Origin: Planktotalea sp. | Lineage (GTDB): Bacteria > Pseudomonadota > Alphaproteobacteria > Rhodobacterales > Rhodobacteraceae | DNA length: 64,000 nt | NCBI RefSeq assembly: GCF_018607965.1 | Contig: NZ_JABBAM010000065.1 | Coordinates: 16,922-80,921 of the forward strand | Direction: 5' to 3' | Part shown: positions 1 to 64,000 of the stretch, piece by piece | How the letters are laid out: each line of letters begins with the position of its first letter | Numbering within the stretch: the first letter of the stretch is position 1 | Translations under genes and position numbers: made by a program | The notes under the pieces: model-generated | The model's database searches: none | Told to the model about the DNA's origin: nothing | What the model saw: only the letters and a program-made list of their open reading frames with translations

Positions 1-486
1 TTACCTTACCACTGCGCATATTCGTTGCACCGATATAAATCTCAGGCCCTTCGGGTGCACAGACATCACCATAGTCGAAACCATCCATAATTTTTTTTGC
101 AGCGGGTGGTTATAAAACGGCCCCCAGCTATAGGGCGACGTCATACGATTGAACGCGTCCGCCATCATATATTGCGGGGACATTTCCAACATCTGGCTCA
201 TAATCGAGGGCGAAAACAGTTCTTGGCCGAACCATTGATCCATACCATTGCCAGAACTACGACCCACCTCTTCCCAAAGCTTCGTCAAGGCTTCGCGCGC
301 GCCCTCGGCTCCGCCTGACAAAAATCCGGACTTCAGAGCAGCCGCATTCAAAGCCCCCGCAGAGGTGCCAGAGATCGCAGCTATCTCGATGTCAGGTTCT
401 TGCAGAATCCGATCCAGCGCGCCCCATGTGAACGCCCCATGCGCCCCGCCACCTTGCAGGGCGAGGTTGATACGCAGCTTTTTCAT
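1..486 (-). pseudogene. Patatin-like phospholipase, 5' part; frameshifted in an A8 tract and running off the window edge
   Basis: NLALQGGGAHG glycine loop and GTSAG nucleophile elbow are present. After the T8 run at 91-98 (+ strand) the patatin-like sequence (IMDGFDYGDVCAPEGPEIYIGATNMRSGKV) continues in another frame to base 1. Confidence 0.8.
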
Positions 487-492
487 TACAAT

Positions 493-2034
493 TTATCTCG
501 CTTTAAACAGACCACCAAGGATGCCGCGCACAATGCGCCGCCCTGTGGTCCCTTTGAGTTCTTTCAACACAACCTGCGCCATCGCGCTGCCAAAGCTCTC
601 ACTTTTGACACGTCCGCGCGAAGTGGAGCGTTTCACACGCGTCCCAGAATAACGGCGCGCGGATTTATGTTCGCGCTCCATCATTTCCATTTCTTCTTCT
701 TTTTCCTCAGCCTCAGCAGCCGCTTTTTCCGCCGTATCAGCACGCCCGCGCAAAATTTCATAGGCAGATTGGCGATCAATCTTGTTTTCGTATTTGCCCG
801 CGATATGCGACCTCGCAATTACCCGCGCACGCTCGGATGGCGTGATCGGCCCCAGTTGCTAACTTGGCGGACGGATCAAAGTCCTCTCAACAATCCCCGG
901 AACGCCCTTCTTTTGCAGCATGGATGTCACCGCTTCGCCCACGCCGACTTCGCGAATGGCATCGCCTGTGTCAAACAAAGGATTGTCGCGGTAGGTTTCT
1001 GCGGCCTCCTTTAACTGACGGCGGTCCCGCGCCGTGAACGCGCGCAATGCATGCTGGATACGGTTTCCAAGCTGGCCCAGAATATCCTCTGGAACATCTG
1101 ACGGGCGCTGCGTTACGAAATAGATGCCCACACCTTTTGAACGGATCAAACGCGCGACTTGCTCGACTTAATCCACAAGGGCTTTGGGGGATCCATCAAA
1201 TAACAAATGCGCTTCATCAAAGAAGAACACCAACTTGGGTTTATCGGGATCGCCGACCTCTGGCAGTTCTTCAAACAACTCTGAGAGCAACCACAATAAG
1301 AACGTCGCATACAAACGCGGGGCGCCCATCAGTTTGTTAGAGGCTAGAATGTTGATGCGTCCACAACCATCCGCAGCGGTACTGATAATATCGCTGAGCG
1401 CCAAAGCAGGTTCACCGAACAGCTCTGCACCACCTTGGTTTTCAAGCACAAGCAAGCGACGCTGGATCGCTCCGATGGAGCCAACAGACACATTCCCATA
1501 GCGCAACGTTAGTTCGTCTTTATGTTCACCAACTCAGACCAAAAGCGCCTGAAGGTCCTTAAGATCCAGCAACGGCATGCCTTGTTCGTCCGCAATACGG
1601 AACGCGATGTTGACGACACCCTCCTGTGGCTCGCTCAACTCAAGCAGGCGCGACACCAAAAGCGGACCCATTTCAGCAACTGTCGTGCGCACAGGATGGC
1701 CTTGCTTGCCGAACAAATCCCAGAACGTAACGGGAAAGCTGTTGTAGGCATAATCGTCAAAGCCGATAGTTTTAGCACGTGATGTGAACGCCTCGTGCAA
1801 TTTAAACGTTTCAGTTCCTGACAGAGCAAGACCAGACAAATCGCCCTTCACGTCCGTCAAAAAGATCGGAACACCTGCGTTCGAAAAGTTCTCAGCCAAA
1901 ACCTGAAGCGTTACAGTTTTTCCAGTGCCCGTTGCGCCCGCAATCAATCCATGGCGGTTCGCATATTTCAGGCTCATCCACTGCTTTTCGCCATACTCTG
2001 GGCCACCGCCGCCGACTAAAATATGATGATCTAT
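493..2034 (-). pseudogene. DUF853 / HerA-like P-loop ATPase (YjgR family) with start loss and three in-frame stops
   Basis: ORFs 1534-1977, 1168-1506, 859-1149 and 493-753 are in one frame, separated by single stops (TGA 1536-1534, TAA 1170-1168, TAG 861-859). Walker A GATGTGKT and FFDEAH motifs are present. The frame extends upstream to ATA (2034-2032) behind a GGGAG RBS. Confidence 0.9.
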
Positions 2035-2137
2035 TGCCTGCTCCCGGACTTTGATAAAATTCTATGCTTAGCGCGCCACCATAACGCGCCACGCAGAAAG
2101 GATAAGTTAACCTATTCATGCCAGAGTACAATCGTTC

Positions 2138-2214
2138 GCAGCCTACTGTCCTTGTGCTGCGGATTGACTTCCTCCCTGTCAGACTGACCGCGTCCTTGCG
2201 ACGCGGTCTTTTTT
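2138..2214 (+). ncRNA. Candidate alpha-r8 / SuhB (MmgR-like) small RNA
   Basis: Three consecutive hairpins: CGCAGC..GCTGCG; TGAC-TTCCTCCCT-GTCA; terminator stem GACCGCGTC/GACGCGGTC plus T6. A TACAAT -10-like element sits at 2127-2132. Confidence 0.65.
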
Positions 2215-2583
2215 CGACACAGCATTTTTACCATCTCAGATAGCCAAATTTCAAAACCACACCCCTTAAGTTGAGCCACGCGACACTGATTGCGACATTC
2301 TGCCTTTTTGGCTGTTGACGCAGAATCAGCACTGTCGTATTTTAATTCTAATAAGTCGGCCGGTCCGACAGGGAAAATACGGAAAAGGAAGGCCCGCAGA
2401 GGTCTTCCTTTTTTCGTAATTACCCAGACTTACTTTAAGTTCAAAACGATACCCCTCTTGCCAATCGTTTTTGATTAAGCAAGATAAGCGTAACTTCGCC
2501 TGCAAAGGCTGCACGTGCGCCTGACACCTCTTCAAGCACATGGTAAGCACTGGGAAATTAAAAACTAAGACAGGACTCTTTTC

Positions 2584-3192
2584 ATGACTACTCGTTTGTC
2601 CACGCTCGCAACAATCGCATATTTTGCTCTCGTTAGCGCAGCCTTTGCTCAAGAAACTGCCACGCAAACAGAAACTGCAGATGCGGAACCTGCTGCAGAT
2701 CAACTTAGTCTTGGCGAAGACACGTCCTCGCCAGAAGTTGGTCAGACGTACGTGCGTGAAACAGAGCAAGACTGGGAAATCCAGTGCGTTCGCACAGAAG
2801 ATTCCCAGAACGAAGCTTGTCAGATGTATCAACTCCTACAAGATCAAGAGGGAAACTCTGTCGCAGAAGTTATGCTTTTCCGTCTGCCCCCCGGTGGCCA
2901 AGCGGTGGCTGGTGCGACAGTTATTGTTCCGCTCGAGACAGCCCTGCAAGCGCAGCTTCGTATCGCAGTTGATGGCGCGCAGAGCAAGCGCTACCCATAC
3001 TCCCTTTGTAACCAAATCGGGTGTTTCGCGCGTATTGGCCTGACAGCGAGTGATTTGAACGGGTTCAAACGTGGTGCAAAAGCAGTTGTTACGATCGTTC
3101 CTTTCATCGCGGCTGATCAAAAAATAAATTTGGAAATGTCTTTGAATGGGTTCACCGCCAGCTTCGAAAAGACGACAGCTCCAACAAACTAA
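2584..3192 (+). CDS. ialB: Invasion-associated locus B (IalB) family protein
   Basis: Signal peptide; DWEIQC...CQMYQ, VPLETAL and CNQIGCFA motifs. Confidence 0.85.
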   Translation: MTTRLSTLATIAYFALVSAAFAQETATQTETADAEPAADQLSLGEDTSSPEVGQTYVRETEQDWEIQCVRTEDSQNEACQMYQLLQDQEGNSVAEVMLFRLPPGGQAVAGATVIVPLETALQAQLRIAVDGAQSKRYPYSLCNQIGCFARIGLTASDLNGFKRGAKAVVTIVPFIAADQKINLEMSLNGFTASFEKTTAPTN

Positions 3193-3211
3193 ATCTACCA
3201 ACCCGAATTGT

Positions 3212-3239
3212 AAAAACGCGTCTTTGGGCGCGTTTTTTT
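3212..3239. terminator. Bidirectional intrinsic terminator
   Basis: AAAAACGCG-N8-CGCGTTTTTTT between convergent ialB and the ketoacyl synthase gene. Confidence 0.8.
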
Positions 3240-3252
3240 ATGCGCGCGCGGT

Positions 3253-4461
3253 TTAAATTTTACGAAGCGCTAGAACCGCATTCAGACCACCAAACGCAAA
3301 CGCATTGCTGAGAACCACATCTACATTAGTCTCGCGCGCAACATTTGGCACGACGTCCAGCGCGCATTCAGGATCCGCTTCTTCATAGCCAATTGTCGGT
3401 GCAATCACACCGTCACGTAACGCCATGATGCAGGCCAGTAGTTCGACAGCACCCGTGCCGCCAATTAAATGACCATGCATCGATTTAGTGGAACTGATCA
3501 TCAGGGCATCCGCGTGTGGACCAAATACATCAGCTACAGCCGCACATTCGGTTTTGTCATTCGCCACCGTGCCTGTGCCATGTGCGTTGATGTAACCGAC
3601 CTCGCTGCGATCAATTTTTGCATCAGTAAGAGCACCAGAAATCGCACGTGCAGCCCCTTGTTTGGAGGGCATCACGATATCAGCGGCATCTGAGGACATG
3701 GCAAAGCCAGCGACTTCACATAGAATATCTGCGCCACGCGCTTTGGCGTGCTCCATCTCTTCAAATACGAAAACGCTCGCGCCTTCGCCCTGAACCATGC
3801 CATTGCGATTTGCACTAAAAGGTCGACACGCGTCTTTTGACATGACGCGCAATCCTTCCCATGCCTTAACGCCACCAAAGCACAACATGCTCTCGGATCC
3901 GCCCGTGACCATGACTTCGGCCATGCCCGTTCGGATCATAGTAAAGGCTTGTGACATCGCATGGTTTGAAGATGCGCAGGCTGTTGAAACGGTAAAACTT
4001 GGACCTTTTAGGTTATGCTGCATCGACACATGGCTACAGGCCGCGTTGTTCATGAGCTTTGGAACAACAAAGGGATGCACGCGGTTCTTACCGTCCTCAT
4101 AGACGGAACGATAATTGTCATCCCACGTACTGACACCACCACCAGCGGTCCCGAGAACCACACCGGAGCGCGCAGACAACTCACCTGTGAACTCTAACCC
4201 CGATTGTTTGACCGCCTCGTCCGCGGCACAAAGAGTGAACTGGGTAAAGCGATCATACAGCGTCATTTGCTGGCGGTTAAAGAGCCCTTCGGCCTCAAAG
4301 CCTTTAACTAGACCGCCAATTTGAATGGATAACCTCTCAACGTCGCGAAACTCTAACGGGCCAATTCCACACTTGCCTTCGCGCATGGCTTCCATGGTCG
4401 CAGCAACAGATTGACCAAGCGCGTTGATCGTCCCTGCCCCTGTGATGACAACGCGTCTCAC
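3253..4461 (-). CDS. fabF: Beta-ketoacyl-ACP synthase II family protein
   Basis: Cys-His-His triad in TACASS, NAHGTGT and KSMHGH; C-terminal SNAFAFGGLN. Confidence 0.9.
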   Translation of the reverse strand: MRRVVITGAGTINALGQSVAATMEAMREGKCGIGPLEFRDVERLSIQIGGLVKGFEAEGLFNRQQMTLYDRFTQFTLCAADEAVKQSGLEFTGELSARSGVVLGTAGGGVSTWDDNYRSVYEDGKNRVHPFVVPKLMNNAACSHVSMQHNLKGPSFTVSTACASSNHAMSQAFTMIRTGMAEVMVTGGSESMLCFGGVKAWEGLRVMSKDACRPFSANRNGMVQGEGASVFVFEEMEHAKARGADILCEVAGFAMSSDAADIVMPSKQGAARAISGALTDAKIDRSEVGYINAHGTGTVANDKTECAAVADVFGPHADALMISSTKSMHGHLIGGTGAVELLACIMALRDGVIAPTIGYEEADPECALDVVPNVARETNVDVVLSNAFAFGGLNAVLALRKI

Positions 4462-4715
4462 AGTTTCGCAGCGACCAAAGCTTCGATGCCAGAAACGATG
4501 GTATCGACGCTAGAAATGTCAAAGTCGCTTTTTTCTGGTTCGTTGGCATTGAACGGGATCGTCACATCAAACTCTTCTTCAATCGCAAAGATGCTTTCAA
4601 CCAACCCAAGACTGTCGATGCCAAGGCTTTCCAAGGTGCTGTCACCGCTGACGTCAGACACGTCCAACATCGCTTGTTCAGCAATAATTTCAAAGATTTT
4701 GTCGCGAATGCTCAT
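4458..4715 (-). CDS. Acyl carrier protein (secondary ACP)
   Basis: 85 aa, acidic, LGIDSL phosphopantetheine site; overlaps the fabF start. Confidence 0.9.
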   Translation of the reverse strand: MSIRDKIFEIIAEQAMLDVSDVSGDSTLESLGIDSLGLVESIFAIEEEFDVTIPFNANEPEKSDFDISSVDTIVSGIEALVAAKL

Positions 4716-4751
4716 GGCCGATCCTTTTGTGCCAAATGCCTATGCGTTGAT

Positions 4752-5843
4752 TTAGTCGTTGCTGGTGTCCTTGGGAACACCTTTTTTCATGGCTGCGACA
4801 TCAGTGAATAAGCGCGGCAAGCGACGCAAAAGTTTGTGCAACTCGATCTGCTTGTCCATTTTCGCTGCCGGATAGCCCAACATGACACGTCCTGCTGGGA
4901 CGTTAGATAGCACTTTGGTTGCGCCGCCTGTGATTACATTGTCGCCAATGAACACATTGTCACTAACCCCTGTTTGACCCCCCAGAACTACGTTGTTGCC
5001 AACACGCGTAGATCCCGCGATACCCACCTGCGCGCAAATCATGCAGTCATTCCCGATGACGACGTTGTGACCAATTTGGGCAAGGTTATCGATCTTGCAC
5101 CCATTGCCGATGATCGTGTCGCGTACGTTGCCGCGATCCACACAAGAATTCGCGCCCATCTCGACATCGTCACCGATTTGAACCGAGCCAAGCGAATGAA
5201 TGCGGGTCCAGCTTTGCGCTTTGGTTTCGCCTTGGTCGCCCAAGCTATCACGCACGCGTTCAACCGCGCCCTCTTCTGGCGTCACAAAGGAAAAGCCATC
5301 GCCCCCAACCGCAACACCAGGTTGTGCGATGTAGTGCGCGCCGATGCGTACACGTGGTCCGATCTTGACGCCTTCGCGCAGCGTCGCGTTTTCACCAATT
5401 TGCACATCACGCCCAATGAAAACCTGCGCACCAATGCGGCTATCTGCGCCAATACGTGCGCCCGCCTCGATCACGCTTAGTGGGCCAACGCTGACCCCGT
5501 CCCCCAACGTGGCTGTCGGATCAATAACAGCGGATGGATGAACACCAACAGACGCAATAATGTCAGGGTCCATCATCGCGCTCAGACCCGCCATAGCAAA
5601 GCGTGGACGCGGCGTTAGAATAGCAGCTTTCAATCCAAAATTTTCCCAGTCGGCCCCCTCCCATAGCATCGCGGCTTGGGCACCACCTTCGGGTAAAGCG
5701 GCTGCAAAACTTGGCTTCATCGCAATCGCGAGCTGATCTGCAGACGCCATCGCAGGTTCTGCGACAGAGCTGATCGACAGGGTCGTGTCACCAACAGCGC
5801 GCGCGCCCAGTGCCTTTGCAATTTGCTCAATTGTATACGTCAT
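4752..5843 (-). CDS. lpxD: UDP-3-O-(3-hydroxyacyl)glucosamine N-acyltransferase
   Basis: Hexapeptide repeats; GGDGFSF and [12 protein letters not shown] motifs; likely start MTYTIEQIA at 5843. Confidence 0.92.
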
Positions 5844-5931
5844 ATCTGCCCTCGGCAAAATCTTTGGCGTGTTGTATTTGATTACGCCCAACTAGGCAAA
5901 TCAGCCCGGTCGTTGACGCGCTCCAATACAG

Positions 5932-5956
5932 AAAAAGCCGAGGTTTCCCCCGGCTT
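5932..5956 (-). terminator. Intrinsic terminator after the L,D-transpeptidase gene
   Basis: Minus-strand stem AAGCCGGGG/CCTCGGCTT followed by a T-run. Confidence 0.6.
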
Positions 5957-5981
5957 CCCCTCTAAATAACTGTTTTAAAAC

Positions 5982-7598
5982 TTAGCCACCAATTGCGCGC
6001 AATTGAACGCCCGCTTTTACCAACGCCGAGAAAATCTTGGCATCACGGCCATAGATATCGCGACGGAAATTCGTGCGCCCATCAGCGGTTACGAAGGCTG
6101 TACGATACACGATATGCACAGGCACGGGCGCTTTTAGATTAACGCGGCTTTCAGCACCTGTTGCCAGTTTGGCTTTGAAAAAGCCCTGCGGATCATTGGT
6201 CTGCTTTGCAAGCAGCGCGTAGGCAAAATCGAACGGCTGGTGTAAGCGAATGCAGCCATGTGAATAGGCGCGGGATTCGCGGCTAAAGAGGTTTTTGGCT
6301 GGTGTGTCATGAAGGTAGATGTTGTGACGGTTCGGAAAAATGAACTTCACAAGACCCAAGGCATTTCCACGGCTCGGAGGTTGCTTCAGGCTGTATGGGA
6401 ACGTCTTGGCCGTATACGCCCCAAAGTTCGCTGCTGAACGCGAAACCTTGCGACCACGGCTGTCGATCACTTCCAAATGACTAACCGCATTCGGGTTGCG
6501 CTGCATCAACGGCAAATACTCTTTCGTCGTTATCGACCGCGGTACAAACCAAGATGGGTTTATAATCATGTATTCCATGACATCAGAAAATTCAGGACTG
6601 CGGCGATCAGAGACGTTCTTGCCAATGACAGAGCGCGTTTTGAACGTTTCTTTGCTATTGTCGATGATTGCAGCTGTAAAATCCGTCAGGTTCACCCAAA
6701 TATGGCGATCCCCACGTGGACGGTTCATCCAGCGTTCCCGCTCCATCGCGACCATAACGGCCTGTAGATGGGACTCAATCGGACGGTTGATTTCAGCCAT
6801 TGTTCCTGGACCGGCGACGCCGTCAGGGTTCAAGCCGCGTGTCAGCTGGAATTGCTGCATAGCGGATTGCATTGCGGCATCATAGGTTTGCGAAGACGAG
6901 CGCTTGAGAAAACTCATCGCTTGCAAACGATTGCGCATAATTACGACTGAATTACCCGACTGACCCGGCTTCAAAGACTTTGAAGGGACCTTTTGACCCC
7001 AACCGCCCTGACCCAGTTGACGCTCCATCATAAGCTTGGTTTTCATCAAACGTGCATATTCTGGTGCGGTCGGCGCAAGCGCTTTAAAGAAACGCTTTGG
7101 CGAAGATTTGGTGAAATTTGTTAGATAAGAAACGCGATCACGGTAGGGCACTTGGCGCACGATTTCGCTGTCCACTTTCGCAGGAACCAAGGCACCGGTC
7201 TGAAGATCACGGGCATATTGCAAGAAGATGCGGCTCATCTCAACTTCTACAGCACCGCGTGCGCGCGAATTGTTGGCCTGCTTCAAGAGCGCCTTCAATT
7301 GCTTTGGGTTATAGCGGCTGACCGGAAGTCCATGATCGGCTGCATTCGTAACAGCGTTCAAAAGCGCGTCCCGACGCTGGCGGTCTTTAGCACCGCGACC
7401 CGTCCAGATGGATTTGTATTTATTGGCCTGATAAAATGCAGCAATGCCCTTATCTTTGGCTGCGGCTTCTGCAACGGCCTGTTTAAAGGCTGTGACCTGC
7501 GCTGTTGCGGGCGAAGCGCCCAGATTAAAGATGGAAAGCGCGAGCATTACAAAAAGTGCTCTAAAAGAAAAAACTGTCTGACTGCGAAGCGTTTGCAT
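5982..7598 (-). CDS. Murein L,D-transpeptidase (YcbB/YkuD family) with peptidoglycan-binding domain
   Basis: IYLHDTP and SHGCIR catalytic motifs; FQLTRGLNPDGVAGPGT PG-binding motif. Confidence 0.9.
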   Translation of the reverse strand: MQTLRSQTVFSFRALFVMLALSIFNLGASPATAQVTAFKQAVAEAAAKDKGIAAFYQANKYKSIWTGRGAKDRQRRDALLNAVTNAADHGLPVSRYNPKQLKALLKQANNSRARGAVEVEMSRIFLQYARDLQTGALVPAKVDSEIVRQVPYRDRVSYLTNFTKSSPKRFFKALAPTAPEYARLMKTKLMMERQLGQGGWGQKVPSKSLKPGQSGNSVVIMRNRLQAMSFLKRSSSQTYDAAMQSAMQQFQLTRGLNPDGVAGPGTMAEINRPIESHLQAVMVAMERERWMNRPRGDRHIWVNLTDFTAAIIDNSKETFKTRSVIGKNVSDRRSPEFSDVMEYMIINPSWFVPRSITTKEYLPLMQRNPNAVSHLEVIDSRGRKVSRSAANFGAYTAKTFPYSLKQPPSRGNALGLVKFIFPNRHNIYLHDTPAKNLFSRESRAYSHGCIRLHQPFDFAYALLAKQTNDPQGFFKAKLATGAESRVNLKAPVPVHIVYRTAFVTADGRTNFRRDIYGRDAKIFSALVKAGVQLRAIGG

Positions 7599-7956
7599 CG
7601 TTGTCCCCCGAAAATACTAAATGTGGCGCGCTGGCAGAACGCTTTGTCATGATGTGGTTAGTCTTCTATCGCCCCCTCGCGTGTCCACTCACATTTACGA
7701 ATGTTCGCTACAAAAGACACCGTGTGGTGCAGGTCTGCACCGAATACGTGCGTCAGCTAGCGCCAATTGCCCTAGCTTAATGATATATTTATCTATTTAA
7801 GCAAAAAAATGCCGAAATTGGTTGTCAAACAGGCCTCAGAAAAATCAAGGCTTGGTTGGCGATTCGATATGTGTAATAGAAATCGCATTGCGGGGAAGAA
7901 TAGGCAGAGCGTCTGTAACATCAGATGCGAACAGGTAAGAACGGGACGAACTTACT

Positions 7957-8526
7957 ATGGCAAACGATACTAGTACCGGCGTAACACGTCGTGGCCTGCT
8001 TCGTGCATTTGCAGCCACAGCAGTTGTAGCAGCTCCATCCTACGCAAACGCCGCAGGTTTTCTGCGCGGTGGCGGAGATATTCGCCGTATCAAGATGTAC
8101 TCAGGCCGGACGGGCGAGCGCATCGACATGATTTATTGGATCGAAGGTAAATACATCAAAGAAGCGGTTCAGGAAGTGCACCACTTCATGCGCGACTGGC
8201 GCACAAACGATGTCAAGTTTATCGATCTACGCACCATCGACGTGATGGCAGCGGCACATAATCTGCTGGATTCAAACGAACCTTACATGTTGCTGTCTGG
8301 CTATCGCAGCCCGAAAACGAACAACATGTTGCGCTCGCGCTCAAAAGGCGTTGCAAAGAATTCCTTGCACATGAAGGGACAGGCAGCTGATTTGCGCCTC
8401 TCGTCCCGCTCCGTGAGCCAGGTTTCACGTGCTGCGTCTGCTTGCAAAGGCGGCGGTGTAGGTCGCTACTCTGGATCAAACTTTGTGCACATGGATTGCG
8501 GACCTGTGCGCGTTTGGGGTCGCTAG
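7957..8526 (+). CDS. YcbK / DUF882 family Tat-exported peptidase M15
   Basis: Twin-arginine TRRGLL signal; SGYRSP, SLHMKGQAAD and FVHMDCG motifs. Confidence 0.9.
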   Translation: MANDTSTGVTRRGLLRAFAATAVVAAPSYANAAGFLRGGGDIRRIKMYSGRTGERIDMIYWIEGKYIKEAVQEVHHFMRDWRTNDVKFIDLRTIDVMAAAHNLLDSNEPYMLLSGYRSPKTNNMLRSRSKGVAKNSLHMKGQAADLRLSSRSVSQVSRAASACKGGGVGRYSGSNFVHMDCGPVRVWGR

Positions 8527-8553
8527 CCCCCCCTTCCTAAATTCCATTTTTCG

Positions 8554-8582
8554 AAAGCCCGGATTTTTATCTGGGCTTTTTT
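8554..8582. terminator. Intrinsic terminator between convergent genes
   Basis: AAAGCCCGGA-N6-TCTGGGCTTT plus T-run. Confidence 0.7.
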
Positions 8583-8596
8583 GTGCGATCAGATGT

Positions 8597-9337
8597 TTAA
8601 CCAACGGCTTCTGGCGTGACCACGTAAGTGTGGATCGAAAACAATATCGCATCCGATTTTGGCAATCGAATAAGGCTTTGGCGCTCGGCGCGTTGATATT
8701 TCACGACACCTTGAACGGGATCATGACTGAAATCCTTCTCGGAGCGAGGTTGAAATAACTCAGGCCCCGCATGACCATAATTGAACCGCCACAGCGGACG
8801 TCCAACTTTCACACCATCACATAGGCGCTGCACACGGCGTGCGATGTCAGCGTTATATTCATCGACTGGTGCATGAATGCGCCCCATGGGGTGACCAAGC
8901 TTTTCACTTAAGGTCCAAAGCGATGGAAAACAAAGGATCGCGGCACTTAAGATATGTTCGTCCTTGCAGTTTGGCTTTTGCAAAATACACATATCTTCTT
9001 GAACAAGCGCGCCCATGACGATCAAAGGATCGTCTGTCAGCGAGACAACGCGCCCGTCGGGGCACCACATTTCTGTGGGCTCATGCGAAAACCCGTCCTT
9101 TTTCCGCGCATATTCAACAACGAGGTCTTTCGCTTCATGGCACGCCTCTTCTGCACACTCCATCTGCGCACAGACCGCGCCGCGACGCGTTTCCATCAAT
9201 CGCAATCGCTCATTCATTTGGGCCGCATAAACATCGTCCACATGTAACCAGTCAGCCATTTTCAAAGGCTGCACACCCGGCAAAGCTCGTTCAACGCGCA
9301 TGTCTTCGGGTAGTACGGACTGGCAAATCAGTTTCAT
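8597..9337 (-). CDS. DUF3445 (heme-dependent oxidative N-demethylase alpha-like) protein
   Basis: LVQEDMCIL, LCFPSLWTLSEKLG, IHAPV and ERQSLIRLP motifs; start at 9337 inferred. Confidence 0.8.
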   Translation of the reverse strand: MKLICQSVLPEDMRVERALPGVQPLKMADWLHVDDVYAAQMNERLRLMETRRGAVCAQMECAEEACHEAKDLVVEYARKKDGFSHEPTEMWCPDGRVVSLTDDPLIVMGALVQEDMCILQKPNCKDEHILSAAILCFPSLWTLSEKLGHPMGRIHAPVDEYNADIARRVQRLCDGVKVGRPLWRFNYGHAGPELFQPRSEKDFSHDPVQGVVKYQRAERQSLIRLPKSDAILFSIHTYVVTPEAVG

Positions 9338-9496
9338 AAGAACAGACCTAGCAAAGCCTGTGCATAACGTCACGCATCCTTGAAGATGGTCGGGAAAACT
9401 GGGGGAATGCTTGAAAAACGACAATAAAAAACGTCGCAACTATGTATGACCCGACTAAAAACCGCTCCCATTCTCATATAAAAGGGAGGCAGTCAC

Positions 9497-10837
9497 TTGA
9501 ACCAACATTACCGAGAAGGCCGCAAGATTGATCCAACTCAAGGCGCGACCCTTGGTGATGGCAGCCCGAACGACAATAACCGCATTGAAATCGGACCAAC
9601 CCAGCTTGCCTTTGGCGAATGGAAAGCTGCAGGATTGACGCTGCCCAACCTCGCAAACATGCGTGAATATCGCTGGAAACGTCTGACCCAACATATCATA
9701 GACCGCGGGTATGGTGGGTTGTTGATGTTCGACCCGCTCAACATTCGGTATGCGACCGACAGCACAAACATGCAGCTGTGGAACACCCACAACCCGTTCC
9801 GCGCAGTCCTGTTGTGTGCGGATGGGTACATGGTGATTTGGGACTACAAGAATTCACCCTTCCTGAGCACGTTCAATCCTTTGGTGCGTGAACAACGCTC
9901 TGGGGCAGATCTGTTTTACTTCGATCGTGGCGATAAGATCGACGTGCAAGCAGATGTTCTCTCTAATGAAATTCGCATTTTGCTTGCCGAGCATGGTAGC
10001 GGTGACACACGCCTTGCCGTTGATAAGATCATGCTGCACGGTCTACGCGCCCTAGAGGCCCAAGGTTTGACAATCATGGACGGCGAAGAAGTGACCGAGA
10101 AATCCCGTTCAATCAAAGGACCTGACGAAATTCTTGCGATGCGCTGTGCTTCGCATGCGTGCGAAACCGCCTGCGCAGAGATGGAAGTCTTCGCGCGCAG
10201 CGCTGTACCAAATGGAAATGTATCAGAAGACGAAATCTGGGCTGTCCTTCATAGCGAAAACATCAAGCGTGGTGGGGAATGGATCGAAACCCGCCTTCTC
10301 GCCTCTGGTCAACGTACAAACCCGTGGTTCCAAGAATGCGGCCCACGGATTGTTCAAAACAACGAGATCGTCGCCTTTGATACGGATTTGATCGGATCTT
10401 ATGGCATTTGCGTTGATATCTCACGCACTTGGTGGATTGGTGATCAAAAACCCAAACCTGAGATGATTGAAACGATGCAGCACTCACATGACTTTATCAT
10501 GCACAACATGTCATTGTTGAAGCCGGGGATCATGATTACAGACCTGATTGATCAATGTATGCAACACCCTAAAAAGTATCGAGATCAGCAATATGGCTGC
10601 ATGATGCATGGCGTAGGATTGTGTGATGAATGGCCTTTGATTGCGCATAAATCACACTATGTGCCCGGGTCCTTCGAGTATCCCTTGGAACCAGGAATGG
10701 TCCTTTGTGTTGAAGCCGCGTGCGGTGAAGTCGGGGGCGAATATTCGATCAAATTAGAGGATCAGGTTTTGATTACAGAGGATGGTTATGAAAATTTGAC
10801 AAAATATCCCTTCGATGACGCGTTGATGGGACGATAG
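9497..10837 (+). CDS. dddP: DMSP lyase DddP (M24 fold)
   Basis: NIRYATDSTNMQLWNTHNPFR, GGEWIETRLL, FDTDLIG, HGVGLCDEWP and KLEDQV motifs typical of DddP. Confidence 0.92.
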   Translation: MNQHYREGRKIDPTQGATLGDGSPNDNNRIEIGPTQLAFGEWKAAGLTLPNLANMREYRWKRLTQHIIDRGYGGLLMFDPLNIRYATDSTNMQLWNTHNPFRAVLLCADGYMVIWDYKNSPFLSTFNPLVREQRSGADLFYFDRGDKIDVQADVLSNEIRILLAEHGSGDTRLAVDKIMLHGLRALEAQGLTIMDGEEVTEKSRSIKGPDEILAMRCASHACETACAEMEVFARSAVPNGNVSEDEIWAVLHSENIKRGGEWIETRLLASGQRTNPWFQECGPRIVQNNEIVAFDTDLIGSYGICVDISRTWWIGDQKPKPEMIETMQHSHDFIMHNMSLLKPGIMITDLIDQCMQHPKKYRDQQYGCMMHGVGLCDEWPLIAHKSHYVPGSFEYPLEPGMVLCVEAACGEVGGEYSIKLEDQVLITEDGYENLTKYPFDDALMGR

Positions 10838-10922
10838 ATCACCTCCGCGCGACTCCGCTGTAACATATCTTCACACTCCGGCAGAAAAGGCCCACCCTAG
10901 GGACAACGCTAGGAGACTGCCC

Positions 10923-12128
10923 ATGCCTACAGAACGTTTGGCTTTTCCCGGCCACTCCGGCCATGATTTAGCTGCGCGTCTTGATCTGCCTGATGGGCCA
11001 CATTTGGCAACTGCTCTTTTTGCCCATTGCTTTACGTGTTCCAAGGACATTCCAGCGGCACGCCGCATTGCGCAGCGCCTTGCCGACCAAGGCATTGCGG
11101 TGCTGCGGTTTGACTTCACAGGTCTTGGCCATTCGCTGGGTGAATTCGCCAATACCACATTTACCTCTAACGTTGACGACTTAAAGGCCGCGGCTGACAT
11201 GCTGGCATCACGCGGCATGGCACCGTCCCTGCTTATTGGTCACTCACTCGGCGGCGCTGCGGTTTTGAAACTTACCCCCGAATTGGAAGGTGTCAAAGCC
11301 GTTGTGACGCTTGGTGCGCCGTTTGATCCAGATCATTTGACCCATAACTTTGGCGGAGCACTGGATGAAATCCAAAAGACGGGCAAAGCTGCGGTAAACC
11401 TTGGCGGACGTCCTGTCACAATCGGCAAAGCGTTTGTCGAAGATATCAGTGGTGCTTCTTTAAAACCCGCGTTGGCCGCGTCCAAAGCCGCGATTTTGGT
11501 GATGCACGCCCCGCTTGATTCCATCGTTGGCATCGAAAACGCTACCAATATTTTCGTGGCGGTCAATCACCCAAAAAGCTTTGTGACTTTGGATGATGCA
11601 GACCATTTGATCACCGATGCGGATGATGCGTCCTACGCGGCGGACGTGATTGTATCATGGAGTGCACGCTATCTAAAGCTGCCCAAAGCGGCCCCACCGA
11701 TCGGGACCCCCGAGGGGATTGTGCGCGTGCGCGAAGCAGATGCACGTGGCTTCCTGCAGGACGTTTATAGCGGGTCTAATCACCATACTGTGGCGGACGA
11801 ACCCCTCGCCTATGGCGGCACCAATCGCGGCATGACGCCTTATGGATACATGACAACCGCGCTTGGGGCTTGTACGTCCATGACAATTCGCATGTACGCA
11901 CGCTACAAAGGCTGGCCTTTGGACGGCATTTCAGTTGATGTAAACCATGACAAAATGCACGCCCAAGACAGTGGTACATTGGACAAAGTCGATGGTTTCA
12001 AACGTGTCATTACGTTGAAGGGCAAGCTTGATGAAAGTCAGCGAAAACGTGTGTTAGAGATTGCGGATAAATGTCCTGTGCACAAAACGATTGAGCACAG
12101 TTCCACAATTGAAACGGTGCTTGTTTAG
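10923..12128 (+). CDS. Bifunctional alpha/beta hydrolase - OsmC family protein
   Basis: AHCFTCSKD and GHSLGG in the N-terminal domain; ALGACTSMT and CPVHKT OsmC cysteines. Confidence 0.88.
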   Translation: MPTERLAFPGHSGHDLAARLDLPDGPHLATALFAHCFTCSKDIPAARRIAQRLADQGIAVLRFDFTGLGHSLGEFANTTFTSNVDDLKAAADMLASRGMAPSLLIGHSLGGAAVLKLTPELEGVKAVVTLGAPFDPDHLTHNFGGALDEIQKTGKAAVNLGGRPVTIGKAFVEDISGASLKPALAASKAAILVMHAPLDSIVGIENATNIFVAVNHPKSFVTLDDADHLITDADDASYAADVIVSWSARYLKLPKAAPPIGTPEGIVRVREADARGFLQDVYSGSNHHTVADEPLAYGGTNRGMTPYGYMTTALGACTSMTIRMYARYKGWPLDGISVDVNHDKMHAQDSGTLDKVDGFKRVITLKGKLDESQRKRVLEIADKCPVHKTIEHSSTIETVLV

Positions 12129-12155
12129 GACCGCAGTGACACCAATTCACCCACG

Positions 12156-12189
12156 AAAAAGGGGTGCAGCACCTGCTACGCCCCTTTTT
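12156..12189. terminator. Bidirectional terminator
   Basis: AAAAAGGGGTG...ACGCCCCTTTTT between convergent genes. Confidence 0.65.
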
Positions 12190-12209
12190 AAATTCAGGTA
12201 GGTGTTTGC

Positions 12210-12809
12210 TTAACCGCGTGCGCGGCCAACAAGTTTCCATGCCATTGGCAAAATCGCCGCCGCAAGAACCAGCTTCAAAATGTCGCCAATCAAGAACGGT
12301 ATAAGGCCCCACTGCAAAATCGGCTTGTCCCAGCCGTACAGCATACCAAGCCAGATCAAACCTGGAATATAAATCAACGCGTTACCAAGGAGCATTGCGC
12401 CAGCCATCTTGGGAACCGAACGGTCCCATCCAGCGCGCGCCAATGTTCCAAGCATAAGAATGGCAAGAACGTAACCAACCAGATAGCCACCTGTGCCGCC
12501 CATCATATAGGTCATGCCAAATTTTTCAGCGGAAGATCCAGCAAACACGTCAAAACCAAGTGCGCCGATGATCATGTATCCCAGGATCGTCATCAGACCC
12601 AAGCGTGCGCCATATGCAGCGCCCATTGTCAGAACGGCAAACGTGCCCATTGTGATGGGAACAGGCCACATTGGCACCTTGATTTTGGCAGCAATCGCAA
12701 GAAAAGCGATGCCAGCAACGACCAAGGCCGCCTTCTTTGCCAGCAAAAGTGTACCCTCTTGCGGCGCGATCACTTCGCTTAGGACTTTGTTATCTAAGGA
12801 CAGGTTCAT
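12210..12809 (-). CDS. bioY: Biotin transporter BioY
   Basis: PVPITMGTF, GTGGYLVGY and PFLIGD motifs; start MNLSL at 12809 behind GGAG. Confidence 0.88.
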   Translation of the reverse strand: MNLSLDNKVLSEVIAPQEGTLLLAKKAALVVAGIAFLAIAAKIKVPMWPVPITMGTFAVLTMGAAYGARLGLMTILGYMIIGALGFDVFAGSSAEKFGMTYMMGGTGGYLVGYVLAILMLGTLARAGWDRSVPKMAGAMLLGNALIYIPGLIWLGMLYGWDKPILQWGLIPFLIGDILKLVLAAAILPMAWKLVGRARG

Positions 12810-12914
12810 CTGGTTTCTCCAGCCGTATTGCGTTGCCCTGTATCTTTCCTGCCAATTTGCGAAGTGCAAGTGCAAAGTTGCAAATATTGCGTGCAAATCG
12901 GCGAAAACAGGCCT

Positions 12915-13328
12915 TTACGCCCTGCTAAACATGCTGTGCATAACGTAATTTTTACGCGGTCCCGTCACACGCCACGTGCTTTTCCATTGTGGGAAGTCTG
13001 TGAAATCGTAGATCACATCATACTGATCAGGATCACACCAATGCGCGGCTTGAGTTTGTCCTGATAGGGTCAAACGGTGAAAAAACCGTTCATCCGAGAA
13101 GAATATATCAAACCCATTTTCGTCGGGTCGCCACAAATACTGGCGCTCCGCCATCATCGGTTTGCTCCCTGCCATCGTAAGCGTTCCAACTTCCGCATAA
13201 ATCCAATGAGGAATATTGCGCGAAATCGACGCTGTTCCGGCAAAAACAGCCCCACTCTGGCTGAGCACGTCGTCAATCGTGCGCTCTATCTGCCAATGGC
13301 CCAGAAAATTAGACGTCGACACCGTCAT
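12915..13328 (-). CDS. Conserved hypothetical protein (DUF6314-like beta-barrel)
   Basis: GHWQIERTIDD, HWCDPDQY and WRVTGPRK pattern seen in Rhodobacteraceae small proteins. Confidence 0.65.
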   Translation of the reverse strand: MTVSTSNFLGHWQIERTIDDVLSQSGAVFAGTASISRNIPHWIYAEVGTLTMAGSKPMMAERQYLWRPDENGFDIFFSDERFFHRLTLSGQTQAAHWCDPDQYDVIYDFTDFPQWKSTWRVTGPRKNYVMHSMFSRA

Positions 13329-13499
13329 CTACTTCCCATCCCACGCTTCCTGTGCGCCGCGCCGCCCCGATTGTGAACGAAAATCGCAAGCGTTTCTAAG
13401 ATAGGTACACCACTCATATTCGCTCCTTGCTTGAACCACATACGCGCGCAGATTAAGAGAGCGCAACACAAGCTTAAAGTCACAAAAGGACAGGCGCAC

Positions 13500-14801
13500 A
13501 TGATCCCTCGTTATTCTCGCCCCGAAATGGTTGCCATCTGGTCACCCGAAACAAAGTTCCGCATTTGGTACGAGATTGAGGCACATGCCTGTGACGCGAT
13601 GGCTGATCTGGGCGTGATCCCGCGTGAGAATGCCGAAGCCGTCTGGAAAGCCAAAGACGTCGAGTTCGATGTTGCACGCATTGATGAAATTGAAGCCGTC
13701 ACCAAACATGACGTGATCGCCTTCCTAACGCATCTCGCAGAGCACGTCGGCAGCGAAGAAGCCCGCTTTGTGCATCAGGGCATGACCAGTTCCGACGTTT
13801 TGGACACATGTTTCAATGTCCAACTTGTGCGCGCTGCCGATATTTTGATCGAGGACACCAAAGGTTTGCTTGCCGCGCTCAAGCGTCGCGCGATTGAACA
13901 CAAAGACACGATCCGCATTGGTCGCAGCCATGGTATCCACGCAGAACCCACAACAATGGGCCTAACGTTCGCACGTTTTTACGCTGAAATGGATCGTAAC
14001 CTCGCGCGCCTGAAAACAGCACGCGCCGAAATTTCAACAGGTGCGATTTCTGGTGCGGTCGGCACGTTTGCCAATATCGACCCCGCGGTAGAAGAGCACG
14101 TTTGCAAACAACTGGATCTGTCCCCTGAACCTATTTCAACACAGGTTATTCCACGCGATCGCCACGCTGCGTTCTTTGCAGCCCTTGGTGTCGTCGCCTC
14201 CTCCATTGAAAACGTCTCTACAGAAATTCGCCATATGCAGCGGACTGAAGTTCTGGAAGCGGCTGAATTTTTCTCAATGGGTCAAAAGGGATCGTCCGCG
14301 ATGCCGCACAAGAAGAACCCCGTTTTGACGGAAAACCTTACAGGTTTGGCGCGTTTGGTTCGGATGGTTGTCGTACCGGCGATGGAAAACGTAGCACTGT
14401 GGCACGAACGAGATATTTCGCACAGCTCGGTTGAGCGTAACATCGGCCCTGATGCGACGATCACACTGGATTTCGCGCTCGCGCGTTTGACGTCTGTCAT
14501 TGATAAGTTGCTGATCTACCCAGACAATATGATGGCGAACATGAACAAGTTCCCTGGCCTTGTGATGAGCCAACGGGTTCTGCTGGCGCTGACACAAGCG
14601 GGTGTGAACCGTGAAGATGCCTATAAAATGGTGCAACGCAATGCTCTGAAAGTCTGGGAAACGGAATGTGATTTCAAGTCTGAGTTGCTGGCCGACGAGG
14701 ATGTTGTCAAAGCGCTCGGCACCGAGGGTATCGAAGAGAAATTCGATCTTGGCTATCACACCAAACACGTCGACACGATATTTAAGCGCGTTTTTGGATA
14801 G
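13500..14801 (+). CDS. purB: Adenylosuccinate lyase
   Basis: MIPRYSRPEM start; SSAMPHKKNP signature. Confidence 0.97.
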   Translation: MIPRYSRPEMVAIWSPETKFRIWYEIEAHACDAMADLGVIPRENAEAVWKAKDVEFDVARIDEIEAVTKHDVIAFLTHLAEHVGSEEARFVHQGMTSSDVLDTCFNVQLVRAADILIEDTKGLLAALKRRAIEHKDTIRIGRSHGIHAEPTTMGLTFARFYAEMDRNLARLKTARAEISTGAISGAVGTFANIDPAVEEHVCKQLDLSPEPISTQVIPRDRHAAFFAALGVVASSIENVSTEIRHMQRTEVLEAAEFFSMGQKGSSAMPHKKNPVLTENLTGLARLVRMVVVPAMENVALWHERDISHSSVERNIGPDATITLDFALARLTSVIDKLLIYPDNMMANMNKFPGLVMSQRVLLALTQAGVNREDAYKMVQRNALKVWETECDFKSELLADEDVVKALGTEGIEEKFDLGYHTKHVDTIFKRVFG

Positions 14802-14915
14802 ATCCCAAAGATCGAGAAAAAGAGTGTTGGCTGAATAACTTTAAAAGCTGTTCAGCCAATGTTCATGGTTTTGGCTCATAAGTTGGGGGAACGAGCAGCA
14901 AGATAGTTAACCCCC

Positions 14916-15965
14916 ATGCAATTAGGCCAGATTAGCCCCGTAAAAGCCGCGTCAGCACCTGTGGCACGCAAAATAAATTCAGCTGAAAAAGCGGCGATTG
15001 TCGTACGTTTCTTGATGGCCGAGGGCGCGAATGTCCCAATTGATAGCTTGCCCGAAAATCTACAAGCAGAACTCACCCAGCAAATGGGAAGCCTGCGGCT
15101 CATAGATCGAACAACACTTATTCAAGTCGTCGAGGAATTTGCGAATGAACTTGAACAAACCGGCCTGACATTTCCAGCGGGAATTGCCGGTGCCTTAAGT
15201 GAAATGGATGGTGAAATTAGTGCAAATGCTGCGGTTCAAATTCGCAAACGGACAGGTGTGCGCGCAAGCGGCGATCCATGGGAACGTTTACGTACGCTAG
15301 AACCTGAAAAGCTATTGCCACTTATTGAGGAAGAAAGCATCGAAGTTGCAGCCGTCTTACTGTTTAAAATTGATGTTAAGAAAGCCGCACAAATGTTAGG
15401 ACAAATGCCCGGCGAACGTGCGCGGCGCATCACATATGCGATCTCCCTCACAAACTCGGTCACGCCTGATGCTGTTGAACGAATCGGGCTTGCCCTGACG
15501 ACCCAGCTTGGAGACGAACCCGTGCGTGCCTTTACGAACCCACCAGTGGACCGACTGGGCGCTATCTTTAATTCCTCACGAAGTGCCACGCGCGATGATC
15601 TTTTAGAGGGGCTCGATTCCCAAGATCAGGAATTCGCGACCAAAGTTCGAAAGGCAATCTTCACTTTTAAACATATTGCGACGCGCATCGACGCGCGTGA
15701 TATCGCGGCTGTGCTACGCGGTGTAGACAACGCCACTTTGATTACTGCTTTGGCAGGTGCGACTGTCAGCCCGCTAAAAGAGTCTGCTGATTTCATTCTC
15801 TCGAATATGTCCAGTCGAATAGCCGATCAAATACGCGAGGCCGTTCAAGAACGTGGAACCGTGAGCGATGAAGGTGGCGAGAACGCGATGTCGGATGTCG
15901 TCGCGAATGCACGAGAACTAGCACAAAACGGGGAAATTTTGTTGATTGAAAGTGTTGATGCCTAA
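14916..15965 (+). CDS. FliG-like flagellar motor switch domain protein (orphan)
   Basis: KAAIVV N-terminus, ESIEVAAVLL, and VRKAIFTFKHI / ILSNMSSR C-terminal FliG motifs. Confidence 0.75.
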   Translation: MQLGQISPVKAASAPVARKINSAEKAAIVVRFLMAEGANVPIDSLPENLQAELTQQMGSLRLIDRTTLIQVVEEFANELEQTGLTFPAGIAGALSEMDGEISANAAVQIRKRTGVRASGDPWERLRTLEPEKLLPLIEEESIEVAAVLLFKIDVKKAAQMLGQMPGERARRITYAISLTNSVTPDAVERIGLALTTQLGDEPVRAFTNPPVDRLGAIFNSSRSATRDDLLEGLDSQDQEFATKVRKAIFTFKHIATRIDARDIAAVLRGVDNATLITALAGATVSPLKESADFILSNMSSRIADQIREAVQERGTVSDEGGENAMSDVVANARELAQNGEILLIESVDA

Positions 15966-16016
15966 CCAAGCTTGGCCTGCCTAGACAGCCGTGGTGGACT
16001 TCGCTAACCTTTTCAC

Positions 16017-16358
16017 ATGAACATTAAAAAAAATGGCCATCGTTGGCATGATATGGGCGGGCAAGATGCTGGTGCGGTACCGCAAAACCAGCATGATTTT
16101 TCGCTTTGGGAAAAACGTGTCGACGCGCTGATGATAGTGGCCAGCTCAAAGGGCTATTTCACAGTCGATGGATTGCGTCGATCCCTTGAAGATATGGGGG
16201 AATATGCCTTTGAAAACATGAGTTATTATGAGCGTTGGATTGCCTCAATCAATCAAAACCTGATCGAAAGTGGCACCTACACGTTAGAAGAGTTGGGTGC
16301 AAAAATGGCACAGGTCCAAAAGCGCGGCGAAACCTATGGAGAAGCAAATCTTGGGTAG
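16017..16358 (+). CDS. Nitrile hydratase beta N-terminal half / ScnB-like subunit
   Basis: HDMGG, WEKRVDAL, DGLRRSLE and SYYERW motifs. Confidence 0.85.
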   Translation: MNIKKNGHRWHDMGGQDAGAVPQNQHDFSLWEKRVDALMIVASSKGYFTVDGLRRSLEDMGEYAFENMSYYERWIASINQNLIESGTYTLEELGAKMAQVQKRGETYGEANLG

Positions 16359-16653
16359 CGGTCTTTTCGCAGCAGGTGCACCCGTTCGCATTCGCAAATT
16401 AATGCCACCAGGCCACGTGCGCGCGCCCGCCTACATCCGCGGCAAACACGGCACCGTTGAGCGTGTGATTGCGCCCTTTAAAAACCCCGAACAGCTTGCT
16501 TATGGATTGCCTGCCGCAGAACAAATGCTCTATCGCGTACGCTTTTCTGCCACGGAACTTTGGGGCGATCAGGCCGAAAACCCACGCGACTTTATCGAAG
16601 CTGAAGTCTACGCCCATTGGATCGAACCGCAGGACCCAACCCATGCCACATGA
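16351..16653 (+). CDS. Nitrile hydratase beta C-terminal SH3-like half / ScnA-like subunit
   Basis: GHVRAPAYIRGKHG, YRVRF and ELWG motifs; TTG start behind GGAG overlapping the upstream stop. Confidence 0.85.
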   Translation: MGSGLFAAGAPVRIRKLMPPGHVRAPAYIRGKHGTVERVIAPFKNPEQLAYGLPAAEQMLYRVRFSATELWGDQAENPRDFIEAEVYAHWIEPQDPTHAT

Positions 16654-17284
16654 TCATCACGACCACCTTTCGCCTTCGGGCCATCCTTACCGCGCCGATG
16701 ACGATACGCCTTTAAGCTATTGGCAAACGATGGAAATTGCGGTGCGTGAGTTGCTTGTTGAAAAGAATGTAACAACGCCTGAAGAAATTAATGCGCAAAT
16801 TGATAAAATGGATGCGCGTAGTCCCGCGATTGGCGCCGCGGTAGTTGCACGAGCATGGGTTGATCCGGACTTCAAGCAACGTCTTTTAAAAGATGGATCT
16901 GCGGCCAGTCTCGAGATGGGTTTTGATGTCGGCCCCATGCATTTGATTGCCGTTGAAAACACACAAGATACCCACAATATCATCGTGTGTACCCTGTGTT
17001 CATGTTACCCTCGCAACTTGCTGGGCCTACCGCCGGATTGGTATAAATCGCGCGCATATCGCTCTCGAACGGTGAAAGAACCCCGCAAAGTTCTGAGTGA
17101 GTTCGGTGTCACGCTAGGCGAAAACGTCACGGTGCGGGTCCACGACAGCACCGCTGACATGCGCTACGTCGTACTCCCTGCACGCCCGAAAGATACTGAC
17201 GGGCTAAGCGAAGCAGAACTCGCAAGTTTGGTAACACGCGACTCGATGATCGGAACAGGCGTCGCGCGTAATCCTTCGACTTGA
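16643..17284 (+). CDS. Cobalt-type nitrile hydratase alpha / thiocyanate hydrolase gamma (ScnC-like) subunit
   Basis: VCTLCSCYPR metal-binding motif; VVARAW and DSTADMRY motifs. Confidence 0.92.
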   Translation: MPHDHHDHLSPSGHPYRADDDTPLSYWQTMEIAVRELLVEKNVTTPEEINAQIDKMDARSPAIGAAVVARAWVDPDFKQRLLKDGSAASLEMGFDVGPMHLIAVENTQDTHNIIVCTLCSCYPRNLLGLPPDWYKSRAYRSRTVKEPRKVLSEFGVTLGENVTVRVHDSTADMRYVVLPARPKDTDGLSEAELASLVTRDSMIGTGVARNPST

Positions 17285-17315
17285 GGCTCGCCAACATGCA
17301 CAGTAAGTCGGCTGA

Positions 17316-18176
17316 ATGAAGCAAGTCTCACAGTATATCACGAACATATTTCTACGTAGCCTTATAGGGCTGGCGTTGTTGCTCCCTTATGCGCAACGTG
17401 TGCGAATAATGGGGTGGCTTGTCGAAAACATCGTATCGCCGCTTGCAGGGTACCCAAAACGCATCCGTGCAAACCTGGCCTATGTGCGACCCGAATTGCC
17501 AGTGGCTGAAATCGCGCGTCTTTGTAAAGCAGTGCCCAACAATGCTGGGCGAACTTTGATCGAGCTCTATTCTGGAGAGCAATTCGTAAAGCATGCTGCG
17601 GCTGCACCAATATCAGGTCCTGGATATGTGGCACTAGAAAAAGCCCGCTCAGATGGACGCGCCGTCATTTTGGTTACAGGACATTTTGGAAATTACGATG
17701 TCAGCCGCGCGGCGCTGATTGCCAAAGGGTTCAATATGGGCGCGCTATATCGGAAAATGTCGAACCCGTATTTCAACGCTCACTATGTTCAATCCATCAC
17801 CACCATTGGCACACCAATGTTTGAACAAGGACGCAAAGGCATGTCGCAGATGGTGCGTCACATCAAGTCTGGTGGCATTCTAGGAATTTTAACCGACTTG
17901 CATGCGCATGGCGGCACACATTTAAATTTCTTTGGTAAGCCAGCGATCACGTCTTTGATTACTGCAGAACTTGCGTTGAAGTACAACGCAGCCCTGATCC
18001 CCATTTATGCGCGACGCCAAGACAATGGATTAGATTTCGATATCATCGTTCAGGCGGAAATCCCGCATAGCGACGCCGAAACAATGACCCAAGCCGTGAA
18101 TGACGGCTTAGAGGCGCTTATCCGCGAGAACATGCATCAATGGTTTTGGATCCATCGGCGCTGGAAGAATACGTAA
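17316..18176 (+). CDS. Lipid A biosynthesis lauroyl/myristoyl acyltransferase (LpxL family)
   Basis: TGHFGNYD (HX4D) motif; C-terminal QWFWIHRRWK. Confidence 0.88.
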   Translation: MKQVSQYITNIFLRSLIGLALLLPYAQRVRIMGWLVENIVSPLAGYPKRIRANLAYVRPELPVAEIARLCKAVPNNAGRTLIELYSGEQFVKHAAAAPISGPGYVALEKARSDGRAVILVTGHFGNYDVSRAALIAKGFNMGALYRKMSNPYFNAHYVQSITTIGTPMFEQGRKGMSQMVRHIKSGGILGILTDLHAHGGTHLNFFGKPAITSLITAELALKYNAALIPIYARRQDNGLDFDIIVQAEIPHSDAETMTQAVNDGLEALIRENMHQWFWIHRRWKNT

Positions 18177-18178
18177 AT

Positions 18179-18880
18179 TTAATTTACGACGGCTGCAGCT
18201 TCGATCGCCCCATGACCTGCGCGTTGAATGAGCACGACCATCGGGCCTGATCCGGCCTTTGCGGCTATTGATAAAGGTGTGCGGGCATCCCATTTTTTAA
18301 CCGTTTGGAAATTTGACACAACGTTCACGTAAGTGATCGTTTTTCCCGCATTTTCGCCACGTTTGATCTTGGTTGTGCGCTTGCCGGTGAAACTTACCAG
18401 TTTGATCTCATATTTTGCAGCACGGCGCGCTGTTGCCACAACCGTGATCAAGCCATTAGAGCGTGCAACTTTGATCGCGACGTCTTTCTGAGAGGCCGAG
18501 TGTTTCGCAATTAAATCAGCAACATCCATCGGATGCGTGCCAACAACTGAATCGACGCCACCGATTATCATTTGCGGTGTAAAAACAGACCGACGTCCCC
18601 CTGCCGCCGCGTAGGACCGTTGGCGCGCTGCGTTTTCAGGGCGCCCAAATTCATCTTTCCAACCGATATAATCCCAGTAATCCACGTGCATTGAAAGGGC
18701 GATCACGTCACCACGCGCTGCAAGCTTATGCATCAACGCATCCGCAGGTGGGCACGACGAACATCCTTGTGACGTAAACAACTCAATCACAACCGGCTGG
18801 TTTTGCGCATGAACTGCAGCGCCCCAGCTCGTTACCAAAGTAACCCAAAGGGCAGTGATCCAAAGTGTTGGCGTTTTCAT
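18179..18880 (-). CDS. DUF1223 thioredoxin-like secreted protein
   Basis: ELFTSQGCSSCPPAD and HVDYWDYIGWKD motifs. Confidence 0.9.
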   Translation of the reverse strand: MKTPTLWITALWVTLVTSWGAAVHAQNQPVVIELFTSQGCSSCPPADALMHKLAARGDVIALSMHVDYWDYIGWKDEFGRPENAARQRSYAAAGGRRSVFTPQMIIGGVDSVVGTHPMDVADLIAKHSASQKDVAIKVARSNGLITVVATARRAAKYEIKLVSFTGKRTTKIKRGENAGKTITYVNVVSNFQTVKKWDARTPLSIAAKAGSGPMVVLIQRAGHGAIEAAAVVN

Positions 18881-19119
18881 CAAGCTAGGTCCGGTTGTTA
18901 TTTCTGGTGTTTCATCGGTGATAGGCCCAAGCTGTTGTAATGACCAATCACCCTTTTGCGAGTTAAAGTAGTAAAGCATAAAAACCTTGTTTCAAATTGC
19001 GCGCATTAATTGTGTGCAATGGTATACAATTTGCCGCATCCCCCTTGATTGCATCGTGAACATAGGGCAAATAGCGCGCAACCACACTGAATTTTGCACC
19101 ATTCAACAGGAGGCATCCC

Positions 19120-21804
19120 ATGCCCATTACAGTCGGTCAGGACACCAGCAAGACACGCAAAACCCTAAAGGTTGGCGGATCTTCTATTTCGTACTACTCG
19201 ATTCCAGCTGCAACCGAAGCGGGCCTTGGTGACTTCTCCAAACTGCCTGCTGCGTTGAAAGTGGTTTTGGAAAACATGCTGCGCTTTGAAGATGGCAAGA
19301 CTGTTTCAGTCGACGATATCAAAGCATTCGCGACATGGGGTGCGAACGGTGGCAAGAACCCACGCGAGATTGCTTACCGCCCTGCCCGCGTTCTGATGCA
19401 GGACTTCACAGGCGTTCCAGCTGTTGTAGACTTGGCTGCGATGCGCGACGGCATCAAGGCGCTTGGCGGTGATCCTCAGAAGATTAACCCGCTGAACCCT
19501 GTTGATCTGGTCATCGACCACTCGGTCATGATTGACGAATTCGGCAACCCACGCGCGTTCAAGATGAACGTAGACCGCGAATATGAGCGCAACATGGAAC
19601 GGTACACCTTCCTGAAATGGGGCCAGTCCGCGTTCTCCAACTTCCGCGTTGTTCCTCCGGGCACAGGTATTTGCCATCAGGTGAACCTTGAGTATCTTTC
19701 TCAGACTGTGTGGACAGACGTTGACCAAAACGGCGAAGAAGTTGCCTACCCTGACACGCTTGTTGGGACAGACAGCCACACTACTATGGTAAACGGTGCT
19801 GCGGTTCTTGGTTGGGGCGTCGGTGGTATCGAGGCCGAAGCATCCATGCTGGGTCAGCCAATTTCCATGCTGATCCCAGAAGTCATCGGTTTCGAGCTGA
19901 CAGGCGCGATGATGGAAGGCACGACTGGTACGGACCTTGTTCTTAAGGTTGTTGAAATGCTGCGTGCCAAAGGAGTTGTTGGCAAGTTCGTAGAATTCTA
20001 CGGCAAGGGCCTCGACACGCTACCGCTCGCGGATCGTGCAACAATCGCCAACATGGCACCAGAGTATGGCGCAACATGTGGCTTCTTCCCAATCGACAAT
20101 GAAACACTTCGTTACCTGCGCACAACAGGTCGTGAAGAGGACCGTATCGCATTGGTTGAAGCCTACGCAAAAGAGAACGGTTTCTGGCGCGGCGACAACT
20201 ATGCACCTGTTTACACGGACACACTGTCCCTCGACATGGGCACAATCGTTCCTGCGATTTCCGGCCCCAAGCGCCCACAAGACTACGTGGCTTTGACTGG
20301 CGCGAAAGAAGCCTTCGCACACGAAATGGAAGAGACGTTCAAACGTCCCATGGGCAAAGAAGTCGCTGTTGCGGGTGAAGACTACACGATGGAATCCGGC
20401 AAGGTTGTGATCGCGTCGATCACCTCATGTACCAACACATCCAACCCCTATGTGATGATCGGCGCGGGCCTTGTTGCGCGCAAAGCCGCAGCACTGGGTC
20501 TGAACCGCAAACCTTGGGTCAAAACATCCCTCGCGCCCGGCTCCCAAGTTGTGACCGCCTATCTTGAAGCTGCAAATCTTCAGGTTGATCTGGACGCGCT
20601 TGGCTTTAACCTCGTTGGTTATGGTTGCACGACTTGCATCGGTAACTCTGGCCCACTTCAGCCAGAACTCTCCGCAGCGATTCATGAGGGCGATCTGGTT
20701 GCGACCTCCGTTCTTTCCGGAAACCGCAACTTTGAAGGCCGTATCAGCCCTGATGTGCGCGCAAACTATCTTGCGTCGCCTCCCCTTGTCGTTGCGTACG
20801 CGCTCGCGGGAACAATGGATATCAACCTTGCAACAGACCCCATCGCGCAGACGCCCGATGGCAAGGATGTGTATTTGAAAGACATCTGGCCCACGACGCA
20901 AGAAGTTGCAGAATTGGTCGAGCAAACAGTCACACGCGAAGCGTTCCAGACAAAGTATGCGGACGTGTTCAAGGGTGATGAAAAGTGGCAGGGAGTGTCC
21001 GTGCCACAGCAGGAAGTCTACGACTGGCCAGCAACGTCGACCTACATCCAGAACCCACCCTACTTCCAAGGGATGAGCCAAGAACCTGGCGTGATCACCA
21101 ACATCGATGGTGCAAAAGTTCTTGCACTATTGGGTGATATGATCACGACCGACCACATTTCCCCTGCTGGTGGATTTGCGGAAAGCTCACCTGCGGGTCA
21201 GTATCTCGTGGATCGCCAAGTGCCTGTACGAGAGTTCAACTCCTACGGATCACGTCGCGGTAACCACGAAGTCATGATGCGCGGCACATTCGCCAACATT
21301 CGCATAAAGAACGAGATGCTGGACGGCGTTGAAGGCGGCTACACTAAAGGCCCAGACGGCGCACAGACATCCATCTTTGACGCGGCAATGGCGCATCAAG
21401 AAGCTGGCACACCGCTGGTTATCTTTGGTGGTGAACAGTACGGCGCGGGATCCTCGCGTGACTGGGCAGCCAAAGGTACAGCGCTTTTGGGTGTAAAGGC
21501 CGTGATCGCGGAAAGCTTTGAGCGTATTCACCGTTCCAATCTTGTTGGCATGGGCGTTATTCCTTTTGAGTTTACTGCTGGTGATAGCCGCAGGTCGCTT
21601 GGCCTAACGGGTGAAGAAACTGTGTCTATCTCTGGTCTGGACACAATCGAGCCGCTGCAAGAGGTGCCATGCACGATCACAATGGAAGATGGAACAGTGA
21701 AACCCATAGCATTGAAGTGCCGCATCGATACAGCGATCGAGATTGAATACATCGAACATGGCGGTGTTCTCCACTACGTTCTTCGTGATCTCGCAGCGTC
21801 CTAA
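19120..21804 (+). CDS. acnA: Aconitate hydratase A
   Basis: RVLMQDFTGVP, DSHTTM, SITSCTNTSNP, GCTTCIGNSG and GSSRDWAAKG motifs. Confidence 0.98.
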   Translation: MPITVGQDTSKTRKTLKVGGSSISYYSIPAATEAGLGDFSKLPAALKVVLENMLRFEDGKTVSVDDIKAFATWGANGGKNPREIAYRPARVLMQDFTGVPAVVDLAAMRDGIKALGGDPQKINPLNPVDLVIDHSVMIDEFGNPRAFKMNVDREYERNMERYTFLKWGQSAFSNFRVVPPGTGICHQVNLEYLSQTVWTDVDQNGEEVAYPDTLVGTDSHTTMVNGAAVLGWGVGGIEAEASMLGQPISMLIPEVIGFELTGAMMEGTTGTDLVLKVVEMLRAKGVVGKFVEFYGKGLDTLPLADRATIANMAPEYGATCGFFPIDNETLRYLRTTGREEDRIALVEAYAKENGFWRGDNYAPVYTDTLSLDMGTIVPAISGPKRPQDYVALTGAKEAFAHEMEETFKRPMGKEVAVAGEDYTMESGKVVIASITSCTNTSNPYVMIGAGLVARKAAALGLNRKPWVKTSLAPGSQVVTAYLEAANLQVDLDALGFNLVGYGCTTCIGNSGPLQPELSAAIHEGDLVATSVLSGNRNFEGRISPDVRANYLASPPLVVAYALAGTMDINLATDPIAQTPDGKDVYLKDIWPTTQEVAELVEQTVTREAFQTKYADVFKGDEKWQGVSVPQQEVYDWPATSTYIQNPPYFQGMSQEPGVITNIDGAKVLALLGDMITTDHISPAGGFAESSPAGQYLVDRQVPVREFNSYGSRRGNHEVMMRGTFANIRIKNEMLDGVEGGYTKGPDGAQTSIFDAAMAHQEAGTPLVIFGGEQYGAGSSRDWAAKGTALLGVKAVIAESFERIHRSNLVGMGVIPFEFTAGDSRRSLGLTGEETVSISGLDTIEPLQEVPCTITMEDGTVKPIALKCRIDTAIEIEYIEHGGVLHYVLRDLAAS

Positions 21805-21823
21805 GCAACGCTTCATAAAACTC

Positions 21824-21852
21824 AAAAGGGCTGCCCTCGGGCGGCCCTTTTT
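21824..21852 (+). terminator. Intrinsic terminator of acnA
   Basis: AAAAGGGCTGCCC-TC-GGGCGGCCCTTTTT. Confidence 0.85.
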
Positions 21853-22003
21853 CGTTGTGTGCTTGCAGGTTCGCTTAACCTCGGCGCAGTATAGTTTATA
21901 AAAATCGTTCTTATCATAGGCGAGGTGTTATGCGTCTCAGGCGGATATCGGCTTTAGCACTGATTTGAGTGCGGATGAGTTTAAGGCCAAGATGACGCGT
22001 AGT

Positions 22004-22543
22004 TCAGTTTCCGAACGCTTTGTCCAGCTCTGGCAAAAACCGTTGTTCATAATCACTGCCAATCAAAGGGCCTGCGAAGCGGTAAAGGATCGTGCCGTCG
22101 CCGTCCAAGATGAAGGTTTCAGGCGGCGCAGTGACGCCCCAATCAATGGCTGTGCGCCCTTTGGGATCAAACGCCACACCTTTGAAAGGATTGCCATCAT
22201 CGTTAAGGTATTTGGTCGCCGCTCCAGCGGTATCTTTAAAATTCACACCAATAATTGCGTGGCTTTCAGCCAGTTCAAGCAGTGTGGGATGCTCTGCACG
22301 GCATGGTGGGCACCAGCTGGCCCAGAAGTTCACCAGTGTGACGTCGCCGTTTGCGAGATCGGCTTGGATGACAGGGGGAAAGCTTGAGAGCTCTGCCGCT
22401 TTCTCAATTGAAGGGGCTGGCTTGCCAATGAAGACAGATTCCAAATCACCTTTGCCCTCGCGGTACATGCCCAAATAGAACATCACCGCTAACCCTGCGA
22501 AAATCGCAGGTGGTGCAATCATAAGCGGCGAAATTTTAGTCAT
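22004..22543 (-). CDS. ccmG: Cytochrome c biogenesis thiol:disulfide oxidoreductase CcmG/DsbE
   Basis: NFWASWCPPC motif; position in the ccm cluster. Confidence 0.92.
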   Translation of the reverse strand: MTKISPLMIAPPAIFAGLAVMFYLGMYREGKGDLESVFIGKPAPSIEKAAELSSFPPVIQADLANGDVTLVNFWASWCPPCRAEHPTLLELAESHAIIGVNFKDTAGAATKYLNDDGNPFKGVAFDPKGRTAIDWGVTAPPETFILDGDGTILYRFAGPLIGSDYEQRFLPELDKAFGN

Positions 22544-22688
22544 TTCGGCGATCCTCGACATCTTTCAATGCAGCTTTCGCGCGGCGCGACTGAACCACGC
22601 TCAAAACAACAATCGCAATGAGAAAAACGATTGACGCGCCATAGGCGCTAAGAACAGAACCAGCGTATTTTCCAAGATCAGGCATCAT
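22536..22688 (-). CDS. ccmD: Heme exporter protein D (50 aa, absent from the ORF track)
   Basis: My translation MMPDLGKYAGSVLSAYGASIVFLIAIVVLSVVQSRRAKAALKDVEDRRND overlaps the ccmC stop and the ccmG start. Confidence 0.88.
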   Translation of the reverse strand: MMPDLGKYAGSVLSAYGASIVFLIAIVVLSVVQSRRAKAALKDVEDRRND

Positions 22689-23413
22689 GCCATGCGCTCC
22701 CGTGCGAGGAGTGATTTGGTGCGGCGCACTCGAATTTCTGTGCGCGTACGCAACAAGAGCAACGCGATGAAAAGCAGAACAAAGCCCGCAATGCAGAACA
22801 AGAGCGGTTGATAGAAAACATCTGCAACGTTCTTTTCCTTATCCAATGAAAGCGACGCGCCTTGGTGCAGGCCTTGGTTCCAGAAATTGACTGCGTAGCG
22901 TGACAGCAGCGCAAACACCGACCCAACAAGGCAAAGGATCGACGTGAGATCAGCAGCCGAATCGTTGTCTTCGATCGCCGCCCAAAGTGCGATGTAGCCA
23001 AGATAGAACAGAAACAAGATCAAGAAGGACGTCAGGCGCGGATCCCACGCCCACCATGTGCCCCACATGGGCTGTCCCCAGATCGCACCTGTGATCAAAG
23101 CGATCAACGTCATAACAACGCCGATGGGTGCGGCTGCTTTCGCCGCCAAGGCACTAACGTGATGGCGCCGGATAATCCAGACCAGTGAGGTCACCAGCAT
23201 CATGAGCCATACGTTGATTGCCATGAGGGCCGCAGGAACATGAAGGTAGATGATTTTGACCGTTGATCCTTGGCGAAAATCATCGGGCGTAAAGAAAAAG
23301 CCCCAGACCAGACCGACCACAAGGCAAAGACCTGACAGCACTGCCACAACAGGAAGCACACGACCCGAAAGGGCCATGAATTTCACCGGATTTGCGTATT
23401 CCCATAAAGACAT
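22685..23413 (-). CDS. ccmC: Heme exporter protein C
   Basis: WWD motif WGQPMWGTWWAWDPRLT; YLHVP. Confidence 0.96.
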   Translation of the reverse strand: MSLWEYANPVKFMALSGRVLPVVAVLSGLCLVVGLVWGFFFTPDDFRQGSTVKIIYLHVPAALMAINVWLMMLVTSLVWIIRRHHVSALAAKAAAPIGVVMTLIALITGAIWGQPMWGTWWAWDPRLTSFLILFLFYLGYIALWAAIEDNDSAADLTSILCLVGSVFALLSRYAVNFWNQGLHQGASLSLDKEKNVADVFYQPLLFCIAGFVLLFIALLLLRTRTEIRVRRTKSLLARERMA

Positions 23414-23454
23414 GGTTTTGATGTATCCCTAAGGCTGGTTGACTTCAATTCACA

Positions 23455-24111
23455 TTAACGAATGTTTACGCGCAGCACTGCTGCAGATGCAAATGGAAGC
23501 AAGGCGATGGTGCCAAATGTGATCCCCGCAAGCATCATCAACGGCGTTGTCGAGGACAGCCCTTCGGCGCCGCGCCGGGCGGCTTCGGCACCGTAGATCA
23601 ATGTGGGAACATAGAGCGGCAGCACCAAGAGCGACAACAACAAGCCACCGCGTTTGATTCCGACTGTAAGTGCTGCACCAAATGTGCCGATCACGCTGAG
23701 TGCAGGTGTGCCCAAAAGGAGCGAGAGGACAAGCGGGATGTAACCCGCGCTTGGCAGATTTAGCAGCAATCCGAATAAGGGTGCGGCGATGACCAGTGGT
23801 AGCCCCGTGGTCAGCCAATGCGCAAAGGCTTTGATGCTGACAGTTGCTTCCATCGGGAGCGGCGCACAGGCAAGTAGATCCAGTGTGCCATCCTCCCAAT
23901 CCAGTGCAAGAATGCGATCGAGTGACAGCAGACAGGCGAGCAATGCGCCAAGCCATAAAATACCGGGGGCAATTGTGGAAAGTAGTGCACTTTGCGGGCC
24001 GACACCAAAGGGAACCAAGGCAGTCACGATCAAGAAGAACGCGAGGCCAAGACCAAAACCGCCCCCTGCCCGCATAGCCAATTGCAGATCACGGATCAGA
24101 AGCGCCTTCAC
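23455..24111 (-). CDS. ccmB: Heme exporter protein B
   Basis: [10 protein letters not shown] and [11 protein letters not shown] motifs. Confidence 0.95.
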
Positions 24112-24725
24112 AGAAAACCCTCCATCGCATCATCAAGGGCCAAAGGTGCAAGGGCTTTGAACGGGGTCACATCAAGGATTTCCGCCTCAAGTCCAAGATC
24201 GATATGTGTCGCGATCAACGCAATACCACCGCTTGCAAGATGCGCATGAATTGCACCTGCAAACATCGCGACGGCATCTACATCCAAAGACACCGTAGGT
24301 TCGTCCAGCACCCAGATAGGGCGGCCCGTCACAAGTAGGCGCGCCAACCCAAGGCGGCGTTTTTGACCCGCAGACAAAGCACCTGCAGGTCGATCCGCAA
24401 GGGGTTCAAGGGCGAAGGCATTCAAGGCGGGGGCAATGTCGCGGGTTCCAAAAACCTCTGCCCAGAAAGCAAGATTTTCGCGCACTGTTAGGACTTGCTT
24501 GATACCATCGGAATGGGCCGCATAGGCAATGCTGTCTTCAACTGCTTCAATCGTTCCGTCCAGCGCAGGCTGCAACCCAGAAATCGTGCGCAGAAGGGTT
24601 GTTTTGCCAATCCCGTTAGGACCACGCAGGATCAAACAACCTCCCGCCTTGATCGTGAAGGACAGCCCTTCGAGGACCGCAATTCCACCGCGTGCAACGC
24701 TTAGAGTATGGACGCCAAGCTGCAC
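24108..24725 (-). CDS. ccmA: Heme ABC exporter ATPase
   Basis: [17 protein letters not shown] and LDEP motifs. Confidence 0.95.
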
Positions 24726-24728
24726 GTC

Positions 24729-25091
24729 TCAGGTCTTTGTCACGGGCATCAAGGCCGCTGCGACACGGCGTCCATCATTCACCAGAACGTTGTATGTCCG
24801 GCAAGCCGCCGGGGAATTCATCGTTTCAGCCCCAAGACCTGCTTCGTCAAGTTTTTCGCGCAACTCTGCGGGCAGATAGGCAACCTCGTCACCCGTCCCG
24901 ATAAAGATCACGTCGATCTCATCCGCCATAGCGATCAACGTTTCCGCGTCCTCGTATCCACCCCAAGGGCGCGCACCTGTTGCGGTGACAATCATCGGTG
25001 CCCGAATCACTTGTCCTGCAATGCGGAAAAATCCTGGGCCATACCCTTCTACAGGCTGCGCATCATCAAATTCAATCTCAGTCATTCGCAT
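24729..25091 (-). CDS. Mth938-like domain protein (DUF498)
   Basis: IFIGTG and AACRTYNVL motifs. Confidence 0.88.
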   Translation of the reverse strand: MRMTEIEFDDAQPVEGYGPGFFRIAGQVIRAPMIVTATGARPWGGYEDAETLIAMADEIDVIFIGTGDEVAYLPAELREKLDEAGLGAETMNSPAACRTYNVLVNDGRRVAAALMPVTKT

Positions 25092-25097
25092 GCAGCA

Positions 25098-25345
25098 CTA
25101 CCCCCAAATTGGGAGGCCCCGCACAGCGAAGGCCCCGATAATCACATAAGATGTCGTTCTATATAACGTCTCATACCCTAGACGAAAGAGCCATGTGCCA
25201 AGTCGTACGCCAAGCATGATGCCAGAGACTGATAGCATGCCTCTAATCTATGGATTTCCCATTAGGATGAAATCAATGAAAACAGGATCACCGTTGGACC
25301 CAGTCGTCCGACGGATCCGCTCAACAGGCCTGCTATAGCGCCGAC
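25098..25345 (-). pseudogene. Degraded remnant resembling a TauE/SafE (TSUP) permease
   Basis: Fragments LYGVGAIAGLLSGSVGRLGPTVILF and MLSVSGIMLGVRLGTWLFRLGYETLYRTTSYVIIGAFAVRGLPIWG*, broken by stops; no full ORF. Confidence 0.5.
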
Positions 25346-25360
25346 GCCATAAAGGCGATC

Positions 25361-25393
25361 CACATCAGCCCATCGGTTGCGAGGGCTGATGTG
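25361..25393. other. Perfect 11-bp hairpin just downstream of secF
   Basis: CACATCAGCCC-N11-GGGCTGATGTG with no U-tract; possible mRNA-stabilising hairpin or short repeat. Confidence 0.5.
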
Positions 25394-25399
25394 ATGAGA

Positions 25400-26371
25400 T
25401 CAGGCATCAATATTGGCGAATTGCGTCCCTGCATTCGCATCTGGTCTATTGGTCCAATCGCGTTTCACGCCCAACCACAAAAGGATCGCAGAGGCCACGA
25501 AGACCGAAGAATACGTACCAACAATCACGCCCCAGATCATCGCAAAGACGAAGCCACGGATCACGTCACCGCCAAGTACGAACAAAGCAATCAGCGCCAG
25601 CAAGGTGGTCACAGATGTCATGAATGTCCGGCTAAGTGTTTCGTTGATCGAAATGTTCAGAACGTCCTTCAGGTCTTTCTTCTTATACTTGCGCAGGTTT
25701 TCACGCACGCGGTCAAACACAACCACGGTATCGTTCAAAGAATAGCCAACGATGGTAAGCAAAGCCGCGATAATCGCGAGGTCGAATTTGATCTGAAGTT
25801 CGGAAAAGATACCGATGGTCAAGATAACGTCATGCACCAGCGCGGCCACAGCGCCCAAAGCAAACTGCCATTCAAAGCGCAGCCAGATATAGATCAGAAC
25901 CGCCCCAATCGCGAGGACAACCGCAATGGCCGCTGTCTGGATCAATTCGCCAGAAACCTTGGGGCCAACGGATTCGACGGACACAAATTTGAGATCAGGC
26001 GCAATCGCTTGCAGCGCAACTTGCACTCTGGCGATGATGTCTGAATTCACGGCCTCTTGGCCCTCTTGGGTCTGTATGCGGATCATTGCGACGTGTTGAT
26101 CGACGCCAAAGGTCGGGTCAAAGACTTCTGAAATCGTGATGTCACCCAGTTCCAAAGGCACAATCGCGTCGCGATATGCCCCCACATCAATGGGCGTCGA
26201 ACTTTCGCTACGTACAGTCGTACCACCTTTAAAATCGATACCGTAGTTCAGACCTTGATAGAGGAACGATCCCAAGCCGATGACCATCATAACCAACGAT
26301 ATGCCGAGCCATGTGCGCGAGCTCGAAAAGAAATCGAATGCTGTGTTTTGCTTGACCAGTCTTAGGCGCAT
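25400..26371 (-). CDS. secF: Protein translocase subunit SecF
   Basis: GIDFKGG, GYSLNDTVVVFDRVREN and GTYSS motifs. Confidence 0.97.
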   Translation of the reverse strand: MRLRLVKQNTAFDFFSSSRTWLGISLVMMVIGLGSFLYQGLNYGIDFKGGTTVRSESSTPIDVGAYRDAIVPLELGDITISEVFDPTFGVDQHVAMIRIQTQEGQEAVNSDIIARVQVALQAIAPDLKFVSVESVGPKVSGELIQTAAIAVVLAIGAVLIYIWLRFEWQFALGAVAALVHDVILTIGIFSELQIKFDLAIIAALLTIVGYSLNDTVVVFDRVRENLRKYKKKDLKDVLNISINETLSRTFMTSVTTLLALIALFVLGGDVIRGFVFAMIWGVIVGTYSSVFVASAILLWLGVKRDWTNRPDANAGTQFANIDA

Positions 26372-26372
26372 C

Positions 26373-28034
26373 TCACACCTCCAATGTTTTGGGGCGTTTA
26401 CGTTCGAACCACATCACAACGATAAGACGCGTGACGAAGATCGCAGTAAAGACCGATGTGAGAATGCCGAAACCGAGCGTGATCGCAAAGCCGCGTACAG
26501 GGCCAGAGCCCATCACGAAGAGGATCACAGCGGTAATGAACGTGGTGAAGTTGGCGTCAATAATCGCGCTAAGTGCTTTTTCGTAGCCCAGATCAATTGC
26601 GCGTGCCGGCCCTTTGGCTGATTTGAGTTCTTCGCGAATTCGCTCGAACACCAGCACGTTGGCATCCACCGCCATACCAATTGTTAGAACGATACCGGCG
26701 ATACCGGGCAGCGTCAGCGTGGCACCGACCAAGCTAAGCAGACCAAAGATCAGACCAACGTTAATGATGAGCGCAATGTTAGCAAAGATGCCAAACATTC
26801 CGTAGCTCAGGAACATAAACACAAGAACCAAGGCAAATGCGACAACGCAGGCCACCTGCCCCGCTTTGATGCTGTCTGCACCCAGCTCTGGACCGATTGT
26901 GCGTTCTTCTAGAAAATCGAGGCCTGCAGGCAAAGCTCCCGCGCGCAACAGCACGGATAGGTTTGTGGACTCTTCAACCGTGAAGTTACCCGTGATGATG
27001 CCTGATCCGCCCGGGATATGGCTTTGGATCACAGGGGCAGAGATCACTTCGCTATCCAGAACAATCGCGAAAGGATTGCCGATATTTTCCGCCGTATAGT
27101 CACCGAACTTACGCGCACCCGATGGGTTGAAACGGAAATTCACCGCAGGACGGCCATTCTGGTCAAACGCAGGCTGCGCATCGACCAGTTCCTCGCCCGT
27201 CACAACGGGCGCTGTTTCAAGCAAGTAAAATGTACCGTCCTCGTCCAAGGACGGAAGGATTTCATTGCCAATACCGGGGGACGCATCAGGGTTAGATCCG
27301 CGACCAACAACGGGTTGGAACGTCAACTGCGCTGTGGTACCAATGATGGCTTTCAATTCTGCCGCTGATCCAATGCCGGGTACTTGGATCAGGATACGGT
27401 CCGTACCTTGGCGCTGAATTGTAGGTTCGCGTGTACCAACCTCGTCGATACGGCGGCGAATAATTTCCACAGCTTGCTGCATTGTGCGCTCGTCCGTTGC
27501 GCGTCTTTCGGCCTCGGATAGACGGACAGTAAGAACCGCTCCGTCCGCACTGACTTCGATATCGGACGACCCAACACCAGACAAGGAAACAACCTGCTGG
27601 GCCAAGCCACGCACAACTTCCATCGCGCGGGGCATGCCGTCTAGTTCGGAAATACGGACCTTAAGCTCGTCCCCGGCAGAGGGCTGCAAACGGATCGTGC
27701 CAATGGTCGCACGCTCTGGACGCAGTGCATTGCGCACTTCTGGCCAAAGCGATTTCATACGGGCGACGTAGACATCGGTGACTTTAACCTCTGCCAACAA
27801 ATGCGCACCGCCGCGCAGGTCTAGGCCAAGATTAACAAGACCAGAGGGCAGAAAACCGGGCCACTGCGCAACCATCGCATCACGTTCGGGCGAAGTGCCG
27901 GACAATTCGATCTCTGCAACCGCATCATTGCGCTGTTCGACTTTGGAATAAAACGCATTGGGAGCGGCCAGTAGCAATCCGATCGCGCAAAGCGCCCAGA
28001 TCACTACCCGTTTCCACAGGTCAATTTGCAGCAT
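26373..28034 (-). CDS. secD: Protein translocase subunit SecD
   Basis: LGLDLRGG and GMAVDANVLVFERIREE motifs. Confidence 0.97.
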   Translation of the reverse strand: MLQIDLWKRVVIWALCAIGLLLAAPNAFYSKVEQRNDAVAEIELSGTSPERDAMVAQWPGFLPSGLVNLGLDLRGGAHLLAEVKVTDVYVARMKSLWPEVRNALRPERATIGTIRLQPSAGDELKVRISELDGMPRAMEVVRGLAQQVVSLSGVGSSDIEVSADGAVLTVRLSEAERRATDERTMQQAVEIIRRRIDEVGTREPTIQRQGTDRILIQVPGIGSAAELKAIIGTTAQLTFQPVVGRGSNPDASPGIGNEILPSLDEDGTFYLLETAPVVTGEELVDAQPAFDQNGRPAVNFRFNPSGARKFGDYTAENIGNPFAIVLDSEVISAPVIQSHIPGGSGIITGNFTVEESTNLSVLLRAGALPAGLDFLEERTIGPELGADSIKAGQVACVVAFALVLVFMFLSYGMFGIFANIALIINVGLIFGLLSLVGATLTLPGIAGIVLTIGMAVDANVLVFERIREELKSAKGPARAIDLGYEKALSAIIDANFTTFITAVILFVMGSGPVRGFAITLGFGILTSVFTAIFVTRLIVVMWFERKRPKTLEV

Positions 28035-28070
28035 ATGTCCGGCCTCTCGTCGCCTGCCTTGCTGTCCGGA

Positions 28071-28358
28071 TTAAGCGGACGCTGGCTCGGTCTTGTTGAT
28101 CACATTGGCGATAGTGGACTGAACAACACGAACTTTTACGCCCTCGGCTAGTTCAATTTCGACTTCGTTGTCGTCTTTTACTTTAACCACTTTTCCGATC
28201 AGACCGCCTTGCGTGATCACTTGATCTCCACGACGCAGACCCTCGACCATTTTCTGGTGCTCTTTCAGCTTTTTCTGCTGAGGGCGGATTAAAAGAAAAT
28301 ACATGATCGCGAAGATCAAAATAAGAGGAACGAATTGGCCGAGTGCGCCAGCATCCAT
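28071..28358 (-). CDS. yajC: Preprotein translocase subunit YajC
   Basis: YFLLIRPQQK and GDQVITQGG motifs; upstream of secD. Confidence 0.95.
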   Translation of the reverse strand: MDAGALGQFVPLILIFAIMYFLLIRPQQKKLKEHQKMVEGLRRGDQVITQGGLIGKVVKVKDDNEVEIELAEGVKVRVVQSTIANVINKTEPASA

Positions 28359-28580
28359 TGGGGTAATCCTTTTTAAATGTCGGCCCGCCCTTTGAAAAAT
28401 AGGTGCACGCCATGCCTGAATTTGGCCAGAACCTATGATTTGCGTCACGGCTTTGCAATGGGCCATCACTGCCTGATTTTCGAGCGCGGGTTTGAGCTAT
28501 GCAAAAACTGCATAGCGGCAATGCTGCACCTGCGGCATTATCTGCCTTGAAAGCGGGCAACGTGCGTACTAAATCAAAAT

Positions 28581-28666
28581 CACACGAATGATGATGGCGC
28601 TAAAGTGTCTAGTTCTTGAACCTCCCTGTTGGACTTCGGCCGAGCCTCTGAGCTCGGCCTTTTTTT
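28581..28666 (+). ncRNA. Candidate small RNA divergent from yajC
   Basis: CTTGAA-N17-CTAAAT promoter-like element (28546-28574), CCTCCCT at 28621, terminator GGCCGAGC-N6-GCTCGGCC-T7. There is no + strand CDS for the terminator to serve. Confidence 0.5.
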
Positions 28667-28682
28667 ACCAATTCGCTTTGTT

Positions 28683-29372
28683 TTAATCGAAAACCGACAT
28701 GATTTCAGTCAACGGCTTTTTCATTTTAGCAACGCCCGGCACAGTCGCGTCTGGTGCAGGATGTCCAACTGCTAGAATCATCACAGGTTTTTCAGATGCG
28801 GGACGCCCCAAAAGCCCATTCAAAAACTTCATCGGGTTTGGTGTATGCGTGAGGCAGGTCAAACCTGCGTGATGCAGCGCAGAAATCAAAAATCCCGTCG
28901 CGATGCCGACGCTTTCGGGCACATAGTAATTCTTGTTTCGCGTGCCATCCTCAAATTCGCCCCACCGTTGCGCAAAGATAATGATCAGCCAAGGCGCAAT
29001 ATCAAGATGTGGTTTGCTGGCGTCCGTGCCAACCGGCTCAAGCGCTTTGATCCATTCATCGCCAGCCCCGCCTGCATAGAATTTCTCTTCTTCTTCAGCC
29101 GCGAGGCGAATTTGATGTTTCACATCCGCGCTAGAGATCGCAACAAAATGCCAAGGCTGGTGGTTCGCACCAGACGGTGCAGATCCTGCCGCTGTAATCG
29201 CCGCATCAATGACCACTTGAGGAACCGCTGTAGGCGCGAAATCACGCACAGAATGACGCTTACGCATGAATTCCAAATGCGCTGCGACTGCTTTGATGCT
29301 GTCGTGCGCAGACATTTCCACGCGATCAAGCAGTTGAACGGCGCTGTAGTCCAGTTTTTCTTTAGCGAACAC
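28683..29372 (-). CDS. Nitroreductase-fold iodotyrosine deiodinase (IYD)-like flavoprotein
   Basis: RKRHSVRDF, APSGANHQPWHF, EEEEKFY, KPHLDIAP, YYVPESVGIA and LTHTP motifs. Confidence 0.8.
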   Translation of the reverse strand: MFAKEKLDYSAVQLLDRVEMSAHDSIKAVAAHLEFMRKRHSVRDFAPTAVPQVVIDAAITAAGSAPSGANHQPWHFVAISSADVKHQIRLAAEEEEKFYAGGAGDEWIKALEPVGTDASKPHLDIAPWLIIIFAQRWGEFEDGTRNKNYYVPESVGIATGFLISALHHAGLTCLTHTPNPMKFLNGLLGRPASEKPVMILAVGHPAPDATVPGVAKMKKPLTEIMSVFD

Positions 29373-30132
29373 GTTCGTTTCCTTTGCTCAGCGTTGTTTT
29401 CCACAGCTGTTCATTGCGGATTGGCATTTTCGTTCCCGCAAGCGCGAACATATGCCAGAAGAAGGCTTGGTTTGACGACAATGCAGGCTTGTTGCACCCC
29501 GCCTCAACGTCTTTCAAGATCGAGAACGTGCGCAGGTTGGTGCAACTCATGAACACAGCCTCTGCGCCCGTGTCTTTGCCCAGCTTTATGGCCGCATCGC
29601 GGGTCGAGGATGGATCAATCCGCGCGACTTTCGTCTCGACCGGTTCATTGAACGTGCCAAACACGGGCGTGTCGATCCCATTGGCTGACAGAGCCGTTCG
29701 CAAACTCTCGCTCACCTCTTCCGCGTAGGGGGTCAGCAAGGCCAGCTTGCTGATGCCAACCGACGTGCAGGCCGCAATCAAAGCGCTGACGGGGTTCGTG
29801 ACATGTACCGTTTTGCATCCACCGCTGACCAATTGCTCCACACGTTCAGACCCGATGACACTAGAGGCAGACGTGCATCCGTAGCCCACTACGTCAAAAT
29901 CTACGGTCTTTGGCAGCAAGCCTGCCGCGCGCGGCAAGTCCGCCTCCATCGCGGACAGGCTTTCATTGGACACCTCAGATGCGCTTGGAATGCGCGACAC
30001 AAAGGCCGCGACGTCCTTGTTTGGCAGAACCTGACGCAATTCAGATTCCATCGTTTCGTCCGATTGCAGAACGATCAGCCCAAGGCGTCCGTCTGTGCCA
30101 ATCTGCGGGGCTAATGTGTAGGGTAGGCTCAT
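29362..30132 (-). CDS. Asp/Glu racemase / maleate isomerase family protein (EutA-like)
   Basis: GLIVLQSDETME, GYGCTSAS and FMSCTNLR two-Cys motifs. Confidence 0.85.
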   Translation of the reverse strand: MSLPYTLAPQIGTDGRLGLIVLQSDETMESELRQVLPNKDVAAFVSRIPSASEVSNESLSAMEADLPRAAGLLPKTVDFDVVGYGCTSASSVIGSERVEQLVSGGCKTVHVTNPVSALIAACTSVGISKLALLTPYAEEVSESLRTALSANGIDTPVFGTFNEPVETKVARIDPSSTRDAAIKLGKDTGAEAVFMSCTNLRTFSILKDVEAGCNKPALSSNQAFFWHMFALAGTKMPIRNEQLWKTTLSKGNERVR

Positions 30133-31271
30133 CCGTCCAACCTGACCATTTGCTCTGGTGGTTTGGGCGACAGCCGTTCCCAGCCCGTCGCGGTGACAAC
30201 ATAATCATCTTCATGCACAATCAAGCCTGCACCACCAGACACGGACACACCCGGTTCAAGCGTGATCACCATGCCCTCCTCCAGCACCGTGTGATCATCC
30301 GCGGTAAACGACAGGCCCTCAGTCAGTTGCAAACCCAAGCCATGCCCTAAACGCCCCGCGCTTTGGCCACCTGCCCCGCCCGTGCAGATCTTGTCCATCG
30401 CATAGAACACATCCGACGCCGTGTTACCGGCCCTCAAAGCGCCCTCGCCTGCTTGCATAGCTATCATCAGATTTTCATAAGCGCGCGTTGCGGCATCGCT
30501 TGGCTTTCCAACTGCGAAATTGCGGTCAAAGTCGCTAAAATAGCCGTCTTTGATAACGCCTGTATCCAGCATCAGAATGTCACCAACTTCTAAAGGCGCG
30601 TCGCTTGCTGGGGAAATCACATCATCGTAGCCATCCGCGCCCGCACCGCCCGCCAAATACGGCACCCAATCTGCGCCTTCCTCAAGGCACAACATTTGAA
30701 AACCGCGAAACACTGACGACAACGGCGTTCGTGCGCGCGCAATTTCAGGCAAGAGCGCAAACGCACCGCCAGCAATCTGACAGGCTGCGCGGATCGCGTC
30801 GACCTCTGCGGGGCTTTTCACCATACGCGCGGCGCGCATGACGCCGTGATCTGTGCTGATCGTCACGTCACCCGACAACCGCATCCAATCGCCCAGAGGC
30901 ATCCTCAGATGGCTCTCGATTCCGAAGGGCGTGCCAATAGGATCACTGCCAGCGACGTCACGCAACGTGCTCGTCAAAAGGGAAACCCCATCGTCAGAAT
31001 AGTTTGGTGCAGACCATGTGCGGATATCCTCCACCACGGTTTGCGCCATCAAAGCAGCGCCGATCGAGGGGATCACTGCAATTGGCAGACCCTTTGCTGG
31101 CAACACCAGAAACCAAGGGCGCGTCGGGCTTTCCCAGAACCGCGTCAGATAGCCCGTCAGATAGCGGATGTCGGCCTCTTGCGTCAGCAAAAGTGCGCCA
31201 AGCCCGTGTGCGGCCATGCGGGTCTGCACGCCTTTGATACGCGTCAGGTACTCGCAGCGTTCGAACATCAT
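30129..31271 (-). CDS. M24 family metallo-hydrolase (Xaa-Pro peptidase / DoeA-EutD-like)
   Basis: LDTG..SDFDR, GHGLG, TLEPG and HEDD pita-bread metal ligands. Confidence 0.85.
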   Translation of the reverse strand: MMFERCEYLTRIKGVQTRMAAHGLGALLLTQEADIRYLTGYLTRFWESPTRPWFLVLPAKGLPIAVIPSIGAALMAQTVVEDIRTWSAPNYSDDGVSLLTSTLRDVAGSDPIGTPFGIESHLRMPLGDWMRLSGDVTISTDHGVMRAARMVKSPAEVDAIRAACQIAGGAFALLPEIARARTPLSSVFRGFQMLCLEEGADWVPYLAGGAGADGYDDVISPASDAPLEVGDILMLDTGVIKDGYFSDFDRNFAVGKPSDAATRAYENLMIAMQAGEGALRAGNTASDVFYAMDKICTGGAGGQSAGRLGHGLGLQLTEGLSFTADDHTVLEEGMVITLEPGVSVSGGAGLIVHEDDYVVTATGWERLSPKPPEQMVRLDG

Positions 31272-32254
31272 TCACCCTCGCTGAGGATGCAGAGAACTTT
31301 TGCGCCCTCAGGTAAGTCGCTCAATAAAGCAGCCGTAATACCAGCGGACCCTGACGTGCTGGACGCCAAGCCAAGTGCTGCGAGTTTCGGCAAGGTCGCG
31401 AATGCTTCTTCCTCGGTTATCAGCGTAATGGAATCTGTATCACGAGACAGACCTTTCAAGGCAATCAAAGACGCTTCTTTACAATCAAGGCGACCCATGT
31501 CCGAGACGGGCCCAGTGGACACAGCAAAACCACCTGCCTGAATGGACTCGAAAATCGCGGGGGCGAATTCGGGTTCAACCACCGTAATATGAGGTTCATC
31601 CCCCCAAACATCACGGAACAAGGCAGCGCATGCCCCAGCCAACCCACCAACACCCGCTTGCAAGAATATATGCGTGGGCGCGTCCATCTGTTCAGTGCAC
31701 TCAGCTGCCATTGCGAGGTATCCCTCCATCAAACGGTGCGGCAAATCGAAATATCCATCCCAAGAACTGTCTGACAATAAGGTCCAGCCATTCGCAGCCG
31801 CCGCAGCTTGGGCACCCGCCATGCTGGCCTCATAATCATCACCCTCGATAACCACGTCTGCGCCTTTTTCACGCAGTCGATCTGCGAAATCACTCGGTAC
31901 AGTCTTGGCCAAATAGATCACCGCCTTTGCGCCGAACACTTTAGCGCCCGCCGCGACCGACATCCCATGATTGCCAGCACTCGCAGTGATATATGTGCGC
32001 CCTTCCAATGAACCCAGCTGTGCCTCATGCGCGATCACATAGGCCGCGCCAAGCGCTTTGAAACTACCCAAACCCATGCGTCCGCGTTCGTCTTTGATGT
32101 GCAGTGCAAGCGCTTGAACCATTGGCGTGACCCCATGCGACGGACAACGATCCAACAAGGCACGTGGCGCTGCGGCATCCACAGAGGGCGCAGGCACGGC
32201 TTCAAATCCAGTCTTAAATCCAGTGCCGCGATAAGGGTTAACGATGGTGCGCAT
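31268..32254 (-). CDS. PLP-dependent ammonia-lyase (diaminopropionate ammonia-lyase-like, fold type II)
   Basis: GLGSFKALG PLP lysine; ASAGNHG and QAGVGG motifs. Confidence 0.85.
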   Translation of the reverse strand: MRTIVNPYRGTGFKTGFEAVPAPSVDAAAPRALLDRCPSHGVTPMVQALALHIKDERGRMGLGSFKALGAAYVIAHEAQLGSLEGRTYITASAGNHGMSVAAGAKVFGAKAVIYLAKTVPSDFADRLREKGADVVIEGDDYEASMAGAQAAAAANGWTLLSDSSWDGYFDLPHRLMEGYLAMAAECTEQMDAPTHIFLQAGVGGLAGACAALFRDVWGDEPHITVVEPEFAPAIFESIQAGGFAVSTGPVSDMGRLDCKEASLIALKGLSRDTDSITLITEEEAFATLPKLAALGLASSTSGSAGITAALLSDLPEGAKVLCILSEGE

Positions 32255-32393
32255 ATTAAATCTCCCAATTTGCGCCCACATCAATCCAAAACCCAAGACA
32301 GGTCAACGCGGGAAATGAACATCCTGTCGCATTGCCCCTAGGACGCTTTGTCAGTATGAGACGCGCAACTTCACGTTTTGGGGACCAAACTGG

Positions 32394-34553
32394 ATGCAAG
32401 AACCTGCCATTACCACTGATCTGATCGCCTCGCACGGGCTAAGCGCTGACGAATATCAAGTTATTCTAGGGCTGATTGGCCGCGAGCCATCCTACACAGA
32501 ACTTGGCATTTTTTCGGCCATGTGGAACGAACATTGCTCTTATAAGTCCTCCAAAAAATGGCTGCGCACACTTCCTACGCAGGGCCCTCAGGTCATTTGC
32601 GGCCCCGGCGAAAACGCAGGTATTGTTGATATTGGCGACGGTCAAGCGGTTGTTTTCAAAATGGAAAGCCACAACCACCCCTCTTATATCGAACCCTATC
32701 AAGGTGCGGCGACGGGCGTTGGAGGCATCTTGCGCGATGTCTTCACGATGGGCGCGCGTCCAATTGCGGCGATGAATTCGCTTAGCTTTGGCGAGGTATC
32801 CCACCACAAAACGCGCCAGCTTGTGAACGGCGTCGTTGAGGGCGTTGGTGGTTACGGCAACTGCTTTGGTGTTCCCACGGTGGGAGGTGAAGTGCGCTTT
32901 GATCCGGCCTACAATGGCAACTGCCTTGTGAACGCGTTCGCGGCGGGTCTCGCGGATACGGACAAGATTTTTTACTCGGCGGCCTCAGGTATTGGCATGC
33001 CTGTTGTTTATCTGGGTGCGAAAACGGGTCGTGACGGTGTTGGCGGCGCGACGATGGCGTCTGCGGAATTTGATGACACGATTGAAGAAAAGCGCCCCAC
33101 TGTTCAGGTCGGTGATCCATTCACCGAAAAGCGCCTGATGGAAGCCACGCTAGCGCTGATGCAAACGGGCGCTGTGATTTCTATTCAGGACATGGGCGCG
33201 GCTGGTCTGACCTGTTCTGCGGTTGAAATGGGCGACAAGGGTGGCCTTGGTGTGCGCCTTGATCTGGAACGCGTACCCGTGCGTGAAACCAACATGACTG
33301 CCTATGAAATGATGCTGTCTGAGTCTCAGGAACGCATGTTGATGGTTCTGAAACCCGAGCTGGAAGCAGAAGCGAAAGCCGTGTTCGACAAATGGGACCT
33401 TGATTTCGCAATCGTGGGTGAAACAATTGAAGAAGATCGCTTTCTCATCATGCACAACGGCAAAATGAAGGCTGATTTGCCCTTGAGCAAACTCGCGTCT
33501 TCCGCACCTGAGTATGATCGCCCATGGGTGGCAACACCTGCGGCTGATCCACTGGAAGATGTCCCACAGATTGACCCAATTGACGGATTGAAGGCGCTGC
33601 TTTCAACGGCCAACTATGCGTCAAAACGCTGGGTGTTCGAACAATATGATGCGCAAGTTATGGGTGACACGATCCGTATTCCCGGTGCTGGCGCTGGTAT
33701 CGTGCGTGTGCACGGTACACCTAAGGCGCTGGCATTCACATCCGATGTGACCCCGCGCTATGTGATGGCGAACCCTGTTGAGGGTGGGAAACAGGCCGTT
33801 GCCGAAGCGTACCGTAACCTCACAGCTGTGGGCGCGAAGCCCTTGGCGACAACAGACAATATGAATTTCGGCAATCCTGAAAAGCCAGAAATCATGGGCC
33901 AGTTCGTTGGCGCAATCCAAGGCATCGGCGAAGCGGTAACTGCGCTAGATATGCCTATCGTGTCGGGCAACGTGTCGCTTTACAATGAAACCGATGGCAC
34001 AGGCATTTTGCCAACGCCGACAATTGGTGCCGTTGGGTTGCTGAACTCGGAAGACGAATTGATTAACGCAGATGTACGCGAGGGTCATGTTGCGATCCTT
34101 GTGGGTGTGACCGAGGGCCATCTTGGCCAATCCGCTTTGCTTAACGAAGTGTTCAACCGCACTGACGGTGACGCGCCACATGTGGATCTGGCAGCAGAAG
34201 TAAAGAACGGCGATTTCATCCGCGCCAACCGCGACTGGATCAAAGCCTGTACAGATTTGTCTGACGGTGGTCTTGCGCTGGCAGCCTACGAAATGGCAGC
34301 AACCGCTGACGTAGGTGTCACACTTGATAGCGGCGATACGCCAGACTTGTTCGGCGAAGACCAAGCGCGCTACTTGATTGCCTGCAATTTCGACCAAGCC
34401 GAAGCGCTGATGATTGCAGCGGGTCAAGCAGGCGTCACATTGGCGTTTGTTGGCAAGTTCGGCGGCGAGGACGTCACGATGGGTGGATCATCTGCGCCTT
34501 TGGCCGAGTTGAAAGCAATGTCAGAGAGCGTATTTCCAACGCTCTTTTCATAA
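32394..34553 (+). CDS. purL: Phosphoribosylformylglycinamidine synthase subunit PurL
   Basis: [17 protein letters not shown] and GNVSLYNE motifs. Confidence 0.98.
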
Positions 34554-34621
34554 GCACCACTTGCTTGCGGCCTGCCCCGCTCGTACATTCGGAGCAACGA
34601 AATTAAGAAAGGTTACGATCC

Positions 34622-34858
34622 ATGGCGATCACCGCACAAGAGATTGAAGCACTTCTGCGCGAAGGCTTTCCCGACGGACAAGTCACCGTGCAAGGCAACG
34701 ACGGCCAGCACTACGCGGCTGAAGTCATCGATGCTTCCTTCAAAGGCAAGAACCGCGTTCAACAACAACGCGCTGTTTATGCTGCCCTAAAGGGTAAAAT
34801 GGACGGCAGCGCAGGTGAATTGCACGCGCTGGCCCTGACGACAAAAGCCCCTAGCTAA
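34622..34858 (+). CDS. bolA: BolA family protein
   Basis: GQHY, QQQRAVY and LHALAL motifs; adjacent to grxD. Confidence 0.9.
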   Translation: MAITAQEIEALLREGFPDGQVTVQGNDGQHYAAEVIDASFKGKNRVQQQRAVYAALKGKMDGSAGELHALALTTKAPS

Positions 34859-34891
34859 GTTTTACGCGCACATGCGCAACTGGAGATCACA

Positions 34892-35254
34892 ATGAGCGAC
34901 GTTAAAGAAACCATCCAAAAGACCGTCACTGACAACTCTGTCGTGTTGTTCATGAAGGGCACCAAAGAGATGCCACAGTGCGGATTTTCATCCCGTGTGG
35001 CTGGTGTTTTGAACTACATGGGCGTGGACTTTCAAGACGTGAACGTATTGGCTGATGAAAACATCCGCCAAGGCATCAAAGATTTCTCTGATTGGCCAAC
35101 GGTTCCACAGTTGTATGTCAAAGGCGAATTTGTTGGCGGCTGCGATATTATCACTGAGATGACTTTGTCAGGCGAATTGGACACGTTGTTCGACGAACAA
35201 GCCGTGACGTATGACAAGGATGCTGCGAACAAAATTCGCGAATCCAACGCTTAA
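34892..35254 (+). CDS. grxD: Monothiol glutaredoxin Grx4
   Basis: CGFS, WPTVPQLY and GGCDI motifs. Confidence 0.95.
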   Translation: MSDVKETIQKTVTDNSVVLFMKGTKEMPQCGFSSRVAGVLNYMGVDFQDVNVLADENIRQGIKDFSDWPTVPQLYVKGEFVGGCDIITEMTLSGELDTLFDEQAVTYDKDAANKIRESNA

Positions 35255-36096
35255 TCAGAAATTTCGTGCGCGGCGATATGATGACCGCTGCGCACGATTT
35301 TCTCGCTCGCGAGGGCCATTGATTTACGGCTTTCCGCCTCTGCCACACGCAATGGTGGATGATAGATTACTTCCACCGTTCCAGATCGACGCACAGCCAG
35401 CGTTTTGATCAGATGCGGGAAAAAATCCATGTCGCCCCACCACCCATAAAACCGGTTCTCTTCGCCGTCGGGGTGCACGTAGTTAACTGTAACTGGCTGA
35501 ACCCAAAGAATTTCCTTTAGCTCTGGCGTGAAGAAGGCCGCAAACAGTGTCGATTTGAACGGCAGAACGCGCTGACCATCCGTCGATGTTCCCTCTGGAA
35601 AGAACAGCAGCTTGTGACCCGCTTTCAAGCGGTCTTCAAACACCTCTTTCTGCGCGCGCGCTTGGCGTGGGTCGCGCGCAATGAAAACGGTGCCCGTCGC
35701 GCGCGCCAGCAGACCAATTCCAGGCCATTTGGCGACCTCTGACTTGGACACGAAATAAACACGTGCCGCAGCGTTCAGCGAAAAGATATCAAGCCACGAA
35801 CTGTGATTGGCTACAACCGCGCCCGCTTGCGTCATCTGCGCGCCTTTCGTGGTGAATTTCATGCCCATGATGCGAAACGCGTTACGGCACACAAACTGGG
35901 CAATGAAGGGCGTCACCGGACGGCGCATCCCAAAAAACGGGACTTCGATCAGGCGCAACGCCAAAAGCGCAATCAGGCACACAAAGATCAACACAATAAT
36001 TGGAACGGCGCGCGCGCCAAAGCGCAGCCAGCCCATCACGCCAATCTGACTTAGATCCACTGTGCCCGCGTCATCCGTTTGCCACGTTGGGGTCAT
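35251..36096 (-). CDS. olsA: Lyso-ornithine lipid O-acyltransferase (PlsC family)
   Basis: NHSSWLD and FPEGTST motifs; ATGA-coupled to an olsB-like gene. Confidence 0.8.
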   Translation of the reverse strand: MTPTWQTDDAGTVDLSQIGVMGWLRFGARAVPIIVLIFVCLIALLALRLIEVPFFGMRRPVTPFIAQFVCRNAFRIMGMKFTTKGAQMTQAGAVVANHSSWLDIFSLNAAARVYFVSKSEVAKWPGIGLLARATGTVFIARDPRQARAQKEVFEDRLKAGHKLLFFPEGTSTDGQRVLPFKSTLFAAFFTPELKEILWVQPVTVNYVHPDGEENRFYGWWGDMDFFPHLIKTLAVRRSGTVEVIYHPPLRVAEAESRKSMALASEKIVRSGHHIAAHEISD

Positions 36097-36863
36097 TGCG
36101 CGCGCTCCTGCGTGTAAAGACTGCGTTGTTTCACATTCATCTGTGCGACATCCAAAATCATACACACATCCGTCGTATTGAAATCGAAATCCAAGTAAGC
36201 CCCCGCACCGACGCACCCGCCAAGCCGCAAGTAGGCTTTTATCAATGCGGGGATTTGCGTCATGCAGGCTTTTCGATCAAGCGCGCCCTCGGCAATCAGC
36301 CCCATTTCCATAAACGGCATTCGCGCGGTTGGACACAGGTGCGCCACGGCTAAATGGCGGTGATGTAACAGCGACAAAGGCGCAGATAATGCGTTCATAT
36401 CAGTGCCACGAAAGCTGGCAGAGCCGAACAGCACATCGTATTTTTCATCCAAAACATGCGCCGCGAGCGCGGACCAAAGGTGAAACATCGCGGTTCCGCC
36501 ACGATAATCACGATGCAAGCAGGATCGGCCAAGCTCTAGCACCCTGCCTTGTGTCGTTAGCAACGGTGTCAGATCAAACTCACGCGTTGCGTAAAAGCCC
36601 CCTGCCGCTTTAGCACCGACCGTATCAAGCAGACGATATACACCCACAGCTTGGGTCGCGACATCGCCACCACGCGCGCAATCTAGCAAGAGCAGATGCT
36701 TGGAATGTGGGTCCCAGTGATCTTGTTCAAGACGTTGCGCGTGATCAACGCATGTACCAACGGCCCCAAGTTCTTCAACAAATACATCATAACGCAAGGT
36801 TTGCGCCACGCGCACATCGGCCTTGGAGTTGGCAAAGATCACTTTAAAATCTGGTTGCGCCAT
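36093..36863 (-). CDS. olsB: Ornithine N-acyltransferase (GNAT, OlsB family)
   Basis: LRYDVFVEELG, LELGRSC and LIKAYLRLG motifs. Confidence 0.82.
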   Translation of the reverse strand: MAQPDFKVIFANSKADVRVAQTLRYDVFVEELGAVGTCVDHAQRLEQDHWDPHSKHLLLLDCARGGDVATQAVGVYRLLDTVGAKAAGGFYATREFDLTPLLTTQGRVLELGRSCLHRDYRGGTAMFHLWSALAAHVLDEKYDVLFGSASFRGTDMNALSAPLSLLHHRHLAVAHLCPTARMPFMEMGLIAEGALDRKACMTQIPALIKAYLRLGGCVGAGAYLDFDFNTTDVCMILDVAQMNVKQRSLYTQERAQ

Positions 36864-36991
36864 GTGCCCAAGCAATCCTTCACCTCTGCTGCCGCAGATT
36901 TAGGCAATGCCTCGTCTGAATACAAGCACTTGCGTGCACCTATCTTGACGTGTGTTAGCTCAACTTTTAGGTGTTTACACAATCTTAACCT

Positions 36992-37177
36992 TCAACCCGC
37001 ATCAAAGACAGGATCCAAAGAAACGCGAGAGCCCTCAATGACCATTTTTCCCATTTCACGAAAGTTAACCGTGATGCGTCCATCAATCACGGATTGCACT
37101 TGGCCAATGCCCCATTCTGGTGCGCTTGGGTTACGCACCAACATTCCGGGTTCAAGAAACGCATTCATGTCAGTCAT
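36992..37177 (-). CDS. DUF3553 family small SH3-like protein
   Basis: LEPGMLVRNPSAPEWGIGQVQS..ITVNF motif; divergent from chpT. Confidence 0.8.
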   Translation of the reverse strand: MTDMNAFLEPGMLVRNPSAPEWGIGQVQSVIDGRITVNFREMGKMVIEGSRVSLDPVFDAG

Positions 37178-37203
37178 TGCCTTCATTCTTTCAGGAGGAT
37201 CAG

Positions 37204-37812
37204 ATGAACGAACATAGCTTGGAATTTGCAGCGTTGGTAGGGTCACGTATCTGCCATGACCTCATTAGCCCAATTGGCGCGATAAACAATGGGATGGAGC
37301 TGCTGTCCATGTCAGGCATGGCCAGCAGTCCCGAAATGGCATTGATTTCTGAAAGCGTCGACGCCACTAATGCGCGCATCCGCTTCTTTCGCATCGCATA
37401 CGGCGCGCCGAGCGAAACCCAATTTTTGGGACGCTCTGAGGTTCATCGATCTTGCGCGATACCACACGTGGCTCGCGCCTGTCGCTGATATGGCAGCCTC
37501 TAGAAGACCTGACACGCAGCGAAATTCATCACCTTCCTTGCTATTCAATGCGTCGAACAAGCCCTGCCCTACGGTGGTCAAGTCACCATCAGTCACACAA
37601 ACGGGCGGTGGCAATTAGACCTTGTGAGTGAGCGCTTCTTGATCGATCCCGATCTTTGGAGCTATTTTGAAGCTGGTTCAAAAGACCAAAAAAACCACGC
37701 AGACACGATCCCCGCACATGTGCAATTTCTCTTGCTTCCAATGCACGCCAACGCACAAGGTCGACGTGTCGCATTTTCCCAGAACGATGCATCGGTTAAC
37801 TTGCTGGTGTAA
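37204..37812 (+). pseudogene. chpT: Histidine phosphotransferase ChpT interrupted by two nearby indels
   Basis: SRICHDLISPIGAINNGMELL N-terminus and FLAIQCVEQALPYGG..PAHVQF C-terminus are in the same frame. The middle (about 37446-37530, SILRDTTRGSRLSLIWQP) reads in a shifted frame, and the in-frame reading stops at 37486-37488. Confidence 0.85.
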
Positions 37813-37814
37813 CC

Positions 37815-39080
37815 TTACTGTCGGGTCGTGCCATCGCCCTCAACAAGATATTTGAAGCTGGTCAATTGGCTTGCTCCAACAGGGCCGCGCGCGTGCATTT
37901 TTCCCGTGGCAATCCCGATCTCAGCGCCCATGCCGAACTCGCCCCCGTCCGCAAATTGGGTGGACGCATTGCGCATCAAAATTGCACTATCGAGCTGCGC
38001 AAAGAACTGAGCGGCGGCGCGGTCATCTTCGGTCATGATACAATCCGTGTGGTTCGATCCGAATTCGCGAATGTGGGAAATCGCGCCATCAATATCATCA
38101 ACAACCTTCGCCGCGATGATCATATCAAGAAATTCGTGACCAAAATCAGATTCTTGGGCGGGTGTCGTACCTTGAATTGAACTCAGAGAACCCTCTGCGC
38201 GAACATCGACACCCGCATCGATCAACGCGCGGATCAATCCGTGGCCAATCGTATCAACGACGTCCTTGTGGATCAGCAAACACTCCGCAGACCCACAAAT
38301 CCCAGTGCGCCGCGTCTTAGCATTTAGCACAACGTTCAATGTTTTAACGGGGTCCGCTGCGGCATCCAAATAGATGTGTACGATCCCCTCAAGATGAGCA
38401 AACACGGGCACGCGCGCTTCGCGCTGAACAAGACCGACCAAGCCCTTGCCCCCACGCGGCACAATCACATCAATCGTATCTGTCATGGTCAGCATTTCTT
38501 GCACTGCTGCGCGATCGCGAGTGGGCACAAGTTGGATGCAATCTGCAGGCAGGCCCGCCTTCACTGCGCCGTCAACCATTGCCGCGTGGATCGCGCTGGA
38601 GCTATGAAAACTCTCAGATCCACCGCGTAAAATCACGGCGTTGCCTGATTTCAAGCACAGTGCGCCCGCGTCAGCCGTTACATTTGGACGGCTTTCATAG
38701 ATCACGCCAATCACACCCAAAGGCGTACGCACGCGTCGGATGTGCAAGCCTGATGGCATATCCCATTCTGCTATGACTTCGCCAACTGGATCGATCTGTT
38801 CGGCGACCGCACGTAAGCTATCAACAATGCCTTGAATGCGGGGTTCATCTAACATCAAACGATCCATCATCGCATCTGACAGATCCTTCTCGCGGCCATA
38901 TTCCAGATCAAGCAGATTCGCTTGGATGATCGCATCACGGGTTTTCCATACCGCTTCTGCAGCCCCAATAAGGGCTGCATGTTTGCGCTCTGCCGATGCA
39001 CTGGCCAGTGACGCTGATGCCGCTTTCGCGCGCGCACCAATGTCTGCCATCAAGGCTGGAATACTATCAAAATCTTTCAT
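37815..39080 (-). CDS. proA: Gamma-glutamyl phosphate reductase
   Basis: [18 protein letters not shown] and GKMHARGP motifs. Confidence 0.96.
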
Positions 39081-39093
39081 CGCGGCCTCCATG

Positions 39094-40194
39094 TTATAGT
39101 GCCATATCGTCTCTGTGAATAAGCGCTGCGCGGCCTGCATAGCCAAGCAATTCTTCAATTTCGTGGCTTTGGTGGCCTTTGATGACCTTTGCCTCTGCAC
39201 TTGTGTAGCGCGTTAAACCAAGCCCAAGCGTACGGCCATCTGGATCTTCGATCGCCACGCTGTCACCGCGTTCAAACACGCCTATGATATCCGTAACACC
39301 CGCAGGCAAAAGGCTTTTTCCAGCATTCAATGCGCGCACGGCACCTGCATCCAAACGCACAGACCCTTGGGGTTTCATCGCTACAATCCATGCTTTACGC
39401 GCTGCATGCGGGTCAAGTTGCGCTGTGAACCACGTCGCATTCGCCCCTGCTTCAAGCGCGTGAATGGGGCGCAAGACGGACCCTTCCATAATCGCCATAG
39501 CACAGCCCGCAGACGTGGCCGTTTTGGCCGCCATCACTTTAGTTTTCATACCACCTTTGGACAGCGAGGATGTCGCGTCCTCTGCCATCGCTTCGATCTG
39601 GGGCGTGATATCGTCCACAACATCAAAACGTGTCGCGCTGGGGTCGATAGAGGGGTTCGCTGTATAAAGCCCGTCCACATCAGAGAGCAAGATCAAACGA
39701 TCCGCACCCACTGTGACAGCCACTTGCGCGGCCAGTCGGTCATTGTCACCAAACCGGATTTCATCCGTCGCAACCGTGTCGTTTTCATTTACAATCGGCA
39801 TTGCGCCGAGGCTCAGTAATTGTTCCAGCGTCGCACGTGTATTCAAGTAGCGACGTCGATTTGCGCTGTCTTCAAGTGTGACCAGAACCTGCGCGGTTGT
39901 GATGCCATGCGGCGCAAGCGCCTCTTCATAAGCGCGCGCAAGGCGGATTTGACCAACAGCCGCGGCCGCCTGACTTTGTTCCAGCGCAAGCGCAGTGCTT
40001 GGCAGCCCAAGCGCCCCGCGTCCCAAAGCGATTGATCCAGAGGACACGAGCACAACGTCTGTCCCACGTGAGCGCAGCATGACGACGTCGTCCGCTAGGC
40101 CTTTTAGCCACGCATTGCGCAAGCATCCCTGCTCGACCAAAAGGGCAGAGCCAATTTTAATAACAACACGTTTGGCAGTGCTTAAGGGCTCCAC
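39094..40194 (-). CDS. proB: Glutamate 5-kinase
   Basis: VIKIGSA, NENDTV and GDNDRL motifs; C-terminal PUA domain. Confidence 0.96.
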
Positions 40195-41219
40195 GGTTCA
40201 TCCTCTGCTTCGCCAATGTGAGCGCGCAGACGATCGTCGTCAATTTGTGCGCGCAAAGCCCGCAGCACATCCGTCGTGCCCAATTGTGCCGCACCAGACA
40301 TTTCCATTACAGGACCGCCGCTGGCTTTGTCCAACGCGGCCTTCGCCTCTGCACGCATTTCGTCATCAAGCGCGTCGACTTTGTTCAAGACCGTAATGCG
40401 CGGCTTTAGCGCAAGATCGCCACCGTAGGCCTCAAGTTCGCCAATGATGGTTTTGTAATCCTGCGCGACGTCCTCGGACGTGCCGTCAACCAAATGCAGC
40501 AAGACCGCACAGCGTTCTACATGCCCAAGGAAACGAACGCCAAGACCAACGCCTTCATGTGCACCCTCAATCAGACCCGGAATGTCAGCAACCACAAATT
40601 CAACACCGTCCACACCCACAACACCCAAATTCGGGTGCAACGTGGTGAACGGGTAGTCCGCAATCTTGGGGCGTGCGTTTGAGGTCGCTGCAAGGAACGT
40701 AGATTTGCCCGCATTCGGTAAGCCCAACAGACCAACATCCGCAATCAACTTCAGGCGCAACCAAATCGTACGCTCAACCCCTTCTTGACCCGGGTTTGCG
40801 CGGCGGGGGGCTTGATTTGTGGAAGATTTGAAGTGCAGGTTGCCGAAACCACCGTTGCCGCCTTTAGCAATCAGCACGCGTTCGCCAAGCACAGACATAT
40901 CCGCGATGACCGTTTCTTGGTCTTCGTCCATGATTTCTGTACCAACAGGCACGCGCAAGATGATGTCATCGCCATCTTTACCCGTACGACCCTGCCCCAT
41001 ACCCGGCTGCCCACTTTTGGCAAAAAAGTGCTGCTGATAGCGAAAATCAATCAGCGTGTTCAAGCCATCGACGGTTTCGACCCAAACAGAACCACCGCCG
41101 CCGCCATCGCCCCCATTCGGGCCACCGTATTCGATAAACTTCTCACGGCGAAAGCTGACAGAACCGCCACCGCCGCCGCCAGAACGGATGTAGACTTTGG
41201 CGAGATCTAAGAATTTCAT
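40182..41219 (-). CDS. obgE: GTPase Obg/CgtA
   Basis: MKFLD glycine-rich N-terminus; [19 protein letters not shown] and NKVD motifs. Confidence 0.97.
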
Positions 41220-41270
41220 GTCATTGCTTTCTATTGCTTATGCGCGTTCTACGCAAAGCCGGTCAGTTGC

Positions 41271-41822
41271 TCAATCGAGTTTTCGTAAGTAGGTCCAAGT
41301 CGCCACATTCGCATCGCGCGCAACACTGTATTTCTCCGCATCGCCGACATAAGCAAAACCCGCGTTGGTCAAAACCCGCGCAGAGGCAGGATTGTCCTGA
41401 AATACGGAAGCAAACATAGTTTTGTTGTCCAGCGGATTGGCCTTGATCAAAGTCGTAACCGCATCTGACGCCAACCCGGTGTTCCAATAAGCTGGAACAA
41501 CCCAATAACTGACCTCCGACTGAAACGGATCGAGACGGTTAAGCTTAACGAGGCCAACCAATTCAGGACCATCATGCTTGCTGAGATCTAGCGCCCAAAA
41601 ATCTTGCTCGCGCTTTGCATCACTTGCACGATCCAGCAACGCTTGGGTCGCGCCGGGCGGCAAAGGATGGGGTATATCGCTAGTCATTTTCGCAACGCGA
41701 AGATCACCACGGTGCATTTCAATCAGTCCAGTATCAGACGACTGCAAAGGGCGTAGCGTCAGGTTTTCGCCTTCGATCACAAGCTGCGGTTCACGTATCA
41801 TATCATGTATAGGCTGGTTCAT
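41271..41822 (-). CDS. GNAT N-acetyltransferase (RimJ/RimL-like)
   Basis: EVSYW..YWNTGLA and DNPASARVL motifs. Confidence 0.85.
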   Translation of the reverse strand: MNQPIHDMIREPQLVIEGENLTLRPLQSSDTGLIEMHRGDLRVAKMTSDIPHPLPPGATQALLDRASDAKREQDFWALDLSKHDGPELVGLVKLNRLDPFQSEVSYWVVPAYWNTGLASDAVTTLIKANPLDNKTMFASVFQDNPASARVLTNAGFAYVGDAEKYSVARDANVATWTYLRKLD

Positions 41823-42421
41823 GTCGAAGCTCCGGCAAACAAAACAAACAAGACGGAGGCGACTGTAAGGGCCGCTAGCGTCCACATTAAATAAACTTCC
41901 ATCTGCGTTCCCGCGACTGTTTGTGCGATCTTATGGCCTGCAAAGGTCCAGATAGGGTGCAACACGATCTGACACGCGAGAAGGCACGCTGCGATTACAG
42001 CCGTTGCCTCTAGCGTCGGGGTACCGGTTTCGACGAACGCGGTGAACCCGCCCACGATCATAGCCCAAGCTTTGGGATTGAGTGGGTGCACGATCAGCCC
42101 CGCTGCGAAACCCGGTGCTTTCGCTTCAGATTTTGTGTTCAGGCGCAAGTTCGCAACTTTCCATGCAAGGAAAATTATGTAAGCGGCAGAAACATATTTC
42201 AGAGCCATGAAAAGCCACGGCACGGTTGCGGCCAAACTCATCAAGCCAAAGCCAATGGGCCATATGATCAACTGCTTGCCAAACGCAACGCCGGCCACAA
42301 AAGGCAATGCCGCTTTGAACCCAAAACGCGCACCCGTCGCCATAAGCGCCATATTGGCGGGACCCGGCGTGCCGACTTGGGATGCGGCGAAAATAAGAAA
42401 GGCTCCAGCGGCGACTGACAT
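41819..42421 (-). CDS. LysE family translocator
   Basis: TPGPANM and LNPKAW motifs. Confidence 0.85.
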   Translation of the reverse strand: MSVAAGAFLIFAASQVGTPGPANMALMATGARFGFKAALPFVAGVAFGKQLIIWPIGFGLMSLAATVPWLFMALKYVSAAYIIFLAWKVANLRLNTKSEAKAPGFAAGLIVHPLNPKAWAMIVGGFTAFVETGTPTLEATAVIAACLLACQIVLHPIWTFAGHKIAQTVAGTQMEVYLMWTLAALTVASVLFVLFAGAST

Positions 42422-42557
42422 CAAATCACTCCCCGAGATCGTAACGATTTTTCGTCGAAAAATCGGGAAGTTGCACTGCATTTCTGAAGCAACGCTGTAA
42501 GATTAACGCATGTGAACATCAAACAACCTTCCCATCATACAACCAATGTTTAAATTG

Positions 42558-42587
42558 AAAAAGGACCGGCGTTTCCGCCGATCCCTT
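42558..42587 (-). terminator. Intrinsic terminator after rpmA
   Basis: Minus-strand GGATCGGC..GCCGGTCC-TTTTT. Confidence 0.65.
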
Positions 42588-42612
42588 GAATGTCTTAGCT
42601 ATTCAAAACGGC

Positions 42613-42882
42613 TTATTCAGCGGCCTCAGCAACTGGGAGCACCGAAATGAATGTACGGCCTTTAAGGCCTTTATGGAACGTTACCGCACCGTCTGTCACA
42701 GCAAAGATCGTGTGATCTTTACCAAGACCAACGCCTTCGCCTGGCCAGAACTTTGTGCCACGCTGGCGTACGATGATGTTACCAGAGATAGCCGCTTGGC
42801 CACCGTAAAGTTTCACACCAAGGCGGCGACCAGCTGAGTCGCGGCCGTTACGGGATGAACCACCTGCTTTTTTATGTGCCAT
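42613..42882 (-). CDS. rpmA: 50S ribosomal protein L27
   Basis: [16 protein letters not shown]. Confidence 0.99.
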
Positions 42883-42894
42883 TTGGTCTTACTC

Positions 42895-43626
42895 CTATTC
42901 AGCTGCGAACTGTTTTGCTTGCGCAATCCAGTCGTCGCGTTCGATGCGGCCTTTGGAAGACAGACGATCATCCATGTAGGAAATCTCTGCTGGGCCCCAA
43001 GTTGAAATTTGGTCGAAGTGGAAAACACCGATTTCGTGCAGCGTGCCTTCCAGCTTTGGTCCAACGCCAGAGATCCGCTTGAGATCGTCTGCAACGCCGC
43101 CACGTGCTTCCTTGAGCAGATTTGTTGGCTCTACTCCAGCAACCTCTACAGCGGGTGCTGCTGCGGCCTTGGGAGCAGCGGCCTTCTTAGGCGCGGCTTC
43201 TTTTTTCGCTGGAGCAGCTTTCTTAGGAGCGGCTTTTGCAGCAACTGCGGCGATTGCCACGCCTGCCACAGAACCAGCGCCGATCGCTGCTTTCACGCCA
43301 GACTTGTCGCCGCCGGACGCAAGAATGTCACCAACGCGGATCAAAGTCAGCTTTTGACGGTGACCTTTTGTACGCTGGGAACCATGCTTACGACGACGCT
43401 TAACAAAGTTGATAACCTTGTCGCCTTTGATCTGGTCTACGACCTCGGCCTGAACAGCAGCGCCGTCAACCATAGGTGCGCCTACGACAGTCTTGTCGCC
43501 GCCCAGCATCAGAATTTCATTGAATTGTACGGTTTCACCCGCATCTGCAGCTAGCTTTTCCACTCGTAGCATATCGCCCGACTGTACTTTATATTGCTTG
43601 CCGCCAGTTTTAATAACCGCGAACAT
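42895..43626 (-). CDS. rplU: 50S ribosomal protein L21 with Ala/Lys/Pro linker and C-terminal HhH-like domain
   Basis: MFAVIKTGGKQYKV; GHRQKLT; DDLKRISGVGPKLE extension. Confidence 0.97.
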   Translation of the reverse strand: MFAVIKTGGKQYKVQSGDMLRVEKLAADAGETVQFNEILMLGGDKTVVGAPMVDGAAVQAEVVDQIKGDKVINFVKRRRKHGSQRTKGHRQKLTLIRVGDILASGGDKSGVKAAIGAGSVAGVAIAAVAAKAAPKKAAPAKKEAAPKKAAAPKAAAAPAVEVAGVEPTNLLKEARGGVADDLKRISGVGPKLEGTLHEIGVFHFDQISTWGPAEISYMDDRLSSKGRIERDDWIAQAKQFAAE

Positions 43627-43792
43627 TGCGTCTTCCTTGTTTTCCGCGTCTCTAGGGTCCCGTTGCCGGCGTTTGTCGGGGATTGGAACCCCACCCATAA
43701 ACAGCGCGCACCATATGTGCGTCATTGAATTTAGCCCGCGAAAGGGAATCCCGTCGCAAGTTCGCGGCTTATGCGGTCTTGCGCCTGTGCTG

Positions 43793-44122
43793 TCAAGCGG
43801 TTGGCAGGCTTTGTGCAACCTCAATATCGAAGACCATAATGCTGTCCGCCCCATTTCGGCACATGCTGACTAAAATGCTGCCAAGTACTTGGTGCGTTGC
43901 GTGTGTTGCATACCGCTCTAACGCCGTGGGGTCCGTGAAGCGAATGAGAAAACCATCGCTATAGTCTTTGGATTTGGCTTCAAAATCGCGGTTTGGACCG
44001 AAATCGAATGACACGACGCCGTCCAACGAACCTGAGAAGGTTTGTAGTTTTTGAAAGATCGAGTTTTTGTCAGCCTCAGAGATGTCCGGCAAAAAATCAC
44101 AATAAACTGCGTGAAGTATCAT
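43793..44122 (-). CDS. Dabb (stress-responsive A/B barrel) family protein
   Basis: MILHAVY, FGPNRDFE and YATHATH motifs. Confidence 0.8.
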   Translation of the reverse strand: MILHAVYCDFLPDISEADKNSIFQKLQTFSGSLDGVVSFDFGPNRDFEAKSKDYSDGFLIRFTDPTALERYATHATHQVLGSILVSMCRNGADSIMVFDIEVAQSLPTA

Positions 44123-44153
44123 GCCTGCATCCTTGAGTGCGGTGAGACAGGCG

Positions 44154-44549
44154 TTACGCCTGCCCCTTTTCTTCGATGGCGGACGCCAAGGATTCCGTGC
44201 GCGCGGCGATTTCTGCAAGTGATTCACGCACGCCCGCTGGAATAACGGGGACTTCAATCCGCTCTGGTGCGGGGGCTGGTTGGTTCTTGAGCGCTGTCAA
44301 CTCAGCCTGAACCCCTACGAGTTGTTGCTCAACAGAATTTACTTTTTTTTCCATAGCTGCTGTTTTGTCAGCCAACATAAGGCCTGCCATCAACAACATG
44401 CGTGGTTCTGGAATGCGGCCAATCTGGCTGGCAAGTGTTTGCGCCTCTGTATCTAGCATCTTGGCGGCAGAGTGCAGGAACTGTTCTTCACCCTCTTGGC
44501 ATGACACTTCAAATTGACGTCCGCCGATGGAAATTGCGACCTCAGGCAT
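44154..44549 (-). CDS. zapA: Cell division protein ZapA
   Basis: IGGRQFEVSCQEGEE and MLLMAGLMLAD motifs. Confidence 0.9.
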   Translation of the reverse strand: MPEVAISIGGRQFEVSCQEGEEQFLHSAAKMLDTEAQTLASQIGRIPEPRMLLMAGLMLADKTAAMEKKVNSVEQQLVGVQAELTALKNQPAPAPERIEVPVIPAGVRESLAEIAARTESLASAIEEKGQA

Positions 44550-45093
44550 CGGTATTCTCCTTGTCGCCGTTTTCGGCATCGTTTGCAGCCCGCTTCACCA
44601 AAGGTTCAAGCGCCGCAAGAAGAGCATCTGCCTGCGCCACTTCAACCGAGCGCGTCGCTCGCAGTGTCTCAAGCTCTGCTAACATTGCTTTGTTTATCAG
44701 ATGTGGTTCGTCCAAACCTTTTTCCAACGCGTCGCGCAGGTTGAGGTTGGATTGACGCAAATCTTCGGAGGCCCGGCGCAAACGTTGCAGTTCAGCGTCC
44801 AGCTTAGCAGTCGTTCTTTGTTGCTCTAGCGCTTGTATGTCCATCGCAGAAGCATAGCGTTCAGATTTCTCACGCACCGACTTCAGCCGCTCTTCCAGCT
44901 GTGCATTCGCCAGTTTCTCATCGCTCAAGGCCAACTCAAGTTGCTCGGCGCGCGCACCTGCGATGTCTAAAGATTCTTGCATTTCGGCTGGGTCAGGCCC
45001 CTCAGGCGCAGCTGCCGCCAATCCATCTAAACCAGTGCCAATTCGATCCAGCGCCGCAGTAATCCGGCGCTCGAGCTCGGTGGTATCGCTCAT
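44542..45093 (-). CDS. Conserved coiled-coil protein upstream of zapA
   Basis: Heptad-rich 183 aa ORF overlapping the zapA start and divergent from tkt. Confidence 0.75.
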
Positions 45094-45305
45094 CGTGCTC
45101 TCCTATCTCGTTCAAGTGCTATTTCGCGTTACGCACGAATCGCCTGATTGTGTCGCTTTTTTTTACATTAGCCAAGCGGGTCACTAAATGCGCCATTCCT
45201 TTGGTGTCAGTACCTTATGCGACACGCTTGATCTTTGCCGCTGGCTTGGTATTGAGCGCGCGAAGACCACGCTTGATATATAGCCTCTCACAAAGGACGA
45301 CCCTT

Positions 45306-47327
45306 TTGGATATTGCAGCCCTCCGCTCCGCCAATCCCGATCACTGGAACAAGGCCGCCGCCATCCGCGCGCTGACTTTGGACGCTATTCACGCCGCCAA
45401 TTCTGGCCACTCCGGTATGCCAATGGGCATGGCTGATGTTGCGACCGTCCTGTTCGAAAAGCACCTGAAGTTCAACGCAAGCGCGCCACGTTGGACAGAC
45501 CGCGATCGTTTTATCCTGTCCGCAGGTCACGGCTCTATGCTGCTCTACTCCCTGCTTTATCTTGTGGGCGACAAGCAGATCACGCTCGATCAAGTGAAGA
45601 ACTTCCGCCAAAAAGGTGCTTTGACTGCTGGCCATCCCGAAAACTTCCTCGCAGACTCGATTGAAACAACAACGGGTCCTTTGGGTCAGGGTATTGCAAA
45701 TTCCGTCGGCTTTGCGATGGCAGAAGAAATTCAGCGCGCGCGCTACGGCAAAAAGGTCGTGGACCACAACACATACGTCATCGCAGGCGACGGATGCCTG
45801 ATGGAGGGCGTTTCCCAAGAGGCAATCGGCCTTGCTGGGCGCCACGAGCTTAGTAAACTGATCGTGCTTTGGGACAACAACAACATCACCATCGACGGTA
45901 CAGTTGAATTGTCTGATCGCACAGACCAAGTCATGCGCTTTAAGGCGTCCGGCTGGCATGTTCAAGAAATCGACGGCCACAACCCTGCTGAGATTGACGA
46001 AGCATTGACGGCTGCCAAAAAGTCCAAGAAGCCATCCATGATCGCGTGCAAAACACACATCGCGTTGGGCCACGCAGCACAAGACACGTCTAAAGGCCAC
46101 GGTGCTTTGACCAATGAAGAGCAAATGGCTCAAGCCAAAGCGCTCTACGGTTGGACATCAGGTCCTTTCGAAGTGCCTGCCGACATCAAGTCCGCATGGG
46201 AAGCCATTGGCGCACGGGGTGCTTCTGAGCACGCCGCATGGAACGAACGGTTCGCGACACTGCCACTTGGCAAGCAAGCTGAATTCGAGCGTGCCTATGC
46301 GTTAGACGCCCCCAAGAAGCTGGCCGCAACCATCAAAGCGTTCAAAAAGCATATCACAGAGAGCGCGCCAAAAGTTGCAACGCGTAAATCTTCTGAAATG
46401 ACGCTCGAGATCGTGAACCCGATCATGCAAGAAACTGTTGGTGGCTCGGCTGACCTGACAGGGTCCAACAATACCAAGACTGGCGATATGGGCGTGTTCG
46501 ACGTCGACAATCGCGGTGGTCGCTACATCTATTGGGGCATCCGTGAGCACGGCATGTCCTCCGCGATGAACGGCATGGCTCTGCACGGCGGCATGCGTCC
46601 CTACGGCGGCACGTTCATGTGCTTCACCGACTATGCGCGTCCTGCGATGCGCCTTGCGGCGTTGATGAAAGTGCCGACTGTGTTTGTGATGACCCACGAC
46701 AGCATCGGCCTTGGCGAAGACGGCCCGACACACCAACCCGTTGAGCACCTCGCAATTTCACGCGCCACGCCCAACACGTATGTGTTCCGCCCTGCGGACA
46801 CGGTTGAGACAGCGGAAAGCTGGGAAATCGCATTGACGTCTAAAACAGCACCTTCTGTTTTGGCATTGTCCCGCCAGAACTTGTCGACTGTGCGCCTTGA
46901 GCATAAGACAAAGAACCTGACCGCCCAAGGAGGCTATGTTCTGGCCGATGCCGAGGGCAAGCGTCAGGCGATCCTGATGGCAACAGGTTCCGAAGTCGAA
47001 ATCGCGCTCAAGGCACGCGATATGCTGCAAGCTGAGGGCATCGGAACGCGCGTTGTGTCCATGCCATGCATGGAGCTGTTCGCGGATCAAGACGAGGCTT
47101 ATCGCAAGCGCGTTCTTCCAGGCGGTCCTGTTCGGGTTGCGATTGAAGCAGGTGTGCGTATGGGATGGGATCGCTGGCTTCTGGCCGAGCGTGGCCGCGA
47201 CGCAAAGGCTGATTTCGTGGGCATGGACAGCTTTGGAGCGTCTGCCCCCGCGGACGAGCTATACGCGCACTTCGACATCACGGCCGAGGCCGCAGTCGCC
47301 AAAGTCAAAGCGTTGTTGGGACTTTGA
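45306..47327 (+). CDS. tkt: Transketolase
   Basis: [33 protein letters not shown]; TTG start inferred. Confidence 0.97.
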
Positions 47328-47370
47328 AACGTAAGGTGCGTGAAACCACGCACCCTACCCCGGCTTTCAA

Positions 47371-48477
47371 ATGAAGCCCTTTGAAATTTTTTGCGCCTGC
47401 CCTCCTGGGCTGGAGCAATACTTAGAAGCCGAAGCCTTAGAGGCTGGCTTCAAAGGCGCAACAGCGGTGCCCGGTGGCGTCCAATTCGCCGGCCTTTGGC
47501 CCAACGTCATGCGCGCCAATCTGACATTGCGCGGAGCGTCCCGAATTCTCGCGCGGTTTGCCAATTTCCGCTGCTTCAATCTAAGCCAGCTCGAAAAGCA
47601 AACCCGCGATATCGATTGGCATTCAGTTCTGCGTTCAGACATCCCGGTTCGGGTCGACGTCACCACGCGCAAATCCAAGGTCTATCACGCAGGTGCCGCC
47701 AAAGAGCGGATCGAAAAAGCCATTGCAGAACGCCTCGGCGCGTCAATCGCGTCTGAAGACGCGGTCAAGATCATGGTGCGCATCGAGGATAACATGTGCA
47801 CCTTTTCCATCGACACCTCAGGTGCACCGCTCCACCAACGCGGCCATAAAGAGGCTGTTGGCAAAGCCCCCATGCGCGAAAGCCTCGCGTCGTTGTTCCT
47901 GCGTGCGAGCGGTTACGATGGCACAGAACCCGTGCTCGATCCTATGTGTGGCTCTGGAACCTTCGTGTTAGAGGCCGCAGAAATCGCTCAAGGCTTGCTG
48001 CCCGGACGCACACGCAGCTTTGCGTTCGAACAACTTGCCAGTTTTATGCCAGACCGCTGGGCGGACCTGCGCAGCGCTAAACTTACAAACGATATCACCA
48101 CCCGTTTTTACGGCTCAGATCGCAATCATGGCGCGATCCAGAACGCAACAGCCAATGCGCAACGCGCAGGCCTTAGCGACCTATGCACGTTCACATGCGC
48201 GTCCATCAGTGATCTACAGCGCCCTGACAGCCCAGCTGGCCTCGTTATTCTCAACCCACCCTACGGCGCGCGGATCGGCGATAAAAAACAACTCTTCGCG
48301 CTTTATGCTTCACTTGGGAAAACCTTGAACGACCGCTTCAAAGGCTGGCGGGTTGCCATCATCACAACCGACACGGGCCTTGCGCACACGACAAACCTGG
48401 CCTTCAGCGACACAAGCGCACCGATCCCACATGGTGGTCTCAAAGTACGACTGCATCAAACCAAAGCGCTCATGTAA
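47371..48477 (+). CDS. THUMP-domain RNA methyltransferase (RlmL-half-like)
   Basis: DPMCGSGT SAM motif, NPPYG and HQRGHK motifs. Confidence 0.88.
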   Translation: MKPFEIFCACPPGLEQYLEAEALEAGFKGATAVPGGVQFAGLWPNVMRANLTLRGASRILARFANFRCFNLSQLEKQTRDIDWHSVLRSDIPVRVDVTTRKSKVYHAGAAKERIEKAIAERLGASIASEDAVKIMVRIEDNMCTFSIDTSGAPLHQRGHKEAVGKAPMRESLASLFLRASGYDGTEPVLDPMCGSGTFVLEAAEIAQGLLPGRTRSFAFEQLASFMPDRWADLRSAKLTNDITTRFYGSDRNHGAIQNATANAQRAGLSDLCTFTCASISDLQRPDSPAGLVILNPPYGARIGDKKQLFALYASLGKTLNDRFKGWRVAIITTDTGLAHTTNLAFSDTSAPIPHGGLKVRLHQTKALM

Positions 48478-48480
48478 CCC

Positions 48481-48526
48481 TTCATCTTTCTAAATAAACT
48501 TCGGGGGTCTGGGGGCTGGCCCCCAG
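48481..48526. repeat. Short G-rich palindromic element between convergent genes
   Basis: TTCATCTTTCTAAATAAAC-TTCGGGGGT-CTGGGGGC-TG-GCCCCCAG; resembles a dispersed Rhodobacteraceae intergenic repeat I recall; single copy in this window. Confidence 0.4.
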
Positions 48527-48528
48527 CC

Positions 48529-49485
48529 TTACTTTTTGAAAATCGCACCCCAAATCGGCGCAATTACCTTGGTTGCGACCGGGATCAGCGCCAAGCCCAA
48601 GGCCAATCCAAGTATCCCGTCTGCAAAAGCTGTGACACTCCACTCGACAAGCCCATGTAAATTCTCAGGCACACGTGCCGCAATCCTTACCGCGAAGTCG
48701 TGGATCATTGCATAGGGCGTCTTCCACCCCAGATCCTTCAAACCGTGTATGATGATAGATCCCCCGACCCAAAGCATCGCGCCTGTACCAACAACCAACA
48801 ACAGTTTCATCACCATAGGCATCGCTTTCACGATCGCGCGTCCCAAGCCGCGCGTCAGGCCAAACCGTCCGCGGGCGGACATTGCCAACCCAAGATCATC
48901 CGCTTTCACGATCAGTGCAACAGATCCATAAACCGCAAACGTAATTCCAATCGCAACGACGGCTAGCGTTGCAGCTTCCATCCCAAAACTGCCTTCTGGA
49001 ATAGCTGCCAAGGAAATCGTCATAATCTCGGCCGACAGAATGAAATCCGTTTTGATCGCGCCTTTTACCTTTTCTTCCTCTAAATGCGCCGGGTCCCCGC
49101 TCTCATATGCGTCTGTGTGGGTACCTTCGTGATGAAAGAGCCAATGTGCAATCTTCTCGGCCCCTTCAAAGCACAAATAGGCCCCCCCAAGGATCAATAG
49201 CGGCGGGATCAGCCAAGGCGCAAAGGCAGACAACGTCAAGCCGGCCGGCAACAAGATCAATAGTTTGTTTATAAGCGACCCACGTGCAATGCGCCAAATG
49301 ATCGGCAATTCGCGCGATGCATCAAAGCCTTGGACGTATTTGGGCGTGACAGCGGCGTCGTCGATGACTGCGCCTGCTGCTTTGCTTCCGGCCTTCAGCG
49401 CGTTCGCCGCAACATCGTCTATCGAGGCGGCTGCAATCTTTGCAATTGCGGCCACATCATCCAACAAAGCCACCAATCCACTCAT
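48529..49485 (-). CDS. DUF808 (YedI-like) inner membrane protein
   Basis: MSGLVALLDDVA, VIDDAAVTPKYV and TDFILSAEIM motifs. Confidence 0.9.
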   Translation of the reverse strand: MSGLVALLDDVAAIAKIAAASIDDVAANALKAGSKAAGAVIDDAAVTPKYVQGFDASRELPIIWRIARGSLINKLLILLPAGLTLSAFAPWLIPPLLILGGAYLCFEGAEKIAHWLFHHEGTHTDAYESGDPAHLEEEKVKGAIKTDFILSAEIMTISLAAIPEGSFGMEAATLAVVAIGITFAVYGSVALIVKADDLGLAMSARGRFGLTRGLGRAIVKAMPMVMKLLLVVGTGAMLWVGGSIIIHGLKDLGWKTPYAMIHDFAVRIAARVPENLHGLVEWSVTAFADGILGLALGLALIPVATKVIAPIWGAIFKK

Positions 49486-49553
49486 ACTGCTCTCCTCAAA
49501 CTCTAGCCTCTTCGAATCGACAATTGCCCCAGCCGAAACACGATGAAACCCAT

Positions 49554-49629
49554 GTTACCGCAATCATGAATGCGCGCATCTCAAATCGTTAGCGCCAACA
49601 TGAGTTTGACTGCAACGTTTACCGCTAAC
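49554..49629 (+). promoter_or_regulatory. Cluster of LacI-family (GapR/CceR-like) operator sites upstream of gap-1
   Basis: GTTAGCGCCAAC (49588-49599), TTTACCGCTAAC (49618-49629) and GTTACCGCAATC (49554-49565), all variants of GTTAGCGCTAAC. Confidence 0.6.
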
Positions 49630-49720
49630 ACCTTGCCAATAGGCGTTTTTAACCTTGGTCGCCCATGCCAAGCCCGTCTATACCGACCCTAAGGGAACGT
49701 CAGACTTCGAGGAGACTACC

Positions 49721-50725
49721 ATGACCGTCACACTAGGCATCAACGGCTTTGGCCGTATCGGGCGATCTACACTTGCGCATATCGCGGAAGCATCCCGCAA
49801 CGATGTTCAGGTGATCAAGGTCAACGCGACGGGACCGATCGAAACCAGCGCACATTTACTGCGTTATGACAGTGTCCATGGACGTTTTCCCGGTGACGTA
49901 AAGGTCGTGGGCAACACGATGGATCTAGGGCGCGGCCCTATGGAAATGTTCTCGACCTATAAACCAGAAGAGCTCGATTGGTCGGGGTGCGACGTGGTTC
50001 TGGAATGTACAGGCCAATTTAACGATGGCGACAAGGCCAGTGTTCATCTTGAACGCGGCGCAAAGGCCGTTCTGATTTCTGCCCCAGCGACGAACGTTCA
50101 AAGAACTATTGTTTACAGTGTGAACCACCGCGATATGGCTGCTGGGGATACCATGATTTCAAATGGGTCCTGCACGACCAATTGCCTTGCGCCGCTTGCT
50201 AAAGTGCTCGACGACGCAATCGGGATTGAGCGCGGGATCATGACCACGATTCATTCCTATACGGGCGATCAGCCAATGTTGGACCGCCGTCACAAAGATC
50301 TCTACCGTGCACGTGCGGCCGCGATGGCAATGATCCCGACGTCTACAGGTGCTGCAAAAGCACTTGGCGAGGTGCTGCCAAACCTCAAGGGCAAACTAGA
50401 CGGAACATCCATGCGCGTTCCGACGCCGAACGTTTCAGCCGTCGATTTGACGTTTGAGGCAGCGCGCGAAGTTACCGTCGAAGAGGTCAATGCGATCGTC
50501 AAAGAGGCCGCAGCAGGCCATATGGGCGCGGTCCTTTCCTACGATCCAGAACCCAAGGTTTCGATCGATTTCAACCACACCACACACAGCTGCATATTTG
50601 CGCCAGACCAGACCAAAGTTGTTGGCGGACGCACCGTGCGCGTTTTGGCTTGGTACGACAATGAATGGGGTTTCTCTGCGCGTATGGCGGATGTTGCTGC
50701 CGCGCTCGGTCGTTTGAACCAGTAA
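49721..50725 (+). CDS. gap: Type I glyceraldehyde-3-phosphate dehydrogenase, paralogue 1
   Basis: GINGFGRIG, SCTTNCLAP and WYDNEWG motifs. Confidence 0.95.
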   Translation: MTVTLGINGFGRIGRSTLAHIAEASRNDVQVIKVNATGPIETSAHLLRYDSVHGRFPGDVKVVGNTMDLGRGPMEMFSTYKPEELDWSGCDVVLECTGQFNDGDKASVHLERGAKAVLISAPATNVQRTIVYSVNHRDMAAGDTMISNGSCTTNCLAPLAKVLDDAIGIERGIMTTIHSYTGDQPMLDRRHKDLYRARAAAMAMIPTSTGAAKALGEVLPNLKGKLDGTSMRVPTPNVSAVDLTFEAAREVTVEEVNAIVKEAAAGHMGAVLSYDPEPKVSIDFNHTTHSCIFAPDQTKVVGGRTVRVLAWYDNEWGFSARMADVAAALGRLNQ

Positions 50726-50792
50726 GAGATTGTAACGCTCTACCCTTCGATCATAACCAACCGCTCATTTGCGCCTTGGCATTTGAGCACCG

Positions 50793-50975
50793 TTGACGCA
50801 TCCTGCGCCCACCCAAATAAGCAGAGAGCAGTATGCCAATCCTCTTGCCATTTTTCTCGGCTTACTCGTCACGATCCTGATCATCACAGATATTGTTCTG
50901 ACGGATGGAGTGAATTTGCTGTTTTTGGCGCGAAAATTCACAGAGTTCACGGAATGGATCGCATTCTGGCGCTGA
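50793..50975 (+). CDS. Small membrane protein; possibly a 1-nt deletion right after the natural ATG at 50833
   Basis: NPLAIFLGLL..LFLARKF..EWIAFWR. The RBS-preceded ATG at 50833 is one base out of frame (ATG-CC-AAT-CCT). Confidence 0.6.
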   Translation: MTHPAPTQISREQYANPLAIFLGLLVTILIITDIVLTDGVNLLFLARKFTEFTEWIAFWR

Positions 50976-51000
50976 TCTCGTCACAAGTGCCCCCTGCCCC

Positions 51001-51037
51001 TTGACATATCCCTGCATTTGCAATTGTTAGCGCTAAC
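51001..51037 (+). promoter_or_regulatory. Sigma70-type -35 plus perfect LacI-family palindrome upstream of gap-2
   Basis: TTGACA at 51001-51006; GTTAGCGCTAAC at 51026-51037. Confidence 0.7.
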
Positions 51038-51064
51038 TTAATTTCCATGCATGAGGAACCAGAT

Positions 51065-52066
51065 ATGACTTTGAAAGTTGCAATTAACGGGTTTGGCCGC
51101 ATCGGCCGTAACGTACTGCGTGCGATCATTGAAAGTGGACGCACAGACATCGAAGTCGTCGCGATCAACGATCTTGGCCCTGTGGCAACCAACGCGCATT
51201 TGTTGCAATTCGATTCCGTTCACGGCCGCTTTCCTGCTCCTGTTTCGCACACAGACACATCAATCGATGTCGGCCGTGATCCAATTGCAGTGACAGCAGT
51301 TCGTAACCCTGCTGATCTGCCTTGGAAAGACATCGACATCGTGATGGAATGCACGGGTGTTTTCACGGCTAAAAACAAAGCCAGCATTCACCTTGAAAAC
51401 GGTGCAGGCCGTGTGTTGGTATCGGCCCCTTCTAAAGGCGCGGACCAAACAATTGTTTACGGTGTGAACCACGATGTTCTCAGCGCGAATGATCTGATCG
51501 TTTCTAACGCGTCCTGCACAACCAATTGTCTTGCCCCCGTTGCGAGCGTTCTGAACGAAGCGTTCGGCATCAAGCGCGGGTTCATGACAACCGTACACAG
51601 CTATACAGGCGATCAGCCCACGCTCGATACAATGCACAGTGACCTTTATCGCGCACGTGCAGCCGCTATGAGCATGATTCCAACCTCTACAGGTGCCGCA
51701 AAGGCCGTTGGTCTGGTTCTGCCAGAACTTGCGGGCAAGCTGGACGGTGTCGCAATCCGCGTGCCGACGCCGAACGTATCTGCCGTTGATCTGACTTTTG
51801 AAACCAACCGTGATGTGACTGTCGAAGAGATCAATGCAGCCATCGAAGCCGCTGCAAACGGCCCTCTCAAAGGCGTGTTGGAGTACAACGCCCTCAAACT
51901 GGTCTCCATGGATTTCAACCATGATCCGCACAGTTCAATCTTTGCGGCAGATCAGACCAAAGTCATGGACGGCAACATGTGCCGCATCCTAGCGTGGTAC
52001 GATAATGAGTGGGGTTTCTCTAATCGCATGGCTGACACGGCCGTAGCAATGGGCAAATTCCTGTAA
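51065..52066 (+). CDS. gap: Type I glyceraldehyde-3-phosphate dehydrogenase, paralogue 2
   Basis: AINGFGRIG, INDLG, SCTTNCLAP and WYDNEWG motifs. Confidence 0.96.
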   Translation: MTLKVAINGFGRIGRNVLRAIIESGRTDIEVVAINDLGPVATNAHLLQFDSVHGRFPAPVSHTDTSIDVGRDPIAVTAVRNPADLPWKDIDIVMECTGVFTAKNKASIHLENGAGRVLVSAPSKGADQTIVYGVNHDVLSANDLIVSNASCTTNCLAPVASVLNEAFGIKRGFMTTVHSYTGDQPTLDTMHSDLYRARAAAMSMIPTSTGAAKAVGLVLPELAGKLDGVAIRVPTPNVSAVDLTFETNRDVTVEEINAAIEAAANGPLKGVLEYNALKLVSMDFNHDPHSSIFAADQTKVMDGNMCRILAWYDNEWGFSNRMADTAVAMGKFL

Positions 52067-52078
52067 CGCATTAAAGTT

Positions 52079-52109
52079 AAGGGCATCCTAGAAATAGGGT
52101 GCCCTTTTT
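52079..52109. terminator. Intrinsic terminator after gap-2
   Basis: AAGGGCATCCTA-GAAA-TAGGGTGCCCTTTTT. Confidence 0.85.
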
Positions 52110-52119
52110 CTGTTCCAGC

Positions 52120-52914
52120 TTACCGACGGTAGAGCACAGGAAACCAATCCTCGCGCAGACGCTGACCCGCGATCATATCATGCCCCGGAAATGGCGGCGA
52201 TGTTGGGCCGGGACGTTCCACATAGCGCGCATCATCCCCCAACAATCGTAGCGAAAACGCACGACGGCGCAGGCCGGTTTCATTGCCACGCGCCCCGTGC
52301 AAGATTGAATAGTTAAACGCCACTGCGTCCCCCGGTTCCATGTCATACTCGCGTACGTCCATGCCCTCAGCATCTGGATCAGGCACCATCATATACGCAT
52401 CTTCGTCAGGATAAAAATTCGTCTCCGACAACCAACGCGTTGGCAACACAGGCTTTTCCCAAAGGTGTGATCCCGCGACGCAGCGCAAGGTTGCTTCGGC
52501 CACAGGATCAAGCGGCGACCAAAAGCTAACTGTTTGTTGGCCTTGAACAAAATAATACGGCCCATCCGTGTGCCACGGAGTCGGCTTGGACGTGCCCGGC
52601 TCTTTCACAAGCACATGGTCATGAAACATTTGAACCGTGTCTGACCGCATCAAATCCGCGGCCACTTCGGTTGCTGCACTCGTGCACACGACCTCTTCAA
52701 ATTCAGAAATCCGCGACCAATTGCAATAGTCATCAAAGAAACGTCCACCCTCACCCGCCTTTAGATTTTCCGCCGCATACGGCCCGGGTTCGTCAATGTT
52801 GCGCTGCACGCCTTTGCGCAGCGTTTCCACATGATCTGCAAACAGACCCTTGATCAACATAACGCCGTCGCGTTGGAAGGCGTTAACCTGCGCTTCAGTT
52901 ACCAGTGGATGCAT
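52120..52914 (-). CDS. Phytanoyl-CoA dioxygenase (PhyH) family Fe(II)/2OG oxygenase
   Basis: PWHTDGPY (HxD) and ILHGA facial triad. Confidence 0.88.
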   Translation of the reverse strand: MHPLVTEAQVNAFQRDGVMLIKGLFADHVETLRKGVQRNIDEPGPYAAENLKAGEGGRFFDDYCNWSRISEFEEVVCTSAATEVAADLMRSDTVQMFHDHVLVKEPGTSKPTPWHTDGPYYFVQGQQTVSFWSPLDPVAEATLRCVAGSHLWEKPVLPTRWLSETNFYPDEDAYMMVPDPDAEGMDVREYDMEPGDAVAFNYSILHGARGNETGLRRRAFSLRLLGDDARYVERPGPTSPPFPGHDMIAGQRLREDWFPVLYRR

Positions 52915-52925
52915 CGCCCTATTCC

Positions 52926-53918
52926 TTATCTATTTGCCATGCGCGCTGCAAGTTCGAGCATGCGCATCGAGAAACCCCATTCATTATCGTACCATCCAAA
53001 CACACGTAGCAAGCCGCCGACTGAAACGGATAGCTCAGGTCCGACTAATACCAGCGATTCTGGTCGCATACGTAAATCTGACGACACCAGCGGTTGTTCT
53101 GTCCAACCAATGATCGGCCCCGTTGCGCATTCTTTTAAATGCGTGCGCACAGCGTCAGCCGTCACACTGGCCCGTGTTTGGACCGTTAAATCAATCGCAG
53201 AGACACTCACGGTCGGCACTCTAATTGCGCGCGCTTCAATACGACCCGCTAGATGCGGAAGAACCTCATCCGTCAACCTCTGCGCGCTCGTGGTCGTTGG
53301 CACCATCGACAGCCCCGCCGCGCGGCTACGCGCAAAATCGGCACCCGGCTTATCCACTGTCGGCTGACTGCCCGTGTAGCAATGCACCGTGGTCATATGA
53401 CCGCTTTCCACGCCGTACGCTTTATCCAAAACCCGCAAAAGCGGCGCAAGCGCGTTGGTGGTGCAAGACGCATTCGAAACGATCCGCGCATCGCCAAGCT
53501 CTTGATCATTCGCACCCAGCACAATGGTTTTGTCTGCCGTGGTAGAGGGTCCTGAAATAAGAACGGCCGTCGCGCCGGCCTCGATTCCCCGCGTTGCGAT
53601 CGCACGGTTCCCAGCCAATCCTGTGCATTCCAGAACCACATCAACACCAGATAAATCAAGCGTGCTCAGATCATCCGTGTGATAGAATGGAATTGCCTCG
53701 CCATCCAAAATCAGCGCGCCATTTTCATAGCGAACGTCACCCTGATAGCGCCCAAAAACGCTATCATATTCAAACAGATAGGACGCTGTATACAGCGGTT
53801 GAATATCATTGATAAGAACCAACTCGAATGGCAGATCCGTCCCGCGTAAAATGCGCAGGATCGAACGTCCAATTCGGCCAAACCCGTTCAGGGCAATACG
53901 TGTCTTTTGCTGTCTCAT
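52926..53918 (-). CDS. Divergent GAPDH-family dehydrogenase, paralogue 3
   Basis: ALNGFGRIG, SCTTNALAP, TVHCYT and WYDNEWG motifs. Confidence 0.88.
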   Translation of the reverse strand: MRQQKTRIALNGFGRIGRSILRILRGTDLPFELVLINDIQPLYTASYLFEYDSVFGRYQGDVRYENGALILDGEAIPFYHTDDLSTLDLSGVDVVLECTGLAGNRAIATRGIEAGATAVLISGPSTTADKTIVLGANDQELGDARIVSNASCTTNALAPLLRVLDKAYGVESGHMTTVHCYTGSQPTVDKPGADFARSRAAGLSMVPTTTSAQRLTDEVLPHLAGRIEARAIRVPTVSVSAIDLTVQTRASVTADAVRTHLKECATGPIIGWTEQPLVSSDLRMRPESLVLVGPELSVSVGGLLRVFGWYDNEWGFSMRMLELAARMANR

Positions 53919-54097
53919 GGCCCAAGTTCTGACCCAAAGTGCATCCCAATCCAAGCGCACAATTGTACCAAGAAATGGGCTGGCCATTTGCCCAATCCAT
54001 GGGCATCGTCGCAAACAAACATTCCATGTCGCAGCCAAGCAGGCATCCCACGCCCCGCTGCTGTGTTTTGGAGACAGAGAATAAACAGGACGAAGCG

Positions 54098-55258
54098 ATG
54101 CAGTTTGGATTAAGCGAAGAACAGAATATGATTGTTGATACGGTCAGCAGCTTTGTTGAAAAAGAAATTTACCCGTTTGAAACTGAGGTTGAGCGCTCAG
54201 GCCACGTGCCCTTAGAACTTGGTAATGAGATCAAGCAAAAGGTCATTGATCTGGGCTTTTACGCCTGCAATTTTCCTGAAGACGTCGGCTGCGCGGGTCT
54301 GTCTCATCTGGATTTCACCCTTGTTGAGCGCGAATTGGGTCGTGGATCTATGGCCCTGACCCATTTCTTTGGTCGTCCCCAGAATATTCTGATGGCCTGC
54401 GAGGGCGAGCAGCGTGAACGCTACCTTATGCCAGCTGTGCGCGGCGAAAAGATGGACGCACTTGCGATGACAGAACCCGAGGCGGGTTCCGACGTGCGTG
54501 GCATGAAATGTAACGCAGTGCGTGATGGCGGTGATTGGGTTGTAAATGGTTCCAAACACTTCATCTCTGGTGGTGAGCACGCTGATTTCTTTATTGTTTT
54601 TGTCGCAACGGGCGAAGATCAAACTCCGAAAGGTCCGAAGAAACGGATTACAGCCTTATTGGTGGATCGTGGCACGCCAGGATTTGATGCGCGTGAAGGA
54701 TATCGGTCTGTGTCCCACCGTGGCTACAAAAACTATGTTCTTGATTTCACCGATTGCCGCCTGCCCGATGCACAGGTCCTAGGCGAAGTTGACGGCGGTT
54801 TTGCGGTCATGAACGAATGGCTTTACGCGACACGTCTGACTGTCGCGGCCTTTAGCGTAGGCCGTGCACGACGCTGCTTTGACTACGCTTTGAATTATTC
54901 GGCTGAGCGAAAGCAATTTGGTCAGCAAATTGGTAAATTCCAAGGCGTGAGTTTTCAGATCGCCGATATGATCACAGAAATTGACGCAGCAGACTGGCTG
55001 ACGCTATCTGGCGCGTGGAGGTTGGATCAGGGACTGCCTGCAAACCGTGAAATCGCAAGTGCCAAACTCTATGCTACCGAAATGCTGGCGCGCGTGACCG
55101 ATACGACGCTGCAAATTCACGGTGGCATGGGCCTGATGGATGACTACCCGATTGAACGCTTCTGGCGCGATGCACGGGTTGAACGCATTTGGGACGGCAC
55201 CAGTGAAATCCAACGCCACATCATCAGTCGCGACCTTTTGCGCCCGCTTGGTGCCTAA
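54098..55258 (+). CDS. Acyl-CoA dehydrogenase
   Basis: AMTEPEAGSD, NGSKHFIS and RIWDGTSEIQR motifs. Confidence 0.92.
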   Translation: MQFGLSEEQNMIVDTVSSFVEKEIYPFETEVERSGHVPLELGNEIKQKVIDLGFYACNFPEDVGCAGLSHLDFTLVERELGRGSMALTHFFGRPQNILMACEGEQRERYLMPAVRGEKMDALAMTEPEAGSDVRGMKCNAVRDGGDWVVNGSKHFISGGEHADFFIVFVATGEDQTPKGPKKRITALLVDRGTPGFDAREGYRSVSHRGYKNYVLDFTDCRLPDAQVLGEVDGGFAVMNEWLYATRLTVAAFSVGRARRCFDYALNYSAERKQFGQQIGKFQGVSFQIADMITEIDAADWLTLSGAWRLDQGLPANREIASAKLYATEMLARVTDTTLQIHGGMGLMDDYPIERFWRDARVERIWDGTSEIQRHIISRDLLRPLGA

Positions 55259-55261
55259 GGC

Positions 55262-57304
55262 ATGACGGCCTCCAATTCAGGTTTGGCGCGGTTATTGCGG
55301 CCACAGTCTATCGCCATAGTCGGCGGTGGTGCATGGTGTCACAACGTCATCAAGACGTGTGAAAGCATCGGTTTCGAGGGGGATATCTGGCCTGTCCATC
55401 CAACCAAAGCTGAGGTCGCAGGTCGACCGGCTTTTCCAAGCATCGATGCGCTTCCAAAAGCACCTGATGCAAGTTTCCTGGGTGTGAACAGATACACGAC
55501 GATAGAGTGTCTGTCCGCCTTGTCCAAACGTGGTGCAGGAGGTGCTGTTTGTTTCGCGTCAGGCTTTGCTGAGGCGACGGCAGAGCTGTCAGACGGGGCT
55601 GATCTACAAGCACAGTTGTTGAACGCGGCGGGCAGCATGACCGTGCTTGGCCCCAATTGTTACGGCCTGTTAAACTATCTGGATGGTGTCGCACTTTGGC
55701 CTGACCAACATGGTGGAGAGCGGGTCGAAAGTGGTGTCGTAATCATCACGCAAAGTTCGAATATCGCGATCAATCTAACCATGCAAAACCGTGCTTTGCC
55801 GATTGCCTATATGGTCACCCCAGGCAATCAAGCACAAACTGATATTGCAGAAATCGGGATGGAACTCTTGCTGGACCCACGCGTTACAGCGCTTGGACTT
55901 CACATCGAGGGTATCAGCGATATCAGATCCTTAGAGCGCCTTTCTAAACTTGCACATCAACTTGGAAAACCCATCTGCGCTTTGAAGATTGGCACATCAG
56001 AGCAAGCGCAATTGGCCTCTGTCTCTCACACAGCATCCCTCGCTGGTAGCCACACAGGTGCGCGCGCTTTGTTGAAGCGATTGGGAATTGCACAACCACA
56101 AGACCTTGGCACATTTCTAGAGCTTTTGAAAATCTGGCACGTTGCTGGACCGCTCAAATCAAGCCAAATCGCATCGGCATCCTGTTCAGGTGGTGAGGCC
56201 AGTTTGATGGCCGACCTCGGTCAATCCGAAGGCGTATCATACCCCCCTCTAAACCAGCGCCAAACTACTGCGTTGCGCGCCACACTTGGCCCCAAGGTCG
56301 CGCTGGCCAATCCGCTGGATTACCACACCTACATTTGGGCCGACCAAACGGCCATGCGCGCTACGTTTAGCGCATTGTTTGGTGCAGAACTTGGTATGGG
56401 CATCGTTGTGCTAGATTTCCCTCGTCCCGACCGTTGTACCTTGGCAGACTGGGACATTGCGTTGAAAGCCATCATTCAAACGGCCAAAGACAGCTCTGTT
56501 CCTGTGGCCGTTCTGGCGTCCCTTCCCGATACATTGCCAGAAGACATCGCGAGAACACTGCTGAACGAGGGCGTTATCCCTCTCACAGGCATGGACCATG
56601 CGTTGCGCGCGATTGCACTTGCGCAGGCACAGGCCTTTGACGCATCTCCAGTTTTAGAACCCGCGCCCCCGACAAACACGCGTGTTTTCTCCGAAGATGA
56701 AGCGAAAGCAAGCCTTGCAAATTTCGGACTGAAAGTGCCACGTTCTTGCGTTGTCACCACGCCCCAAAACATGGAGCAAGCCGCACAAAGCCTGTCGGCC
56801 CCTTGGGTCCTGAAAGGTACCGGCCTTGCACACAAATCAGAGGCCGGCGCTGTAAAGGTGGGGTTGAACACCCCCGACGCCCTCCAGACAGCTGCACGTC
56901 ACATGAACTGCACCACCTATTTGGTAGAAGAAATGGTGCAAGGCGCTATCATCGAATTGCTTGTGGCGGTCACTCTCGATCCGGCTCATGGCTATGTTTT
57001 GACGCTTGGCGCGGGCGGAACACAGACTGAATTACTGAATGACACGGCCTCCCTCCTGCTGCCCGTATACAAAACCGACGTGGCAGACGCACTTGGTACA
57101 CTTCGGTGCGCGCCGGTTCTGGATGGATATCGAGGCAGCCCTGCCATTGATCGCACAGCCCTTTGGCGCGCGATTGATGCCGTGCAGACCTACGTCATTG
57201 CGCATCACGGACAAATACAAGAAGTTGAGATCAACCCAATGATGTGCACTCCAAACAGTGCGATCGCCGTAGATGCACTCATTGTGCAAGGAGACATGCC
57301 ATGA
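55262..57304 (+). CDS. NDP-forming acyl-CoA synthetase (acetate-CoA ligase family, fused alpha/beta)
   Basis: LRPQSIAIVG, LGPNCYG, SHTASLAG (phospho-His), AHKSEAG and EVEINP motifs. Confidence 0.9.
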   Translation: MTASNSGLARLLRPQSIAIVGGGAWCHNVIKTCESIGFEGDIWPVHPTKAEVAGRPAFPSIDALPKAPDASFLGVNRYTTIECLSALSKRGAGGAVCFASGFAEATAELSDGADLQAQLLNAAGSMTVLGPNCYGLLNYLDGVALWPDQHGGERVESGVVIITQSSNIAINLTMQNRALPIAYMVTPGNQAQTDIAEIGMELLLDPRVTALGLHIEGISDIRSLERLSKLAHQLGKPICALKIGTSEQAQLASVSHTASLAGSHTGARALLKRLGIAQPQDLGTFLELLKIWHVAGPLKSSQIASASCSGGEASLMADLGQSEGVSYPPLNQRQTTALRATLGPKVALANPLDYHTYIWADQTAMRATFSALFGAELGMGIVVLDFPRPDRCTLADWDIALKAIIQTAKDSSVPVAVLASLPDTLPEDIARTLLNEGVIPLTGMDHALRAIALAQAQAFDASPVLEPAPPTNTRVFSEDEAKASLANFGLKVPRSCVVTTPQNMEQAAQSLSAPWVLKGTGLAHKSEAGAVKVGLNTPDALQTAARHMNCTTYLVEEMVQGAIIELLVAVTLDPAHGYVLTLGAGGTQTELLNDTASLLLPVYKTDVADALGTLRCAPVLDGYRGSPAIDRTALWRAIDAVQTYVIAHHGQIQEVEINPMMCTPNSAIAVDALIVQGDMP

Positions 57305-58086
57305 CAAACGAGCCAATCAAAACACATATCGAGGGCCATGTGCTTGAGGTCACGCTCGACCGTCCAAAGGCGAATGCGATTGATCTCGCGACAAGCCGTA
57401 TTATGGGACAAGTTTTCAAAGACTTTCGCGATGACCCAAACCTTCGCGTTGCGATCATAACGGGGGCTGGTGACAAGTTCTTTTGTCCCGGTTGGGATCT
57501 AAAAGCTGCGGCTGATGGAGACGCGGTTGATGGAGACTACGGCGTTGGGGGCTTTGGCGGTTTGCAAGAGTTGCCCCACATGAACAAACCCTTAATCGCT
57601 GCAGTCAATGGGATTTGCTGCGGTGGTGGGTTAGAGCTGGCCCTAAGCGCGGACATGATCCTTGCAGCAGATCATGCCAGTTTTGCATTGCCTGAAATCC
57701 GTTCCGGCACTGTTGCGGATGCCGCAAGCATTAAGTTACCAAAGCGTATTCCATATCACATTGCGATGGATATGCTGCTAACGGGGCGTTGGCTGGATGC
57801 GGATGAAGCCGCCCGCTGGGGCATGATCAACTACGTATACCCTGCTCAGGATTTGATGAACCAAGCGCGCAAACTGGCGCAGTTGTTGGCCTCTGGCCCC
57901 CCTCTTGTTTACGCAGCCATCAAAGAGGTCGTGCGCGAAGCCGAGGACATGAAGTTCCAAGACGCCCTGAACAAAGTGACCAAGAGCCAGTTCAAAACGG
58001 TCGAGGCGCTTTATACGTCTCAGGATCAACATGAAGGGGCCCGCGCCTTTGCAGAAAAGCGCGATCCCGTTTGGAAAGGTCGCTAA
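57301..58086 (+). CDS. Carnitinyl-CoA dehydratase-like enoyl-CoA hydratase
   Basis: LDRPKANAID, FCPGWDLKA, GGGLELAL and LPEIRSG motifs. Confidence 0.88.
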   Translation: MTNEPIKTHIEGHVLEVTLDRPKANAIDLATSRIMGQVFKDFRDDPNLRVAIITGAGDKFFCPGWDLKAAADGDAVDGDYGVGGFGGLQELPHMNKPLIAAVNGICCGGGLELALSADMILAADHASFALPEIRSGTVADAASIKLPKRIPYHIAMDMLLTGRWLDADEAARWGMINYVYPAQDLMNQARKLAQLLASGPPLVYAAIKEVVREAEDMKFQDALNKVTKSQFKTVEALYTSQDQHEGARAFAEKRDPVWKGR

Positions 58087-58469
58087 CTTAGCGAAACACT
58101 TTGCTGGGACAGGCCCACGTTCAAAGTCAGGTTGCCCTCATTAATCATCCATTTGCGCAGCGTAAAACTGCGCGCACCTGAGGCATGCATCGGGTCGTCC
58201 TCTGCAATCGCACGGGCCGCTTCAAAGGACGCGGCACGATAGATGATCAGGCCCATACCTTGCATTTGTGTGCCCGATTCATCCGACATTGGTCCCGCAA
58301 AAACGAGGGTTCCAGCCGCTTCCATCTTGGATTGGTAGGCCAAGTGATCCGGCAAATTGGCTTTCAACTCATCTGGCGTTTTCGCTGGAACAGATTACAC
58401 AACGTATAGTTCAAATGCAAGTGAACCGCGCGCTTTCGCCTCGGCTTTGTAGGTATCCCATGCTGGCAT
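58083..58469 (-). pseudogene. YciI family protein with an in-frame TAA at codon 25
   Basis: AGGAG-ATG at 58469 gives MPAWDTYKAEAKARGSLAFELYVV*SVPAK..LPDHLAYQ..FAGP..DDPMH; stop at 58397-58395. Confidence 0.8.
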
Positions 58470-58565
58470 TGTGTTCTCCTGAAGTGCGTTCGTAAAAATA
58501 TCGATTTTATTTGACTTGGATTTTAAATATCGTCAAACTTTCGCAAGATCAACTCGGAGAGTCTC

Positions 58566-59441
58566 ATGCGTTTAATTGTCGGTCAAGTCGCCAGAACACA
58601 GTCTGTTTATCTTGCAAAGGGCAATACCGCGTACAATTTGACGGCTGCACTGCCAGACGTCGGGCAAGACCTTGCCGAGTTGGCAGCGGATGTGGATCTA
58701 ATGGCGCGCGCTGCAAACCTTAGTGATCTGGGCGCTGCGATCAATGTGTCTGACATCACGCCCGCGCTTCCGATTGAAAAGCCCGGAACAATTATCTGCC
58801 TCGGTCTGAACTACATCGAGCACATCAAAGAGGGTGGCTACGACATCCCCGACTATCCCGCATTGTTCATGCGCGGCCGCAATTCTGTGATGGCGGCTGG
58901 TGCGCCTTTGGTGCGTCCTACGTGTTCGCATGATCTGGATTATGAAGCCGAGCTGATGATCATCATTGGCAAAGGGGGGCGCCATATCGCACAAGCCGAT
59001 GCACATGATCACATCTTTGGCTACACCGTATTCAATGATGGATCTGTGCGCGACTACCAGCGCAAGACCCATCAATGGACGCCCGGCAAGAACTTCGACA
59101 ACACGGGCGCGATTGGCCCTTTTGTTGTCACGCCCGATGAAGTGCCTGAAGGCGCAAAGGGGCTAAAGATCGAAAGCCGCGTTGGAACCGAAATCCTACA
59201 AAGCTCAAATACGCAAAACATGATCTGGTCCGCTGCACATGCGATTGCGATTATTTCTGAATACACCACGCTAGAGGCAGGCGACCACATCGCATTGGGG
59301 ACGCCCCCAGGTGTCGGGCATGCCACAAAACCGAACCCGCGTTGGTTGGTTCCTGGTGAAGTCGTCGACATTGAAATCGAAGGCATCGGCATTTGTTCGA
59401 ACCCAATCGTCGACGAAGCAGACATGAAAGCCAAGTCATGA
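58566..59441 (+). CDS. Fumarylacetoacetate hydrolase family protein
   Basis: ICLGLNY, LDYEAEL, NDGSVRD, GKNFD and LGTPPGVG motifs. Confidence 0.92.
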   Translation: MRLIVGQVARTQSVYLAKGNTAYNLTAALPDVGQDLAELAADVDLMARAANLSDLGAAINVSDITPALPIEKPGTIICLGLNYIEHIKEGGYDIPDYPALFMRGRNSVMAAGAPLVRPTCSHDLDYEAELMIIIGKGGRHIAQADAHDHIFGYTVFNDGSVRDYQRKTHQWTPGKNFDNTGAIGPFVVTPDEVPEGAKGLKIESRVGTEILQSSNTQNMIWSAAHAIAIISEYTTLEAGDHIALGTPPGVGHATKPNPRWLVPGEVVDIEIEGIGICSNPIVDEADMKAKS

Positions 59442-60082
59442 GCGATGAGCTACGCGCCCAAGCGCAAGACGCTGTGCGTTCCCTACGGGAACGTCAAGGT
59501 CAGCTAGATGACGCGTCGCTTGATCTGATCCTGCGCGACGCACGTTCGCATTATGCGTGGACCGACGAACCAGTCTCTGACGCACAACTGCGCACGCTGT
59601 ATGATATCACGATCAACGGTCCTACCAGCATGAACACATGCCCTGCGCGGTTCGTGTTTGTGCGCTCGGCTGAGGGCAAGGAACGTTTGGCCAAGTCGAT
59701 GAAGCCATTGAACATCCCCAAAATGATGGGTGCGCCTGTGACGGCAATCATCGCGTGGGATCCCGACTATTGGAAGCGTTTGGATTTCTTGTTCCCCCAT
59801 GACAATCGCAAGCCCATGTTTGAGGGCAAAGAAGACTATGCCAACGACACCGCCTACCGCAACTCTACCTTGCAAGGTGGCTATCTCATGATTGCGGCCC
59901 GCGCGATGGGTTTGGACGTTGGCGCGATGTCGGGTTTTTCCAACGCGGTTGTTGACGAAGAATTCTTTTCCGAAAACGGTTGGAAATCGAATTTTCTGTG
60001 TAACATTGGACACGCGGATGAATCTGCGCTGTTCCAAAAATTACCCCGCTTCGGGTTTGATGAAATTTGCAAAATAATGTGA
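59438..60082 (+). CDS. RutE-like (malonic semialdehyde reductase family) nitroreductase
   Basis: GPTSMNTCPARFVF, RNSTLQGGY and GAMSGF motifs. Confidence 0.85.
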   Translation: MSDELRAQAQDAVRSLRERQGQLDDASLDLILRDARSHYAWTDEPVSDAQLRTLYDITINGPTSMNTCPARFVFVRSAEGKERLAKSMKPLNIPKMMGAPVTAIIAWDPDYWKRLDFLFPHDNRKPMFEGKEDYANDTAYRNSTLQGGYLMIAARAMGLDVGAMSGFSNAVVDEEFFSENGWKSNFLCNIGHADESALFQKLPRFGFDEICKIM

Positions 60083-60089
60083 GGCGACC

Positions 60090-60545
60090 ATGGCAATACG
60101 ACAAAAATCGATAATGACAATCAAGCTGACGGGTAAAGGCACAAGCCATGCGCGCAGTGAAACGATGGTGCGTGATCTGGTGGACGTCATTGACGAACCA
60201 ATAGAGCGCGGTGGCACCAATGATGGTGTCGCGCCAACCGAAGCTGCATTTGCGGCGTTGATCGGATGTACCAACGTGATCGGTAGCAAATGTGCCAACA
60301 AGCTGGGCGCTGATCTTGGCCACATGGCGTTCACGATGGAAGTCGATTTCGACCGACGCGGTGTTTTGTTGATGGAAGAGGTCGAAGTGCCGTTCAAAGC
60401 GATCCGCTTGCACGTGGTCGCAGACGGCACGCTGAGCCAAGAAGAATTGGACACCGTAGGTGTAGAGACGGCCAAGTTCTGTCCGCTCGCGAAACTATAT
60501 GAGAATTCAGGCACGGATTTAACCGTGACATGGCAGAAAGCCTGA
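60090..60545 (+). CDS. OsmC family protein
   Basis: IDEPIERGGTNDG, LIGCT and FCPL two-Cys pattern. Confidence 0.85.
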   Translation: MAIRQKSIMTIKLTGKGTSHARSETMVRDLVDVIDEPIERGGTNDGVAPTEAAFAALIGCTNVIGSKCANKLGADLGHMAFTMEVDFDRRGVLLMEEVEVPFKAIRLHVVADGTLSQEELDTVGVETAKFCPLAKLYENSGTDLTVTWQKA

Positions 60546-60579
60546 TTGGCGTAAAAATAGACTATCTGGGAGGATAAAT

Positions 60580-61659
60580 ATGAAACATTGGACAAAAAGC
60601 TTGGCTTTCGGTGCTGCTCTGGCAACCCTGACTGCTATCCCTGCTATGGCGCAGGAAACCATCAAGGCAGTCGTCATCGACGGCTATCCAGCGCGCGCGC
60701 TTTGGGTGAAGTAATTCACTGCCTTCTTCATTCCTGAGGTCGACAAGCGTTTGGCCGCAAATGGCAACTACGTCATGGATTGGCAAGAAAACTACGGCGG
60801 TTCCATCGTTAAACCCAAGGGCGTTTTATAGGGCGTAAAGCTGGGCTTGGGCGATATCGGTATCGTGACAACGATCTTCCATTCATCCAAATTGCCATCT
60901 CAAGCCTTGTCTGCAGTTACGCCGTTTGTCGCACCTGATGCGCGCGCTGTGTCCAAAGCAATCGACGAGATCGCCAAAGAATTCCCTGCGATGCAGAACG
61001 AATTTAAAAAGCAAAACCAGGTCTACCTGGCGACTAGTGTTGTTCTTGATACGTATCAGGTCTTCTCCAAAAACCCGATCTCTGGTCTTTCTGATCTTGA
61101 GGGAACTAAAGTTGCTGGCGCGGGCATGAACCTGCGTTATCTTGAAGGCATCGATGGCGCTGCTGGTGTCCGTGGCGGTCTGACGGACTTTTACAACATG
61201 CTACAAACTGGTCTTGTCGATAACGCGATGCTTTGGCCTGAAGCGGCGAAAACATTCAAAATCGCCGAAGTTGCCCCCTAAATGCTGAAGGCTGATCTTG
61301 GCGCTGTGAACTCCAAGACGATCACAGTGAACAAAGACTACTGGGACGCACTGCCCGGCGAAGTGAAGACCGCGTTGACTGAAGTCGCTGTTGAGTACCG
61401 TGATCACGTTGCGGGCATCGCAATGGACCGCGCTGCTGCAAGCCGTGACGCGTATGTCAAACAAGGTGGCACTATCGTCGAGATGAGCAGTGAGGATCGC
61501 GCGACTTGGGCGGCGGCAATTCCAAACATCGCGGCTGAATGGGCGCAAGGCTTGGACGCCAAAGGCGAAGATGGCACAGCGATGCTGAACACCTATTTGG
61601 GCAAGCTCAAGGATGCGGGTTACACCGGCGTTCGTGACTGGTCCATCGCAAGCAACTAA
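60580..61659 (+). pseudogene. TRAP transporter substrate-binding protein (DctP family) with three in-frame stops
   Basis: One frame from ATG 60580 (GGGAGG RBS, signal peptide) to TAA 61657-61659, interrupted by TAA 60712-60714, TAG 60829-60831 and TAA 61279-61281. Confidence 0.88.
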
Positions 61660-61676
61660 GCTGGGTAGGACATAAC

Positions 61677-62228
61677 ATGCTGCAAGCGCTTCGACATATC
61701 AGAGCCTTGGCCAATGGCATCGCAATCAGTGCGAATGTTGTTGGCACACTGGTTGTCCTTTCGCTTGTGGCAATCGTGAATTACGATGTGATTGCGCACG
61801 GGTTCTTTAACGCGCCGTTCATGGGGGCGGTTGAGGTTGTTCAATTCTCAATCGTCCTGATCGTATTCTTGCAGTTGCCAGACGTTGTTAGGGTCAATCG
61901 CCTGACCGCATCGGATGGTTTCCAGAATGTGATTGGCTACAAATTCCCAGGCTTCACGGCATTCCTGCGCGCGGCAATCAACCTGTTGTCCGCTATCTTC
62001 ATGGGCCTTGTCGCCGTCGCGATTTTTCCCGAATTCACAGAGATGTGGCACACCAAGGACTTCTTCGGTGTCCCAGGCGTGTTCACCGCGCCGTGGTGGC
62101 CTGTCAAACTGGTGATCTTACTCAGCGCAGCGCTCTGCACATTGCTGTTCGCGCTGAAAATCGCGCTTCCTGATAAGGGTCTCAAGCTAACTAATTTACC
62201 CGAAGACGAGCAGGATACCGCTAAATGA
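61677..62228 (+). CDS. TRAP transporter small permease (DctQ family)
   Basis: Four TM segments; position between the SBP and the large permease. Confidence 0.85.
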   Translation: MLQALRHIRALANGIAISANVVGTLVVLSLVAIVNYDVIAHGFFNAPFMGAVEVVQFSIVLIVFLQLPDVVRVNRLTASDGFQNVIGYKFPGFTAFLRAAINLLSAIFMGLVAVAIFPEFTEMWHTKDFFGVPGVFTAPWWPVKLVILLSAALCTLLFALKIALPDKGLKLTNLPEDEQDTAK

Positions 62229-63529
62229 GCCCTCTTGATATTGGCCTGATGTCGGTCGGCGCAATCGTTCTGTTGATCTATTTGGGTGTCTATATCCCCA
62301 TCGCTTTGGGCGCAGTGTCTTTCGTTTCGATCTGGTTGATGCGCGACAACTTCACGCTAGCGATGAACCTGTTGAAAATCGCCATTGGAGACAGCGCGAT
62401 GGAATACACATTCGCGACGATACCGCTGTTTACGTTTATGGGGCTCATAGTCTCGAAAGCGGGGTTAGGCAGCGATGTCTATGAGGTCATGAGTACAGGA
62501 TTCCGTCGTGTGAAAGGCGGCATTGGTATGGCCACGGTTGGTGCGAACGCAGTCTTTGCGGCTGTCACTGGATCGTCCATTGCTTCTGCTTCGGTCTTTT
62601 CAAAAGTCTCCGTTCCCCAGATGTTAAGCCACGGCTACAACCCGCGCTTTGCCGTCGGTGTGGTTGCTGGATCATCGGTTCTTGGCATGATCATTCCCCC
62701 ATCTGCGATGTTGATCATCTATTCCTTTGTGGCCGAACAATCCGTTGGGGATATGTTCCTCGCTGGCGTCATTCCTGGCATCATGCTCGCCATCGCCTAC
62801 ATCGGTGCGATTTGGCTGATGGGTCGCCTCACACCGAGTTTCATCGGCGGACGTCCTGCGACGGATTACGAACGTATGCCGGCACGCGAAATTGCATCCA
62901 AGACCCTGCCGATCCTTTTCCTGATCATGGTGGTTCTTGGCGGCATCTATACAGGTTGGCTGACCCCCGTCGAAGCAGGCGCGGCTGGCGCATTGGTCGC
63001 CTTGCTGATCGCTATCGTGCGCCGTTCTATGTCGCTGCGTGATTTCTGGCATGCATTACTAGAAACGGGGCACATCACAGCATTCTTGTTGTTCCTTATC
63101 ACCGCTGCATCAATCTATAGCCGCATGCTGGGCCTTGCAGGCGTGCCCAACCAACTGGGTGATATGCTGGCTGGCAGTCAAGCAAGCTTTTGGACAATCA
63201 TGCTGCTCTATGTCCTCTTGATGCTCTTCCTTGGCACACTTCTGGATACCGCCTCTATCATCCTTATCGTTGTGCCCCTGTTCTTGCCGCTGATCGAACC
63301 CATGGGCCTAAGCCTTGTTTGGTTTGGTATCGTTACGGTGGTGGGTGCAGAAATCGGGTTGCTGACACCGCCGCTGGGAATTTCGTGTTTCGTTATCAAA
63401 TCGACGCTGAACGATGATCGTATTTCGTTGAAAGACGTGTTCATGGGCACCCTTCCCTTTGCAGCTGTCATGCTCGTCGTCTTGTTCTTTCTCATCGAAT
63501 TCCCGATACTCAGCCTAGCCCTTTTGTAA
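62225..63529 (+). CDS. TRAP transporter large permease (DctM family)
   Basis: TIPLFTFMG, GSSIAS, IIPPS and LTPPLG motifs. Confidence 0.93.
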   Translation: MSPLDIGLMSVGAIVLLIYLGVYIPIALGAVSFVSIWLMRDNFTLAMNLLKIAIGDSAMEYTFATIPLFTFMGLIVSKAGLGSDVYEVMSTGFRRVKGGIGMATVGANAVFAAVTGSSIASASVFSKVSVPQMLSHGYNPRFAVGVVAGSSVLGMIIPPSAMLIIYSFVAEQSVGDMFLAGVIPGIMLAIAYIGAIWLMGRLTPSFIGGRPATDYERMPAREIASKTLPILFLIMVVLGGIYTGWLTPVEAGAAGALVALLIAIVRRSMSLRDFWHALLETGHITAFLLFLITAASIYSRMLGLAGVPNQLGDMLAGSQASFWTIMLLYVLLMLFLGTLLDTASIILIVVPLFLPLIEPMGLSLVWFGIVTVVGAEIGLLTPPLGISCFVIKSTLNDDRISLKDVFMGTLPFAAVMLVVLFFLIEFPILSLALL

Positions 63530-63540
63530 GGAACGCTCTC

Positions 63541-64000
63541 ATGCGCAATGTAACCAAAGAAAATATCACCGACGCGTTTGCTGGCTACATCAGCAAAGAC
63601 ACTGACCCACGCACAGCCGAGGTCATGAATTCTTTGGCCAAACATTTACATGCCTTCGTGCGCGAAACCCAACTGACCCATGCGGAATGGGAAAAGGGTA
63701 TCGAGATGCTCGAATGGGCGGGCGAAATTTCTGACAAAGAGCGCCATGAAATGGTTTTGCTCAGTGATCTTTTGGGGATTTCGTCCTTGGTCGATCTGAT
63801 CAATATGGTTCCGGGCGGTTCGTCATCATCTGTGCTTGGCCCGTTCCATATCGCAGGTGCCCCTGCGATCCCGTTTGGCCATGATATGAAACGGCACTAC
63901 GAAGGCCCTATTCTATTGTCCAAAGGCGTCATTCAAAACATGAAGGGTGAACCGATTGAGGGGGCTCAGATCGATATTTGGCAGACCGCGCCAAATGGTT
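63541..64000 (+). CDS. Intradiol ring-cleavage dioxygenase (hydroxyquinol/catechol 1,2-dioxygenase family), 5' part; runs off the window and is absent from the ORF track
   Basis: My translation MRNVTKENITDAF..HLHAFVRETQLTHAEW..EMVLLSDLLGISSLVD..SVLGPFH..IDIWQTAPNG. Confidence 0.88.
   Translation, partial: MRNVTKENITDAFAGYISKDTDPRTAEVMNSLAKHLHAFVRETQLTHAEWEKGIEMLEWAGEISDKERHEMVLLSDLLGISSLVDLINMVPGGSSSSVLGPFHIAGAPAIPFGHDMKRHYEGPILLSKGVIQNMKGEPIEGAQIDIWQTAPNG

Follow-up and report, generated by a model that had tools for sequence, protein, structure and literature searches.

Four densely packed minus-strand genes, flanked by purL and yajC in the genome of a marine Roseobacter-group bacterium of the genus Planktotalea, raise the question of whether they form one catabolic pathway, and for which substrate. 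They lie in a window of 64,000 nucleotides (the whole stretch of DNA that was analysed). The answer proposed here is that the first three genes (the trio) are a conserved ectoine-linked catabolic module and the fourth an independent passenger, an account that we hold with about as much belief as doubt. The trio is widespread yet uncharacterised. The features of the locus are as follows:

31268 to 32254, minus strand: PLP-dependent beta-eliminating lyase of the diaminopropionate ammonia-lyase (DAPAL) family (PF00291, NF006058, structure matches)
30129 to 31271, minus strand: prolidase/PepE-type M24B metallohydrolase that carries a Creatinase_N domain (PF00557 and PF01321)
29362 to 30132, minus strand: EutA-like protein of the Asp/Glu racemase / maleate isomerase / Amdase superfamily (TIGR02990, PF17645)
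28683 to 29372, minus strand: FMN flavoprotein of the iodotyrosine deiodinase (IYD) clade (nitroreductase fold; solved IYDs are the best structure matches)
32255 to 32393, no strand assigned: presumed operon promoter, in the 139-nt gap that separates the PLP gene from the divergently oriented purL

The tightly coupled arrangement described in an earlier note on this DNA is borne out by the ORF coordinates and by conservation. Stop/start overlaps of 4 nt follow from the ORF coordinates at 31268–31271 and 30129–30132, and the EutA-like and IYD genes overlap by 11 nt at 29362–29372 (GTGTTCGCTAA). The PLP-gene ORF was listed as 31268–32296; its likely true start is the ATG at 32254, with GGGAGA upstream. 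The IYD gene starts with GTG here and with ATG in Planktotalea relatives. Nine other Planktotalea genomes carry an identical four-gene order (75–84% protein identity), with an AAGGA-type ribosome-binding site in front of the ATG of their IYD gene; the four ORFs are therefore real genes, kept intact throughout the genus. No intrinsic terminators were found between the four genes, and an Rfam scan of the region ahead of the operon showed no riboswitch at E <= 1, sRNA-like matches being seen downstream only.

The product of the first gene matches PF00291 with 159.7 bits, and its best solved structures are the DAPALs of Salmonella (5ygr) and E. coli (YgeX, 4d9g), which agrees with the earlier placement of this lyase near diaminopropionate ammonia-lyase. 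The protein nevertheless differs from DAPAL in being about 70 residues shorter, in its pairing with an M24 hydrolase and in scoring below both equivalog cut-offs (214.6 against 276 bits for NF006058; 150.3 against 532 bits for TIGR03528). K66 aligns to K77 of the E. coli enzyme, A93 to D120 and D162 (in LLSDSSW) to D189, and these three residues are invariant across 57 orthologues. Thus the Schiff-base lysine and the counterpart of Asp189 are kept, whereas the second member of the Lys77/Asp120 two-base pair is replaced by alanine. Bisht et al. are said to have described in 2012 the role of Asp120 in this pair with Lys77 in E. coli DAPAL. The Asp120 position is Ala in all M24-linked homologues checked, and some unlinked ones (L146, L147, L151) read TDGNHG. 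Because Ala replaces this second base while the Lys and the Asp189 equivalent are retained, the lyase is probably specific for one enantiomer.

The second gene encodes a protein with PF00557 and PF01321 domains whose closest matches among solved structures are those of PepE (4ege) and of prolidases. With the M24B Xaa-Pro dipeptidases and PepE (4ege, 1pv9, 1wy2) it shares the pita-bread fold, the Creatinase_N domain and the five metal ligands; these (D236, D247, H310, E339, E354) align to the ligand motifs of the prolidases 1wy2 and 4ege, as is typical of M24B metallopeptidases, and are invariant in 64 orthologues. In contrast, both auxiliary histidines of the Xaa-Pro dipeptidases are replaced, the prolidase 'HE' histidine by T317 and the 'pHG' His position lying in ISPA, and the PepQ model NF040821 gives 91.7 bits against a cut-off of 630. 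The five ligands are missing from canonical EutD, from EutD-like proteins and from the protein denoted M24b; the EutD of locus L135 (756 bits) and two EutD-like proteins carry E/P/Y/M/T at these positions. From its residues, the hydrolase is predicted to be a metal-dependent peptidase-type enzyme and not a metal-free ring opener of the EutD type. A metallopeptidase-type M24 enzyme would suit a dipeptide as well as an ectoine derivative.

EutA is the closest named family for the third protein, which stays below the threshold (TIGR02990, 137.6 bits against a cut-off of 318; PF17645, 56 bits). It aligns to the maleate isomerase 4fq7 with both cysteine positions matched, and C86 and C197, the catalytic cysteine pair of this superfamily, are invariant in 38 orthologues. 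EutA-like homologues of 42–45% identity were also observed elsewhere in Roseovarius and Pelagivirga genomes, next to unrelated genes (AnmK; PhyH and a dimethylglycine-dehydrogenase-like gene).

These three families recall the eutABCDE genes for utilisation of ectoine and 5-hydroxyectoine in Ruegeria pomeroyi and Sinorhizobium meliloti (PMC5924519, PMC8739950), for which the exact EutABC reactions are themselves unknown (PMC8739950). Both sets combine a fold-type II PLP enzyme with an M24 hydrolase and a protein of EutA-type racemase fold, and in other genomes the trio physically adjoins EutB, EutC, EutD or EutD-like, and EutE genes. On the other hand, the PLP enzyme of the trio is DAPAL-like and not threonine-dehydratase-like, and its M24 hydrolase keeps the metal ligands that EutD has exchanged. 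The earlier note had allowed that the trio might prove to be orthologous to genuine eutABD that degrade ectoine. As a rival account, the three genes could be genuine though divergent eutB, eutD and eutA whose products break down ectoine or 5-hydroxyectoine along the established pathway. Such an identity would account for the weak matches to the three Eut models and for the ectoine-type genes beside the trio in some genomes. It is nonetheless very improbable given the scores, all far below the cut-offs (lyase 65.3 and 54.1 bits with NF005680 and TIGR02991 against 413; M24 protein 47.7 bits with TIGR02993 against 613; 138 against 318 for the EutA-like protein), the metal-bearing active site unlike that of EutD, the presence of homologous trios alongside bona fide EutB, EutC-type, EutD and EutE genes in one island or operon, and the failure to find EutD or EutE in the 91%-complete Planktotalea genome itself. 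The parallel that the earlier note drew with EutB, EutD and EutA, as relatives and not as the same enzymes, therefore stands. Because it coexists with real Eut genes elsewhere, the trio appears to represent an additional function and not a substitute under another name.

The surroundings in Planktotalea also agree with the absences reported before. No eutC, eutE, TRAP/Ehu transporter or EnuR gene was seen among the genes scanned around the operon, and neither a transporter nor a regulator was present among the window ORFs scanned near it. EutB/C/D/E-type genes were not detected in the 91%-complete genome, so the role of the trio in Planktotalea would not need them; the best EutD score genome-wide was 64.9 bits, on another contig. 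The criterion for an ectoine cluster of Mais et al. 2020, in the form in which PMC8739950 describes it, is juxtaposed eutD and eutE; this 91%-complete genome gave no TIGR02994 match and no EutD above the cut-off. Planktotalea homologues of the importer genes discussed below, of M24b, of a DUF1989 gene and of an agmatinase-like gene were considered as partners of the trio and rejected, being scattered on other contigs; the importer binding-protein homologue is only 50% identical.

A PLP orthologue was found in 78 of the 200 Rhodobacteraceae genera sampled (39%), and the PLP–M24 pair is also present in seven other alphaproteobacterial families. In the 80 loci read, among more than 594 PLP–M24 loci found, the M24 gene comes immediately after the PLP gene in 79 and the EutA-like gene follows M24 in 40. 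These linkage counts were taken from tblastn and not from ORF clusters, because ORF calling erred in these G+C-rich loci. The PLP–M24 pair is a conserved module. Most loci stand in housekeeping contexts, with purL divergently upstream in 41 of the 80 and dnaA or queA-tgt in single or few loci, and in most genera, including Planktotalea, the trio has no importer, regulator or EutD-like partner nearby.

Such contexts fit a set of enzymes for the general salvage of small peptides or D-amino acids, with no tie to ectoine-type solutes, in which a prolidase-like dipeptidase would free Ser, Thr or diaminopropionate, the racemase would convert the D form and the lyase would yield pyruvate or 2-oxobutyrate; the ectoine-type clustering in some genera would then reflect mere 'nitrogen islands'. 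The relationship of the M24 protein to PepE and prolidases, with its two-metal site kept, agrees with this, as does the lyase motif SAGNHG, which matches that of Ser/Thr dehydratases such as IlvA. Salvage is possible though improbable, since the auxiliary histidines of Xaa-Pro peptidases are replaced and since one specific importer is linked to the trio. In about one tenth of the PLP-bearing genera, the trio and a PotA-type ABC importer make up a single operon, with genes for a EutD-like hydrolase and an ArgE-like deacylase next to it. The contiguous order PLP-M24-EutA-ATPase-SBP-permease-permease was found in Ruegeria and in G344, G348, G436, G505 and G512; in G353 the order can be followed up to the SBP gene, inside which the contig ends. 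This linkage (7–8 of 78 genera, where chance would give about 0.4) persists through rearrangements, as does that to EutD-type genes, and the binding protein is of the GABA/opine type and not of the peptide type.

Further links connect the trio to ectoine-type genes, resting on about 10% of the genera, which may share ancestry. A EutD-like gene and an M20 (ArgE-like) deacylase gene lie within 10 kb of the trio or pair in nine loci. EutB (431 against 413 bits, in L157) and a EutC-type cyclodeaminase (462 against 408) occur in the same island as the trio, and one operon (G296) reads PLP-M24-EutA-like-EutD (756 against 613 bits)-EutE (559 against 403). At the genome level, EutD-like genes were found in 60 of the 78 genera with the PLP gene and in 59 of the 122 without it (Fisher p = 6e-5); the EutD-like/ArgE-like pair is present in 119 of the 200 genera, only 36 of which pass the EutD cut-off. 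The co-operonic importer and the EutD-like/ArgE-like, EutB and EutC neighbours together suggest that the trio takes part in breaking down an ectoine-type or related solute brought into the cell.

Under the preferred account, the first three genes would form a self-contained catabolic module of marine Alphaproteobacteria, paralogous to yet distinct from EutB/EutD/EutA. The M24B enzyme, with its intact two-metal site, would act on a small N-rich solute and cut an amide bond that adjoins a free alpha-amino group, the two-cysteine EutA-like enzyme would epimerise the amino acid set free by this cut or a precursor of it, and the DAPAL-family lyase would remove the beta-substituent and deaminate the product to a 2-oxo acid and ammonium. 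An N-rich, ectoine-related or peptide-like solute is most likely the substrate. The ring-opening, racemisation and deamination route put forward in the earlier note thus survives in part: hydrolysis, epimerisation and deamination of a different N-rich compound remains the best reading, strengthened by the linkage elsewhere to the ABC importer, EutD-like, EutB/EutC and EutD-EutE genes, whereas the opening of a cyclic amidine ring is less likely than amide cleavage next to a free amino group, given that the M24 enzyme is probably metal-dependent. In Planktotalea, the trio is all that is left.

A more specific proposal, rather unlikely in our view, is that the trio and the PotA-type importer form a second, undescribed route for ectoine-type solutes, the candidates being 5-hydroxyectoine or a hydroxy- or diamino acid that is N-acylated or peptide-linked. 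A metallo-M24 enzyme would leave a free alpha-amino group, and therefore the lyase could deaminate directly without a EutE-type deacetylase or a EutC-type reductase. If this were true, the spread over 39% of the genera would make the module a notable marine sink for such solutes. More generally, a large share of the small N-rich organic matter that phytoplankton release passes through Roseobacter-group bacteria, and roughly two fifths of their genera sampled carry the module, with catalytic residues intact and invariant. Its repeated linkage to the importer and to sub-threshold EutD-like/ArgE-like genes marks out a unit open to experiment, one that could lead to a marine solute not recognised so far or to another pathway for compounds of the hydroxyectoine type. 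Literature searches on the enzyme combination, bacterial IYD neighbourhoods, roseobacter DAPAL and PDB 8jv1-4 found nothing useful.

The fourth protein matches PF00881 with 74.7 bits and has the nitroreductase fold; its best structure is the IYD of Haliscomenobacter hydrossis (5ko7, 7e-59, 202 bits), followed by human and mouse IYD at about 1e-43 to 1e-41. The Glu and Tyr of its EEKFY motif, spaced four residues apart, and the Lys of SKPH align to human E157, Y161 and K182, which we take to be the residues that bind the substrate zwitterion, and the Thr of THTP aligns to human T239, the flavin-N5 contact. The Glu/Tyr/Lys set and this Thr are thus common to 5ko7, human IYD (4ttb) and the Planktotalea protein, which differs from the solved IYDs by the loss, as aligned, of one residue from the acidic helix that precedes the Tyr, by His at human R101 and by the placement of its gene at the end of an unrelated operon. 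To our knowledge, the physiological role of IYD in bacteria is not established. The earlier suggestion of a halogenated or algal substrate would make all four genes a single pathway acting on a halogenated amino-acid derivative of algal origin, from which IYD removes the halogen. The 11-nt overlap, the order kept in 10 Planktotalea genomes and the zwitterion-binding residues agree with such a pathway; we consider it quite unlikely, however, because the gene follows the trio directly only in these 10 genomes and is missing beside the trio or pair in all 74 non-Planktotalea loci. Nor was it found in G006, a Planktotalea genome of 99% completeness that keeps the EutA-like gene, and the whole trio if locus L054 is, as assumed, a contig of that genome. 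Homologues of about 70% identity are widespread in heterogeneous contexts, and in nine other genomes they adjoin unrelated genes (rubrerythrin-VIT1, an aminotransferase, PfkB and a GFO oxidoreductase), so the proposed substrate hint finds no support in the neighbourhoods. The earlier note had itself named an IYD-like gene unlinked in relatives as grounds against its proposal, and this is the pattern that the loci show. Instead, this genuine bacterial IYD appears to be a genus-specific addition to the 3' end of the operon, joined in the Planktotalea lineage and most likely independent of the trio; being limited to this genus, it says little about the substrate of the module, and tight coupling inside one genus should not be taken as evidence for a common pathway. 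The enzyme would most likely dehalogenate free iodo-, bromo- or chlorotyrosine, merely sharing the transcript. The translational overlap of the IYD and EutA-like genes would also suit a functional link. Close IYD homologues carry the label iodotyrosine deiodinase in one source, JGI.

The four minus-strand genes between 28683 and 32254 form an operon with overlapping junctions, a description in the earlier note that is confirmed by the ORF coordinates:

31268–32296, minus strand, ORF 1, PLP enzyme (ORF listing)
30129–31271, minus strand, ORF 2, M24 hydrolase (ORF listing)
29362–30132, minus strand, ORF 3, EutA-like protein (ORF listing)
28683–29372, minus strand, ORF 4, iodotyrosine deiodinase-clade protein, IYD (ORF listing)
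32394–34553, divergent, purL, flanking the operon on one side

On the side opposite purL the operon is flanked by yajC-secD-secF. The PLP gene most likely starts at ATG 32254, 8 bases behind GGGAGA, in agreement with the N-terminus conserved among its relatives. The PLP/M24 and M24/EutA-like junctions are 4-nt stop/start overlaps by ORF coordinates (31268–31271 and 30129–30132) and the EutA-like/IYD junction is an 11-nt overlap (GTGTTCGCTAA). Neither a riboswitch (Rfam scan) nor a linked regulator was found for the operon. A small-RNA-like element occupies 28585–28667 on the plus strand, between the stop codon of the IYD gene and yajC. Its Rfam matches, to Rhodobacter SorY (40.9 bits, E 6.5e-6) and to SorX (38.9 bits, E 5.4e-7), are sub-threshold, and it ends in a strong terminator (GGCCGAGCC...GCTCGGCC then T7).

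The first product is a fold-type II PLP enzyme that, as previously proposed, is nearer to diaminopropionate ammonia-lyase (DAPAL) than to EutB: its best model is DAPAL NF006058 (214.6 bits vs a cut-off of 276), EutB models give just 54–65 bits vs a cut-off of 413, and its best solved structures are the DAPALs of Salmonella and E. coli. Alignment to the E. coli enzyme equates the Schiff-base Lys77 with K66 and Asp189 with D162, whereas Asp120, which Bisht et al. in 2012 reportedly found to be the second catalytic base, is replaced by Ala93 inside the motif SAGNHG. K66, Ala93 and D162 are invariant across 57 orthologues; SAGNHG occurs in all M24-linked homologues inspected, and TDGNHG or SSGNHG in some of the more distant homologues that lack a neighbouring M24 gene. 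Since in serine racemase the residue at the Asp120-equivalent position acts on the D isomer, the PLP enzyme by analogy probably handles one enantiomer only.

The second product is an M24 protein with a Creatinase_N domain, nearest to PepE and prolidases. Alignment to prolidase structures places all five metal ligands (D236, D247, H310, E339 and E354), whereas the prolidase "HE" histidine is T317 and the "pHG" histidine region reads ISPA; ligands, T317 and ISPA vary little or not at all across 64 orthologues. A bona fide EutD (756 bits), by contrast, lacks the five ligands, as do two EutD-like proteins and the further M24 paralogue M24b, so that M24, judged by its residues, would be a metallopeptidase-type hydrolase with a mechanism unlike that of ectoine hydrolase. 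The closest model of the third product is EutA (137.6 bits vs a cut-off of 318); lined up with maleate isomerase, it retains both catalytic cysteines (C86 and C197), and these do not vary across 38 orthologues. A second EutA-like paralogue of 42% identity was seen in Roseovarius (L133, same genome as locus L104), with a PhyH-family dioxygenase on one side and a dimethylglycine-dehydrogenase-like DAO-GCV_T protein on the other, another unassigned combination.

The fourth product has a nitroreductase fold, and among solved structures its best matches are iodotyrosine deiodinases throughout (Haliscomenobacter 5ko7, 7e-59; human and mouse IYD, about 1e-43 to 1e-41). In the alignment the residues with which IYDs hold the zwitterion of halotyrosine (Glu, Tyr and Lys) have counterparts, as does the Thr at flavin N5. 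Marine Alphaproteobacteria commonly carry homologues about 70% identical to it, some of which one source already annotates as iodotyrosine deiodinase. Nine further Planktotalea genomes share the order olsA-purL / PLP-M24-EutA-like-IYD-yajC-secDF (75–84% protein identity); there the IYD gene begins with ATG behind an AAGGA-type ribosome-binding site of its own. One Planktotalea locus, L054, carries the trio (PLP, M24 and EutA-like genes) and no IYD gene, with the small-RNA-like element and yajC conserved downstream; genome G006 (99% complete), of which L054 is assumed to be a contig, has the EutA-like gene and no IYD match. Among the 80 PLP loci closest to ours, taken from all sequenced species (related loci total >594), IYD follows the trio in six, all Planktotalea. 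In nine other genomes the genes around IYD homologues of 55–70% identity are unrelated; in the loci scanned these are, among others, rubrerythrin-VIT1, a BAAT-type hydrolase, a class I/II aminotransferase, a GFO-family oxidoreductase and a PfkB kinase. By this distribution the IYD gene is an addition specific to one lineage, inserted at the 3' end of an operon that predates it. The earlier note had counted IYD in the pathway and taken it as a hint of a halogenated or algal substrate; the gene proved unlinked in relatives, and with an insertion specific to the Planktotalea lineage the halogenated-substrate hypothesis is not supported. The genus may hold two IYD lineages or two IYD locations, because at L041 (G008, same genus, 59% complete) an IYD homologue just 63% identical lies outside the operon, with genes for a BAAT-type hydrolase and for a class I/II aminotransferase as its neighbours.

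The trio itself is far more widespread. A PLP orthologue was found in 78/200 Rhodobacteraceae genera (one genome per genus), and seven other alphaproteobacterial families also carry PLP-M24 pairs, with or without the EutA-like gene. M24 follows PLP in 79 of the 80 closest loci and EutA-like follows in 40; housekeeping genes surround most loci, with divergent purL in 41 and dnaA, queA-tgt and others in single or few. In five Ruegeria and related loci the genes directly behind the trio encode an importer made up of a PotA-type ATPase, one SBP_bac_8 binding protein and a pair of permeases; the same order occurs in five genomes (G344, G348, G436, G505 and G512), the contig of G353 stops inside the binding-protein gene, and in G078, G379 and G519 the importer adjoins the trio in a different orientation. 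Close to these loci are genes for M24b, a DUF1989 protein and a member of the agmatinase family, and nine loci add a EutD-like hydrolase (about 575–601 bits among those scored vs a cut-off of 613) paired with an ArgE-type M20 deacylase. By manual coordinate comparison the binding protein lies ≤10 kb from the PLP gene in 7–8 of 78 genera, where roughly 0.4 would be expected by chance, and in about 29 genera it is ≤10 kb from a EutD-like gene; canonical EutD genes with the top scores (above about 690 bits) show no linkage to it. Relatives of the binding protein with solved structures take GABA, mannopine and agropine as ligands, and the nearest solved structure is 8jv1. EutD(-like) genes occur in 60/78 PLP-positive and 59/122 other genomes (Fisher p = 6e-5, 200 genera), a value that genome size and shared ancestry may inflate; the linkage statistics, drawn from one genome per genus, carry no phylogenetic correction. 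The linkage persists through several changes in gene order and orientation, and this speaks for trio, importer and EutD-like system being functionally connected. Additionally, 119/200 genera have a EutD-like match, many just under the EutD cut-off (36 pass), and in the loci read (L116, L154–L159) its partner is the M20 deacylase, not EutE; this pairing and the importer nearby suggest a second, uncharacterised catabolic system of the ectoine type.

Island L157 contains a bona fide EutB (431 vs 413 bits), a EutC-type cyclodeaminase (462 vs 408) and a class III aminotransferase, with homologues of all three, 66–83% identical, in L154 and L159, and in another family the operon of G296 reads PLP-M24-EutA-like-EutD (756 bits)-EutE (559 bits). 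Since the trio coexists with real EutB, EutC-type, EutD and EutE genes, its members are not divergent orthologues of these; the trio adds something to Eut-type genes. Exactly which reactions EutABC catalyse in the breakdown of hydroxyectoine has, according to the literature, yet to be established (PMC8739950), and EutA has been proposed to invert a stereocentre before the EutB dehydratase acts (PMC5924519). In the trio, metallo-M24 would hydrolyse an amide to an alpha-amino acid that bears a leaving group at the beta position, epimerisation would follow, and PLP-dependent elimination and deamination would come last; we infer this order, and the substrate, by analogy and from the active sites. 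The previous reading of an unassigned catabolic pathway is reasonable, and has become better framed.

In the Planktotalea genome studied here (assembly 91% complete), neither EutD nor EutA above cut-off, no EutE match and no close EutB or EutC homologue were found, which bears out the absence of eutC and eutE noted before; ectoine synthase gave no match in a search without positive control. Homologues of M24b (63% identity), DUF1989 (65%), the agmatinase-like protein (84%) and the importer (binding protein merely 50% identical to the trio-linked one) are dispersed over other contigs. With the Eut genes missing and the partner homologues elsewhere, the trio therefore acts alone in this genome, whatever its substrate. 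The paralogous PotA-type importer lies on contig C177 (L160:6219–18123). The genes on its flanks encode a LysR regulator, a protein of the isocitrate/isopropylmalate dehydrogenase family, a class IV aminotransferase and a histone-deacetylase-family protein of the type to which acetylpolyamine amidohydrolases belong.
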